DNA of 63,389 bases, filler included, from Octopus bimaculoides (Eukaryota): NCBI RefSeq assembly GCF_001194135.2. It is 6 parts of 6 records of this genome, joined end to end, with 100 filler letters (N's around TTAATTAATTAA, not from the genome) between each part and the next. Parts side by side here need not be neighbours in the genome. Positions count along the whole stretch, not along the records: positions 55,069 to 56,486 come from NW_026428189.1; 5 more parts are not named here. The stretch is one strand, 5' to 3'. This document shows positions 1 to 63,389 of this stretch, piece by piece (positions within the stretch are counted from its first letter, which is position 1; every line of letters starts with the position of its first letter). The notes below the pieces were generated by a model. That model was not told the DNA's origin and did no database searches. It saw only the letters and a list, made by a program, of their open reading frames with translations. Made by a program: the position numbers and the translations under genes.

Positions 1-41
<41 letters not shown>

Positions 42-50
42 CAGATAGAC

Positions 51-88
<38 letters not shown>

Positions 89-421
89 GTTAGTTTGTAT
101 GTATGCATGTATGTATGTATGTATGTATGTGCAGTTTGGTAGGTAATTAAGTATGTGAGAAGGTAGGTACTTAAGTAGGTATTTAAGTAAGTACGTGGGT
201 GGGTATCTACCTAGGAAGACATGTAGATAGGTAAATAGGTAGGTACTTAGGTACATAGGCTGGTGGGTAAGTATGTATGAATGTATGTGTACGTATGTGT
301 ATATGTATGTATGTTTGTAGGTAGGTAGGTAGGTAGGTAGGTAGGTATGTATGTGTGTAGGTAGGTAGGTAGATAGGTAGGTAGGTAGGTAGGTAGGTCG
401 GTCGATAGGTAAGTAGGTAGG
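1..421. repeat. Compound tetranucleotide microsatellite (ATAG)n/(GTAT)n/(GTAG)n
   Basis: Directly visible tandem 4-mers; they explain the spurious PTYL-repeat ORF 247-444. Confidence 0.95.
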
Positions 422-565
422 TACCCTATTGTCACGTATAACATCGTAGAGATCCATGCTTACACACCTACACCACGGAGTGCTGCCTTCAGCATGGATG
501 TTTTAGGCAGAAAACCATGCAGTGATGGTTTATCAAATGAATTCCAAGCATAAGGCTAAACATAC

Positions 566-754
566 ATATTTGCAACTCTTAAAATTTCCTTCTTTTCCTG
601 CTTCTGGTTTGTTATACACTTGTGCACTTGTCTGAATAAAATATTTTACAACATAACTATAGGTAGACATACAGTATTTAACATCGAATCCTTGATACAT
701 TGTAAAAGGATTTTCACAATCCAATAACACATTAGGAACAAATTCGAATAATTT
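566..754 (-). CDS. Putative internal coding exon (63 codons, phase 0-0) of an unidentified gene, possibly the C-terminal part of a TUTase/non-canonical poly(A) polymerase PAP-associated domain
   Basis: Minus strand has acceptor TTTAGTTTCAG, then 189 nt open (KLFEFVPNVLLDCENPFTMYQGFDVKYCMSTYSYVVKYFIQTSAQVYNKPEAGKEGNFKSCKY), then donor GTATGT. The ENPF...YSYVVKYF spacing resembles EDPF...YEYVVERF/FIMKAFIN of TUT4/7; this is a recalled alignment, not a search. Confidence 0.55.
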
Positions 755-3329
755 CTGAAACTAAAGCATGATTGAGTAAATTTTAATGTTACTATCCTCA
801 TTAATGTTGTTTTACAATCGTCATTAACTTTACAGCAATTTCCCGAACATCAAGTGAAGGACCCAATGTCAAATAGTGATAGAAAATAGAACACATGCCG
901 ACAGGATATTGTTATTGTTATAACAGCGGCATTCATTGCAATTGTCGGTAATCAACTACAGCGACTATGACAGCGGAAGGCATTACGATACATTTAAAAT
1001 CAGAAGCATATCGGTGAACTGTTGACGCATATATTAAGTGCAAAGTAGAAATAAGCGTCATTACGTGCTAAATAAATAAACGGTAAATGCTATGTATACT
1101 CAATAATCTCAAATACTGAAGCAATTAATTTCTGATACTGTAAGTTACTTAAGATGAATTATTATTAACGGAAGAGGCTAATAAGATGCCAGACTTACGT
1201 AACTGTTGCATGCAACTCTATCGGCCAAATGATGTCCAAAAGTATAGGCAAGCATACTCACATACACACACAAGATAAAGCACAAAGTTCATATGTCAGT
1301 GTGTGTGCGCGCGCGTATGTGTGCGTGCGTAAGCATTGTGTATGCTGCGTGCGTGTGATGAACTCATATATGTAGTTGCACTTTTCTGTTTATCATTATT
1401 AGTATCGTTGTGGCAATGAACTGGCAGGGTTGTTAGATAATCGGATAGAATAACGTGTGGCATTCAGTGCGATTGAAAATGATTGCAATTCAAATGTAGC
1501 TGATGTACAATTTGCTTTTCAGGGTGTATAGTTAAAGTACTATTCTGGTACTAGGACTGATTCCTTCCTCTGCTATCTCTCTTTTCCTTAGATTTTTACC
1601 TGCATTTTAAAGTTCCACATATATTATATACATGTTGAGTCATCGTAGAATTGCATTAAGGACAAATATTTCTTTGGCATATATTATTCAGTGGGTCACA
1701 TGTTAATTTCATTAGGGATTCGGGCAATCCTTTGGATGCACATGGGAAAATTCATGATCATGATATCAAGTCGATACCTGTCAGAATGTTGAGGCTGCTT
1801 AAGCAAGTCTGAGAATCTGTTACACCTCTTCTATCTGTTACTTTCACAAAATCTCAGAGTTCAACTTCGGCGCTATTCCACTAGTCAAACGTTTCTAAGA
1901 ATGCTTGAAAACGACTGAGAAAAACTATACTCCCAATTCAAGTCGCGGAATAAAGGGCAACAAGACTGAAAGCAATTATTTCAGTCGTCTACACTCTGTG
2001 CCAAGAACCGTTCGAGCTAACAATATCACTCTTCTCAACCCCGCTCACCGAGAATGGAATCATCGAAAACAATACGAGTCCGGTTTTCCGGAAATCCTCG
2101 TACTGTTTGGGTTTATTAGCACATATTGAAATATGTGATCGGTCTGCAAGTGAACTAGATTTTCTACATCAAATTGTCTAGATATGAAATCATTACACAT
2201 GAAATAAACGGATGCTTTTTCTTCAGGTTAACCTTTTTACATTTTAGTCCAAAATTCCTCCTCCTGATATACAACCGAAGCATGCTCTGATTCCAACAGC
2301 AGTTGTTTGTCGACTGCTTCTGTTGTCCAAACATGTCACATGTAGATTGACGTCAAGAAGAGGAATTGTGTGATATTATATCACTCTTGTTAGAATTTTG
2401 TTTTCGATTTATATTTATGTTATATGTTCTACAAAATTTTTCACATTTCAGAGAGCAGTGAATGTGAAGAATATTACTATCAGCTCTTTTGTTTTGCTTT
2501 TTCATGTTGTTGTTGGTGCACTTATTATTCGATTATATTGGCAGAAGTGGGGTGCTTTAAAGCTTCTTGTTTTTGTCATTTTCGACTTCTTTCTGGCCTG
2601 GCTGGGGCTTTTGTTCTTTTGATTGAGGGTTTAGCTGTATATAGTTCATTTTGTTATCGATATTGTTGGTTCACTAGCGGTTAGCGATGGATGTTGATAG
2701 GCATTTTGCAAGCGCTTTCAGTGCCTATCAACATCCATGTTTCTTTTGTAATCCTTGCTTTCTTCTATTCCCGCAACGAAAATTTGTCATTACCCAGTGT
2801 TCCTTTATTCTTTTGACAAGAATTCTAAGGCTTTGTATGAACAGAAAGGTAAAGACTAGTTCATGAATATATTTGCGTGTGTGACTTTGATATTCTGCCT
2901 TGATGTTTTCCTTGATGAAATGAACAACATTGCTCAACCTGCCAATGCTTCTCTTTGGTATTTCGATAAGGATTTAGTGCACGCTACCGTTTTTGCTATT
3001 GTTGATGCATTTTATGCGTCTAATTTTGTTGTTACATTGCTTCATGGATTTGTTTTCGGGTTGATGTAGCGAATCAGATTTGGCAACGGTGCAGTTGCAT
3101 TTTCCTTTTCTCTGTTTTAGACCGAAGGGTTCATGTTACTCGTGGCACCATGCCTTCTACACTCCATCATAACATGCTATTTGCGCCGTTCGAGTGGTGT
3201 ACCATTTAAGTGATCTTGTCCATGATTCTTATATCAGAACCTTCACGATATTACTGGAACAGTACCTTAACACGTTCGAATACTGCTCTCTCATTATCGG
3301 ATAACGTAGAGCAACACATCGACCATATT

Positions 3330-5040
3330 CATCGTCAGCACTCTTCGACCATGAAAGATTGTAAATTTCTGACTCACCAGACAGACGGGAGAAGATAATG
3401 ATCCTGTACATGGGTTTCATTCAATTTTTCCTCCCAGGCTCTTATCCACAGGGATTGTTTCTAGACTTGTGCAATCCGCATTTTCTTTGTGCCCCTGCTA
3501 TCCTGTTCTGTTCGTAGGAGGTGGCACCTCTTTTGGTGTACATTCGCCACAAACTGAAATCTTGCACTTGCTTTTCACGGGTATCCGGTGTGATGTGAAA
3601 GCTTTCAGGTGATGTCTTGAGAAAGTCTTTGAATTGCATTTTCTGTGCACATTGCGCGCGCTATCCTTTCGCCAGTTCACAGTGAAACAGTTTTGTGTGT
3701 GGTCGTGTCAGGCATTCGGACAAGGTGACCTGCCCATCTGACTTGCGCTCTCCTCAACAGGATTTAAATATTTATCAGATCCGCTCGAGATATGATCTGC
3801 GACACTTCGGCTCGCCAGGCGATTTACAACAGCTTTCTCAGGCAGTGGAATCGGTTCTACTTTTTGCATTAGCGTTCATAGAGAGTCCAACTCTCGAAGC
3901 CGTGCATTAGTGTAGGCAGTACAATTGATTGGTACACCTCTAAATTGTTAGCCATCCTAGTGCTTCTCTTCTCTCACATTGATTCATGTAGTCACACAAA
4001 TGCTTCAATTCTCTTGGGTGGGGGTGTCAACTTCATTCGTCAATGTTCACAGATCTGAAAATTGCTCTGCCGAGGTACGTGAACTTATTAATCACGTTGA
4101 GGATTTCTCCTCCGACAGTAATAGCTTGTTTCACATACGGCCTCTGAGGGGCAAGCTGGAATATGACCTCTTCCTTTCGAGTACTGATGTGTGGACGAAG
4201 TTATGTGAACGAAGGCAGTTAAAAACAAGTTCTTGCTTTGCTGCCTCTGATCGGCCGTGGCACTTTTGAGCCATCATCCAGCATGGTCTTGGCCTGTAGC
4301 CTCTGCAGGTTCTACAGTCTGCCATCGGTCTTGAGTCTGATTTTGGTTTCGTCGTCGTTGTTAAAGGCATCCGACACCATGGCTGAGAAAATCATACTCA
4401 ACAGCATAGGTGCGAATTCACGGCCCTGCTTGGCTCCGTTAGAAACTGGTAATTCATTGAGAGACTCTCCGCTGTCCAGCACTCGTGCGAGCATGCCGTC
4501 GTGAAGAATTTGTTTGAGTAGCCAATGCTGATGAATTTATTTGAGAAGACAATATTTCCACTGACGGTGTCAAAGGTCTTGGTTATGTCTACAAACGTCA
4601 CGTATAGGTAACATTTCTGTTTTTTTTTTTCACTGAAAAGAGTGGTCCCATCAAGCACTGAGCAATGATGATGCTCCAGAGAACTGTGTCTCGCAGGTTG
4701 CTTTTGCAGAATCGCAAGAGCGCCTAGAGTTGTTGTGAACGTAATTCTGTATCTCATCCACCTTGTTGCTGAGCCAGTAATCCTTCATCCTTCATCTCTC
4801 GGAGCCTTACCTGCACCTTACTTTTGGTGACGTCGTAAGCTGCTTTCTTGGAAGCCGATGTGCTATCTTGCTGAGACACTCTGTAGGTTTTCTGCTTCTC
4901 CTCGATCAGATTCTGACTTTCCTCCTCGTCGTCGTCGAATAAACACTTGGCGCCTACGTGTATTCTGGCCCAGAGGAGAGGGTGCATTGTTGTACATCAT
5001 GTGTCTGAACACCTCCTAGGCCTCTTGCTCCCTTCGTACC
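3330..5040 (-). mobile_element. 5'-truncated, frameshifted RTE-clade LINE (RT and C-terminal region)
   Basis: Fragments read FDDDEEESQNLIEEK...SKVQVRLREMKD, LYVTFVDITKTFDTVS, LARVLDSGESLNELPVSNGAKQGREFAPMLLSMIFSAM...KTDGRL and KRGATSYEQNRIAGAQRK. All are typical of RTE/BovB-like ORF2. Confidence 0.9.
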
Positions 5041-5527
5041 AGTATATATACTCATATACAAACACTCTCCCACACAGATACAGACACTCATACACATACA
5101 AACAAGCACAGACACAGCCAGACCTGGTTCACTCCTATCACAACAATAATATAACGACGTTAGAAGGAAGAAGGATTTTATTTTTGTAATCCTCATATGT
5201 TTGCGTGGTTTGCGAGTTTTGTTGTACGTATGAGTTTTGTCATATCCTTATGGTGATTTTTGCTTTGTACTCATATTTCATACATAATGCAACTTAGCAA
5301 ATACCACTGTAATAGCTAAGTTGAAGCATTCCGGTTGTTATGCTTTCACATGTGTATGTCTGAATGCGCGCGTTGTATGCCTGAGTGTGTGCATATGTAT
5401 CAAGTGCAGTAAACATATCACATTTATTGGCCATATAACATCAGTTAAAAGCTTTTTATTGAACCTATAATCTCCACATTTGTGGTTTTAATGGATCACC
5501 CAGAAACGTACAGTCATTGTATTGTGT

Positions 5528-5613
<86 letters not shown>

Positions 5614-6639
5614 TGTGAACGCACGCATATATGGTTCTTTATTCACCATCACCATTTGTGACATAGACTGCCATGTTTTTTTTTATTATTGTTGCTTGTT
5701 ATAGGAGATTAATTTATTGGCTATCAAAATATGTTGTTGGACAGTGAGAAATGCATTAGTCTATACATAAAGTTCATAAAGTTTCATAAGCTGAATGTCA
5801 GCAATTTAACTACTGTGAGTCTTAATCTTGCCGTGATTTACAATTGCAGCTTACTGTGAATCGTCGACAAATTCAAATTCTTATACACAGCACGTTCTCT
5901 TCAAACGTAAGAAGACTATCAAAAGAAGTAACATCGATAATGGTAATTTTTATACACTGCGCGTTCTCTTACAGGAGATAGTTCATAGATGCAACGGGCC
6001 CTATGACATCGTCTACATTGTTAGAAATAGCAATGAATTGTTCCTTTAAAAAAAACCTACAGATTACAAGAGGACACGGAATGAAGGAAATAGGGAAGAT
6101 GAACCCAGTGGTATGTTCAAGATTATATTGCAAATCTCATATTGATCTAGACTTATCAAAGCGCACAACAAATCCCTCATGGTTTCTTATTCCCACACAT
6201 AAGAACTTATACAGGCATATTTCGTTAATAGCTGGTAAGGAGAGATGAACGCATTCGTTTATTACTTGAGATGGTTCTTCATATTATTTATTTGTACTGG
6301 TAAGTCGATGGAATGACAAAACCGTCCGATGAAATGCCTTTGCCCTATTACTTCAGGTTCTTTAAGTCATGCATTCAAATAACACTGAGATTAATTTGCA
6401 TTTCATTCCACCAGGGTCCATAAAATAGGTTGCCGGTCACATTCTGAAATTTAAGATAACTTGTAGCGTTGTACAAATATTACAGACTTTTATTCATTAG
6501 CATTGATTTTGTCTGTGTGTGTGCATGTATGTAGGTGTATATGTATATGTGTAAAGGTTTATATATACTTCATCATACATGCATCAATGGTACGCTGTTA
6601 CATTGTGCATATGCCAAGCATTGTGCTTTGCTTGTATCG

Positions 6640-6780
6640 GACGCAAAGAAGAAGAGGAGAAGGAGGGGGAGCAGAAGAAGAAGGAAGCGGAGGGGGAGAA
6701 GAGGAAGAAGGAGGAGGAGGAGGAGGAGAAGAGGAAGAGGGAGGAGGAGGAGGGGAAATGATAATAATAATAATAATAAT
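6640..6780. repeat. (GAA/GGA)n purine-rich low-complexity tract followed by (ATA)n
   Basis: Directly visible; source of the E/G/K-rich ORFs 6503-6946. Confidence 0.9.
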
Positions 6781-7250
6781 AAAATCTGACAGAAAGATAG
6801 ATGCGAATAGGCCAGTCCTTATATTGAAATACTTCAAACAAAAATCATGCCTCCTCATTGATATTGCTGGCCCAATCGATATAAACGTATTAGTCAAGAC
6901 CTACCCAAAACTGAGCAAGTATAAAGATCTTGAAATAGAAATTTAAAAAATGAGCAATCTGATGACTAAAACAATACCTGCTGTCATAGATGCCCTAGGA
7001 ATGATAGCAAAAGGAGCTGATTCCTACCTAGCTCAGATACCAGGAAATTCCAAAATGGCAGAAATTCAAAAGATAGTTCTCATGGGAAATCCCCATATCC
7101 TACGTAAAATGCTGTCTATGAAATCTCAAATTTTAAAACAAATTCATAATTTTCTTATGTTTCCTTAAGCATTCTCTAAAACAATACTATGTTCAAAACC
7201 AAATATATGACACCCTAGGCATAACACCAACATGAGCTTCAAATTTTCAG
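6781..7250 (+). mobile_element. 3' fragment of R4/Dong-like non-LTR retrotransposon (restriction-like PD-(D/E)xK endonuclease)
   Basis: DRKIDANRPVLILKYFKQKSCLLIDIAGPIDINVLVKTYPKLSKYKDLEIEI*...LGMIAKG...IQKIVLMGNPHILRKMLS plus 3' UTR; begins directly after (ATA)n. Confidence 0.88.
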
Positions 7251-7545
7251 AATAGAGTTTGGACTGAAAAGTGTGGCGTTTTAGACTTGAAGATAGGCAA
7301 AATCAAATGTATGGATGGGCTAGCGATATCGTCGGGAGAGGTTATGAAGCAGATAGAAGAGACGGATTGTAAGTACTTGGAGATTTTGGAAATGGATAAA
7401 TTGATGAAGAAATGACAGAAAAATCAAGGTGGAGTACTTGCTCAGACAGAGAATGAAACAAGTAAATGAATAAAAGAATAAAGAATACTGAAATACATAC
7501 ATACATACATACATACATACATACACACACACACANNNNNNNNNN

Positions 7546-7598
<53 letters not shown>

Positions 7599-8159
7599 GT
7601 ATAATATTTTATATGCATATATTCGCAAACGATATATGCGGAAATACATACACTATACTCGAACGTCGTATGATATTTCTTCTTAAGTTATAACATCAGC
7701 ACTTTCACCAACTTGATGACACATCGTCTTTCACTTGTCTATGCGTCTACATTTTTATTTAAATATGTCTACATATTTATTTGAACATTTCAATTTGTTA
7801 GATTTCCTAGCCTGCATCGCATATAATGTAAGACAGACAAGAACGTCTATATCTGTATTAGCAGCCTACCCCGTGACTGATAAGTGGTTGACGACGACAT
7901 TCCTCTCAGAGAAACAGTCAAGCAGTTCGTAAACTTTCAAAAGTGCATACTGTACGTAAATGAGCACGTTTAACTCTGACTGTAGGCGTGTGATAGTCAA
8001 TGTCTTTTATTGAACTGCGCCGTTGAGATGCGGCTGATAAATAAATGTCAGTTAAAAATCCTGTCAGCTTCGATAAAATAAGTACCAAATGAGGACCAAG
8101 AGGCATACCCTACCCCAAAATGTTAGCCTCGTACCAAAATTTGAAACCATTGTTGTCAT

Positions 8160-9485
8160 TCTTCTTCTTCTTCTTCTTCTTCTTCTTCTTCTTCTTCTTC
8201 TTCTTCTTCTTCTTCTTCTTCTTCTTCTTCTTCGAGCGGTTCCAAAGTGTTGTTTTGTGCAAGTGCTCCATCCATATTGCAGCCTCTATTTGTTCCATGT
8301 ACTTTTCAAGATTTTTACTCACTGTTCCCAGGGATCCGACAATTATTGGTACTACTACCACTTTTTTCAGCGACCACAACTTCTTAACCTCCCAAGCTAA
8401 CCTCTCATACCTGTCGACTTTTCTTTCTTCCTTATCGCACACCTTGTTGCCAGCTGGGCATGCTATATCTATGATCCAGCATCGTTTGTTTTCTTTCTGA
8501 ATTAACGCTGTGTCTCGTTTCCTATTCTCTATCTCATGGTCACACTGAATCATAAAATCTCATAGGATCTTTGCATTATCATTTGCGATGATGCCTTCAG
8601 GTTTATGTTCGTGCCGCTTTTTTGCTCTGTCAAGTCCATACTTGTTGCAAAGTCCTTGCTATATTGTCATGACGTCTTTGATATTCTTTCTGGGCTACCG
8701 GTGTACAATGATTGCTAATATGTCATACGGTTTCATCATTTTGTCCNNNNNNNNNNNNNNNNNNNNNNNNNNNNNNNNNNNNNNNNNNNNNNNNNNNNNN
8801 NNNNNNNNNNNNNNNNNNNNNNNNNNNNNNNNNNNNNNNNNNNNNNNNNNNNNNNNNNNNNNNNNNNNNNNNNNNNNNNNNNNNNNNNNNNNNNNNNNNN
8901 NNNNNNNNNNNNNNNNNNNNNNNNNNNNNNNNNNNNNNNNNNNNNNNNNNNNNNNNNNNNNNNNNNNNNNNNNNNNNNNNNCATGCATTGATTTCTTTAT
9001 CCTCCTATTTTCAGTTTCATTTATTCACAAGTGCTTGTACAGTACTTTATCCTTGCAGTTGTCCATCCTACACAAGCCCGACTTTCTTACTTCCAATAAT
9101 AGCGGTTCTGAGGCATATTTTATATACCACTCTATGTTGTTTTCTTCTGTTCTAATGCTGTATTCGCATCCAATCAGTCCTCTTCTTCCTCTTTTTCTTG
9201 GTACATACAGTCTGTATGTTTCACATTTTGCGTGGAGTATCCCATATCTAGTCAGCAACTTCTTTGTCTATATGTATAAGCTGTTTAGTTTGTCTACTGT
9301 CCATGCGATTACCCCTGTTCCATATCTGAGGAGTGGAGCAGCCTAGGTGTTGATAGCTTCCATCTTATTCCGTCCGTTTAATTTCGACTTAAGGATCAGT
9401 CTCAGTCTGCGCAAATACTCCACCTTAAATTTTTCTGTCATTTATTCTCCATTAATTTATGCATTTCCAGTATCCCCATGTAATT
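8160..9485 (-). mobile_element. R4/Dong-superfamily (RLE) LINE fragment of a second family, ending in a (GAA)n tract
   Basis: RT thumb region YGIL...RLYVPRKRGRRGLIG and RLE region CWIIDIACPAGNKVCDKEERKVDRYERLAWEVKKLWSLKKVVVVPIIVGSLG. (CTT)n at 8160-8235 on the plus strand is the 3' tail or target. Interrupted by N gaps. Confidence 0.88.
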
Positions 9486-11124
9486 NNNNNNNNNNNNNNN
9501 NNNNNNNNNNNNNNNNNNNNNNNNNNNNNNNNNNNNNNNNNNNNNNNNNNNNNNNNNNNNNNNNNNNNNNNNNNNNNNNNNNNNNNNNNNNNNNNNNNNN
9601 NNNNNNNNNNNNNNNNNNNNNNNNNNNNNNNNNNNNNNNNNNNNNNNNNNNNNNNNNNNNNNNNNNNNNNNNNNNNNNNNNNNNNNNNNNNNNNNNNNNN
9701 NNNNNNNNNNNNNNNNNNNNNNNNNNNNNNNNNNNNNNNNNNNNNNNNNNNNNNNNNNNNNNNNNNNNNNNNNNNNNNNNNNNNNNNNNNNNNNNNNNNN
9801 NNNNNNNNNNNNNNNNNNNNNNNNNNNNNNNNNNNNNNNNNNNNNNNNNNNNNNNNNNNNNNNNNNNNNNNNNNNNNNNNNNNNNNNNNNNNNNNNNNNN
9901 NNNNNNNNNNNNNNNNNNNNNNNNNNNNNNNNNNNNNNNNNNNNNNNNNNNNNNNNNNNNNNNNNNNNNNNNNNNNNNNNNNNNNNNNNNNNNNNNNNNN
10001 NNNNNNNNNNNNNNNNNNNNNNNNNNNNNNNNNNNNNNNNNNNNNNNNNNNNNNNNNNNNNNNNNNNNNNNNNNNNNNNNNNNNNNNNNNNNNNNNNNNN
10101 NNNNNNNNNNNNNNNNNNNNNNNNNNNNNNNNNNNNNNNNNNNNNNNNNNNNNNNNNNNNNNNNNNNNNNNNNNNNNNNNNNNNNNNNNTATATATCTGT
10201 CTGTCTGTCAGTCCGTCTCTTTCTACTCTGAAATGTAAGCGTAACTCAACGGTCCACTCTAGCAGCTTAATGTTGCCAAAATATATCAAAATTCAAATCG
10301 CTAAGCTCGGCTAATGACAAATCACGCCCTTTTGACGTGCAGTTCAGCAAATAGCGATTGAAACAAGAAGTACCAGATTGGAGTAATTCGTGAGGTCGAT
10401 ATTATTGACGAATACTTTCGAAAATAATCACACCGAATGAGTGAATCTTTATAAAACCTTTCTAAATTTGGATGCTATTTATCCGAAGAGTCTCCATCGT
10501 TTCTAACATGGCCGTTCATTTCGGAGCATACTTCTGTACACTAAGGCACGAATAAAGTAGTAGAATCTCACAGGGAACAATATCAATATATATAGAGAGA
10601 ACTCGATACCTTATATATTCTTCACAACATTGGTTCTTGTCTCTCAACCACACATCTCTTTATAAAGCAAGATTACAAACGTTCACACTCAATCTTATCC
10701 AATCTTCGTCTCGAAACCGACAATCTGCCAAGTTCTCTTTTACTCTCGAAACAGTTATCTCTCTCCAATGACGTCACTTAAACATGTGTAACTACTATAG
10801 CACTGCTAATTCCTCTCACTCTTCAATTTCCCCACGATGTTCTGCACTAGAAATCAAATTAAATCTACTCACACCATGAAAGACATCGGCCAAATCATTG
10901 CACTCTCTTCCATCATATACACCAGATACATCTGATGCTTCTGTGGTTTATTTCAATCTGCGGTTGGTATGCTCTACTGGTGATTACATGAATTAGTAGT
11001 CAGTTTTACGATTTCACCTTCCTATACATATGTAGCATGTAAAATTACCGGAAGCGGTATTCTGAGCACTCTATTCTTAGCACTTTGTTTTTCTCATTTA
11101 TTTTATATTTTGCCTTTTAACTTT

Positions 11125-11470
11125 TTCGGTCATGCTGGACACTATCTTGAGCGTTGGATCGAATGAATCAACTCTGGTACCTTTTTTTAGCGTGTGGTAT
11201 TTACACTATCGATCAGTGTTTGCAGAGTCGCTAAGTTATGAGGACGTTAACAATTCTACACCGGTTGTCAATTGGTGGTGGAGAACAAGGAGCAAATGTA
11301 CATACATTTATATATATACACGACGGACTTTTTTCCAGACCCTGTCACAAGGCTTTGTTTGGCCGGGGCTACAGTGCAAGACTATTGCCCAAAGCGCCAC
11401 GAAGTGGAACTGGATCCAGAATCTTGTTGTTTGGAAGCTAGATTCTTACCACACTACCACGCCAGCAACT
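11125..11470 (-). mobile_element. Old, diverged copy of tRNA-derived SINE family A
   Basis: Colinear degenerate match to the copy at 33845-34227 (catgctgga..., gctaagttatgaggacgt, cacaaggctttg, cttaccacac). Confidence 0.75.
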
Positions 11471-12961
11471 TCATAAACTCTTTGATTTAATCTTGTGATA
11501 TTTTGCGATAATTTGTTAGCTATTTCAACTTTGTACAGCTCAAATACTTGAAATATGCAGGAGAAAGTAAGCAGGAAAGTTCCAGTATTTATTCTACTTT
11601 ACAGTAAAATCCTTAATGTCACCATTCTTGTCATTTCCCCTGAAAACTAGTTCATTTTATGTGGCTATTAATGAGTCTCAATTTTCTATTGAATTTAACA
11701 GCTACAGACATTTATTTGGTGAAGTTAATAATATTTTTCCTGCATGAGAACGGATAATTGATTTAGTTTTCTACTGAAAATTCTGTTTGACATTTTTAAG
11801 AGTGAGAGTAGTCACCCAGATTACTTAAGAAAATATTAGGTTACGCATCAATTTTCATCGTACAGTAAGTCATTACGAGGGAAATTACTACATCCTAAAA
11901 TCTTGGTCCATTAGACTTTAAGTATTATGCATGTTAGCTATGGCCAACCACAAAACCTTTTGTAGTAGAATGTATGCTCAATCGATTAGCCAGATATATT
12001 CATAATTTTGATGCGGCTAACTTCAGTAATAATCCAAACTGTAATCTTCCAACATCACTTTTAGGTTTGAATTGTCGATAACTGAAATTAAATTGGAATC
12101 TTACACTGTTTCGATGAACGTTCACTCTAACTTATAGGAGAACATTTTTTTAAAATTATTAATTTCTTTTCAAAACAAATCATACCACTGAGCTAACCGT
12201 TTTGTTCTTATACAGAGCGTGGTTCTTGATATATTTCTTTGGTCTTATCACAAATTTCAGTTTTTATTTATTATATACAAATTTATACAAATATACACAC
12301 AATCACATATACACACTTACATATATATATATAATACATACATGCATGCATACATACACATACATATGTTTAAACCCCCTATTGCCTAAAAACCGACACA
12401 TAATAAACACACCCAATTAGAATGGTTTACATATTTGAGTGAACTCTTAGATTGAATCTTCACATTTGAAAAACAAAAAGTTAAACACCCTATTGATATC
12501 CAACTGAAATAAATAGCAATTAAATTGAGTGATTCATCTGCTGACTTCAGCCGAACTAAATTCTTCTGTGAACCCTTATGACCTCATGATAACGCAGACA
12601 AATTTGCATTCCTGATTAGAGAGTTCTACACGCATGAATATGAATTAGATCTAAATAAAACACAACCGCAAGCTTAATCTCTAAAACGTCTCCGTAACGT
12701 CTTCCCATCACGACCTACCATACAACCTAATTATAATTTAACAGAAATCCACCTATCTAGAAAATATTAAATTAACCGATACTGTTATAAAACCACAATG
12801 AAGTTAAATTTACCGCGGTCCTATTATAGATTATATGACCGAAACTTCGAAATAACTGTCAAAACTATTGTTGTAAAAGAAAAATGAATTTTTAGTCTGC
12901 AAACTTTATTGAGTAATCTTTCAATTTAATGAAACTTTCTTTTTATTATTACATAAAAACT

Positions 12962-13290
12962 TAGGTGTTCTCTTTTTCACTGATCTTCAGTTTTATGTTA
13001 ACATCCGGTGGGCAGCTAATTTCCACCACTGGGCACAGTTTTTCTTCTCTATCCCAAATCATTATATCAAACCTGTTGTGCTTACATTTTATTGAGGTCT
13101 TCACTGGCACATTCCACCAGTATTTCTTTTCATTATGAGTGGCTATGGCTTCTACCATATTGTGGGTTTTTATTTCTTTGTTCTCGGGATTATCCTTCCG
13201 ACAGATTCTCCTTCCGACAGATTCTCCTTCCGATAAGGGTGTAATGCAGGGACAATAACATCTTCGAATTTCTTCCAACCCCAGATCATA
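12962..13290 (-). mobile_element. RLE-type (R2 superfamily) LINE C-terminal fragment, third family
   Basis: KKYWWNVPVKTSIKCKHNRFDIMIWDREEKLCPVVEISCPPDVNIKLKISEKEN is an RLE endonuclease pattern; a related copy lies at 52960-53262. Confidence 0.8.
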
Positions 13291-14238
13291 TGAATGTATG
13301 CATGTATGTATGTATGTATGTATGTATGCATGTATGTGTGTATGTATGTATGCATATATGTATGTATGTATGTAACATGTCATATTAGGTCTGCAATTCT
13401 GCGATGCTCATGCTGTGGTGAGGAAGTCTAATGATCTACTCAGACTGTTATATACTCCGTGTTGTCACAATACTGTCAAAACTCGATTAACTCTTACTTT
13501 GTTACCCACTCCTCTGTTCAATTTTGAATCATTTTAAATTGGCTGAAGTTACAGCCTTATCTACATTTTTTTTTCTTGTCAGAATTTATCGTACGTCTAA
13601 TACCTATCTATGCCTGTCATTTTAATTAATAATATCTTGGTACGCCGTACTATTTTTGGTAGCTCATGCATTCTCCGATATTTATTCCGATTTGAATAAT
13701 TTCGACTAAATATCGAACTTTCAGCATTGCTTTTCAGTTAATTATTTCTAACGACACATATTTTCCTTAATTCACCACAGAATACTTCAGCATCCCCAAA
13801 ATTTTAAAAACTATGCAGTATTTTAAAATTTTAATTAATATATTGACATTGTTGATTATGTCTTTTTCTTTTTAGTATTTCAAGTTAAGAGAAAGCATTC
13901 GAACATTTAATACTGACGTCTAATTTATTAAATAATGTATATTTAAAACATCCCCACATGTAATAAGTGCTGCTGAATCAATAGTGTAGATTGCATGAAA
14001 TTACCGCGATATTGTAAACAGTCACCATTCATTTAGCAGCATGTGTATTGATTCCCAGCCAACTTATCATATTCATTTACATCTTAAGAATTGTATGAAC
14101 GTAGTATGTTCGACTGAAAGCTAATGCAAAATATATGCAAATAGCTAACAAAATTTCTATCAAATTATAACATAAACAAACAATTCCAATGTTAAGAATG
14201 ATAATAGAGATTCTCTTGAGCATATATCTACCTATCTA

Positions 14239-14294
<56 letters not shown>

Positions 14295-16924
14295 ACGCAG
14301 ATCATTCAAACCATTATAATTTAGCCAAATGGACACGATATATCTTGTGTTCTTTCGGTTTAAATTGTTACAAATAATATTTTATGGAAATATCAAATTT
14401 AATTAAAATGGAAGCCGTAGTAGAAATATGATACATTACGTTCGTGTGTTTCCTACAAAATGTAATTTAGAATAAGTGAGACTATTTCAATCGCTAAGAC
14501 AAACTGAAATATAAATTTTACACCGTAGGCTTCTTTTTGTTAACCGATATCATTACCGAGGTGAATTGCTACAATAATATAATGCATGTAAGTAGGAACA
14601 CAATGAAATGCATGCAAATGAGGATTACATACAACGTATATAAATATATAAAAACGATAAAATAAATATATGTCAATATGTATATAAAGATGACACATCT
14701 TGAGTCATTCCAAAACGCACTAGTAGCCTGCTCGTTCATACTATATCCTCGTTTGTTTTTCCTGTCCACTGGGAAAAATACGAAATATTGCAAAATTTCC
14801 AACGTCCAGTCACTGTAGATATAAGGCATCATAGCAAGTTAGATTCTAAGCATTTTACAAAGATTCTAACGTATGACAGATAATAGGTGCATTAGCGTGC
14901 GAGACAAGTTCGATAATCTTCTCTTCTCCTTTAACGACTTTTGATATAACGAGTTTAACATCGAATACTATAGATTAAAGTTTAGTGTATATAAAGTAGT
15001 CGAAAATATAGAGTAAGAATTTTGTAGATTATGTGTCAGTGGTTTATATAACATGTTTAGAACTGTTCTATGTATCTATCAAAACTAAATAATGTCTATC
15101 CATATACTTATAGATGAGCGTCATAGGATCGAGTGAATATACTAATCTAGGAATTAAGAGTAATGTAAAATTCGCAAGCGCTTCGATAACATGCAATTGT
15201 CAGATAAATAAAATCGTTGGCGTATCTTGGAAAGAAAGCCCACTCTGCTACGTACAGATGTCTTAGGTAGACATCATAATGATAACTAATTTTCTACAAT
15301 TCAATAGGTTAAAGTCATTAAAATCCAATTCTGACGTAGGATGTACAGTTTGTATTTTTCGACATAAGATTGTAATCAGGTAATTCTATTTTATAGATAA
15401 GTATGAAACTAGGCATCCATTTTTAATCATAAGTAACCATTACAATACCGTTAAAGTGGCATTAAGCTTTTATCGTCATGGTTAATGCTAAATGCATAAG
15501 AAAAATTATTTTTGTTTCTTTTTGCCAAAGCAAACTTTTACAAGAGTAAAGATGCAACTAAAAATTGAACCCGAGGAACAGTCTACGTAAGCCAAGTGAC
15601 ATTGTTGTTGCTTAGATCCCGATCAAAGTTGTGATGAAATTAGGATCAAAATATTTTCAGCGATAACAATCACCATCTTGTTTTAAGACATATACGAGTA
15701 TGTTATGAAAATGATGGAAGTTTGACTGCTGCTTATAGTAGTAATAACGATTGCATACGCATTATAGTTGCCATGCTTCATTTTCCAGTACTTAAACAAT
15801 CGGCACATATTCTTATTTTACAACCTGATGGGTTACTGGGAAAATGCGCAATATGAAAAACCAAAAGTCATTCATTTTGATGTTGTTATTACATAAACTT
15901 CCAGTTTAATAACCAGCCACCCGAAAATATTAACGGTTAATATATATTGTTGCATATTAGAATACGAATCAATGGATGTTGGAATTTTAAAAATATAATA
16001 GACGCTGTGTTTCAAATCTGGAGTCCTTCTCGTTTATTATCATAAATACTAAATATATTGAAACATCAGGAATGGAACGGTTTATGTTTCTGCTGAATTG
16101 ATGATTATTTATGAAGATATTAAGATATTAATTTCATTTCATTTCACTCTATATTTATTACTATGCTTACTATAGTTGTAGAATTTGTGGTAGTGGATTA
16201 TCAAAATCGTCAGCGATCGAGCAAAATGTTTGTGGTACGTAAAATCTCACATTTTACGTTCTGTGTTCACCTTGCACTGAGATTAAAGTTGCCTCTCATC
16301 CACCCGGCTTATATAAAAGAAATTATTGGTTGAATGTGCGGATCGATTTAAGCGAATGCCACTCTACTCCAAAGGTTGATACAGTGTATTATATAACGAA
16401 AAACTCTATTAGTACTTTTGATTATTTATATTTACAAATATGCTTAAATTACTTTCTTTCGTTGTTTAGCCTTTTTATAAATGTTCATACATACGAATAA
16501 TTCACAATAGCAGCAGTGGCATCAGAAAACGTCATATATATGTATGCATCCTGGAGATAAATTAAGTCTTTCAAAAAGACATCTTTAATGGCACATCCTA
16601 AGCCACGTGGTGTTAAACCGGGTTACGGATTAGTGCTACCATCTATGTATGTAACATTTAAACGAACACGTTTACGTCGAATTATTAAGGCGTGTACAAT
16701 GTTGAATACGATATATTAAATAAATATGGTTAGGTACAAAGATATACATAGATGCACACACATGCGCGCACATAATTACATGCAGGTATTTCTTAATGAA
16801 TGTCAATTACATAATAGACTTTAAATCATCCATCACACATATATAAACTACACATATAGATACATACATATATACATACATGAAAAATACACACTCATAT
16901 ATTAATATACATACACATATAAAC

Positions 16925-16974
<50 letters not shown>

Positions 16975-17189
16975 TTTTTCGTAAATTCTCACTATATATC
17001 TATATATATATATAATTGCACTGTAACATTACTAACAGACTATTCTTTAAAATCTTTCCTACTAGATTAAAATATCAACTCTGCTACAAATATATCCACA
17101 GACAATAGCGTTGGAGAACACAAGTATTAACGTTGTAGTTGAGAAAAAGTTACCAGACCTATGGACTGGAAGCCATCCGAGTATTAGAA

Positions 17190-17760
17190 AATATTTTCCT
17201 GCATCATTATTATTCGCACCGGCTGCCAAATCGCTCACATCCTCACTGCTGCCCAATTTTCTGTAAACGATGTAAAGGTAGGAAGATGTGGAAGGGACAT
17301 CATGAAAACAATTTTTCTCAAAACTAATATTGCCATCGCGTGTGTTTCTAGCGAGTGTGACGATATGCCAGCCCACGTCTTTGAATAGGGACTTAGACTC
17401 AATTTAGACGGTTAAGTGAAGCTGTTAGAGAATGTAGTCGAAACTTGTCTGGAGAGGGTTGCTGCTCGAAGTTTACATGAGTGGCAGCAGAATCTGTTAC
17501 AGCACCATACCTTCTAAAAGGGATGGACGTTTTTGTTGGAGAATTTTTACGACTTCACCAGCTCCAATTTCTGATATCCCAATTCTCTTGATTGTAATTC
17601 CATGGATTACTATGTGTGTGGAGTGGTGAAGAATACGACCAAGATGAAAGAGGTGTTCAATAACTTTCTATGAGCACGCACATTGAGGAACATATATCCC
17701 AGGCTCCTGGTGTGTCTTGAGGCCTTGGTGGAAGCTGCGGGCAGCTACCTAGATTAAACA
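17190..17760 (+). mobile_element. Degenerate, internally deleted Tc1/mariner-superfamily transposon (maT/DD37D-like)
   Basis: Remnants read VSSECDDMPAHVFE.GLRLNLDG..KLLENVVET..ERVAA...WQQ, FYDFTS..YPNSLDCNSMDYYVCGVV and LEALVEAAGSYLD. They match SPDCNPMDY-type catalytic motifs. Confidence 0.75.
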
Positions 17761-18902
17761 CTTATCTCCCAGTCATGATCCAGTTAAAGTTTGTTGATTT
17801 GTTTTAAATACTTTAAGAAATGGGTAATTGTGCTTTACGTCCCTTTTATGCAAAATGTCAAATTTAGCCCAAACACCCAGTATGCATATATACGTACATG
17901 CATACATGAACAATTATAACTGTCTGTATTTTTCTGAATGTGTGTGTATGTATATGTATATGTGAACACATATGTATATGTATATGTGAACACATATGTA
18001 TATGTATTTGTGCCTATGTATACATGTGTGTGTGCATGTGCGTGCGTGTAAACTAATGTAAACATATATCTCAAATAAATCAAATAAATATCCCGCATAT
18101 GAGATGGAAAAAAACAACTCGTTTGCCACAATTCATCTTGTGATTATTGACACATAGATAATATTCACAAAATACCAGAACTGATTGCCGGCAAAGATGT
18201 AAACAGTTTGGTCAGAAATATTATGAAAAATAAAATAAAGTTTAACAGTTCTACTTAAGTTTCAACTTCGTGACTTGAATAAGATTTTCCTTCAAATTAT
18301 ATTTCGTCCAAGAGTAGTTCTTTTCAATTACGAGTTAACGAATTAACCTTTCATACACTTGAATCGGAAGACAATCTATTTTATTCATGATCTTCTGTTA
18401 AATCCATCTTTTCACAATGTAGCATTTCCAGCAAAAGATAATTTACGAAAAGTCAAATAAGTCTTGAAAAGTAATTATTATTCTTGTAGTTCCTTCCTAA
18501 ATGTGATCAATAATTTCAATATTTTCAGCTTGCGAAAGTTAGTTCTAAGTTCACTTGTTGGCATCATAGAGCAGCTGACATTAACGATGCAGTGTTACAT
18601 TTATAATGCATATACCTTATGGAATTTTTAAATAATATTGCTCTCATTAATTTTGTTCGTCTTTTCTAATTCCTAAAATATATCTACACGCATACACACA
18701 ACCTCACACATACACGTACTCACACACATACACACGCACACGCACTCACGCACTCACATATATGTTTGTATACATATGCGTTATATACATACATATATAT
18801 ATGCTTACCTATCTGTATATAGCTACACACACACAAATATATATACAGGGAAACACAAATATGTACACGTACACACATATATAGGTATGTATGCATGTAT
18901 TC

Positions 18903-18956
<54 letters not shown>

Positions 18957-19199
18957 ATATATGTATATATATATATATATATATATTTCCAACTGCAGGA
19001 ATTTATAAGTTCTGTTTCTGTTATGATAGTTCCACTGAGAGAACGAAGTACACAAATACTCTTGCACGCGCGTTTGTTAATTAGATAGTCTATCTCGATC
19101 GGTACGTTTCCCATAGCCAAATCTTTTTTAACTGCTTTAAGTTTGCCATAATTTGATGTTGTACATCAGCAACTCGATCGTGTCCGAGCACTAATTTAT

Positions 19200-19520
19200 C
19201 TCTATATATTGTAGGCCTTATTACTTAATCTCACCACCATCCATTTACTATCTCCCGAACCATGGTCATCACATAGAGTAAAATTAATAGCGGCACTCAA
19301 AGAAATCTTCAACCCGTTGCATCTAACATTTTTGGCAGGTTCGTGGTATCTCCAGGGTTGTGTATCACAAATTAAATTTTTGTGGCTTCTGCATAACTTG
19401 AAAGAGACGCTTTCTGTATGGCTGAGAAGAACACTGTAAAGAACTGTCGGACCCAAGACACTATTCCACAGGACGCCACTCACTATTTGTACTTTCTTGG
19501 AAGTGACTCGCTGGCTACAG
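19200..19520 (-). mobile_element. Highly decayed CR1/L2-like reverse transcriptase fragment
   Basis: SGVLWNSVLGPTVLY resembles the SGVPQGSVLGP RT motif; downstream frames are broken. Confidence 0.65.
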
Positions 19521-20059
19521 AACCTGACTTCTTTCTTTTAGAAAATAATGTAACCACTCTCCAAGATTTCCCATTTGTTGAGACCAGGTATTTTCTAACT
19601 CACATTCACACAAACGCATACACACATACATGTATAAATGGTAGGGGTTCGTCCCCCTACTTGCAATACATACCAGGTGCAGATTGCATTGATAACCAGA
19701 TGGAGGAGGCCATATTGATGTGACGATAAACGTTACTTCTAAATATATATACAACTTCTATCTCATAGGGATTTTCTAACTATCCACTTTGATCGTTGCA
19801 AGGCCAGTCACTGATTCTCACTTGATTTTCTATATACCGCGAGCCATATACTGTGAAGATTTCATCGGTAACCAGCTGGAGGAAGTTCTAATGGGGGATA
19901 AAAATGGCAGTTACGTCGAACAGCCATATTGATGTGGCGATAAACATTACTTTGCAGTGTGTGTGTATCTGTGTACGTATGCATGTATGTATATATATTA
20001 TGAGGTTTTAATATTTCAGGTATTAGGCTCACGATCGTAAAGAGGTGAGTTTAATTGCC

Positions 20060-20272
20060 GGGGACGAGTTGTGCCCTTGAGCAGTACACTTTATTTCACG
20101 TAACGTCAGTCAATTCATCAGGCAACAGTGAGTTGTACCTCAAAAGCAAAAAGGCCAGGTTTGCCAAATTTCGAGGAAAATTGTTAGTACGCCTAGCAAA
20201 TTTCTTGGCGGTATTTCGTCAGTCTTTACATTTTGATTTCAAATGCCGCTGGAGTTGATTTGCCTTTCAGTC
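20060..20272 (+). mobile_element. Decayed SINE fragments (family C core, then family B head)
   Basis: gttgtgcccttgagcagtacactttatttcac matches 41555-41590; gcggtatttcgtc...ttcaaat...gcctttc matches family B. Confidence 0.6.
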
Positions 20273-20554
20273 TGTTAGGGTAGATAAAATATGTACAAAC
20301 TGAGCAATGGGGTTGATGTTATCGACATGGCATCTTCTCCGATATTGCTAACCATGTACAAAAATTGGACTCTAATATGTACAAAATATGTTTGTGCGTA
20401 TGTGTGTGTATGTGTGTGTGTGTGTGTGATGTGTGCGTGGTGCATGTGTGTGAGTGTGTGGTGTGTGTATGTGTCTGGAGAGAGAGACAAACAGAGAATG
20501 AAAGATAGACAAAGAGACAAGGAGACAGACAGACAGATAAAGATAGAGATAGAC

Positions 20555-20820
<266 letters not shown>

Positions 20821-21343
20821 CACATACAAAGAGGGGCACGCAAAACATGCCATTGCTGTGTATGTGTTTTATGCGCAAGAAGTTATGACAGAAAGATAAA
20901 CATGCACTCTGTATATCAATAAAAATGTCTTGGCATTCTGATGTTGAGGAATCGAGTTCTGTGATTCCGATGTTACGTAAATGTTTACAAGAACTGATCA
21001 TGTTATCCTTCACTTTTAGTAATGAGTTTGGTGAGGAAGACTATTAACCATTCGGCAGAGTTTGGTCAAGGTTTCTATTGCGAATATTATACAGGCATAC
21101 ACATTCACACACAAACACATACACAAGCACACAGACACACTCTCACACACACTCATACACAGACACACAAACAAACACTCTGAAATAGATATATATATAC
21201 ATACGTGCATACACAAAAGTAAAAGCATGTATATATACATACATGCATACATATATAATCATGTAGATGTAAATGTTACGCATATCTCTATATATGCATC
21301 TACATGTGTGAGGGTGTGATATGTATATGTACACACACGCACG

Positions 21344-21412
<69 letters not shown>

Positions 21413-21528
21413 NNNNNNNNNNATATATATATATATATGGGAGAATATACAAAAAATAACAACAGACGAGGACAGGTGGTGTAAATAACAAAAGTATATA
21501 TTAGTATGACGCTCGGGAATACGGAAAG

Positions 21529-21565
21529 TCTTTGACGTTTCGAGCTACGCTCTTCAACAGAAAGA
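21529..21565 (-). ncRNA. Minimal type I hammerhead-like motif, variant core CUGUUGA (family 3)
   Basis: Reverse complement is UCUUU CUGUUGA A GAGC GUA GCUC GAAA CG UC AAAGA: 5-bp stem I, 4-bp stem II, palindromic AC/GU stem III, GUC cleavage triplet; A6 is replaced by U. Confidence 0.6.
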
Positions 21566-22418
21566 ATACGGAGACAAGGAGAAAAGAACCATACAAAAAA
21601 AATTAATAATTTTATATGTGACAGTGGATTTTCTTCGATGAGTTCATGAACCTTGGTTCTTTTCCCTATCTCTATCTTTATCTGTCTGTCTGTCTCCTTG
21701 TCTCTTTGTCTATCTTTCATTCTCTGTTTGTCTCTCTCTCCAGACACATACACACACCACACACTCACACACATGCACCACGCACACAGCACACACACAC
21801 ACAAAATATGCATACATATAACGGAGATGTACTTGCATAGCAAGTGACTTCTTCTGAGATCGTGTGCTAAAAACGAAAGCAATTACAGCGTGGATGGTCT
21901 TGTAGGTTTTTATATGGCTTACATACACCTATCACGCTGCAATTGTATATATATATAAATATATATATATATATANNNNNNNNNNNNNNNNNNNNNNNNN
22001 NNNNNNNNNNNNNNNNNNNNNNNNNNNNNNNNNNNNNNNNNNNNNNNNNNNNNNNNNNNNNNNNNNNNNNNNNNNNNNNNNNNNNNNNNNNNNNNNNNNN
22101 NNNNNNNNNNNNNNNNNNNNNNNNNNNNNNNNNNNNNNNNNNNNNNNNNNNNNNNNNNNNNNNNNNNNNNNNNNNNNNNNNNNNNNNNNNNNNNNNNNNN
22201 NNNNNNNNNNNNNNNNNNNNNNNNNNNNNNNNNNNNNNNNNNNNNNNNNNNNNNNNNNNNNNNNNNNNNNNNNNNNNNNNNNNNNNNNNNNNNNNNNNNN
22301 NNNNNNNNNNNNNNNNNNNNNNNNNNNNNNNNNNNNNNNNNNNNNNNNNNNNNNNNNNNNNNNNNNNNNNNNNNNNNNNNNNNNNNNNNNNNNNNNNNNN
22401 NNNNNNNNNNNNNNNNNN

Positions 22419-22451
<33 letters not shown>

Positions 22452-22998
22452 GTGTGTGTGTGTGTGTGTATGTATGCATGTGTGTATGTACATGTATTTG
22501 TATATATATTTATGTATATGTATGTTTACGTTTATATATATATATAGAAATACATATATATAACTATTGTAAATATGAGTGTAATTAAAATAGTTCATTA
22601 CAAGTGGTTGGCATGCATAAATAATAGTCAGACACACACACACACACATCAAGACACATATGGAGACACATTCATACATAATAGACGCACGTACATAGTC
22701 ACACAAATCCATACACATAGACGTGCTCAGACATGCACACAGAAGGAGACAGATGTACGCACACAGATACACGCACACCCACATACAAACAATCAAACAT
22801 GAACACACATGGATTTGCAGAATGCATACCTACTTGTACGCACATGCATACATATATATATATATACCTATTCATACACAGATATATACATACATACACA
22901 CACATACATGCATACATGTACACTGACGTACACTCATGCGCACATACAAACAAATACGCTCTTCAACAAAAGGAACGTGTGAAAATAAACAGAGAAGT

Positions 22999-23162
22999 TA
23001 TATAAATATATAGTTTTAGGGAAAAGAACCAAGGTTCATGAACTCATCGATGGAAACCCACTGTCACATACAAAAAAAATTAATAATTTTATATGTGACA
23101 GTGGATTTTCTTCGATGAGTTCATGAACCTTGGTTCTTTTCCCTAAAACTATATATTTATAT
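22999..23162. repeat. Near-perfect palindromic element (about 72-bp arms, 21-nt spacer); second, left-deleted copy at 21578-21667
   Basis: Left arm ...agggaaaagaaccaaggttcatgaactcatcgatggaaacccactgtcacata pairs with right arm tatgtgacagtggattttcttcgatgagttcatgaaccttggttcttttccct... Confidence 0.85.
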
Positions 23163-23271
23163 ATATTTTACTCTATAAAGCTCAATTTAATTTTAATTTT
23201 TTATAAATTGATTTTAATTCAGTTTTTACCTGTAATTTTGGATTTTGTCCCTAATATTATTATTATTATTG

Positions 23272-23327
<56 letters not shown>

Positions 23328-24685
23328 TACATTTCCAACCGATTTTCACCAACCGTTACACACACAATACTTATATCCCAAGGATGACCATGCAACATGA
23401 CATTTTGCCAAGTGCAACCGCCTAAATGGACCTAAATGGACATAGATTTTTCTTTTAAGAAGGGTATTCCATACTTTTGTAATCTTTTTATAAAAGAGAA
23501 AGGATTTTGTCTATTTTTATTGTCCACCAGCAACGCTGAATAAAACGACCCGATAAACCTCCACTACCAAACAATCTTAATCTCCGTATTTAAACTGCTT
23601 TCAAATTTGGCAGACTTCTGTTTTCTTATTCTGGGTTACTTGAAAGATGATGTTCTCTTCCCTCTCTTTTATTTGTTGATATCGATGTTTACCTACTAAT
23701 GCTTGTTTCACTTTCAGAATGCTTATTTACCCAGTCATTATTAAATTTTGTCTATTGTCCATTGTGTCAAATACGCTTTGGTATTGTCGTTTTAGTCTCT
23801 TTTTTTAAAACAATTACGTATGATTCGTCCCAAAAGAATTAACCTTTAAATAAGAGTTTTGCTTCCACTAGCAAAAGATATAGGAATCTTTTGGAAAGCT
23901 CCATTCCAATTTAACTTTATGCAGCATTCGCTGTTAGTTTATGCGCAGGGTATGTGAATAGACAGAAGAAAGGGGCTTTTATTAGCTTATCTATCCGAAA
24001 ATTTAGCCCCCCACCATTGCAGTTGAAAAGAAATAAACACACAGAAGGGAAGTTTCAACGTTTTCTTTTAATTTCATTACACCATTTACCTGGATGTTCC
24101 GGATAGGAAATTTCACTTTCAAGTAAAACAACTATATTTTGTAGTCATTAACTATATTTTGTAGTCATACTCCCAAAATACCTCAGTAGCTCTATTTGCA
24201 TCGCTTTCAAACTTATATGTTCTACGATCATTAAAGTGCAACGATCTCCACAATAAACTACCTTCAATTTGGTTTTCTGTTCTTAGGTTAATTGGAAACA
24301 TAGACTGCTGTGCTACCCAGAAACCATCTCGGTAGTTCAATTATTTGATGAAAAAATAAATCGAAAGTAACTTAGGGTGCGTGTGCTAGTATGTGTATAA
24401 GATATACTTACGTATTACTACAAAGAAAAACCTGACCATAATTTATGTTATTTATGTCAAAACACATCGCTCCTAAGTGAACCTCTTCGATGAAATAATG
24501 AAATAAGTGAGCCTGTTATTTTCGAAGAATTTACTCAAGAGATATAAATGTCATGAGTGAGGAATGGAAATACAGACCGAAGCTGAATTAGAGAACCAAC
24601 TGATCATTAATGTTGATTCAATGGGGATTTGACGCACATCACTAAACTTCTTGGAAATAGCAGGCGATATTCTCACCAACCAAAA

Positions 24686-24896
24686 GGCGGCGAACTGGCA
24701 GAAACGTTAGCACGCCGAGCGAAATGCTTAGCGGTATTTCGTCTGCCTTTCCGTTCTAAGTTCAAATTCCGTCGAGATCAACTTTGCATTTCATCCGTTC
24801 GAGGCCGATGAATTAAGTACCAGTTGCAAACTGGGTCGATCTAATCGTTGACCCCTCCCCTAAAATTTCGGGCCTTGTGCCTAGAGTAGAAAAAGA
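24686..24896 (+). mobile_element. tRNA-derived SINE family B
   Basis: ggcggcgaactggcagaaacgttag head, B-box-like gttcaaattcc, central tttcatccgttcgaggccgatgaattaagtaccag, tail gggccttgtgcctagagtagaaaa. Confidence 0.85.
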
Positions 24897-25276
24897 TATT
24901 CTTACCAACCATATTATCGCCTGTTGAAGATTAGGTATATTGGACAATAATTTTAGGATGTAAGCAGAGCGAGATACGATTGAAATGCCAGTCATTATGT
25001 TACGCTACACCTCACCTGACAATACAATGAAACAATGAGAAAACACGTGTAAGCGACCATGCTGCAAGACGATAAAATAGGCAGATTTTCCTCAAATTCC
25101 CGCAAGAGGAAATATCATATTGGAAATACTAGTAACTTGTTTTCCGTCTCATAATGGTAAATATGTAAACGTTGCCTGCAGTTGTTACAGCTCGACTCCT
25201 TTCGACATTTATTTTATTGTCTGTAAATTACGAAACACATTCGGCGCGTCCAAAGTTTTTAATAAAATATGTTGTA

Positions 25277-25318
<42 letters not shown>

Positions 25319-25339
25319 GTGTGTGTGTGTGTGCGTGTG

Positions 25340-26130
25340 TGTGGGTGTGTGTTAAATGAAATGAGACAACAAAGCCAAGGCTATGTGGAATTTTCAGGAC
25401 ATTTATAAAGAGACAGTTAGCCTTACAGCTGTTTCTGGGATATTAGGAATATCCCTTCATCAGAGACGATGTGAGATGGTTAAATAGAGGGAAATATTAG
25501 AGCTCAGTATGAGGAGTTACTCTGGAAAAGGAAACAAATAAGTAGTATATAGGGAAATAGGAGACAAAATGTAGGAATAAAAATAAAAATGCATCAAGTT
25601 GTTATGGTCGCAGTTCCATCTTCCAAGGAAAGTGGTGTGTAGAAATGGTGGAAATTCTTCCTGTCTGTGGTATGTAAATTCCAATAGGAGTTCATATTTT
25701 GTCATCGCGAATGAAAAGTGTTGAGACCTAGATCGCCATATGCTGTTCATTTAAAAGGGGTGTTGTGGTGTGAATGAAAATTTGAGAAAATAGTGGTAGT
25801 AGAGACGTGAATGTTACGATGAAGAGAGGTGAAAGGAAAATGAGGAAAGAAAGAAAGAAAGAGGAAAAGAAATGAAAGCAAAAGAAAATTAAGAAGTGTA
25901 AGGGAGTGAAAAAAGTGAAAGTAGGATTGTTAGTTGGTGGTCACTATACTATGAGGGGAATGGGAGGGGAGTAGGGGAAGGGTAGGAAGATATAAGAATG
26001 AAAGTAATGAATATGTGTGAGGTAGGGTGACATGTTAGAATGGCATCAAGGGATGGGTACAGATAAAGGTATAGGAAGAGGGGTTCTCAAGTGAATAGTA
26101 AACTACAAATTGGAAGGGAAGAATACTAAA
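25340..26130 (-). mobile_element. Penelope-like element terminal (pLTR/3') region
   Basis: Contains a PLE-type hammerhead (25420-25467), preceded on the minus strand by a pyrimidine-rich tract and a decayed ORF end; boundaries are approximate. Confidence 0.5.
25420..25467 (-). ncRNA. Type I hammerhead ribozyme motif (family 2)
   Basis: Reverse complement is GUCU CUGAUGA A GGGAUAUU CCU AAUAUCCC A GAA ACAGCUGU A AGGC: canonical core, 8-bp stem II, palindromic stem III ACAGCUGU, GUA triplet, 4-bp stem I. Confidence 0.75.
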
Positions 26131-26523
26131 AATGGTTAAGTTTCTATAAATAGACTTATGTGTTTATTCTACTGGCTAATGTGATAGTGTAGTTAGAGGA
26201 ATCAGAAAGAGGGGAAAAATGAAGTGTATGTCGATATACGCACGTATGTACATATATGTGTGCATATATGCATAATTATATAGACCTGCGTACTTGTGTA
26301 TTTAAACCCGTACGCATGCATGCATATATATACACATACATACGCATGCATATACACGTGCACCTACATATAGAAACATACATATACATACGCGCACACG
26401 CACAAATATATGCACACACACGTATACCCGTAAATGCATGCATATACACATCCACATGCGCACATATACACGCATACATGCACGCGTACACACACACATA
26501 CACGCACACACACACATACATGC

Positions 26524-26558
<35 letters not shown>

Positions 26559-26777
26559 NNNNNNNNNNNNNNNNNNNNNNNNNNNNNNNNNNNNNNNNNN
26601 NNNNNNNNNNNNNNNNNNNNNNNNNNNNNNNNNNNNNNNNNNNNNNNNNNNNNNNNNNNNNNNNNNNNNNNNNNNNNNNNNNNNNNNNNNNNNNNNNNNN
26701 NNNNNNNNNNNNNNNNNNNNNNNNNNNNNNNNNNNNNNNNNNNNNNNNNNNNNNNNNNNNNNNNNNNNNNNNNNNNN

Positions 26778-26808
<31 letters not shown>

Positions 26809-27439
26809 CATATGCACATACATCCGCATGCGTACGCATATGCATGCCCAGGCTGGGTGTTCGTGTGTTCATTTATATGTATATTTGTGTCTCCATCGAT
26901 TCTCCAAAATATAATGAATATCAGAAGTAACTGTACACTATTCTTTAAAGCATTATAATGAGGGGTACTAAATCACCAGTGCCGCACGATTCATATTTAT
27001 AACTTAACATCTGGTAGCCTGAACATGTTTTGTATTAAATTATGTGAATTTTTCTTTACTTTAATATTTTAACAATATTCTTTTTTTCGTTCCAGCCATG
27101 ATGCTGCGGTCATACTGGAGCACCACAGTGAAGTATACTGTACCTAACATCAACGACCTCGAGATTAAGAGTTACAGGCTATATATATTTCAAGAGCAAT
27201 GCGTCTGTTTTAGTCTCATTTATTCTACTTCTATTCTGACTCCGTTGAGAATATTTCAACGATTTTTCTTTTCTTTACTTATTGCAATCGTTATTTAAAC
27301 CTCTAACAAATAGAGATTAAAGCAAAAACTCATCTTATAAAATTTCCCAGTTAGTAAAACGGATGCCGTCTACTTAGGTACTGATATTTTTATTCCTATG
27401 CTATATGCTATCAGCGTTATCTTACTTCAGCAACCAGAA

Positions 27440-27720
27440 CATGTTAGCGCTCAATTATTTACCAAGCATCCCTCATAAAATCAAGCTCATTGGAAGATAA
27501 CGACGCTACTAGCTTACTGTCGTTGTCAACTAACCTTCTCATGCTGGGTGGTTGATTTGATTTCCAGTTTGAGCACATTGATTTATCATTCTGCTTGTTG
27601 TATGGCCTGTAACTATTATTATCCATTCTCAGGGTTATGTTTAGAAAACAAGTGCCACTAATGGTAGTGCTCGCAGTATTACTAGGTCCGATTTTTAAAA
27701 ATCTATTCATCAAATTTTAA
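27440..27720 (-). mobile_element. Penelope-like retroelement ORF fragment (RT C-terminal region)
   Basis: FLNITLRMDNNSYRPYNKQNDKSMCSNWKSNQPPSMRRL...SLSSNE matches the PLE pattern FLDVTL...YKPY.KPN......SNHPP......LSSN. Confidence 0.75.
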
Positions 27721-28955
27721 AAAATATACATATAATTCCTGATCGTTTCAATTTCTCGAAAGACACCAGCTAGTGATTAGTTGTAATTTCTTTTCCAATA
27801 AATCTACAATATAAATAGTGTGAATGAAATTATATTGCCAAAGCACTCTAATTTCACTCACATTAGCAATATTCCAGACTATCGTATGTCAGATCCGTCA
27901 TCCCCGCTTTTCCGAACTCGTATTTTGTTATCGGCAAGCAAAACTCGTATTCCACATTCTCGCTCTGAAAACCATATTAATGTCTGACTTCCCAATATCA
28001 AATAATTTTTCGTAATTTCCATCTTTGTATCAATCTGCGTGAGAGTACTTATGTCTGAGTGTGTATGTGTGAGTGTGCGTATGTGTGTATGTTCACTGAA
28101 ACGGTTATATAAAACATTTAATTGACAGTTGAGTTGAGTTCTTCACAACTGTGTGAAAGACTCAACATGAAAGATGTCAAGAACTCAACTCAAATGTCAG
28201 GCAATACATTTTCAAATCTGATGATTACTACAAACGTATGAAAGTGGTTATTGAACTTTATTAACATTACTAAATATTTTTTCATGTTTTAACAAACTTC
28301 AAGATTGTAAAAAACTTTTTTTTAAATTCAATAATAGAAAAACGTGAAAACCGGACCATGTTGTAACTTTATTCANNNNNNNNNNNNNNNNNNNNNNNNN
28401 NNNNNNNNNNNNNNNNNNNNNNNNNNNNNNNNNNNNNNNNNNNNNNNNNNNNNNNNNNNNNNNNNNNNNNNNNNNNNNNNNNNNNNNNNNNNNNNNNNNN
28501 NNNNNNNNNNNNNNNNNNNNNNNNNNNNNNNNNNNNNNNNNNNNNNNNNNNNNNNNNNNNNNNNNNNNNNNNNNNNNNNNNNNNNNNNNNNNNNNNNNNN
28601 NNNNNNNNNNNNNNNNNNNNNNNNNNNNNNNNNNNNNNNNNNNNNNNNNNNNNNNNNNNNNNNNNNNNNNNNNNNNNNNNNNNNNNNNNNNNNNNNNNNN
28701 NNNNNNNNNNNNNNNNNNNNNNNNNNNNNNNNNNNNNNNNNNNNNNNNNNNNNNNNNNNNNNNNNNNNNNNNNNNNNNNNNNNNNNNNNNNNNNNNNNNN
28801 NNNNNNNNNNNNNNNNNNNNNNNNNNNNNNNNNNNNNNNNNNNNNNNNNNNNNNNNNNNNNNNNNNNNNNNNNNNNNNNNNNNNNNNNNNNNNNNNNNNN
28901 NNNNNNNNNNNNNNNNNNNNNNNNNNNNNNNNNNNNNNNNNNNNNNNNNNNNNNN

Positions 28956-29000
<45 letters not shown>

Positions 29001-30027
29001 ATATACATTTATGCTGAGATATGTATACACATACATGCAAAAAAAGCGCTCACGCATGCAGATGTGTAAGCTACAAAAAGATACATATCACTTCAAATAT
29101 TGGAAGACATGATAATGAAATTATATGGAAATAGTTTCCTTTTACACATACCAACATTACATAATCTAAGTCATATATCTGCTCATGTAATATTTTCTAC
29201 GTTTCCAATTCTTATAATATAAAATGTAATACATAAAAAAGAATCTCTAATCAAAATCAAGTCTTACATCTTACTCGATCACATTTGTGTTATGTTCAAT
29301 ATATTTTCTATTTATCTTCCAGTATAGCCATATTGATTACAGCTCAAGGATATAGACTGGAAATTAAAGACATTACATGTATGAGACTGATTTCTATCAC
29401 TTCGACGATCGAACGGAACAATTAACATTTCCTATACGTATATAATTATCCAGACAATTTTCCGAGCTACGAATAAATTACAAGGAATTTTCCAAAACGA
29501 CCATGTTAAATACTATATCTAACATGAGAATTCTTGTGAAATTAACTTCAGTAATTGCACACCTACACGCATACCTACATACGTACATATATACCTGAAT
29601 GTATACATACATACATAAATACATACATACATACATACATACACATACAACGAACAGTTGTGCCCAAATTACATTGCGGCTGCCTTTAAAGTAAAATTGG
29701 TAACTGCAGTTGCTAAAAATAACCAGGACTGACCGTGTGTAATCTATATATTAAGAATTCGAAAATTGTGATTAAATATGTCTCGCACCAGTAAGATACA
29801 TGTGATTAATCATATTCTCCGAGTATTTCTGTAAATAAATTAATATTTGCATAATATGCTGTCTTCTTATCACACTATTTATCTAAATGTCTATATCTAC
29901 ATCTTTATATCAATATACATAAAAATGTATGTGCATGTGAGCATGTTTGCGTGTTGTGTGTATGCATGTGTGTATATATATATATGCATACACACATGTT
30001 TATACATATATATGCACATATATATAT

Positions 30028-30068
<41 letters not shown>

Positions 30069-30070
30069 TA

Positions 30071-30170
30071 NNNNNNNNNNNNNNNNNNNNNNNNNNNNNN
30101 NNNNNNNNNNNNNNTTAATTAATTAANNNNNNNNNNNNNNNNNNNNNNNNNNNNNNNNNNNNNNNNNNNN
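30071..30170. other. Artificial contig linker 44N-TTAATTAATTAA-44N
   Basis: Identical 100-nt construct at five positions; the 12-mer gives stop codons in all six frames. Confidence 0.97.
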
Positions 30171-30478
30171 ATACAAAGACCTGGAAATAGAGATAACTCG
30201 AATGTGGAGTCTAAAAACAGAAACAATTCCTATCATAGTAGGTGCCTTAGGTATAATAAAAAAATATTCAGACAAATACATAACAAAAACACCAGGACTT
30301 ATAAATATATATAACATACAGAAAATTGCACTACTGGGTACTGCACACATTCTACGCAAAACACTTTCAATACAGTAAATATAAGAGCACTACAGCAAAC
30401 CACAGCATGTACCCAAGGCGCACAGAGCTGCGCTCGGTAGTGAAGTGAAAGCACGTTATAAAAATAAAACTACTGAAC
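30171..30478 (+). mobile_element. 3' end of Dong-like (R4 clade) LINE followed by (TAA)n
   Basis: YKDLEIEITRMWSLKTETIPIIVGALGIIKKYSDKYITKTPGL...IQKIALLGTAHILRKTLSIQ*, 3' UTR ending aaaactactgaac, then (TAA)n at 30479-30535. Confidence 0.92.
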
Positions 30479-30537
<59 letters not shown>

Positions 30538-30641
30538 AAATATAAATGAAAGAAAAGTATGGTTTAATGTAAGTCATCGCAGGAAACGGAAGTATTTTTC
30601 TTCATATACGGTGTGTGTTTGTGTGTGTTTGTGTATGAATG

Positions 30642-30676
<35 letters not shown>

Positions 30677-31250
30677 ATATCTATCTATCTATCAAAAACG
30701 TAAAATTAAAAGAGAACACAAAGGATTCCGCGGTACATGTGTTTCAAGCTTTATAGTCGTTGCATCATTATATTGGAATATAATTGATAGACAGGATGGT
30801 ATAAAGCTATCTTCAGCCGCAAATATATTCTTTCCTAAGTATTATATCACAAAGAAGTCACCAAGAAAAAAATAAAAGAGAGAGAAACATGAGAGAGAAA
30901 AAGTGGGAGTCCACTTGGTATTGTCCATTGTAACATCCATTGTAATATACATTGTAATATGTTTATCCTTTAAGTTGATACATTTACATAAAAGTTCATC
31001 GGTATTCCGAAATCTGTCCATATTGTGCCACAATTCTATATGCCTATATATATATATATATATATNNNNNNNNNNNNNNNNNNNNNNNNNNNNNNNNNNN
31101 NNNNNNNNNNNNNNNNNNNNNNNNNNNNNNNNNNNNNNNNNNNNNNNNNNNNNNNNNNNNNNNNNNNNNNNNNNNNNNNNNNNNNNNNNNNNNNNNNNNN
31201 NNNNNNNNNNNNNNNNNNNNNNNNNNNNNNNNNNNNNNNNNNNNNNNNNN

Positions 31251-31486
31251 CCGTGGACAGCAAATACTTTTTATGGGCAATTTGATTTTATATATGTTTT
31301 TTAATCGAAATCTTTTAATTGACAATAAACCTATTTGTTAAATACTGTTAAATAAATAAATGTAAAAATATATGTTATTTTAAGCAAATATTTATGTATA
31401 AATTTCATAAGCGTTTATAAGGGGGTCCCTGAGGTAAAGCCTGAAATATAAAGGGGTCCGCAAGTCAAAAAGTTTGAAAACCCCTG
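31251..31486. mobile_element. hAT (Charlie-like) MITE fragment
   Basis: Right end gtttgaaaacccctg is the reverse complement of a CAGGGGTTTTCAAAC-type hAT terminus, with ggggtcc subterminal motifs and a CTAG-containing flank; the left end is lost in a gap. Confidence 0.5.
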
Positions 31487-31669
31487 GACTAGAAGATCTG
31501 TGTACCAGAAGTACGAAACAGTAGATTTTTAATCACATATACATTCTCATCTTTGAGAATCTCCTATACACATGCACATTGTTGTTTCTCGGTTCCTCGC
31601 TTATGTATCAACAAATATAATGTCTATATAACCCACACACGGAAGCGTACGGTATTTAAATAACTTTAA

Positions 31670-31920
31670 GGCGTCGAGCTGGCAGAAACGTTAGCAAGCC
31701 GGGCGAAATGCCTAGCGGTATTTCGTCTGCCGTAACGTTCTGAGTTCAAATTCCGCCGAGGTCGATTTTGCCTCTCATCCTTTCGGGGTCGATAAATTAA
31801 GTACCAGTTACGCACTGCCCTTGTTTGTCCACTCTACGTTTAGCCCCTTGTGGGTAATAAATAACTAAGAAACGTTAGAATGCCGGGCGAAATGCCTGGC
31901 GGTATTTCGTCCGTCACTAA
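31670..31920 (+). mobile_element. tRNA-derived SINE family B plus a second partial head
   Basis: ggcgtcgagctggcagaaacgttagc...gagttcaaattccgccgaggtcg...catcctttcggggtcgataaattaagtaccag; the head is repeated at about 31868-31915. Confidence 0.88.
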
Positions 31921-32650
31921 AAGAGAACGAAAGGCAGTTGGTGACAAACGCATATTACAATGCAACGCTGTACCCCAAAGAGGAATAGACTAATGCAGTA
32001 AATATGCAATAAAATGGTCCATCCTCACGACACGTACCATACAAGCCCGATAGGCAACTGAAGAACATAACTCGCACCACACACACAAAACACTGGTACA
32101 AGAACAGACTCAGACCCAACACCACAACAGAACACGCTGACGCAATACAGTACGCTCCGAACGACGCCATCACGGTGACATCCTCAAACACTAGCACCAA
32201 CTCACTTGTATTCCAGCTGAAAGGACGTCTCCATCAACAGCTGTGACACGGGAGCCAGTGCGACGGGAAACATTTGTGTACGTGCGCACGTGTATGTGTG
32301 AGTGTGTGCTTGTGTGTGTGCGTGCGTGCGCGTGCTTGCGTGTGCGTGCCCATGCGTGCATTTATAATCTTGTTTTTCTGATGTTCCTTCGCAGATTTTA
32401 GTGTTGTTGCTGTGGTTGTTGATGTTGCTGCTGTGTAAGTAGCAAAGGACTTTTCTCCGAATAATATAAATAATAATGATAATAATAAAAGTTCATTTGT
32501 TTTACCCCTTTGGCTTCGCACAGTCCTTTTAAATATACAATTAAGTTGTTCTGTGCATTGACTATTCTTTCTGCTATTCCAAGTAGCTTAGTAGGAATCA
32601 ATTTCACAACTATCCAGGTATTTGTTACTCTAAAGGTGTTACCTGGTGAA

Positions 32651-32654
<4 letters not shown>

Positions 32655-32706
<52 letters not shown>

Positions 32707-32765
32707 TGAGAGAGAGAAAGAGAGAAAAGGAGAGAGGGAGAGGGAGAGAGAGAGAAAGAGAGAGA
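32655..32765. repeat. (GA)n microsatellite
   Basis: Directly visible. Confidence 0.95.
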
Positions 32766-33164
32766 ACGTTTGGCTTTAAGGATTTTCTTTTGGAAAGCGT
32801 TTTCCACATGAACTATTAGGTTTGGTTATTCCTTTTGGCCAAAGTTCATCTTCGTATCAATTGTGGATGATGTTAAATCAAAGCTGGTTAGCAGCAGAGA
32901 TATTTCTGAAATATATCTTGTTAACATAAACATCGACAACTTGTGAACATAGATGTTAACCTCTTCTCAACATGGATAGGTGCCGATATATTGTCAACAC
33001 AGTTATCGGCATGTTAACATTTTATTGACATTTTGCCAACATATATATTGAATCTTGCTAAACTATATATTGACGTCTTGTCAACATATATTGACGTCTT
33101 GCCAACATAAATATTAGCATCTGGTCAACATATACATTGACTGATATTTTGTGAATACAGAAAT

Positions 33165-33350
33165 TGGCTTCAAATTTTCGTACAAGGCCATTAATTTCGA
33201 AGGAGGGAGTAAGTTGATTGCATCGACCCCAGTATTGAACTGGTACTTATTTTATTGATTCGGAATTTGAACTGAGAGCGCAAAGACGGATGAAACGCAG
33301 CCAAGCATTTCGTCCGGCGTTTTAACGATTCTACCAGCTCACCGTCTTAT
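33165..33350 (-). mobile_element. SINE family B, internally deleted
   Basis: tcgaccccagtattgaactggtacttattttattg...gaatttgaactgagagcg...gcatttcgtccggcg...tctaccagctcaccg is the reverse complement of family B. Confidence 0.75.
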
Positions 33351-33374
33351 TGTCAACGTAATATTAACATCTTG

Positions 33375-33515
33375 TAAATTCCGCCGAGGTGGACTTTGCC
33401 TTTCATCCTTTCGGGGTCGATAAATTAAGTACCAGTTGCGTACTGGGGTCGATGTAATCGACTGGCCTCCCGCCCTAAAAATGTCGGGCCTTGTGCCCAG
33501 AGTAGAAAAAAATAA
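33375..33515 (+). mobile_element. SINE family B, 5'-truncated
   Basis: aaattccgccgaggtggactttgcctttcatcctttcggggtcgataaattaagtaccag...gggccttgtgcccagagtagaaaaa. Confidence 0.85.
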
Positions 33516-33776
33516 TAATAACTCGTGAACACAGATATTGGACATCCTGTCGACATTGATTTTGACATCTTGTCAACATAAATGTTAGCATCCTGTCGAC
33601 ATTGATTTTGACATCTTGTCAACATAAATGTTAGCAGCTTGTCGACACACATGTTGACATCTTGTCAACAAAGAAACTCTGAGTTACAGTGTTGTTTTTT
33701 GTTGATGTACTTCCCAACATTCTGGGGTTTTGACAACAAAATAAGCTTAACAAAGATATATACATTCACTTAAGCA

Positions 33777-33827
<51 letters not shown>

Positions 33828-33844
33828 NNNNNNNNNNNNNNNNN

Positions 33845-34227
33845 CTTTTACTCTTTTTCTTGTTTCAGTCATTTGACTGTGGCCATGCTGGAGCACCGCC
33901 TTTAGTCGAGCAAATCGACCCCAGGACTTATTCTTTGTAAGCCTAGTACTTATTCTATCGGTCTCTTTTGCCGAACCGCTAAGTTACGGGGACGTAAACA
34001 CACCAGCATCGGTTGTCAAGCGATGGTGGGGGGACAAACACAGACACACAAACACACACATACATATATGTATATATACATATATAGGACGGGCTTCTTT
34101 CAGTTTCCGTCTACCAAATCCACTCACAAGGCTTTGGTCGGCCCGAGGCTATAGTAGAAGACACTTGCCTGAGTTGCCACACAGTGGGATTGAATCCGGA
34201 ACCATGTGGTTTGTAAGCAAGCTACTT
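33845..34227 (-). mobile_element. tRNA-derived SINE family A (near full length, internal (TA/CA)n tract)
   Basis: Minus strand reads gcttgcttacaaaccacatggttccggattcaatcccactgtg (B-box-like) ... gtgagtggatttggtagacggaaactgaaagaagccc ... ctccagcatggccacagtcaaatgactgaaac. Confidence 0.88.
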
Positions 34228-34652
34228 TATTTCATAAATATTTGCCATAAAGGCATTACAAAGAGGGGACGAACAAGGACAGACAAACATAAAAGGGGTG
34301 AAGAAGCTGCATCGATTAAATATTTGCAATTTTAAATATACAATAATAATTTGATTATATTTACAATGTTCGATTAAAGCATTGCTCATTACAGATGCAA
34401 TTGGTAATGGCTTTCCTGAAGGATAGGCATCCGACCACCAAGGTAGACCCCTTGCCTTTTCTTTCCTTTGTTTTTTACTTCCACTTACCTGGTGCCAAAC
34501 ACTCCCAGCTTCCATCTTCTCATGAATCTGTCTCGTGACACACTCAGTCCTTTTGTTTTTTTGATTTCTTATTAGTGTTACTTAATACGTTTTGTCAAAA
34601 CTGCTGTTTCTTTTCAGATATAATCAGGAAAAGATAATTAAAATTCATAAAA

Positions 34653-35735
34653 ATGACTGACCTATCGGACTTTCAAAGAGATCAAATTGTTGGTGCTCAA
34701 ATTTGGTGCTCAAATTGTTGGTCAAATGGCAGGCGCTAGCGTAACGAAAACAGCCGAAATGTTTGGTGTATCAAGAAGTACTGTCTCGAAAGTAATGACA
34801 GCCTTTGAAAAAGAAGGAAAAACCTCCTCGTCGAAACAAAACTCCGGAAGAAAATCAAAACTTTCTGATAGGGACTGTCGGACTCTTACGCGAATTGTTA
34901 GAAAGGATCACAAAAGTACACCTCCAAAAATTACTGCAGAGCTTAATGACCACCTCGAGAACATAGTTTCCACAAAAACTATTCGCCGGGAGCTGCACAA
35001 AGCCGGATTTCACTGGAGGACTGCAATCAGAAAACCACTACTTTCAAAAACAAACGTTGCAAAGCGTTTAGAGTGGAGTAAAACCTACAGAATTGGTCCC
35101 TGGAGGAGTGGAAGAATGTTATTTTCTCGGACGAGTCATCCTTTACCTTATTTCCGACCACCGGCTGAGTATACGTGTGGAGACAGCCAAAAGAAGCATT
35201 TGATTCAGACTGCCTTCTTCCAACTGTTAAACATGAAGGATGATCTGTGATGATCTAGGGGGTTATATCTTGGAAATCCGCCGGCGCAATGGTTTTCCTT
35301 CATGGCAGAATTAATAGTCAAGACTATTTAAGCATTTTATCTGATCAAATTCATCCTATGGTTGCGGAACTGTTTCTGGAGGGAAACGCAATCTTTCAGG
35401 ATGCTAATGCACCAATTCACACAACTAAAGTTGTTACTGAATGGCACGTGAAAGATTCTAATGAAGTTGAACATCTTATCTGGCCACCTCAGTCCTCAGA
35501 TCTCAATATTATTGAAAAACAAGTAAGGAGTCGATATCCCCCACCATCATCACTACAAGAACTGGATATTGTTTTAGCTGAAGAATGGGACAAAAATTCC
35601 TTTAGAAACAATTCAAACTTAGTACGAGTCCATACCTCATAGAATTCAAGCTGCAGTTACTGCCAAAGACAGTCCTGCCCCATATTAAAATAAAATTTGT
35701 TTAAGGTGTTTCCATTATTTTGTCTAACCTCTGTA
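34653..35735 (+). pseudogene. Inactivated Tc1-family (DD34E) transposase with intact 3' TIR and TA target site
   Basis: MTDLSDFQRDQIVG...paired-like HTH...RKPLLS...FSDES...FQDANAP...WPPQSSDLNIIE, with frameshifts, stops and a deleted HLW segment. Right TIR aggtgtttccattattttgtctaacctctg|ta at 35704-35735; no left TIR is visible. Confidence 0.93.
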
Positions 35736-37539
35736 TATATGCATACATGTTTATAAGTGCTCTCTCGCATGCATACGGAAAAATATATAGTTACTCATGT
35801 ACATACATCGCACGGGATCAAGCGATCTTATTGCGTAGCAAAGTGAGTCATAGTGTTTGGGAAGAGATGAGTAGTATTTGTGATAGCGTTGTTGTTTTTT
35901 AGGTTTAGATCAATGTTCACTGCGCAGAATTCTCTATAAAATACAATCCATTTGTAACACTTCTGTCTTTCTATATTACTCAGGACTACACCGTCCGATT
36001 AGCCATTCCTTTGTTGAGCCGATAGAGTGCCATTTGAGAGATATTTGGCTATTATTTCTTCCAGATTGTATGAATGTTTGGTGGCCGTCTGTGTTGTTTT
36101 ATGGGTGCGGATTTGTTATCCGAACTATATCGGTTATATACTCAATATATCGGAGTCTATACGTGGTGGCTCGGCCTGCTGGAAATAGCAGCCAAATCTT
36201 CCTCAAACCATACTCTAATATTGTAGAAAGAACACATTGTATAGTGCAATCCAAAATACTGCATTCTTATAAGGATAAAGGGAAAGGGAGAGATGGCTGG
36301 AATGTCTTTGAGCCCCCAAAATTATAACTGCGATTATCCAGGATAATGGTGTTGTGGCAATTATTTATTACCAAGAAAAGCTAACAGAAAAAAAGAGGTT
36401 TAATTTGCCATGTAAGGGTCCAAGGTAACTCTTACATAATATAATTCTACATAAAATATGCTAATGAAGATCTTTTCGTTTGAAACATTCGTAAACATGA
36501 AACTAAAAATTACGAAAACCATGCTTATGTTTGGCGTATTCTTCAGCAAAGACTCCTTCTATAACATAGTTTTGACACTTGATATAGATGGGTTCAAAGT
36601 TGAAGCCATTGGTTATATTAGCTTCTTTGCAATAAAGCCCTTCTACAGACAGTGAAATACAATACAACTGTAACTGATGGAGCGAAGCAGAACAATAATG
36701 GAGCCAGAGGTGAACTTTTTGCAGAAACGTTTCGACTGTATTTCAAAAATTGACATTTCGCCATATTAATTCCTCTCAGTCAAAATAAGAAAGGAATCGA
36801 ATAAGTTACCGAAGTCAATCTATGATATCAGATCCATAAATATCTGGAATAGAATTGATTTCTTGCAGATTCCACTTTGCCTCCTTCATGTAAAAAAAAA
36901 AAAAAAAAAANNNNNNNNNNAAAAAAAAAAAAAAAAAAAGCTTGGATATTCAATAGAAGTGCACGCGCACATATACAAAAAGACTCTCACGCACACACAT
37001 GAAAACACAGACACAAACACACGTAGACATACAACGCACAAACGGGAACATGACTCGCACACAGACATAAAAATATACATATACAATCAAACCGCAGCAT
37101 ATTTGTGTATGCACGCACGCCTGTATACATACATACACACGTATATATATATATATATTCTTTCTCTCCTCATTTATATATTCCTCACCTACTGTGCCCT
37201 CTGTACTTTCTGATTGAATCTTTGCGTCAACATGTACCTCCTTGTGACAATGTAGCCTTTTAATCTAATCAAGGCATCTCTGGTCTGAAGAGCAGCCAGC
37301 GGTTTACATACACCTCTCTCGGATTTTACCACTTCTGAGGTTCCACTCGCTACGAAACATATGCAGCCCAGATTTCCATTATTCTATTCCGTAATTCTAG
37401 TTCATATATCTACAAGTGTTTTTTCATTCTCTCTCTGTTTATTTTCTCTCATTCCTTTCTGTTGAAGATCGAAATGTAAAAGACTTTTTCATTTTCCTAC
37501 ATGTAAGCATTAGCTTAAACAGCCCTTTGGACAGAATAA

Positions 37540-37577
<38 letters not shown>

Positions 37578-37578
<1 letters not shown>

Positions 37579-37740
37579 CGACGAAATTCTTTCAGTTTCC
37601 GTCTACCAAATCCACTTACAAGGCTTTCATCGGCCCGGGGCTATAGCAGAAGACACATGCCCAAGGTGCAACGCAGCGGGACAAAACCCGGAACTATGTG
37701 GTTGGAAAGCAAGCTTCTTACCACACAGCTACGCCTGCAC
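37578..37740 (-). mobile_element. 5' half of SINE family A
   Basis: ctttcagtttccgtctaccaaatccac...cccaaggtgcaacgcagcgggacaaaacccggaactatgtggttggaaagcaagcttcttaccacacagc. Confidence 0.85.
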
Positions 37741-38672
37741 CNNNNNNNNNNNNNNNNNNNNNNNNNNNNNNNNNNNNNNNNNNNNNNNNNNNNNNNNNNN
37801 NNNNNNNNNNNNNNNNNNNNNNNNNNNNNNNNNNNNNNNNNNNNNNNNNNNNNNNNNNNNNNNNNNNNNNNNNNNNNNNNNNNNNNNNNNNNNNNNNNNN
37901 NNNNNNNNNNNNNNNNNNNNNNNNNNNNNNNNNNNNNNNNNNNNNNNNNNNNNNNNNNNNNNNNNNNNNNNNNNNNNNNNNNNNNNNNNNNNNNNNNNNN
38001 NNNNNNNNNNNNNNNNNNNNNNNNNNNNNNNNNNNNNNNNNNNNNNNNNNNNNNNNNNNNNNNNNNNNNNNNNNNNTATATATATATGGTTTAAGTGAAT
38101 TCATATTTATCACTTATAATCCATGTGATAAATAAATCAGTTTTAGAGCGTTTTGGCGTTTTCTTCTAGCATGTGGCATTAGTTGGTAGTTGTCTTTATT
38201 ATAATTCTATAATGATATTTATAAAACTAGATACTTTGTATTGATTTTTACCTTAATTGGTTTTTACATGCTAGCTACTTGATAAAATCCTATAGAGATT
38301 TCGTCCTTGATTATAACTGATAAATATGAATTCACTTAAATCAAATTTATTCACTGCTGAATTATTTTGGTTATTCACATGTGACTGAGATGAGCGAACT
38401 AGATGTTAAAATTTTATATAAGTGTGAACATGTCTATATGCACTGTAGATACGTTGTGTTCGTATGGTATACATAAATGTTTATAATTATGTACTTTTGG
38501 TTATGTCATACTGATAATGGTAAAATGGTATTACGTCACTAAACCAGAAATCGATCCATGGCTAAACTTTTTCAAAATATCTATTTTGTTTATTCCTTCG
38601 CTTTCAACCCGTGTCAATGTGATAAATAGTTGGCCTTATTATAATTTAATAACTGTATTTATAAAATTATAT

Positions 38673-38796
<124 letters not shown>

Positions 38797-39304
38797 TGTG
38801 TGTGTTGTGTATGTATGTATATATATATACACAACAAACACGCATGTATATACATACACATAAATGATGCTGAAATGCAATATAATTCTGTAAGGAGACT
38901 AATTTACATGAATCAATTTCGCAACTTTATCATTTAAAAAAACACTCTGAGATGTTGGTGGGAGCATGGAGCTGTGTCACAATTGTTTCCCCACTAAAAA
39001 TGTTGCCTCTCGGCCTTTCATCCCACACTACTCTTGGAAATTGCGAAATTGTGAAAACGATTAAGTTAATGTAAATAAAAAGTATATATTGTTAATCTGA
39101 GCAGAGGAACATAGATTTTTAATATGAACTCAAAGGACGGACACAAAAGCACACGCAAGTGTTTAGAGTTAATTTTGACCAACCGCTTACTTGGCAATAA
39201 GATTGTGAAGGAAAGTATCTTGTTTTGTTATTAATCGTTTAAATCTGAAGAAGGTCTTGCAGAATTTTATTGTCCTAGATATCGTGGTCATTTGGAGCAT
39301 ATGA

Positions 39305-39350
<46 letters not shown>

Positions 39351-40178
39351 TATGTGGACTAAGATCCCCATTGACAGGCCGCTGGCATTTATAGAGTGTT
39401 AGATACTTTCGGTATGCAAATTAAGGACCCCTTCATAGAGTAACTGCTGCATTTGTTGAGTATATAATCACTTTGGCTCCTTGGTTTTCTAGAGACTGTC
39501 AGAAGGATGTAGACACCTGTGATGAGAACTCAATAAGGTTCGAAAATCGATTAAGGTTGTTCATTATTTTTTTTCCACATCATGGAGAAATGGCTAAAAT
39601 TTGCCCTGTTTATAATTATACCGTTTGCTACAAATCTATCTATCTATCTGTCTGTCTATCAACCTATCTTCTCTCTTCGTTTTTATATGAGTGCATGTAC
39701 ACACACACACATGATATCCTAGAGTAACAGTGGCATTAATTGAACGTTCATTAATGAATCTGAAACTGTAGAAGTTTGAAATAATTAGAATCCAACCCAA
39801 ACACCTGATTTTACTTACAACTACCATGAAAAACATTCTTTAGTCCATGCATCACTTTTACATCCACACACACACATCTACATATGCATCTACATATATA
39901 TGCATCTACATATACACAACATATACACATATCTGCACATAAAACACGGTCGTTATACATATATAAAATAGATGCTTGTGTGCATGTGGTTGCATGCAGG
40001 TAAGAATATAAAACATTGCGATAGAAACAAGGAGGGAGGTAGAGAGAGAGAGAGAGAGATAGAGAGGGGGGGCGGAGAGAAAAAGAGAAACTGAGGAGGA
40101 AAGGAGAGAGGAAGTGTTTGCTACAAAATGAGAACTAAGTGAAAATACAGACATTTTCACGTGAAGTTTCCACCCCGA

Positions 40179-40221
<43 letters not shown>

Positions 40222-40283
40222 TATACATATATATACACACATACACACACACACATATATATATANNNNNNNNNNATATATAT

Positions 40284-40345
<62 letters not shown>

Positions 40346-41140
40346 AGTTTGATTGAGTAAATTGAACGCAAGGTTGTAGAAGAGAATATTCTAAGAATTT
40401 AAAGAATGCAACTTGATAATTGGTAGCTATTTTCTACTGTAATACAATTTCTTGTCCTTGTTTTTTCTATCTCTGTTCACTGACATTTTCTCACTGTTAT
40501 TGATTATCTTTCCTACTGATTCCTTGTCGGAATCCGACAGAATTCCGTATTTTCTGATTACAAATCAAAGCTGACGTCCTTTCTATTGTATTAGAGATAT
40601 TCCCTGCAACTCGAATGGAGAATGTCTTCTGATGGAGCTTAGTACTGCCGCTGGGTATTTCTAATAGCAATATCATGATATAGGGGGATGCTTTAATAGA
40701 AATATAAAGCCAGTTTTGATACGTTCTGTACTTCCTTTTTCTAAATGAATTTCAATCGGCAGATCTAACCCCTGACCCTATTTTGCACTGGGTCCATCGC
40801 TTATCATGAGATATCGCTTCATTTCATTTGCAGATGTATCATAATCCTTCAATGTACAAGTGACACTGGAAGCATTTAGACTTCAAAATATAAAATACTT
40901 AACGTGAAACGGTCCAGTTTGCCATCAACTTTATTTTCCCTTTTACACTCAGCCTAAAAATCGCTTTCGCTCTCGAGTCCGGTCTGTATAACCATGGAAA
41001 CGCAGACACCCTATGAGTTCCAGAAAAATAAATAATTCTAAATTGACCATCCATGGTTTTGAAACGACCATCGTAAGGCGCACGTTCCGATGCTATCATT
41101 GATCTGTGTGTTCATACGTGTGTGCATGTACACTCGTATG

Positions 41141-41263
<123 letters not shown>

Positions 41264-41544
41264 CCAAGAGAAGCTGGAAATGCGCTGATGGTTTGTTTTT
41301 AAAGGTTCAACTGGTTTCACAAATGTTTCTGATTTTCAAAAGTTGAGATAGATAAACGTCTGGCTATGGCGTAGTTCCCTTGTTTCTGACTGGTTTTCGA
41401 AAATTCTATTATTTTTACAGAGAGAACATGGTTCAAATCACTCTCTGTTTACGATACAATCTGTTTGGCAGAGGATGGTCACGTGATTAAGTTTAGAAAT
41501 CTTTGTACGTTTCCTGCGACGTTTGTTGGCATTACTCACATTAA

Positions 41545-41830
41545 CACGCGGTTTGTGTTGTGTTCTTGAGCAAGACACTTTATTTCACATTGCTTCAGTT
41601 AACTCAGCTGTAGAAATGAGTTGCTGCATCACTGGTGCCAAGCTGTATCAGCCTCTTTCCTTTTCCTTTGGATAACATCGGTGACGTGTAGAGGGGAGGC
41701 TACTATGTATAGGCAACTGTTGGTCTTTAATAAACAACCTTGAGCCTGAGATTTGTGCCTCGGAAACGAATTTTCTAGGAGTAATACCATGGTCATTCGC
41801 GACCGAAGCGGGCCTTCACCTTTTGTTACG
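41545..41830 (+). mobile_element. SINE family C (CORE/V-like central region)
   Basis: gttgtgttcttgagcaagacactttatttcacattgcttcagttaactcagctgtagaaatgag resembles SINE central domains; the domain assignment is not verified. Confidence 0.55.
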
Positions 41831-42226
41831 TAGCTATAAAATTATGTTTTCAACAAAATTCGTGCGTTAGTGTCATGTGAGAAGAAGGCCATGATTGAGC
41901 TCGAATTTAAAGGTATCGACTGTGTAAATTCAGCATGTCAAGTGGAAGAATGTGTTTGTGTGAGTAATTGTTGGTGACTGTACTTTGTCAAAGTTAATTC
42001 AATTGTGGTCTGTATTTATGGACGAACATATTTCCTATAGTTATTCGTGTTTGATCTGCGGAATTCGGGGGACTTCTCGCACGTACGTCTATGTGCGCAC
42101 TCAGTGGGATCTGTCTAGAACTAGGGTCTCACACTTGTGGACGATGAATAGTCAGTCTATTTCTGAGAGAGAGTTTTATCTGGCCTATGCAATTCTAGTC
42201 ACATCCTTTACGTTTTAAAGCATACA

Positions 42227-42307
<81 letters not shown>

Positions 42308-42896
42308 GTGGGTTTTGGTAATTAAATCGTCATTGGTAGTACTCAATAGATAGAATGCGAGTTAATGTGAGCATGCCTACAATAATAGATATGTTTCCAT
42401 ATCTTTTTAATTACTCGGAAAATTTACATTTACATATATGCAATAGTTACTTCAAGGAACGATAAAGGTAGATAAATATAAATAAGAAATAAGGGGTTAT
42501 AGTGAATATATTAGTGGCTGTGAGGGTAAATAAAGGGGAATGTCTATGATGGTAGGGGTGAATTTAGGGAATGAGGGGTGTGAGGGGTTATTATTTGTGT
42601 TTTCAGAATAGGTTGCGTCATCTATGTTTGCATGTAAAAATTATGCTGTCGCATTCATTAAGACAATAAGTGGATTGCATAATAGCGAAGTCTTTGGCTA
42701 TGCAGAAATCGCATTTGTTATAATACGTGGAGTATGGTTTAGCGTGGGTGACTACGGACCACTTATGAGTGTAAGAAATTGATTTGTTCTGGAGTTTATG
42801 GAGAAGGTGAGATAAAACATTTCTATATTTAAGAGATGAGGAATTATGTACATTATTTACATTTGACGGATATTTGTCCTCATCTTGTTTGTTGTT

Positions 42897-42942
42897 AACA
42901 CAACGTTTCGGCTGATATACCCTTCAGCCTTCATCAGGTGTC
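42897..42942 (-). ncRNA. Minimal type I hammerhead ribozyme (family 1), intact
   Basis: GACAC CUGAUGA A GGCUG AAGGGUAUAU CAGCC GAAA CG UU GUGUU: 5-bp stem I, 5-bp stem II, loopless palindromic stem III, GUU triplet. Confidence 0.8.
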
Positions 42943-42997
42943 TGGGGGAAATTTCGAACCTGGGTTCCCATTCCTAAGGTATTTTTCGATGTTGTTG

Positions 42998-43068
<71 letters not shown>

Positions 43069-44282
43069 GTTCAGTAGTTTTATTTTTATAACGTGCTTTC
43101 ACTTCACTACCGAGTGCAGCTCTGTGCGCCTTGGGTATGTGCTGTGGTTTGCTGNNNNNNNNNNNNNNNNNNNNNNNNNNNNNNNNNNNNNNNNNNNNNN
43201 NNNNNNNNNNNNNNNNNNNNNNNNNNNNNNNNNNNNNNNNNNNNNNNNNNNNNNNNNNNNNNNNNNNNNNNNNNNNNNNNNNNNNNNNNNNNNNNNNNNN
43301 NNNNNNNNNNNNNNNNNNNNNNNNNNNNNNNNNNNNNNNNNNNNNNNNNNNNNNNNNNNNNNNNNNNNNNNNNNNNNNNNNNNNNNNNNNNNNNNNNNNN
43401 NNNNNNNNNNNNNNNNNNNNNNNNNNNNNNNNNNNNNNNNNNNNNNNNNNNNNNNNNNNNNNNNNNNNNNNNNNNNNNNNNNNNNNNNNNNNNNNNNNNN
43501 NNNNNNNNNNNNNNNNNNNNNNNNNNNNNNNNNNNNNNNNNNNNNNNNNNNNNNNNNNNNNNNNNNNNNNNNNNNNNNNNNNNNNNNNNNNNNNNNNNNN
43601 NNNNNNNNNNNNNNNNNNNNNNNNNNNNNNNNNNNNNNNNNNNNNNNNNNNNNNNNNNNNNNNNNNNNNNNNNNNNNNNNNNNNNNNNNNNNNNNNNNNN
43701 NNNNNNNNNNNNNNNNNNNNNNNNNNNNNNNNNNNNNNNNNNNNNNNNNNNNNNNNNNNNNNNNNNNNNNNNNNNNNNNNNNNNNNNNNNNNNNNNNNNN
43801 NNNNNNNNNNNNNNNNNNNNNNNNNNNNNNNNNNNNNNNNNNNNNNNNNNNNNNNNNNNNNNNNNNNNNNNNNNNNNNNNNNNNNNNNNNNNNNNNNNNN
43901 NNNNNNNNNNNNNNNNNNNNNNNNNNNNNNNNNNNNNNNNNNNNNNNNNNNNNNNNNNNNNNNNNNNNNNNNNNNNNNNNNNNNNNNNNNNNNNNNNNNN
44001 NNNNNNNNNNNNNNNNNNNNNNNNNNNNNNNNNNNNNNNNNNNNNNNNNNNNNNNNNNNNNNNNNNNNNNNNNNNNNNNNNNNNNNNNNNNNNNNNNNNN
44101 NNNNNNNNNNGATACCCATTATCTTGTTTTTAGCATTGAGCTCTGTTTTTAGTATTGATCTAACTCGTCTATAGTACTCTTTCTTTATTTTTTCTTTCGT
44201 TTGTGTATGTTGTATCCTATCTAGTTCATTGACTCCTAAATATTTGTATGGTTGGCTTTTGTCTAGTTCTCTTATTTCATTT
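43069..44282 (-). mobile_element. 5'-truncated Dong-like LINE inserted in (TAA)n
   Basis: 43069-43154 is the reverse complement of the 3' UTR at 30390-30478. 44111-44280 encodes ELDKSQPYKYLGVNELDRIQHTQTKEKIKKEYYRRVRSILKTELNAKNKI. (TTA)n flanks both sides; the middle is an N gap. Confidence 0.85.
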
Positions 44283-44284
44283 TA

Positions 44285-44376
<92 letters not shown>

Positions 44377-45039
44377 TCGCTGCTTGGAATCGAACTCGGA
44401 ATCTTGGGGTTTGTAACCCGCGCCTTAAACCGCTACGCCATATGCCCGTGGGTATATCAGCCGAAATGTTGTGTTAACAGCAAACAAGATTAGGACAAAT
44501 ATCCGTCAAATGTAAATAATGTAAATAAAGTTGAGATAGAGATGTACTGTTGGATTTTGTTTGGGACGTGAAGCTGGAGCAGTGGTCGCCCACTTTAGCT
44601 TTGAAAGTGATGCTGCACGAGCCGATATATATATGTAGTTACGCTAGCCAGCTGACAGTGTGCACCTGTAAACGATATCTTCGTAAGAAACCTATGAACC
44701 TATGCAGCGTCTGCAAATGCATAGGTTCATAGGCGGTGTTCTGGGTGAGTTTGTAGGATGATTGCTGTTTAGTGAAGGACCCGCGTTAGGTTCGTTATTA
44801 GTGACAGCGTTAAATGTATGTGTGTTAAATATATATGAGTGTATATATATATGAGTGTATATATATATATGAGTGTATATATATATATGAGTGTATATAT
44901 ATATATATATTGTATCTGTATTACGTTATATCTTTATCACTTGCAAACATGATGAGCATATCTATGGATTTGCAGATGTCTGAGCAGTTAAACCTAGGAT
45001 TACCGTACGCCTCTTTCTTCACCTCTGCTGCTGCTGCTG

Positions 45040-45107
<68 letters not shown>

Positions 45108-45252
45108 GCTGCTGCTGTTGCTGCTACTATTACGAGTATATATGATATATAAACAAATATATATTCAGATGTACACACGCACACATACACACTCATTCAC
45201 TCACACATACACATATCACACACTCAGGCATTTATGCATATAGTCGTGTGTA

Positions 45253-45293
<41 letters not shown>

Positions 45294-45439
45294 CTATGAG
45301 TATGTGGCTATGTGTCTATGCGTGGGTGTGTGTGTTTGTGTGGTTGAAATAAATTGATTCTTTAGCAGCTGGCAAAAGTCTCTCTTGAATTCTTCGACCT
45401 TAGCAAGTTTAGTAGAGATCCGATATTCCAGCAACTGCG

Positions 45440-45670
45440 GCTATGTCTTCATATAACCATCCTACACTACCACTCTACTTCTACCACCACAACCGCTACC
45501 ACACCATCGGCACCACGACCACCTGCATCACCAGGACCACGACAACGACGACGACCACCACCACGGCGTCATCACTCATCTATCTCCATTCCTCCACCAT
45601 CATAACTACCATTATCATTACTCTACTTCACTACCACTATCTAACCACCACCACCACCACCATGATCGGT

Positions 45671-45712
<42 letters not shown>

Positions 45713-45742
45713 TTCATCATCATCTTCATCATCATCATCTTT

Positions 45743-45778
<36 letters not shown>

Positions 45779-45854
45779 TTCATCATCTTTATCATCATCA
45801 TCATCATCATCATCATCGTCATCATCATCATCATCACCATCACCATCATCATCG

Positions 45855-45885
<31 letters not shown>

Positions 45886-45916
45886 GACCACCNNNNNNNN
45901 NNCCACCATGATCGGT

Positions 45917-45958
<42 letters not shown>

Positions 45959-45988
45959 TTCATCATCATCTTCATCATCATCATCTTT

Positions 45989-46024
<36 letters not shown>

Positions 46025-46190
46025 TTCATCATCTTTATCATCATCATCATCATCATCGTCATCACCATCATCATCATCATCACCATCATCATCGTCATCG
46101 TCATCATCATCATCATCATCATCATCATGACCACCACCACCACCACCACCATCATCATCATTATCATCATCATCATGACCATACAGTAAT
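45440..46190. repeat. Compound (CAC)n/(CAT)n trinucleotide tract
   Basis: Directly visible; about 240 nt appears twice either side of the 10-N gap at 45893-45902. Confidence 0.92.
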
Positions 46191-47829
46191 CAGATGAAGA
46201 GCTTGAGTAAAAAGATGAAGAATATATTACAAGAAACTTCTCTCCCACCGAGAAAGAAAAAAAAATCTAATTAGAAAAGAAATTGATTTTCGTGATTATC
46301 GTATTTATTGATAGAGTGCAATATAGAATTTAACTTTGTTCTTCATCTCAACCGGTCCCTCTCCTCTGGTTTTCCCAGTCTATTCCAATATTACGGTTTT
46401 GAGCAGATATTATTTCTTCACTTCAGACGGATTACATTCAATAAAGAAACAACCCCTTCACTGATGGTTTGCAACTATCAGAGCATGACGTCACACTCTG
46501 ATAGGAATAACTGAGGGTTGTTACTGTTTTAATAAATGCTGTTAAATACTGTCAGGAGAGTGATCGAAGTGCATGTATCGGATGTATAGAGAATCCGTTA
46601 TTAGGATTTCTGCTGTATTTAGCCAGAAAATAGATACTGATGGCTGGCAGGAAGAAGAGGAAAGCAGTGAATCTATTTACAAATATAACCGTTAGGTTTG
46701 TTCACTAAACATTCTGTCATGTACTCTGGTGTTCCTCTGGGTTTGGAAATCTGCTTATAGAACCTCTACAGTGGGATTTCAACTGTACACTGCAAGCGTT
46801 GAAGCGCTCGTCACCTACCGTAGCTGAGTGCCTTGATGGACTGGGTCATAACAGTTAAATACCTTAATTATTGACACAATGTTACGCCGATGATATAATA
46901 GGAACCCGTGACCTGCAAGCTTGTTGAACAATTCTTACACAAATATAGATCCAGTTTGCCATAAACGTTTAATGATAACACATGAAGCAGAACCTACGGA
47001 CTCAGAACAACCATATTAGCGATCTATTATCATCCTCGGTGGTGTGAAGAATGACTCTGTGTGATTCGAAACTTAGACTCTAACATTCCAAATAAAGTAG
47101 TAGAGAGTGATTAATTTCAATGCCAATCTCTTGTTCAACTTGAATATTATTTCCTATAAATAATAGTTGCTCATCAAAGCAGCCGACCAGATATTAGGAC
47201 GAGGAGTTTGCCAAAGGAATGGACATCAGTACTTGACTATCTCTTTATTTTATCGACCCATACCGAAGACAATTGATTTCGGTGAGATGTGAACTTAGAA
47301 TGTAAAGAGCCAAAAAAAAATAAATAAATAAATAAACAAAATGTTTTTTTCCAACTGATTCAACCGATTTTTATTTTCTGTATTCAAATATCAGTTCTTT
47401 GTTGATTTTTCCACATAGGAGCGTGGCCAGTTTGATGTCCACACCATTTAGCAGCTCGGTAACGATAGAAAGCAAATGAGATGACTTCAAATGAAGACTG
47501 AAATCCATTTGAACGAAATAAAAATAATATTCAACCAATATATAGCTTTATATTTTCTCTTTGTAAATTGAAGAATTAAATGACCCCGTCTTCGGGAATC
47601 TTCTGAATTTTTCAGCAAGATATGTTTCGATGCTAGAACATGGAACGCATTCCATAATGGTTTAATAAAATATCACAATGAGTTCCGGCCGTGTCGAAAC
47701 CCTATAGGAAACTGTAGTGAAACTTACAATGAAGTCCTACTCCAAAATCTGCGACGATTGTATTTCTACATCTTCTAAGGTGCTTAAGAAAGCTATCCCT
47801 CCACCGTCTGGCTTGGTGTCGTTCAGTAA

Positions 47830-48010
47830 GACATTTCAACCTCTACCTCCATTCACCTGCTGTGTCTCCACTCTCTATCTTTTCTACCACTACTACAATG
47901 GCCTCTGCTCTTCCAAAATGGCAGATATGTTATCCTTTCTACTCAAGCCCCAGGTCTCACCTGTATTTTGCTCATATACATTAGGACGAATACCAACTAT
48001 TAATCCCAAT
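47830..48010 (+). mobile_element. L2/CR1-group LINE C-terminal fragment
   Basis: CCVSTLYLFYHYYNGLCSSKMA resembles the RR.VASLSLFYRYY.G.CSSEL pattern at the end of CR1/L2-group ORF2. Confidence 0.6.
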
Positions 48011-48192
48011 CCTTCCTCCCAGTAATTCTCCACCCCCTGCAATTCCTTCCCTGTCCATATTCTCTTTGCAGTCAAAAAGTTTCATCAATTAGGTTCATCT
48101 CAACAAACTAAACATAAAGAGATGCCACCGTTTTCATCCCACCCTCGCCATTACCAATTAACTTTAATGATAATACAGTTCTATATTCAAGA

Positions 48193-48307
48193 GATGAGGA
48201 ATTATTTACATTATTTACATTTGACAGATATTTGTCCTCATCTTGTTTGTTGTTAACACAACGTTTCGGCTGATATACCCTCCAGCCTTCATCAGGTGTC
48301 TTGGGGC

Positions 48308-48358
<51 letters not shown>

Positions 48359-48514
48359 TCGAAAAATACCTTAGGAATGAGAACTCAGGTTCGAAATTTC
48401 CCCAAGACACCCGATGAAGGCTGGAGGGTATTTCAGCCGAAGCGTTGTATTAACAACAAACAAGATGAGGACAAATATCCGTCGAATGTAAATAATGTAA
48501 ATAATGTAAATAAT
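48193..48514 (+). mobile_element. Family 1 hammerhead element, copy B, with inverted 5' duplication
   Basis: 48193-48305 is the inverted copy of the 3' end, followed by GGGCATA (first bases of the tRNA head), (ATA)n, body, degenerate hammerhead 48406-48451 and the tail. Confidence 0.82.
48255..48300 (-). ncRNA. Minimal type I hammerhead ribozyme (family 1), intact
   Basis: GACAC CUGAUGA A GGCUG GAGGGUAUAU CAGCC GAAA CG UU GUGUU. Confidence 0.8.
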
Positions 48515-48839
48515 GATATCTCTACTTTTAGAAATGCATGCAACCCACCACTTCTGTTTCCCGTCTCATATGCCGGACGCCTTGCGTCTATCTGAGCAGT
48601 GTATTAATTTCGCCTGAACTATAGAGTTAGGAATTGATTGAATATAGGGGCTTGGAGATCGTCATGTTACCCCTATCTGGATTGTATTTATTTCTCCAAT
48701 ATTCTACTGAAATCTAACCTTTAACTCTACTTTAGCCTGGACAATCTGGAACGGACCACCCCTCTGACTCCATCAGGGAAATAAATAGCAACATAATTCA
48801 AGGATAATATTCAATAATAATTCGCATTATTATTTTAGC

Positions 48840-48970
48840 GTGGGTGTGGGTGGGGATGTTTCGGCGAGGGTAAAAGTCGATTACATTGACCCCAATATTT
48901 GATTGGTATTTATTTTATCGACCTTGAATGGTTGGAAGGCAAAGTAGACATTCGAACTTAGAACCAAAAG
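48840..48970 (-). mobile_element. Decayed SINE family B
   Basis: gtcgattacattgacccc...ggtatttattttatcgacc...gaaggcaaagtagac...ttcgaacttagaac; similar remnants at about 47190-47320 and 49370-49440. Confidence 0.65.
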
Positions 48971-49025
48971 AAATGCAGCTAAACGTTTTGTCCTACAAGA
49001 TAATGATTTTGCCAGCTCGTCACCT

Positions 49026-49088
<63 letters not shown>

Positions 49089-49170
49089 ATGATAGTTGAT
49101 ATGTTTGATTTCCGTAGTCAGGCTTTACATTGTAGAGGGAGAGATGGAAAAGAAAGAGTGAAAGATAGAT

Positions 49171-49232
<62 letters not shown>

Positions 49233-49274
49233 NNNNNNNNNNNNNNNNNNNNNNNNNNNNNNNNNNNNNNNNNN

Positions 49275-49324
<50 letters not shown>

Positions 49325-51050
49325 AACATAAGAGGTGCATATACGAGGCTTGGTGTTAGGCAAAGAGCAAAAGAATTTACCCTTCATCCTTTCGAAGTCG
49401 ATAAGGACCAGTTGAGCACAGGGGTTTGTGCCAAAGTGTGAAACCAATAATTAACTGGTAGTAAATCAACGACTCCGATGAAGGTTCACAAAACTTGATA
49501 TAAAAATCGTTTGTAGTTTCTGCTTTGACCAGTTCCTGTTGTGCAGCCAGACTCTAAGCGCATGTGATCAAGAGATTCGAGGATTCATTATATACGAACT
49601 CTGTTGATACGTAATCTATATCAATTTTGGGATCAATAATGACAATAATTGGATTGTTATCGATTCGTCACCTTAGCAAAATAAACCTTGACTTATTAGG
49701 CAGTGACAGATATTTATTTTCGACTTGGATCAGATAAGTATCTGTTTTATAATAGGTAAACACTGCAACCAACACAAAAAGCAACTATAGGAAGCGGTTA
49801 TTAGATTAGTTTGTTAGTCTGGAGAATAACAGAGTATTTGTAAATAGCTTGACGTATCATTGTAAATAAATTATTTATGAATTTTGTGTTTAACAGGAGA
49901 TCTGTGCAAAGAAATCAATGTATATTTTTAAACCTTACCATTGTCTGAATTCCTGTATGTTTATTTTTGTGTTTAGTTGTTGAAATCGTTGCTATTTCAT
50001 TGAGAACGAAATACAAGCTGTTTGCTGGAGATTGCAATCAGATTTGAACGAGAGAATCTTTGTCTCAGAAGTCGAGCAACTTAGCAGAAAGAATTCACGT
50101 CTAAGAACACCGACTAATACCTATATTGAAGAGATAAAAGGAATAAATTTGATTCTATAAGCACATAATATTGATTGCTAACCAATTTCAATAGACTAAC
50201 CTAACATCATATCTACATAGTAGGAATGAATCTTTCTTCTATGTAATGACATCGTTGAAACATGTTAGTTAGATTTCATTTCAGATCAATAAAACTAGCA
50301 GTTTGAAAACGATTTCAGAGTTTTGTCAATACTTTAACATTTGAATTAATGTTTGTATATGTAAATGGACAGTATTAGTTAGGTATGGCGACATTATAAC
50401 ACAGAATTCATCTGAATTTCAAATCTACCATCTCAATGTACAAAGAACTTCTAAAAGAAGCCATTTTATCGATAAATATATTGTGGTATCATTTTAATGA
50501 AGTCGACTTGTGGATAGCTTCACTTCATTTTCCTACAATTATAACTTTGTAACTCTCATAAAAAAATAAACTTTAGCTGCGTACTTTTTTTTAACGCTTT
50601 CGGAAAATATTTGATTTTATATCACAAAATCTTATAATCAGAATATTTTCTGCAAGAATATTCTCAATACAGGAAAATAATTGGAGTGAAAAAAAAAGGG
50701 AAACGGTTACTGTATATTTCAATAGAATAAAATCACCATTTTTATTGGCAGGACGGCAGTTCACATTGTTTTCATCCATTTGGAAGAAATAGGATCACAA
50801 GTAAAGAACACACACACATATATATATGTACATTTGTCTGAAATATTACTGTGCATGAGTGTATGTGTGTGTAGGCAAGTTTACTGAAATACCATGTTAT
50901 ATCATATCCGCTGATCTAAAATAATATCCATGCAACTCAGTGACATGTTAATATCAAATGGATCAAACTGAAATAGTGAATTTTGGGATATTATTATACA
51001 GTTAAACATCTATGTAGCTGTCTGTCTGTCTGTCTGTTTGCCTGCCTGCA

Positions 51051-51130
<80 letters not shown>

Positions 51131-51151
51131 CATCTGCCTATCTATCTATCC

Positions 51152-51275
<124 letters not shown>

Positions 51276-51375
51276 NNNNNNNNNNNNNNNNNNNNNNNNN
51301 NNNNNNNNNNNNNNNNNNNTTAATTAATTAANNNNNNNNNNNNNNNNNNNNNNNNNNNNNNNNNNNNNNNNNNNN
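51276..51375. other. Artificial contig linker 44N-TTAATTAATTAA-44N
   Basis: Same 100-nt construct. Confidence 0.97.
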
Positions 51376-52959
51376 TATATATATATATATATATATATAT
51401 GCATACACAGGTACGTATGACATATCAGCAGACATACTCGCCCCCCCCCCCACACACACACAAACACATCTGTGTATAAGTATACACGTTCTTTGCTGTC
51501 AAACGTGAAACCGTGCCAGCTGTTCGCACAAAGAGATCACCAGACACTACTCTCTGTCTATTGGTAATATTTAAATGCAATATTACTAACAATTAATGGT
51601 GTTATACTAACTTGTTGCTTAGGTTACGTGCTTTATCTATTAAGCATGATCACCTAACGCATAGCGATGTGGCCTATATGTGGTCTCTTGACTTGCTAGA
51701 AATAAGTACTAAATTTCGGAAAGTCAGATCCAAACTTTTGGAGTCATATTTGATGTAATCGAGCATGAAATCGAACATAGCGCTGATCAAACGACAATCC
51801 AGCCGTGAATATCACATTTAAAATATGAAATAGTTATGTGTGTATATGTTTGAGCACCCATAATCAATCAGGACGGATGCCCTTGGTTAAATTACAACAA
51901 CCAAAACAACAATAATATAATATTTTAGGAGCCAACGAAGGAGGCTTTTTGATTTGTTAATGACCTGATGTGTTAGAAATAACAGCGAAATCCCCTTTAA
52001 TGCGCACTCTATCGTCTATAAAAGAAAAGAGCATACTTGGTTAGATGATAATGTGTAGTTCCACATAGAGAAAGGCGATGTGGTCACGGTTGGTATACTT
52101 TTGGTCAGAGATTTGCTGGATTAAGGTTGGCCTGGGGCTAAATAGCAGCGATAACAACAACAAAAACAACAACAACAGCAACAGAAGGAACCACAATGAC
52201 AATATCACCAAAATCTCCACCAAGCAAAAAATAATAATAACAAGAATAACAACATGAAACAGCAAATTAAAAAAAACCAAGCAAAAATACTAACAGCAAC
52301 AGCAAGAGGAAGGAGGAGGAGGAGGAGGAGGGGAGGAGACGAAGGAGAAAAGATATTGGAGGAGGAGAAGAGAAAGGAGGAGGAAATAATAATGATTAAA
52401 GTAATATTCTATCCTGTACAATTAACATACAATTAACATATGGTGTTGTTATTTAATCGTTTGTCGTTATTGTGTATATTCCCTTTTAATTATGTTGGTT
52501 TCCAAATTATTCAATGAGTTTAAATTAACAACAACAACAACTAAAATATTGCATCAGGATATTTTAATTTGGCAATGAATTGTTGCATTTTAATTTAATT
52601 AAAGACATTTATAAAATTTAAAAAAATAAAAGAAATGTTTCTAAGTAGCTGAAGGGCAATCTCTGAACTTTTACGGGTAAACGAATGTCAATATTAATGA
52701 ATTTAAATACATTTATACCCTAATACATGTATCATTATGTATGTATGTCATTATTCCGTGGTATTTCAAGATTTCTTGCCAATGGAGAAAGAGCCAGTTT
52801 CTATCCGAGATCCAAGGCCCCTTCATTGGAATTTCAACATCAACAGGATATTTTTGTATGTATGTATATGTGCAGATTTGTATGCTTTGTTTTATGCATG
52901 TATTCCCATGCATATAGTTGCATATCTAGACATGCTCATATATATTTAAATGATAAACT

Positions 52960-53262
52960 TCTGGAAAGTTTTACAGATTTTTACAGTTCCAGTGATGGAT
53001 TCGATCTATAGTCTTCGAATTAGCTTTTTCCTTTCTGGTTTTAAGAAGCCTACTTTCTCAAGATTTGTGTTTAGGCAGTGTGTTACATATCCAGTGCCAC
53101 AGTAATTACAGATATAAACCTGAACTTGTAATCTGGATAGAGTAACTGCATATTTCTCCATAGTTCAGCATAGATATTCTCTTTTTCACTGGTCTTCAGC
53201 TTTATGTTAACATCCACAGGGCAGCTGATTTATACAACTGTGCTCAGTTTCTCTTCTCTATC
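52960..53262 (-). mobile_element. RLE-type LINE 3' fragment (same family as 12962-13290)
   Basis: Shares ctttttcactg.tcttcag.tttatgttaacatcc...gggcagct...ttctcttctctatcccaaat; continues ENIYAELWRNMQLLYPDYKF. Confidence 0.75.
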
Positions 53263-53687
53263 CCAAATGTGTGTGTATGTGCGCACGCGCGTTTTTGTGT
53301 CTATGTATGTTCTGTTGTTAAGTATTTAAATTCTTCCCCTGAGTAAAGAACGGGTTTCTAAGATACAACCATTCATCTTTAAAATATAGATAAAGAACAC
53401 AATGTCACATTTTAAACTTGAGAAAAGTCATGCATATTTTTACTTTTCCTCTTACAGATTATATTTGTAATGTGCGAGTTAGTTGGTTGATTGCTTTTAC
53501 TTTTTCAGTTAGGCATTTACCCACAATACCCAGTGCACCAATTATTGGTTTCAATGTGAATTTATTATCTGGGTACAGAATATGTATGAAAGTATGTATG
53601 TATGTATGTATGTATGTATGTATGTATGTATGTATGTATGTATGTATGTATATATATATGTATGTATGTATGTATGTATAAACATAT

Positions 53688-53822
53688 AGGAATGAAAATC
53701 CAGGTTCGAAATTTCCCCAAGACACCTGATGAAGGCTGGAGGGTATATCAGCCGAAATGTTGTGGTAACAACAAACAATATGATGACAAATATCCGTCAA
53801 ATGTAAATAATGTAAATAATGT
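53688..53822 (+). mobile_element. Family 1 hammerhead element, copy C (5'-truncated)
   Basis: ggaatgaaaatccaggttcgaaatttccccaaGACACCTGATGAAGGCTGGAGGGTATATCAGCCGAAATGTTGTGGT...tgtaaataatgt; hammerhead at 53721-53766 has two substitutions. Confidence 0.8.
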
Positions 53823-54125
53823 ATGTATATATATATATATATATATATAAGCGTACATACACATACACAAACTTGCATCAGTGTATGTACTCCTAGAAGA
53901 AATGGAAAACAAGTAACATCGCGTGCAAGAATCGAACTCCGGCCTGCAGCAGACAGTATCACTGTGATCACCACCACAGTTAAGCAACACAAATATTCAA
54001 CTATTCAAATTCAATTCAAAGTAAGTCTCTCTACCGACGCTTATATAATAACATACATATACATAGACTCTCTCTCTCTCTCACACACACACACACATAT
54101 ATTATACATATATGTACATATATAC

Positions 54126-54208
<83 letters not shown>

Positions 54209-54968
54209 AATACATATATATATATGTATATATATATATATGTATATACATATATATATGTATGTATATATACAAATGTACATACATTTATACACACATG
54301 TACGCACATATACACCCGCCACGCACACACACAATTATATACAAATACACACATATTTGTTGTTGCAAATACATATATAAATTTAAACGTATTTATAAAT
54401 ATTTTGACATACACACATATATGTTAATTCTTTTGTAATGGATTAGAAAAGACGAAAATAAGATATAAGAGATTAACAAAGAGAGCCACGAACTAATCCA
54501 GTTAAAATGTAAATTCATGCTTTTAACCAATAAATTTATTTCAATAGAGAAATTCATATATTCATATTTAGAAATGAAATATTTCATACGTGTGATCCGC
54601 ATAAAAACAATAACTGAGATCATATTTCCAGTTTTAATGCACAGATCATAAATATCTGAACAATTAATGAATATTTAATAGGGAAAAAAATATATTTTAA
54701 GGGTTGAATTGTATTGGCTGTACAGTTTTCTGACGGGAACTGCAGACATGGCGCTGCTAAAGTGTTTTAGTTTATGTTAGTTGTGCGCCATTAGTCTTGT
54801 AGCTTAGCATTTCATCGATAGAGATCTATAGAGTAATTACCAGTCTGAAATACTCATTGGAGACGGTGAGGCGATCGTCGACAAATAAGTCGAATGAATG
54901 ACAAGAATACATACCTACATGCACACATATATGTACATGTAAGTATATATATATATATATATATATAT

Positions 54969-55068
54969 NNNNNNNNNNNNNNNNNNNNNNNNNNNNNNNN
55001 NNNNNNNNNNNNTTAATTAATTAANNNNNNNNNNNNNNNNNNNNNNNNNNNNNNNNNNNNNNNNNNNN
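54969..55068. other. Artificial contig linker 44N-TTAATTAATTAA-44N
   Basis: Same 100-nt construct. Confidence 0.97.
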
Positions 55069-55318
55069 CTACTACTACTCGATATTATTAAATGTTATTG
55101 CTGGTGATGTTGAAAATGCTTTATTAAGTAAAGTGAAAGTTGTGTTGTGTCATTAAGAAGTGGGTGTAGTCGTCAGCTGACTTTTCATATAAAAACAACG
55201 ATAATTTATATTTCTACTCCACATTACAAAACTAACAAGCNNNNNNNNNNNNNNNNNNNNNNNNNNNNNNNNNNNNNNNNNNAAAAAGTAAGTTAGATAT
55301 ATTCCTAACAATTTTATA

Positions 55319-56486
55319 ATGCCTAACGCAAACGATACAAGTTCGGATCAGGTTTTTCAGGACGCTATTCATGGATCTATGGAGTTGCCACCACTCTGTG
55401 TNNNNNNNNNNNNNNNNNNNNNNNNNNNNNNNNNNNNNNNNNNNNNNNNNNNNNNNNNNNNNNNNNNNNNNNNNNNNNNNNNNNNNNNNNNNNNNNNNNN
55501 NNNNNNNNNNNNNNNNNNNNNNNNNNNNNNNNNATGTCATCTAGCTGGGAAAATGATTCGCCATCTTAAGCAGCAAGATTCCAATTTGGGTATAACTGAT
55601 AGAGATATACTATGTGTTGAAATTGCTGGTTTGTGCCACGNNNNNNNNNNNNNNNNNNNNNNNNNNNNNNNNNNNNNNNNNNNNNNNNNNNNNNNNNNNN
55701 NNNNNNNNNNNNNNNNNNNNNNNNNNNNNNNNNNNNNNNNNNNNNNNNNNNNNNNNNNNNNNNNNNNNNNNNNNNNNNNNNNNNNNNNTGAAATTGATTT
55801 CATAAAAGATATTATTATTGGTGAACAAAGGAAGTCTAAGAAGTCAAATTTCTTTTACCAAATTGTCAGCAATAATTTCTATAACATTGACGTTGACAAA
55901 TGGGATTATCTGGCGAGAGATTCCCATTTTCTTGGCATTGGAACATCCTTTGATCACGAAAGAATGCTGAAAATGTCCAAAGTAATAGATGGCACGCTAT
56001 GCTACAGAGACAAAACGCTTAAANNNNNNNNNNAAATTTCTATGATATGTTTTATTCACGATATCGACTACATAACACGGCTTACCAGCACAAAACTGTT
56101 CTCCTGCTTAATAAACTACTTGGCGATGCTTTCAATTCCGCAGATAAACACCTCGCAATTTTCGAGAGGGTGGACGATATGAAGAAATTTACTTATTTTA
56201 CTGATAGTATTTTGGAGGAGATGTTAAAGTGTGAGGGGAGTGAATGTCTCGAAGACGCCCAGAAAAAACTGAAGGCTATAATCGGTCGGTCTTTTGCATA
56301 CAAAGGCACCGTCACAGACACAATCGAGGGCACAATCACGGGCACATTCGAAGACAGTGATACGAGGAGAAATACAAGGAAGAGGAGAATCGATGCCAAA
56401 TTTCGGGCCGATTGTAGAGAACAGGGCACATTCAGGGAAGCAATCAAGGATAAGAAACTGAAGCAGATCAAGTGCACAATCGTTGG
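55319..56486 (+). CDS. SAMHD1: SAMHD1-like HD-domain dNTP triphosphohydrolase, no SAM domain, apparently intronless, 3'-incomplete
   Basis: VFQDAIHGSMELPPL (SAMHD1 VINDPIHGHIELHPL), CHLAG, CVEIAGLCH(D), IVSN..YNIDVDKWDYLARDSHFLG..FDHERM, CYRDK..NFYDMFYSRYRLHNTAYQHK, DAFNSAD, DDMKKFTYFTDSI. Frame is preserved across the 132-N and 148-N gaps. The 10-N gap at 56024 is a placeholder at an apparent overlap (RDKTLK|NFYDMF). Confidence 0.93.
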
Positions 56487-56586
56487 NNNNNNNNNNNNNN
56501 NNNNNNNNNNNNNNNNNNNNNNNNNNNNNNTTAATTAATTAANNNNNNNNNNNNNNNNNNNNNNNNNNNNNNNNNNNNNNNNNNNN
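56487..56586. other. Artificial contig linker 44N-TTAATTAATTAA-44N
   Basis: Same 100-nt construct. Confidence 0.97.
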
Positions 56587-57349
56587 TTTTAGGAAAATAA
56601 AAATAAGAAATAAGTGGAAATTTTACCGGTGAGTGTGTTCAATTTTAAGGCACAATAAGAAAATGACTCTCCCCAGACACAACAGAACATGATATAATGT
56701 GTTACTAGAAGTTTCATTTATTGAAAAACACCTCAAACATATTCATCTAAAAATTGAACGAGAGAAGAAACACAAAAGTTGAGAAAGAAACTTATAGAAA
56801 ATATGGAAGGTTAAAAAACAGAAGCCGTAAAAGGGAAAACGAATAAGAACAATTTAAACCGTAAAAAAGTTTTAAAAGTTCTCTTCCTATGACCTTAAAT
56901 TATAAGGCTGGAAAGATATCAATAAGTTAATCAGGCAAAGGCAGAATTTTCCAATTCTTCAAAATGTATTTCAACATGTTTCCAGCCACTGAAAATTCCA
57001 GACCTAGATCTTAGTATTAGTGGCACATATTAACATCTATTGTGTCTATTAAATGATATTTATCTCTCACCAGATGGTATACTCTTTTGTTGATCTTACC
57101 ATCATGGAACAGTACACTATATATATATATATATATATACATACCGGAGTAAGCACATAAATGTGCAACAAGGTGGAAAAAAGAGTACTCAAATACCAGA
57201 GGTAGAGTAATATGCTTTATTTAAAAGTATATACACACAAACACACACACACACACACACATGCATGAGTCATCTCAGAGTCCATAAGTCAGGGGAAAAT
57301 TGCACTCGTATATCTGTCAATAGAGTGGGTATATTAGCCGAAATGTAGA

Positions 57350-57663
57350 GTATTATTTATCCATCATGGCTGATCTGATCTAACCAATTGGTTTCATGCT
57401 AGGGATACAATGGAATGTTAGGTAACAATCTGATTATATAACCTTGTCCTCATCAGAGTGAGTCAATATGGAAAGGAACATGGTGACTGCTCTCTACTGT
57501 CTCTACTGCCAGCCCTGACAATAGAGAGCAGTCACTATATTCCTTTCCATATCGACTAACTCTGATGAGGACAAGGTTATATAATTGGATTGTTGTCTAA
57601 CACTCCATTGTATCCCTAATGCGAAACTGATCGGTAACATCTTCCATGATGGATATATAATAC
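57350..57663. repeat. Long inverted repeat (about 145-bp arms, 25-nt spacer)
   Basis: 57350-57496 is the diverged reverse complement of 57522-57663 (for example ataaccttgtcctcatcagagt / actctgatgaggacaaggttat). Confidence 0.9.
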
Positions 57664-59260
57664 TGTACATTTCAGATAATATGTGTATAGATAGATAGAT
57701 AGATAGATAGATAGAAAAACAACTAGGTATAAATTTCTGAGCAAGAAATATGTAAAAACAGTACTGTACAGTAAAGTCTATTTGCCAACACAATGTGGCA
57801 GTCCTATACAGGACGGTGTTACTACTTTTTAGCCCCAGGAAAACGTCTTTTTCAGCTGGCTACCAACACATGACCTGTGTCCATATATATATGTATATAT
57901 ATATGTAAAGGTCCACTACATATATATATATATCAAAATAAGCAACAAGGATATCCTTGTTGCTTATTTTGATTTTAATCACCTTATTTTGATATTGTAT
58001 GGATAATACCGTACTAAATACTGGTTCCTCAATGTTGGATATATACTATTTTATGAATTTCTTGATGCTTATACAAAATGATTGAATGAATGCTAATTTT
58101 CATGATAATAATTATTTATTATTTATTAAATTAAGATGAGATTAAAACAAATTTATTTTTTGTGTATTTGCAAAATTCCAAGTTATCAATATTGTTGATA
58201 TGCAACTTATGATGATGATGTTGTTGTTGTTGCTGCTGCTGCTGTTTAACCCAGGGCAGGTCTGATCAAGCAGACTTATGATTAAAGACAATGACATTGA
58301 TAAAGATAGTAACCATCCTGTCTTTTATTGAAGCATAAAATATCTACACTAAATGAATCCAATATGTCCTTCAACAGTGGAGTATGATTTGAAGGTGATT
58401 TGGCTGCTGTTTCTAGCAATTTGAACACATGTACAAAGGTTGTCTTGTTGTTCACCTCCAGATTGGCCCTGATTGAACAGACTATACATTATCAAATGGG
58501 TGCTTTTTTTTTCCCCCATTAAATTGCATATCAAATTGAGGGACATTTGGCTGCTATTTCTAGCAAGTTGCACTACACAGCCACAAAGAGGATCCTTCAT
58601 TAGTTCATGTTGTTGTTGTTGTTATTGTCGATGATGATGATGATGATGATTGAGATGATAAGGATGATGGTAGTGGTGGTGGTGGTGGTGGGAATGACTG
58701 CAGCTCTAAGAGCAATGGTGATCAATGATGATGATGATGATGGTAGTGATGATGTTGATGGTGGTGGTGGTGGCGATGGTCCTTTGTGACTGGTGACAAC
58801 AGCATCATTTAGTGCTGTTTGTGGTGATTTACGATGACACAAAAAACATCAGTGATGCTAATGATGACGATGACAATGTCGATGGTGACAATGGATGGCT
58901 TTGTCAAGTCAGTTCTAGGTCAAGACGGCACATCTAGAGGGAGCTACTGGTCTATATAATCATACCAAGTGGATTTGACTTCTGCCTCAGTCCACCTAAC
59001 TAAATACAGGTGCCACTCTCACTCAGTTGTTGCGTGGTGAAGGAGGAGTGTCCAACCATAAAGTAACTGTTCCAACAATTTCATGCTAAAGTTCAAATTT
59101 GCAGACCCATTCAACCGTTTCTAAAATGGAAAAATGGATGGGTATGAAAATGTATTCAGATGTGGCCAATGATTTTGTAATCGGTACACACAAACACACA
59201 CATATGCAAATATTTATACATATATATATATATATATATTATGGAGATGTACTTGCAAAT

Positions 59261-59317
59261 CGTCCAACCCATGCTAGCATGGAAAGCGGACGTTAAACAA
59301 CGATGATGATGATGATG
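59261..59317 (+). mobile_element. Retroposon 3' tail (hairpin plus (GAT)n), RTE-type LINE/SINE end
   Basis: ccaacccatgctagcatggaaagcggacgttaaac...gatgatgatg: palindromic ccatgctagcatgg stem and a microsatellite tail. Confidence 0.55.
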
Positions 59318-59355
59318 AATATATATATGTATGTGTGTGTGTGTGTGTGTGTATG

Positions 59356-59396
<41 letters not shown>

Positions 59397-59607
59397 TGTA
59401 TCAGGACAATTGCCCTCCTAGGACAATTACCCCCAATAGGACTGACAATTCCCCCCAACGACAACTACCCCACAGGCCAATTACTCCCCCCCACCTTGGT
59501 TAATTACCCCCTTTCCAATATATTAAAAAGTTTTAAATCATCGTCTGTTGTCCTCAGGGGTAATTGTCCTTGTGGGGTTATTGTCCATGGGGGCTAAATG
59601 TCCTAAA

Positions 59608-59610
<3 letters not shown>
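59397..59610. mobile_element. MITE-like element with modular inverted termini (GGACAATT-CCCC subrepeats)
   Basis: About five direct ggacaattNcccc modules on the left and three inverted ggggtaattgtcc modules on the right, around an AT-rich core. Confidence 0.6.
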
Positions 59611-59649
<39 letters not shown>

Positions 59650-60059
59650 AGCACATATGTATATACATGTGTGTGTGTGGGTGTGTGTGTCTCTGGGTGT
59701 ATTCTTTTACAATTAAAACTTGCCACACAAAGAATCTGGTCATCTGAGTCTGAGCCACCTAAATTGGCCATACCTATGCTTGTGAGAACTAAACAATAAC
59801 ACAACTTCCATTTCAAAGAAAGATTTTCCTGCACAACCACCTTCCAAGCCCCCAACATATCCTGCCTAATCATTTGTACACATAATTTCCAACTCACCCA
59901 TAAAAAAAAAAAATCAAAAGAGAAAAATAAAAAAATAGAAAATACAATTTGCAACGACAGACATGAAACATAATAACCGGATAATGTAATGCAGCTAATG
60001 CAGTACATATTCTTTATAACAAATAAATAAAGGGGACGCTTTAGATACAAATAATTACA

Positions 60060-60337
60060 GAGGCATCAAGCTGTTAGATCAGGTTATGAAAGTTACAGAG
60101 AGGGTCATAGCCCAACTAATTAGGGAGCGAATCAATTTAGATGAGATGCAGTTTGGGTTCGTGCCAGGTAAAAGCACTACTGATGCCTTATTTCTAGTGA
60201 GACAGTTGCAAGAGAAATACCTAGCCAAGGATAAACCTCTGTACCTGGCTTTCGTTGACATGGAGAAAGCCTTTGACAGGGTCCCCCGATCCCTTATCTG
60301 GTGGTCAATGAGGAAACTTGGGATAGAAGAATGGCTA
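60060..60337 (+). mobile_element. RTE-clade LINE reverse transcriptase fragment (in frame, truncated by block end)
   Basis: RGIKLLDQVMKVTERVIAQLIRERINLDEMQFGFVPGKSTTDALFLVRQLQEKYLAKDKPLYLAFVDMEKAFDRVPRSLIWWSMRKLG. Confidence 0.93.
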
Positions 60338-60437
60338 NNNNNNNNNNNNNNNNNNNNNNNNNNNNNNNNNNNNNNNNNNNNTTAATTAATTAANNNNNNN
60401 NNNNNNNNNNNNNNNNNNNNNNNNNNNNNNNNNNNNN
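60338..60437. other. Artificial contig linker 44N-TTAATTAATTAA-44N
   Basis: Same 100-nt construct. Confidence 0.97.
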
Positions 60438-62977
60438 CCCAACGTACATGGGAAGGAGGGCGGTACGAATTATGGTACCTGCAGTCCTACCAGGCTTGGA
60501 TCTATGGTGGATTCTTGCATGTATTTGTAGGGACTGCAGGAAAAATCTCCTGGACGTTAAAAGATCGAGGAGAGAGAATTGGGTTGGGACTACCTTGGAG
60601 GTTCTTCTCCACGTGAAGCCAGAGAAGTTTGAGAAAGTCCCCGACTTGATTTTTCTTTCGAATGGAGGAGAACTAAGGCTGAACGTGGAGGGCAGAATGC
60701 CGAGGTGCCACGATTGGGGTTCAATGGACCACTTACGGTTTTTCTTCCACAGAACCAGAACAGAAGGGCAGAAAGAAATGTCCAAACGAAAGTATCACAA
60801 CCCATGAGTCGACAAGAACAACAGGAAGGTAAGGGAATAGAAACAGAAATGGAACCCAAGGAGACAAAACAGGCAGATGTTACAGTAAAGGTGGAAGTGG
60901 GAATAGCGCCAGCAGCAAAGTGGGAAGCTACAGTAGCAGGAGCAACAACAACAACTACATGAGAACCAGAACAAACAACACGAGAAGAAAACATACAAGA
61001 CACGGACTCCTCCACGCGTCCAGGTGATGATGAGAGGGAAGTCCAAAAGGCAAGTAAACGAAGAAAGAGACACAAAAAAGGGAGAAATCCAAGAGACGGC
61101 AAACACAGACACACTGACGACAACACTACAAACACCACAAACACCTACAACAGAATCAAAAACACAACAAACCTTAAAACGAAAAATGTCTCAACAGCCA
61201 TCTGCACAGAGCGGAACTTCGTGCTAGTTAAAAGCTGATGGCCCTCATAGCACAAAACAAGAACATTGAAAGAGGGCGTGATCTGCAGCCCCACCACTTT
61301 TAGACTACCGGAGAGCCTAATGATGGTGCGAATGACATTTGAGACTTATATGAACATTAAGCGGAGCTTCCCGTATGACAGTGGATCTCCCAGTGTAATG
61401 GCCAGCAGATGGTTGTTAAGGGGGTTCCCAGGAGAACCCAACAAAACAGACAGGGTGGGAGAACCACTCGACCACAAACAGCACCAGGAGCGTACGTGAT
61501 ACTCCCTTTTTCCTTTCCTTACTCCCTGGCCAATATGGCGGTTATTAAAGTAGTTTGTATAAATGTACGTGGCCTGAGGTCGTCGTGGAAGCACGGACGC
61601 TTTTGCAACGATCTTAGGTGGCTAAGTTTGGATGTAATAGCCATCAGTGAGACCAGGATCGCGGACAAATGGGTCTTGGCTCACATTTTTGATGATTTTA
61701 AGATTTTGCATTCTGTTAGTCGACCAGGAATGGGGGTGGGGGCAATGTTATTCAGAAAAGGCCTGGATCTCAAAATACGGTCGGTCATCCTGGACTCGGA
61801 AGGTAAGTCGGTAGTCCTAGACATGAACGATAGAAAAGGCAGTGCTTTTAGACTGGTTACAGTGTACGCACCGACTGGAATGGGGCACCCGGAGTTCTTC
61901 AGACACCTAGAGGCCTTTCTCAGACGTCTCGCTCTTTAGTGCAAGTGGGCGATTGGAACGCCATTTTGTATGCACGTGTGGATTGGGTGGGGCTAGCGGA
62001 TAAGAAAGGCAGTTACGCAAGCCTCCCAAACCTGCTCAATCGGTTCCAGCTAGCGGACAGGTTCAGACTGGATTTCCCGAACACTCCTGTGTGAACATGG
62101 GCAAACAGTGTCGGATCACCCAGATCTTATTTCGATAGAGTATTTTGTAGGCTAGCAGATAGGAATAGCATAGGGTGTCCACAATTTGGATTCGTCAACT
62201 ACACAGACTACACATTTGTGATCTGTACGGTTGACCTAGATAGGTTCCATAGGCAGGGATCCAGATACTGGGAGCTGAACGTGTCCTTCCCGGCGCGTCA
62301 AGCTTTCAGAGACCGGCTTAGCAAGTTAGTCCATCGAAAGCTGACTGGTGCAGTTGCCAACAACCGATGGTGAGTGGGATGGGGGCTAAACGCGGTAGAA
62401 TTCAGCAGAGAACTAGCGATAGAGAAGAGGAAGACCTAGTTAGGAAATTAGAAGAGGCACACAGGAGAAGCATAGCAGCCAATGTGCTGGCAACGAGATT
62501 AGTTCTGAACCAATTCTTCAACACCAAGCATGAAGGTTGCATTGTCAGAGCTAGGGCGCGTGGTCTAGAGCAGGAGGGAACGAAGGCTGTTCGATGGGCC
62601 CAGGTGGTCGAGGCGTAACGTGGTACTAAAACTACAATTCGGTCGGGACGGGCGCATGCTACACGAGTCGAAGCAGATATGTGCGGAATTTCAGCGGCAC
62701 TTTGCTGAACTTTACAGGAATGCGGTTACCCGGAGGCGGAGGTGAACATCACTTCCTACTTTGATGGTATGCCACGGCTTTCGGCCAGGGACGTGGAGTT
62801 CTACGAAATGCCGATAACAGCTGAAGATATACGTGACGCGTTGGCTAGTTGCATGAGGGAGAGGATTCCGGGATTGGATGGTCTGCCCTTCGAGCTTTAT
62901 ATACATATGCCAGACTTGTTTGGTGAGCTTTTGGCAGACGTCTATTGCAACTGGCAGCAGAATGGGAGAATACCCGG
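60438..62977 (+). mobile_element. Decayed L1/Tx1-clade LINE: ORF1 remnant, APE endonuclease and start of RT
   Basis: ORF1 ends in a zinc-knuckle-like PRCHDWGSMDHL. From 61535: MAVIKVVCINVRGL...DVIAISET...RLVTVYAP...GDWNAIL (APE), then LASC...IPGLDGLPFELY...LADVYCNWQQNGRIP (RT N-terminus). Multiple stops. Confidence 0.9.
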
Positions 62978-63345
62978 TTCAAATGCATGGATACAAAATA
63001 CATGCAGTCTGAAAACGTAGAGCAAGGCCGAATAGAAGTGGGAAGCGATGAAATCGAAGAAGTGAATGAGTACATATACTAGGGGCACACAGTGAATATG
63101 TATCGTGACAAGCATGCTAAAATCTCGAGGAGAATAAGGGTAGGATGGTGTAACCGTAATGAAAGATGTGTTCAAAGCAAAGCTGAACAAGACCTTATGT
63201 ACCAGTTTAATGGTACTGGTCTATCCTGCGCTTTTATATGCAATTAAGATATGGGCTGCTACGAAGAGAGAAGAACGTCGATTGACTACGATGTAAAAAG
63301 GCCATGGAAAGACCTCTGCTATTAATATCATTGCAAGAGCGTATA
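62978..63345 (+). mobile_element. RTE-clade LINE RT fragment abutting the L1/Tx1 element
   Basis: IEVGSDEIEEVNEYIYLGHTV...KISRRIRVGW, with downstream remnants of the LYA.E.WA...QRAMER pattern. Confidence 0.8.
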
Positions 63346-63389
63346 CGATATATGTACGTACGTACGTATATATATATATATATATATAT

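What the first reader, a model, noticed from the sequence alone, without database searches (positions are those of the whole stretch)
55319..56486. Intronless, SAM-less SAMHD1-like dNTPase on its own 1.4-kb block
Seen: an in-frame TAA (55289-55291) lies 30 nt upstream of the ATG and the HD domain begins about 10 residues later, leaving no room for a SAM domain unless an upstream exon splices in. The N gaps (132 and 148 nt) are about the size of the missing protein segments and keep frame, so no introns are evident over about 1.1 kb. Established: vertebrate SAMHD1 is multi-exon, depletes dNTPs and restricts retroviruses and LINE-1. Inference: a retrocopy, a member of a lineage-specific expanded restriction-factor family in a retroelement-laden genome, or a gene from a virus, parasite or contaminant.
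Basis: partly seen in the sequence, partly recalled or inferred. Interest (0 to 1): 0.7.

Follow-up and report, generated by a model that had tools for sequence, protein, structure and literature searches.

The report
Octopus intronless SAMHD1-like gene copy
This small scaffold holds most of one copy of an octopus-specific family of intron-free, SAM-domain-free SAMHD1-like dNTP-hydrolase genes; the family sits in tandem arrays on octopus chromosomes and evolves fast, as antiviral genes do, and the copy is a host gene, not a virus or contaminant.

Summary
An ORF starts at ATG 55319, with an in-frame TAA 30 nt upstream. It matches the human SAMHD1 catalytic core from about residue 113, with no room for a SAM domain, and stays open to the piece's edge. 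The 132-N and 148-N gaps keep frame. The 10-N gap shifts frame by one base, but the continuous O. vulgaris sequence shows nothing is missing there.

The piece is collinear, non-coding upstream flank included, at 84-90% identity with three tandem copies (about 7.3 kb apart) on an Octopus vulgaris chromosome. Every octopod homologue inspected (O. vulgaris, O. sinensis, O. bimaculoides, Argonauta) has a single-exon CDS and no SAM domain. A bivalve and a coral homologue have at least 9 and 12 exons.

The octopod genes form one clade, grouped with animal rather than giant-virus homologues. The piece belongs to a subfamily with a repeat-encoded insertion. It keeps every visible catalytic and allosteric-site-2 residue. 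Recent paralogues of that subfamily show dN/dS well above 1.

Verdict: a new member of a known kind, from an annotated but apparently undescribed octopod SAMHD1-like expansion. That it sits on its own block reflects assembly fragmentation. A retrocopy founder is inferred, not shown.

The parts
55069..55240 (+). Non-coding upstream flank of the gene. It begins with the tail of a (TAC)n microsatellite.
   Evidence: It aligns at 82-97% identity to the stretch upstream of each of the three O. vulgaris tandem copies. There it is preceded by a (TAC)22-59 array.
55241..55282 (.). Assembly gap of 42 N in the 5' flank, not listed in the finding.
   Evidence: The equivalent distance in O. vulgaris L001 is the same, 46 nt between alignment ends in both.
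55283..55318 (+). 5' leader carrying the in-frame TAA (55289-55291).
   Evidence: The leader sequence is conserved upstream of the ATG in O. vulgaris and O. bimaculoides copies.
55319..55401 (+). CDS block A: the start codon and 27 codons, opening the SAMHD1 catalytic core (human ~113-132).
   Evidence: phmmer alignment to human SAMHD1. It is 89-91% nt identical to the O. vulgaris L001 copies.
55402..55533 (.). Gap 1 (132 N). It hides allosteric-site-1 residues and the first metal-binding His (human ~133-170).
   Evidence: Frame is kept. O. vulgaris has 114 nt of uninterrupted coding sequence here.
55534..55640 (+). CDS block B, ending in the His of the HD motif (human H206). The next codon starts with G.
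   Evidence: A G-initial codon fits Asp and does not fit the Asn of the D207N subfamily.
55641..55788 (.). Gap 2 (148 N). It hides the Asp of the HD motif and about 50 residues after it.
   Evidence: Frame is kept. O. vulgaris copies have 156-162 nt of continuous coding sequence here.
55789..56023 (+). CDS block C (78 codons), with D309, D311, K312, Y315, D319, D330, R333, R352 and K354 in human numbering.
56024..56033 (.). A 10-N placeholder gap that shifts the window frame by one base. No residue is missing.
   Evidence: O. vulgaris is continuous and in frame across this site. The human alignment ends at chain position 279 in block C and resumes at 282 in block D, and the last two codons of block C are the two residues in between.
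56034..56319 (+). CDS block D, first part (95 codons read from 56035). It carries N358, R366, H370, Y374, Q375, H376 and K377 and runs to about human residue 461.
   Evidence: It is 70% identical to P0053 residues 234-347.
56320..56486 (+). Start of the subfamily's repeat-encoded, low-complexity insertion. The ORF is still open at the piece's edge.
   Evidence: 12/24-nt tandem repeats at 56305-56351. The homologous repeats in O. vulgaris have periods of 12/24/60 nt. The intact relatives P0053 (555 aa) and P0054 (532 aa) read through the insertion into a C-terminal SAMHD1 module. Only this frame is free of stops.

Best explanation
The piece is the first ~390 codons of one member of an octopod-specific family of SAMHD1-like HD-domain genes.

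Family traits. Members have a single-exon CDS and no SAM domain. They end at about human residue 557-560, so they lack the vertebrate C-terminal regulatory tail. They lie in head-to-tail and inverted tandem arrays on octopus chromosomes.

Subfamily and species. The piece belongs to the subfamily that carries a minisatellite-encoded insertion in the loop equivalent to human ~461-500. By divergence it most likely comes from O. bimaculoides or an equally distant octopus.

Why it stands alone. The assembly broke at a (TAC)n microsatellite on the left and at the coding minisatellite on the right, in a multi-copy region.

Inferred history. One 5'-truncated retrocopy of a multi-exon SAM+HD gene arose before the Octopus/Argonauta split, then amplified by DNA-level tandem duplication.

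Inferred function. The product is a dNTP triphosphohydrolase that lowers dNTP pools. The recent paralogues diversify under positive selection, as expected for a factor in conflict with viruses or retroelements. I put the chance that this copy is catalytically active at about 0.6, and the chance that the family's role is defence at about 0.5.
For: Shown:
- Human SAMHD1 matches at E = 7e-27 and 4e-9.
- The best protein hits are octopus SAMHD1-like proteins at 68-79% identity.
- The piece is collinear with three O. vulgaris tandem copies at 84-90% identity, upstream non-coding DNA included, and those copies have no intron at the piece's gaps.
- Single-exon CDS were found in L001 (3 copies), L002, L003 (4), L005 (3), L007, L089, and Argonauta L004 and L006.
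- Mya has at least 9 exons over 12 kb and Porites at least 12 over 25 kb. Mytilus and chiton proteins carry SAM+HD.
- All octopod sequences form one clade at 99% bootstrap.
- Animals plus octopods are separated from giant-virus homologues at 96%.
- The slowly evolving Argonauta copy scores 409-431 bits against animals and 235-239 bits against giant viruses.
- Every visible catalytic and allosteric-site-2 residue is retained in the piece, and the full H/HD/D tetrad is present in its nearest relatives.
- dN/dS of the piece against the L001 copies is 0.41-0.52. Its dS of 0.23-0.26 equals the O. bimaculoides/O. vulgaris orthologue dS of 0.21-0.24.
- Within the subfamily, codon differences run 20-67 nonsynonymous against 1-5 synonymous. 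The coding sequence diverges faster (3-3.5%) than its flanks (0.5-1.9%).
- The AlphaFold model of P0053 matches SAMHD1 structures at TM 0.73-0.81.
- SAMHD1 proteins are detected in O. vulgaris skin mucus (PMC11431876).
Against: - Two of the four metal ligands (H167, D207) and allosteric site 1 lie in the gaps and are unseen in this copy.
- The C-terminal part is beyond the piece's edge, so intactness is unknown. In the O. vulgaris array the C-terminal module is out of frame with the main ORF in two of the three copies and absent from the third.
- The octopod-wide changes K116Q, N119Q and D137N mean that regulation may differ from human SAMHD1.
- No retrocopy hallmark (poly(A), target-site duplication) was found, and no multi-exon parent was identified in cephalopods.
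- With giant-virus outgroups the fast-evolving family sits at the base of the animal clade, which is probably long-branch attraction.
- Block C is marginally closer to another subfamily, so gene conversion or a chimeric scaffold is not excluded.
- The source species is inferred from divergence only.
Confidence: 0.85

Rival explanations
1. This copy is itself a fresh processed retrocopy or pseudogene of a multi-exon SAMHD1 gene, inserted on its own by a LINE.
For: It has no introns over ~1.1 kb and no SAM domain. Other animals' homologues are multi-exon.
Against: - Its non-coding upstream flank is shared with three tandem copies spaced ~7.3 kb apart in O. vulgaris, so it spread by DNA duplication.
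- All relatives in four octopod species are equally intronless and form one clade.
- The visible ORF is intact and dN/dS is below 1 against orthologue-level relatives.
- No poly(A) or target-site duplication was seen in relatives.
Confidence: 0.04
2. The gene comes from a virus (for example a giant virus), a parasite or a contaminant, or it entered octopods by horizontal transfer from a giant virus.
For: Giant-virus metagenome bins carry intronless, SAM-less SAMHD1-like genes at 28-46% identity to P0053. In the tree with viral outgroups the fast octopod family branches at the base of the animal clade.
Against: - The O. vulgaris copies lie on 78-100 Mb chromosomes. In O. sinensis the array lies on a 77.5 Mb chromosome next to Vps39, and a further copy on a 70 kb contig.
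- No close relative was found in IMG/VR.
- Animals plus octopods group at 96% bootstrap to the exclusion of the viral sequences.
- The Argonauta slow copy scores 409-431 bits against animals and 235-239 bits against viruses.
- Without viral outgroups, octopod monophyly including that slow copy stands at 99%.
Confidence: 0.04
3. The scaffold is a dead or chimeric fragment. Either short contigs from different paralogues were stitched together by read pairs, or it is a decaying copy with no function.
For: - The contigs are only 107-453 nt long, in a family with many 80-97% identical copies.
- Block C is slightly closer to another subfamily.
- In the O. vulgaris array, two of the three copies have the C-terminal module out of frame and the third lacks it.
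Against: - Blocks A, B and D are each closest to the same subfamily. Block C carries that subfamily's diagnostic residues next to its 3' end.
- There are no stops in about 290 visible codons.
- All visible functional residues are kept.
- Intact full-length members of the subfamily exist (P0053, P0054).
Confidence: 0.1

Closest known systems
Human/vertebrate SAMHD1 (SAM + HD dNTP triphosphohydrolase; PDB 7ujn, 6tx0, 4bzc and others)
   Same: - The catalytic-core fold is shared: the P0053 model matches at TM 0.73-0.77.
- The octopod proteins are 40-44% identical to animal SAMHD1 homologues over the HD core.
- The H167/H206/D207/D311 tetrad is present in the piece's nearest relatives.
- Substrate-pocket and allosteric-site-2 residues are conserved in the piece.
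   Different: - No SAM domain.
- Single-exon CDS.
- K116Q, N119Q and D137N in or near allosteric site 1.
- About 38 residues shorter around human 461-500 in the short subfamilies, or a ~150-residue repeat insertion there in the piece's subfamily.
- Ends at about human 557-560, so it lacks the C-terminal regulatory tail.
- Many tandem paralogues instead of one gene.
SAM-less 'SAMHD1-like' proteins of other animals and fungi (teleost SAMHD1-like paralogues; Mya arenaria P0100; Rhizophagus irregularis SAMHD1, PDB 9mr6)
   Same: They are HD-core-only proteins of 440-550 aa. 9mr6 is the best PDB match, by sequence for the O. vulgaris copy of the piece's subfamily and by fold for the O. sinensis P0053 model.
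   Different: The bivalve and coral genes inspected are multi-exon. They keep K116, N119 and D137. They do not group with the octopod clade.
Annotated octopus proteins: O. sinensis P0053 (555 aa), O. vulgaris P0054/P0005/P0006, O. bimaculoides P0003/P0007
   Same: They belong to the same family. P0053, P0054 and the L001 copies are the same subfamily: 70-80% amino-acid identity, the same repeat insertion and the same upstream flank.
   Different: The piece is a different gene or species copy (dS about 0.23-0.26). No database protein is identical to it, and its own product was not in the protein collection.
Tandemly expanded, positively selected restriction-factor families (for example primate APOBEC3, rodent/cattle TRIM5; comparison from general knowledge)
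   Same: The evolutionary mode is the same: local tandem arrays, dN/dS above 1 between young paralogues, and changes clustered in surface patches away from the catalytic motifs.
   Different: The protein fold and chemistry are unrelated. No pathogen partner is known for octopus.
Giant-virus HD-domain SAMHD1-like genes (IMG/VR GVMAG loci L010-L088)
   Same: They are intronless, SAM-less, 364-545 aa, and 28-46% identical.
   Different: They form separate branches in the tree. The octopod genes group with animals at 96% and lie in host chromosomes.

Membership tests
SAMHD1 family (HD-domain dNTP triphosphohydrolase) | Significant sequence and fold similarity over the catalytic core | tested here: met
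   For the piece, E = 7e-27 and 4e-9 against human SAMHD1. For the nearest relatives, E = 1e-74 to 1e-80. The P0053 model matches SAMHD1 structures at TM 0.73-0.81.
SAMHD1 family (HD-domain dNTP triphosphohydrolase) | Metal-binding tetrad H167 / H206-D207 / D311 | tested here: inconclusive
   H206 and D311 are visible and conserved. H167 and D207 lie in the N gaps; the D207 codon starts with G, which is compatible with Asp. The nearest relatives (L001a-c, P0053, P0054) have all four.
SAMHD1 family (HD-domain dNTP triphosphohydrolase) | Substrate-pocket residues (K312, Y315, D319, R366, H370, Y374, Q375) | tested here: met
   All are present in blocks C and D of the piece.
SAMHD1 family (HD-domain dNTP triphosphohydrolase) | Allosteric site 2 (D330, R333, R352, K354, N358, H376, K377; N119) | tested here: met
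   Seven of the eight are conserved in the piece; N119 is Q. The roles of these residues are taken from general knowledge of the human structures.
SAMHD1 family (HD-domain dNTP triphosphohydrolase) | Allosteric site 1, guanine-nucleotide specific (K116, D137, Q142, R145) | tested here: inconclusive
   K116 is Q in the piece. D137, Q142 and R145 are hidden in gap 1. All Octopus and Argonauta relatives have N at 137, while Q142 and R145 are mostly kept. All non-octopod animals checked have K116 and D137.
SAMHD1 family (HD-domain dNTP triphosphohydrolase) | N-terminal SAM domain (the canonical vertebrate and mollusc architecture) | tested here: not met
   An in-frame TAA lies 30 nt upstream of the ATG, and core homology starts at residue 8-11. 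No octopod relative has a Pfam SAM hit, whereas Mytilus and chiton proteins do. So the piece is a member of the HD-core family but not of the SAM+HD architecture.
SAMHD1 family (HD-domain dNTP triphosphohydrolase) | dNTP triphosphohydrolase activity and tetramer formation | not testable with these tools
   These are inferred from conserved residues only.
Processed retrocopy (for the founder of the octopod clade) | Simultaneous absence of all parental introns | tested here: met
   The CDS is single-exon in 16 octopod copies, against at least 9 and 12 exons in Mya and Porites.
Processed retrocopy (for the founder of the octopod clade) | Poly(A) remnant and target-site duplications; an identifiable multi-exon parent gene | tested here: not met
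   Downstream of five copies there are only short A runs and A-rich 3' regions. No target-site duplication was looked for. No cephalopod SAM+HD or multi-exon parent appeared among the listed hits, but the lists were cut at 120 of thousands.
Viral (giant-virus) HD dNTPase | Phylogenetic placement within viral sequences, or a viral genomic context | tested here: not met
   for the placement. The context is host-chromosomal.

The most novel reading that the evidence does not exclude
Octopods replaced or supplemented the canonical SAM+HD SAMHD1 with the descendants of a single 5'-truncated retrocopy. These grew into a tandem arsenal with three kinds of member:
(i) a diversifying subfamily, the piece's own, with dN/dS well above 1 and a repeat-encoded, possibly beta-structured insertion;
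(ii) a conserved subfamily that has lost the metal-binding Asp residues (D207N, D311N, H215Y) yet stays under purifying selection, which suggests a non-catalytic sensor, decoy or regulator;
(iii) a slowly evolving housekeeping-like copy.
This would be an invertebrate restriction-factor arms race built on dNTP depletion.
Probability: 0.35. Interest if true: 0.65.

Novelty: new member of a known kind. Interest (0 to 1): 0.42.

Why it matters
The gene itself is ordinary: one more copy of a family that genome pipelines already label 'SAMHD1-like' in octopuses.

What the follow-up exposes is a family-level pattern that the searchable literature does not describe:
- an octopod-wide intronless, SAM-less clade;
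- tandem arrays;
- strong excess of amino-acid change between young paralogues;
- a conserved subfamily lacking catalytic Asp residues.

If confirmed, it gives a tractable example of restriction-factor-style evolution of a nucleotide-depleting enzyme outside vertebrates, in animals whose antiviral immunity is poorly known. It also warns that short unplaced scaffolds with N gaps in octopus assemblies can be fragments of multi-copy immune-type genes rather than contaminants.

Tried and rejected
- Pfam on the gapped translations gave no HD hit, because the motif-bearing stretches are N. The PDB sequence search was used instead.
- I tested whether the N gaps mark the stretches most conserved among paralogues (repeat-induced contig breaks). 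This is not supported: gap 1 scores 0.91 and gap 2 0.84 mean pairwise identity, against 0.83-0.92 for the readable blocks.
- A scan of viral contigs with one protein found no relative. The profile scan found only distant giant-virus homologues.
- Rfam found nothing on either strand.
- Minus-strand ORFs are short and overlap the coding repeat. They are treated as spurious.
- Retrocopy hallmarks downstream of five copies: none convincing.
- Inter-copy ORFs of 90-200 aa have no Pfam family. One 347-aa ORF in O. sinensis has a sub-threshold integrase hit.
- Literature searches for SAMHD1 with octopus, cephalopod, mollusc expansion, invertebrate paralogues, or tandem duplication found no description of this family.
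- The exact source species could not be determined. No eukaryotic DNA collection was searchable by sequence.

Full report
**1. The observation**

The piece (55069-56486) has five readable blocks separated by four N runs of 42, 132, 148 and 10 bases. An ATG at 55319 opens a frame that is preceded by an in-frame TAA at 55289-55291. The frame is the same on both sides of the 132-N and 148-N gaps.

After the 10-N gap the homologous frame is displaced by one base. The translated blocks match the human SAMHD1 catalytic core with E = 7e-27 (blocks A-C) and 4e-9 (block D). The match starts at ORF residue 8-11, equal to human residue 113-116, so there is no room for a SAM domain. The alignment reaches chain position 279 in block C and resumes at position 282 in block D. 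The last two codons of block C account for the two residues between, so nothing is missing at the 10-N gap. The frame is still open at the right edge of the piece.

**2. What the gaps hide**

The piece aligns at 84-90% nucleotide identity with three tandem copies, about 7.3 kb apart, on O. vulgaris chromosome OX597824.1 (locus L001). The match covers the coding blocks and the non-coding upstream flank, up to a (TAC)n microsatellite at the piece's left edge.

In those gap-free copies the stretches that correspond to the gaps are uninterrupted coding sequence:
- 114 nt at gap 1 (132 N);
- 156-162 nt at gap 2 (150 nt between alignment ends in the piece);
- 46 nt in both at the upstream gap.

Across the 10-N gap O. 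vulgaris reads straight through in frame, with a run of five A where the piece has three A on each side of the Ns. That gap is a placeholder between contig ends that probably overlap. So the relatives show no intron at any gap. For the piece itself this remains an inference from gap size and collinearity.

**3. The family**

The best protein hits are octopus 'SAMHD1-like' proteins of 254-555 aa from O. sinensis, O. vulgaris and O. bimaculoides, followed by Argonauta. None is identical to the piece.

Every octopod copy whose locus I read has a single-exon coding sequence:
- three in L001;
- one on a 1.6-kb O. bimaculoides scaffold (L002);
- four full copies and a fragment within 30 kb in O. sinensis next to Vps39 (L003);
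- three in a second O. vulgaris stretch about 270 kb from the first (L005);
- one on another O. vulgaris chromosome (L007);
- one in O. sinensis (L089);
- two in Argonauta (L004, L006).

By contrast, the homologue of the bivalve Mya has at least 9 coding exons over 12 kb. That of the coral Porites has at least 12 over 25 kb. Mytilus and chiton proteins carry SAM plus HD domains.

In a neighbour-joining tree all octopod sequences form one clade (99% bootstrap) and the genus Octopus forms a clade (100%) with several subfamilies. Three of them contain both O. bimaculoides (or the piece) and O. vulgaris/O. sinensis members.

**4. The piece's subfamily**

Blocks A, B and D are closest to the L001/L089/L007 group. 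That group carries a minisatellite (12/24/60-nt units, all multiples of three) inserted where human SAMHD1 has residues ~461-500. The piece enters this repeat at about 56305-56320 and the scaffold ends inside it.

Two members read through the insertion into the C-terminal SAMHD1 module: P0053 (555 aa) and P0054 (532 aa). In the O. vulgaris array the C-terminal module is out of frame with the main ORF in two of the three copies and absent from the third.

The synonymous distance of the piece to the L001 copies is 0.23-0.26. That equals the distance between O. bimaculoides and O. vulgaris/sinensis orthologues of another subfamily, 0.21-0.24. So the piece fits O. bimaculoides or an equally distant species.

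**5. Function-bearing residues**

Human numbering was checked against the printed alignment to chain 6tx0. On that numbering the piece keeps every residue that can be seen:
- H206, D309, D311, K312, Y315 and D319;
- D330, R333, R352, K354 and N358;
- R366, H370, Y374, Q375, H376 and K377.

H167 and D207 are hidden in the gaps. The D207 codon begins with G, which fits Asp. The nearest relatives have the complete tetrad.

All Octopus and Argonauta sequences differ from the other animals checked at K116 and at D137 (Asn), and all but one of them also at N119, so allosteric site 1 may work differently. The roles of these residues come from general knowledge of the human enzyme.

An AlphaFold model of P0053 has a confident HD core and a disordered first half of the insertion. 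The 20-residue repeats are predicted as long strands with moderate confidence. The model matches Rhizophagus and human SAMHD1 structures at TM 0.73-0.81.

**6. Selection**

The piece against the L001 copies gives dN/dS of 0.41-0.52. That indicates constraint, but weaker than in the other subfamily (0.27-0.29).

Among young paralogues of the piece's subfamily the pattern is extreme:
- 20-26 nonsynonymous against 1-2 synonymous codon differences between the three tandem copies;
- 55-67 against 3-5 between those copies (or L089) and L007, with dN 0.12-0.13 and dS 0.03-0.04.

Binomial P values go down to 1.5e-4 with a synonymous-site fraction of 0.20. The pairs are not independent.

The coding sequence differs more (3-3.5%) than the flanks of the same duplication units (0.5-1.9%). 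The changes cluster after codon 112, while the first 112 codons are almost invariant within the array. Gene conversion from the known diverged paralogues would import many synonymous differences and does not explain this pattern.

This is the signature expected of a conflict-driven gene. It is evidence about the family, not a demonstration of antiviral function.

**7. Rivals**

- A fresh retrocopy is unlikely, because the flanks are shared with tandem DNA duplicates and no poly(A) remnant is seen.
- A viral, parasite or contaminant origin is rejected by the chromosomal context. It is also rejected by similarity: the slowly evolving Argonauta copy scores 409-431 bits against animal SAMHD1 and 235-239 bits against giant-virus homologues. 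Animals plus octopods group at 96% bootstrap excluding the viral sequences. In that tree the fast family sits at the base of the animal clade, which I read as long-branch attraction, so a small doubt remains.
- A chimeric or decaying fragment cannot be excluded. The contigs are short and block C is marginally closer to another subfamily.

**8. Known or new**

The proteins of this family are annotated in public genomes. SAMHD1 proteins were detected in O. vulgaris skin mucus (PMC11431876). I found no paper that describes the octopod expansion, its intronless and SAM-less state, or its selection pattern.

The piece is therefore a new member of a known kind, and its isolation on a 1.4-kb block is an assembly effect. 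The retrocopy founder and the defence role are inferences.

Noticed in passing
L001:2521-3498, 9785-10753, 17155-18129; L007:10001-10978; L089:10001-11665: Young paralogues of the piece's subfamily differ almost only by amino-acid changes: 20-67 nonsynonymous against 1-5 synonymous codon differences, with dN/dS about 3.6 and above. Their non-coding flanks are more alike than their coding sequence.
   Followed up: partly
L002:229-1437; L003:10001-11221, 26882-28102, 32445-33665; L005:9941-11182, 15431-16672: One subfamily has D207N and H215Y, and mostly D311N, so it has lost metal-binding Asp residues. It keeps intact ORFs in three species, with dN/dS of 0.2-0.5. It may be a non-catalytic SAMHD1-like protein.
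   Followed up: partly
L010-L088 (IMG/VR giant-virus bins): 79 giant-virus loci encode SAM-less SAMHD1-like HD proteins of 364-545 aa, 28-46% identical to the octopus protein P0053. They branch outside the animal-plus-octopod clade.
   Followed up: partly
L001:10746-11196, 3500-3999, 18122-18571; window 56305-56351: A coding minisatellite (units of 12, 24 and 60 nt) forms a ~150-residue insertion in the subfamily. AlphaFold predicts its 20-residue repeats as long beta strands (pLDDT 63-84) and its first half as disordered.
   Followed up: partly
L003:10001-39553: The O. sinensis gene model 'SAMHD1 homolog isoform X1' (P0001) spans 29.5 kb across four tandem copies, and no single copy translates to it. 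It looks like a chimeric model.
   Followed up: partly
L001:9785-10000 and 2521-2736: The O. vulgaris models P0005 and P0006 start at an internal Met. The open frames continue 72 codons upstream and include the first metal-binding His.
   Followed up: yes
L003:5503-6546: A 347-aa ORF lies between Vps39 and the SAMHD1-like array in O. sinensis. It has a sub-threshold integrase-core (rve) hit at E = 1.4e-4, which suggests a mobile-element remnant.
   Followed up: no
window 55789-56023: Block C is marginally closer in nucleotides to the D207N subfamily copies (about 88%) than to the piece's own subfamily (85-86%), yet it carries the latter's diagnostic residues at its 3' end. Gene conversion or a scaffold mosaic could explain this.
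   Followed up: partly
L001:7030-7482, 14227-14736, 1981-2158, 9356-9422, 16633-16790: Long ACC/ACT and TAC microsatellites (up to ~450 nt) lie between the tandem copies. The piece's left edge falls in the TAC array, which probably explains why the assembly broke there.
   Followed up: partly
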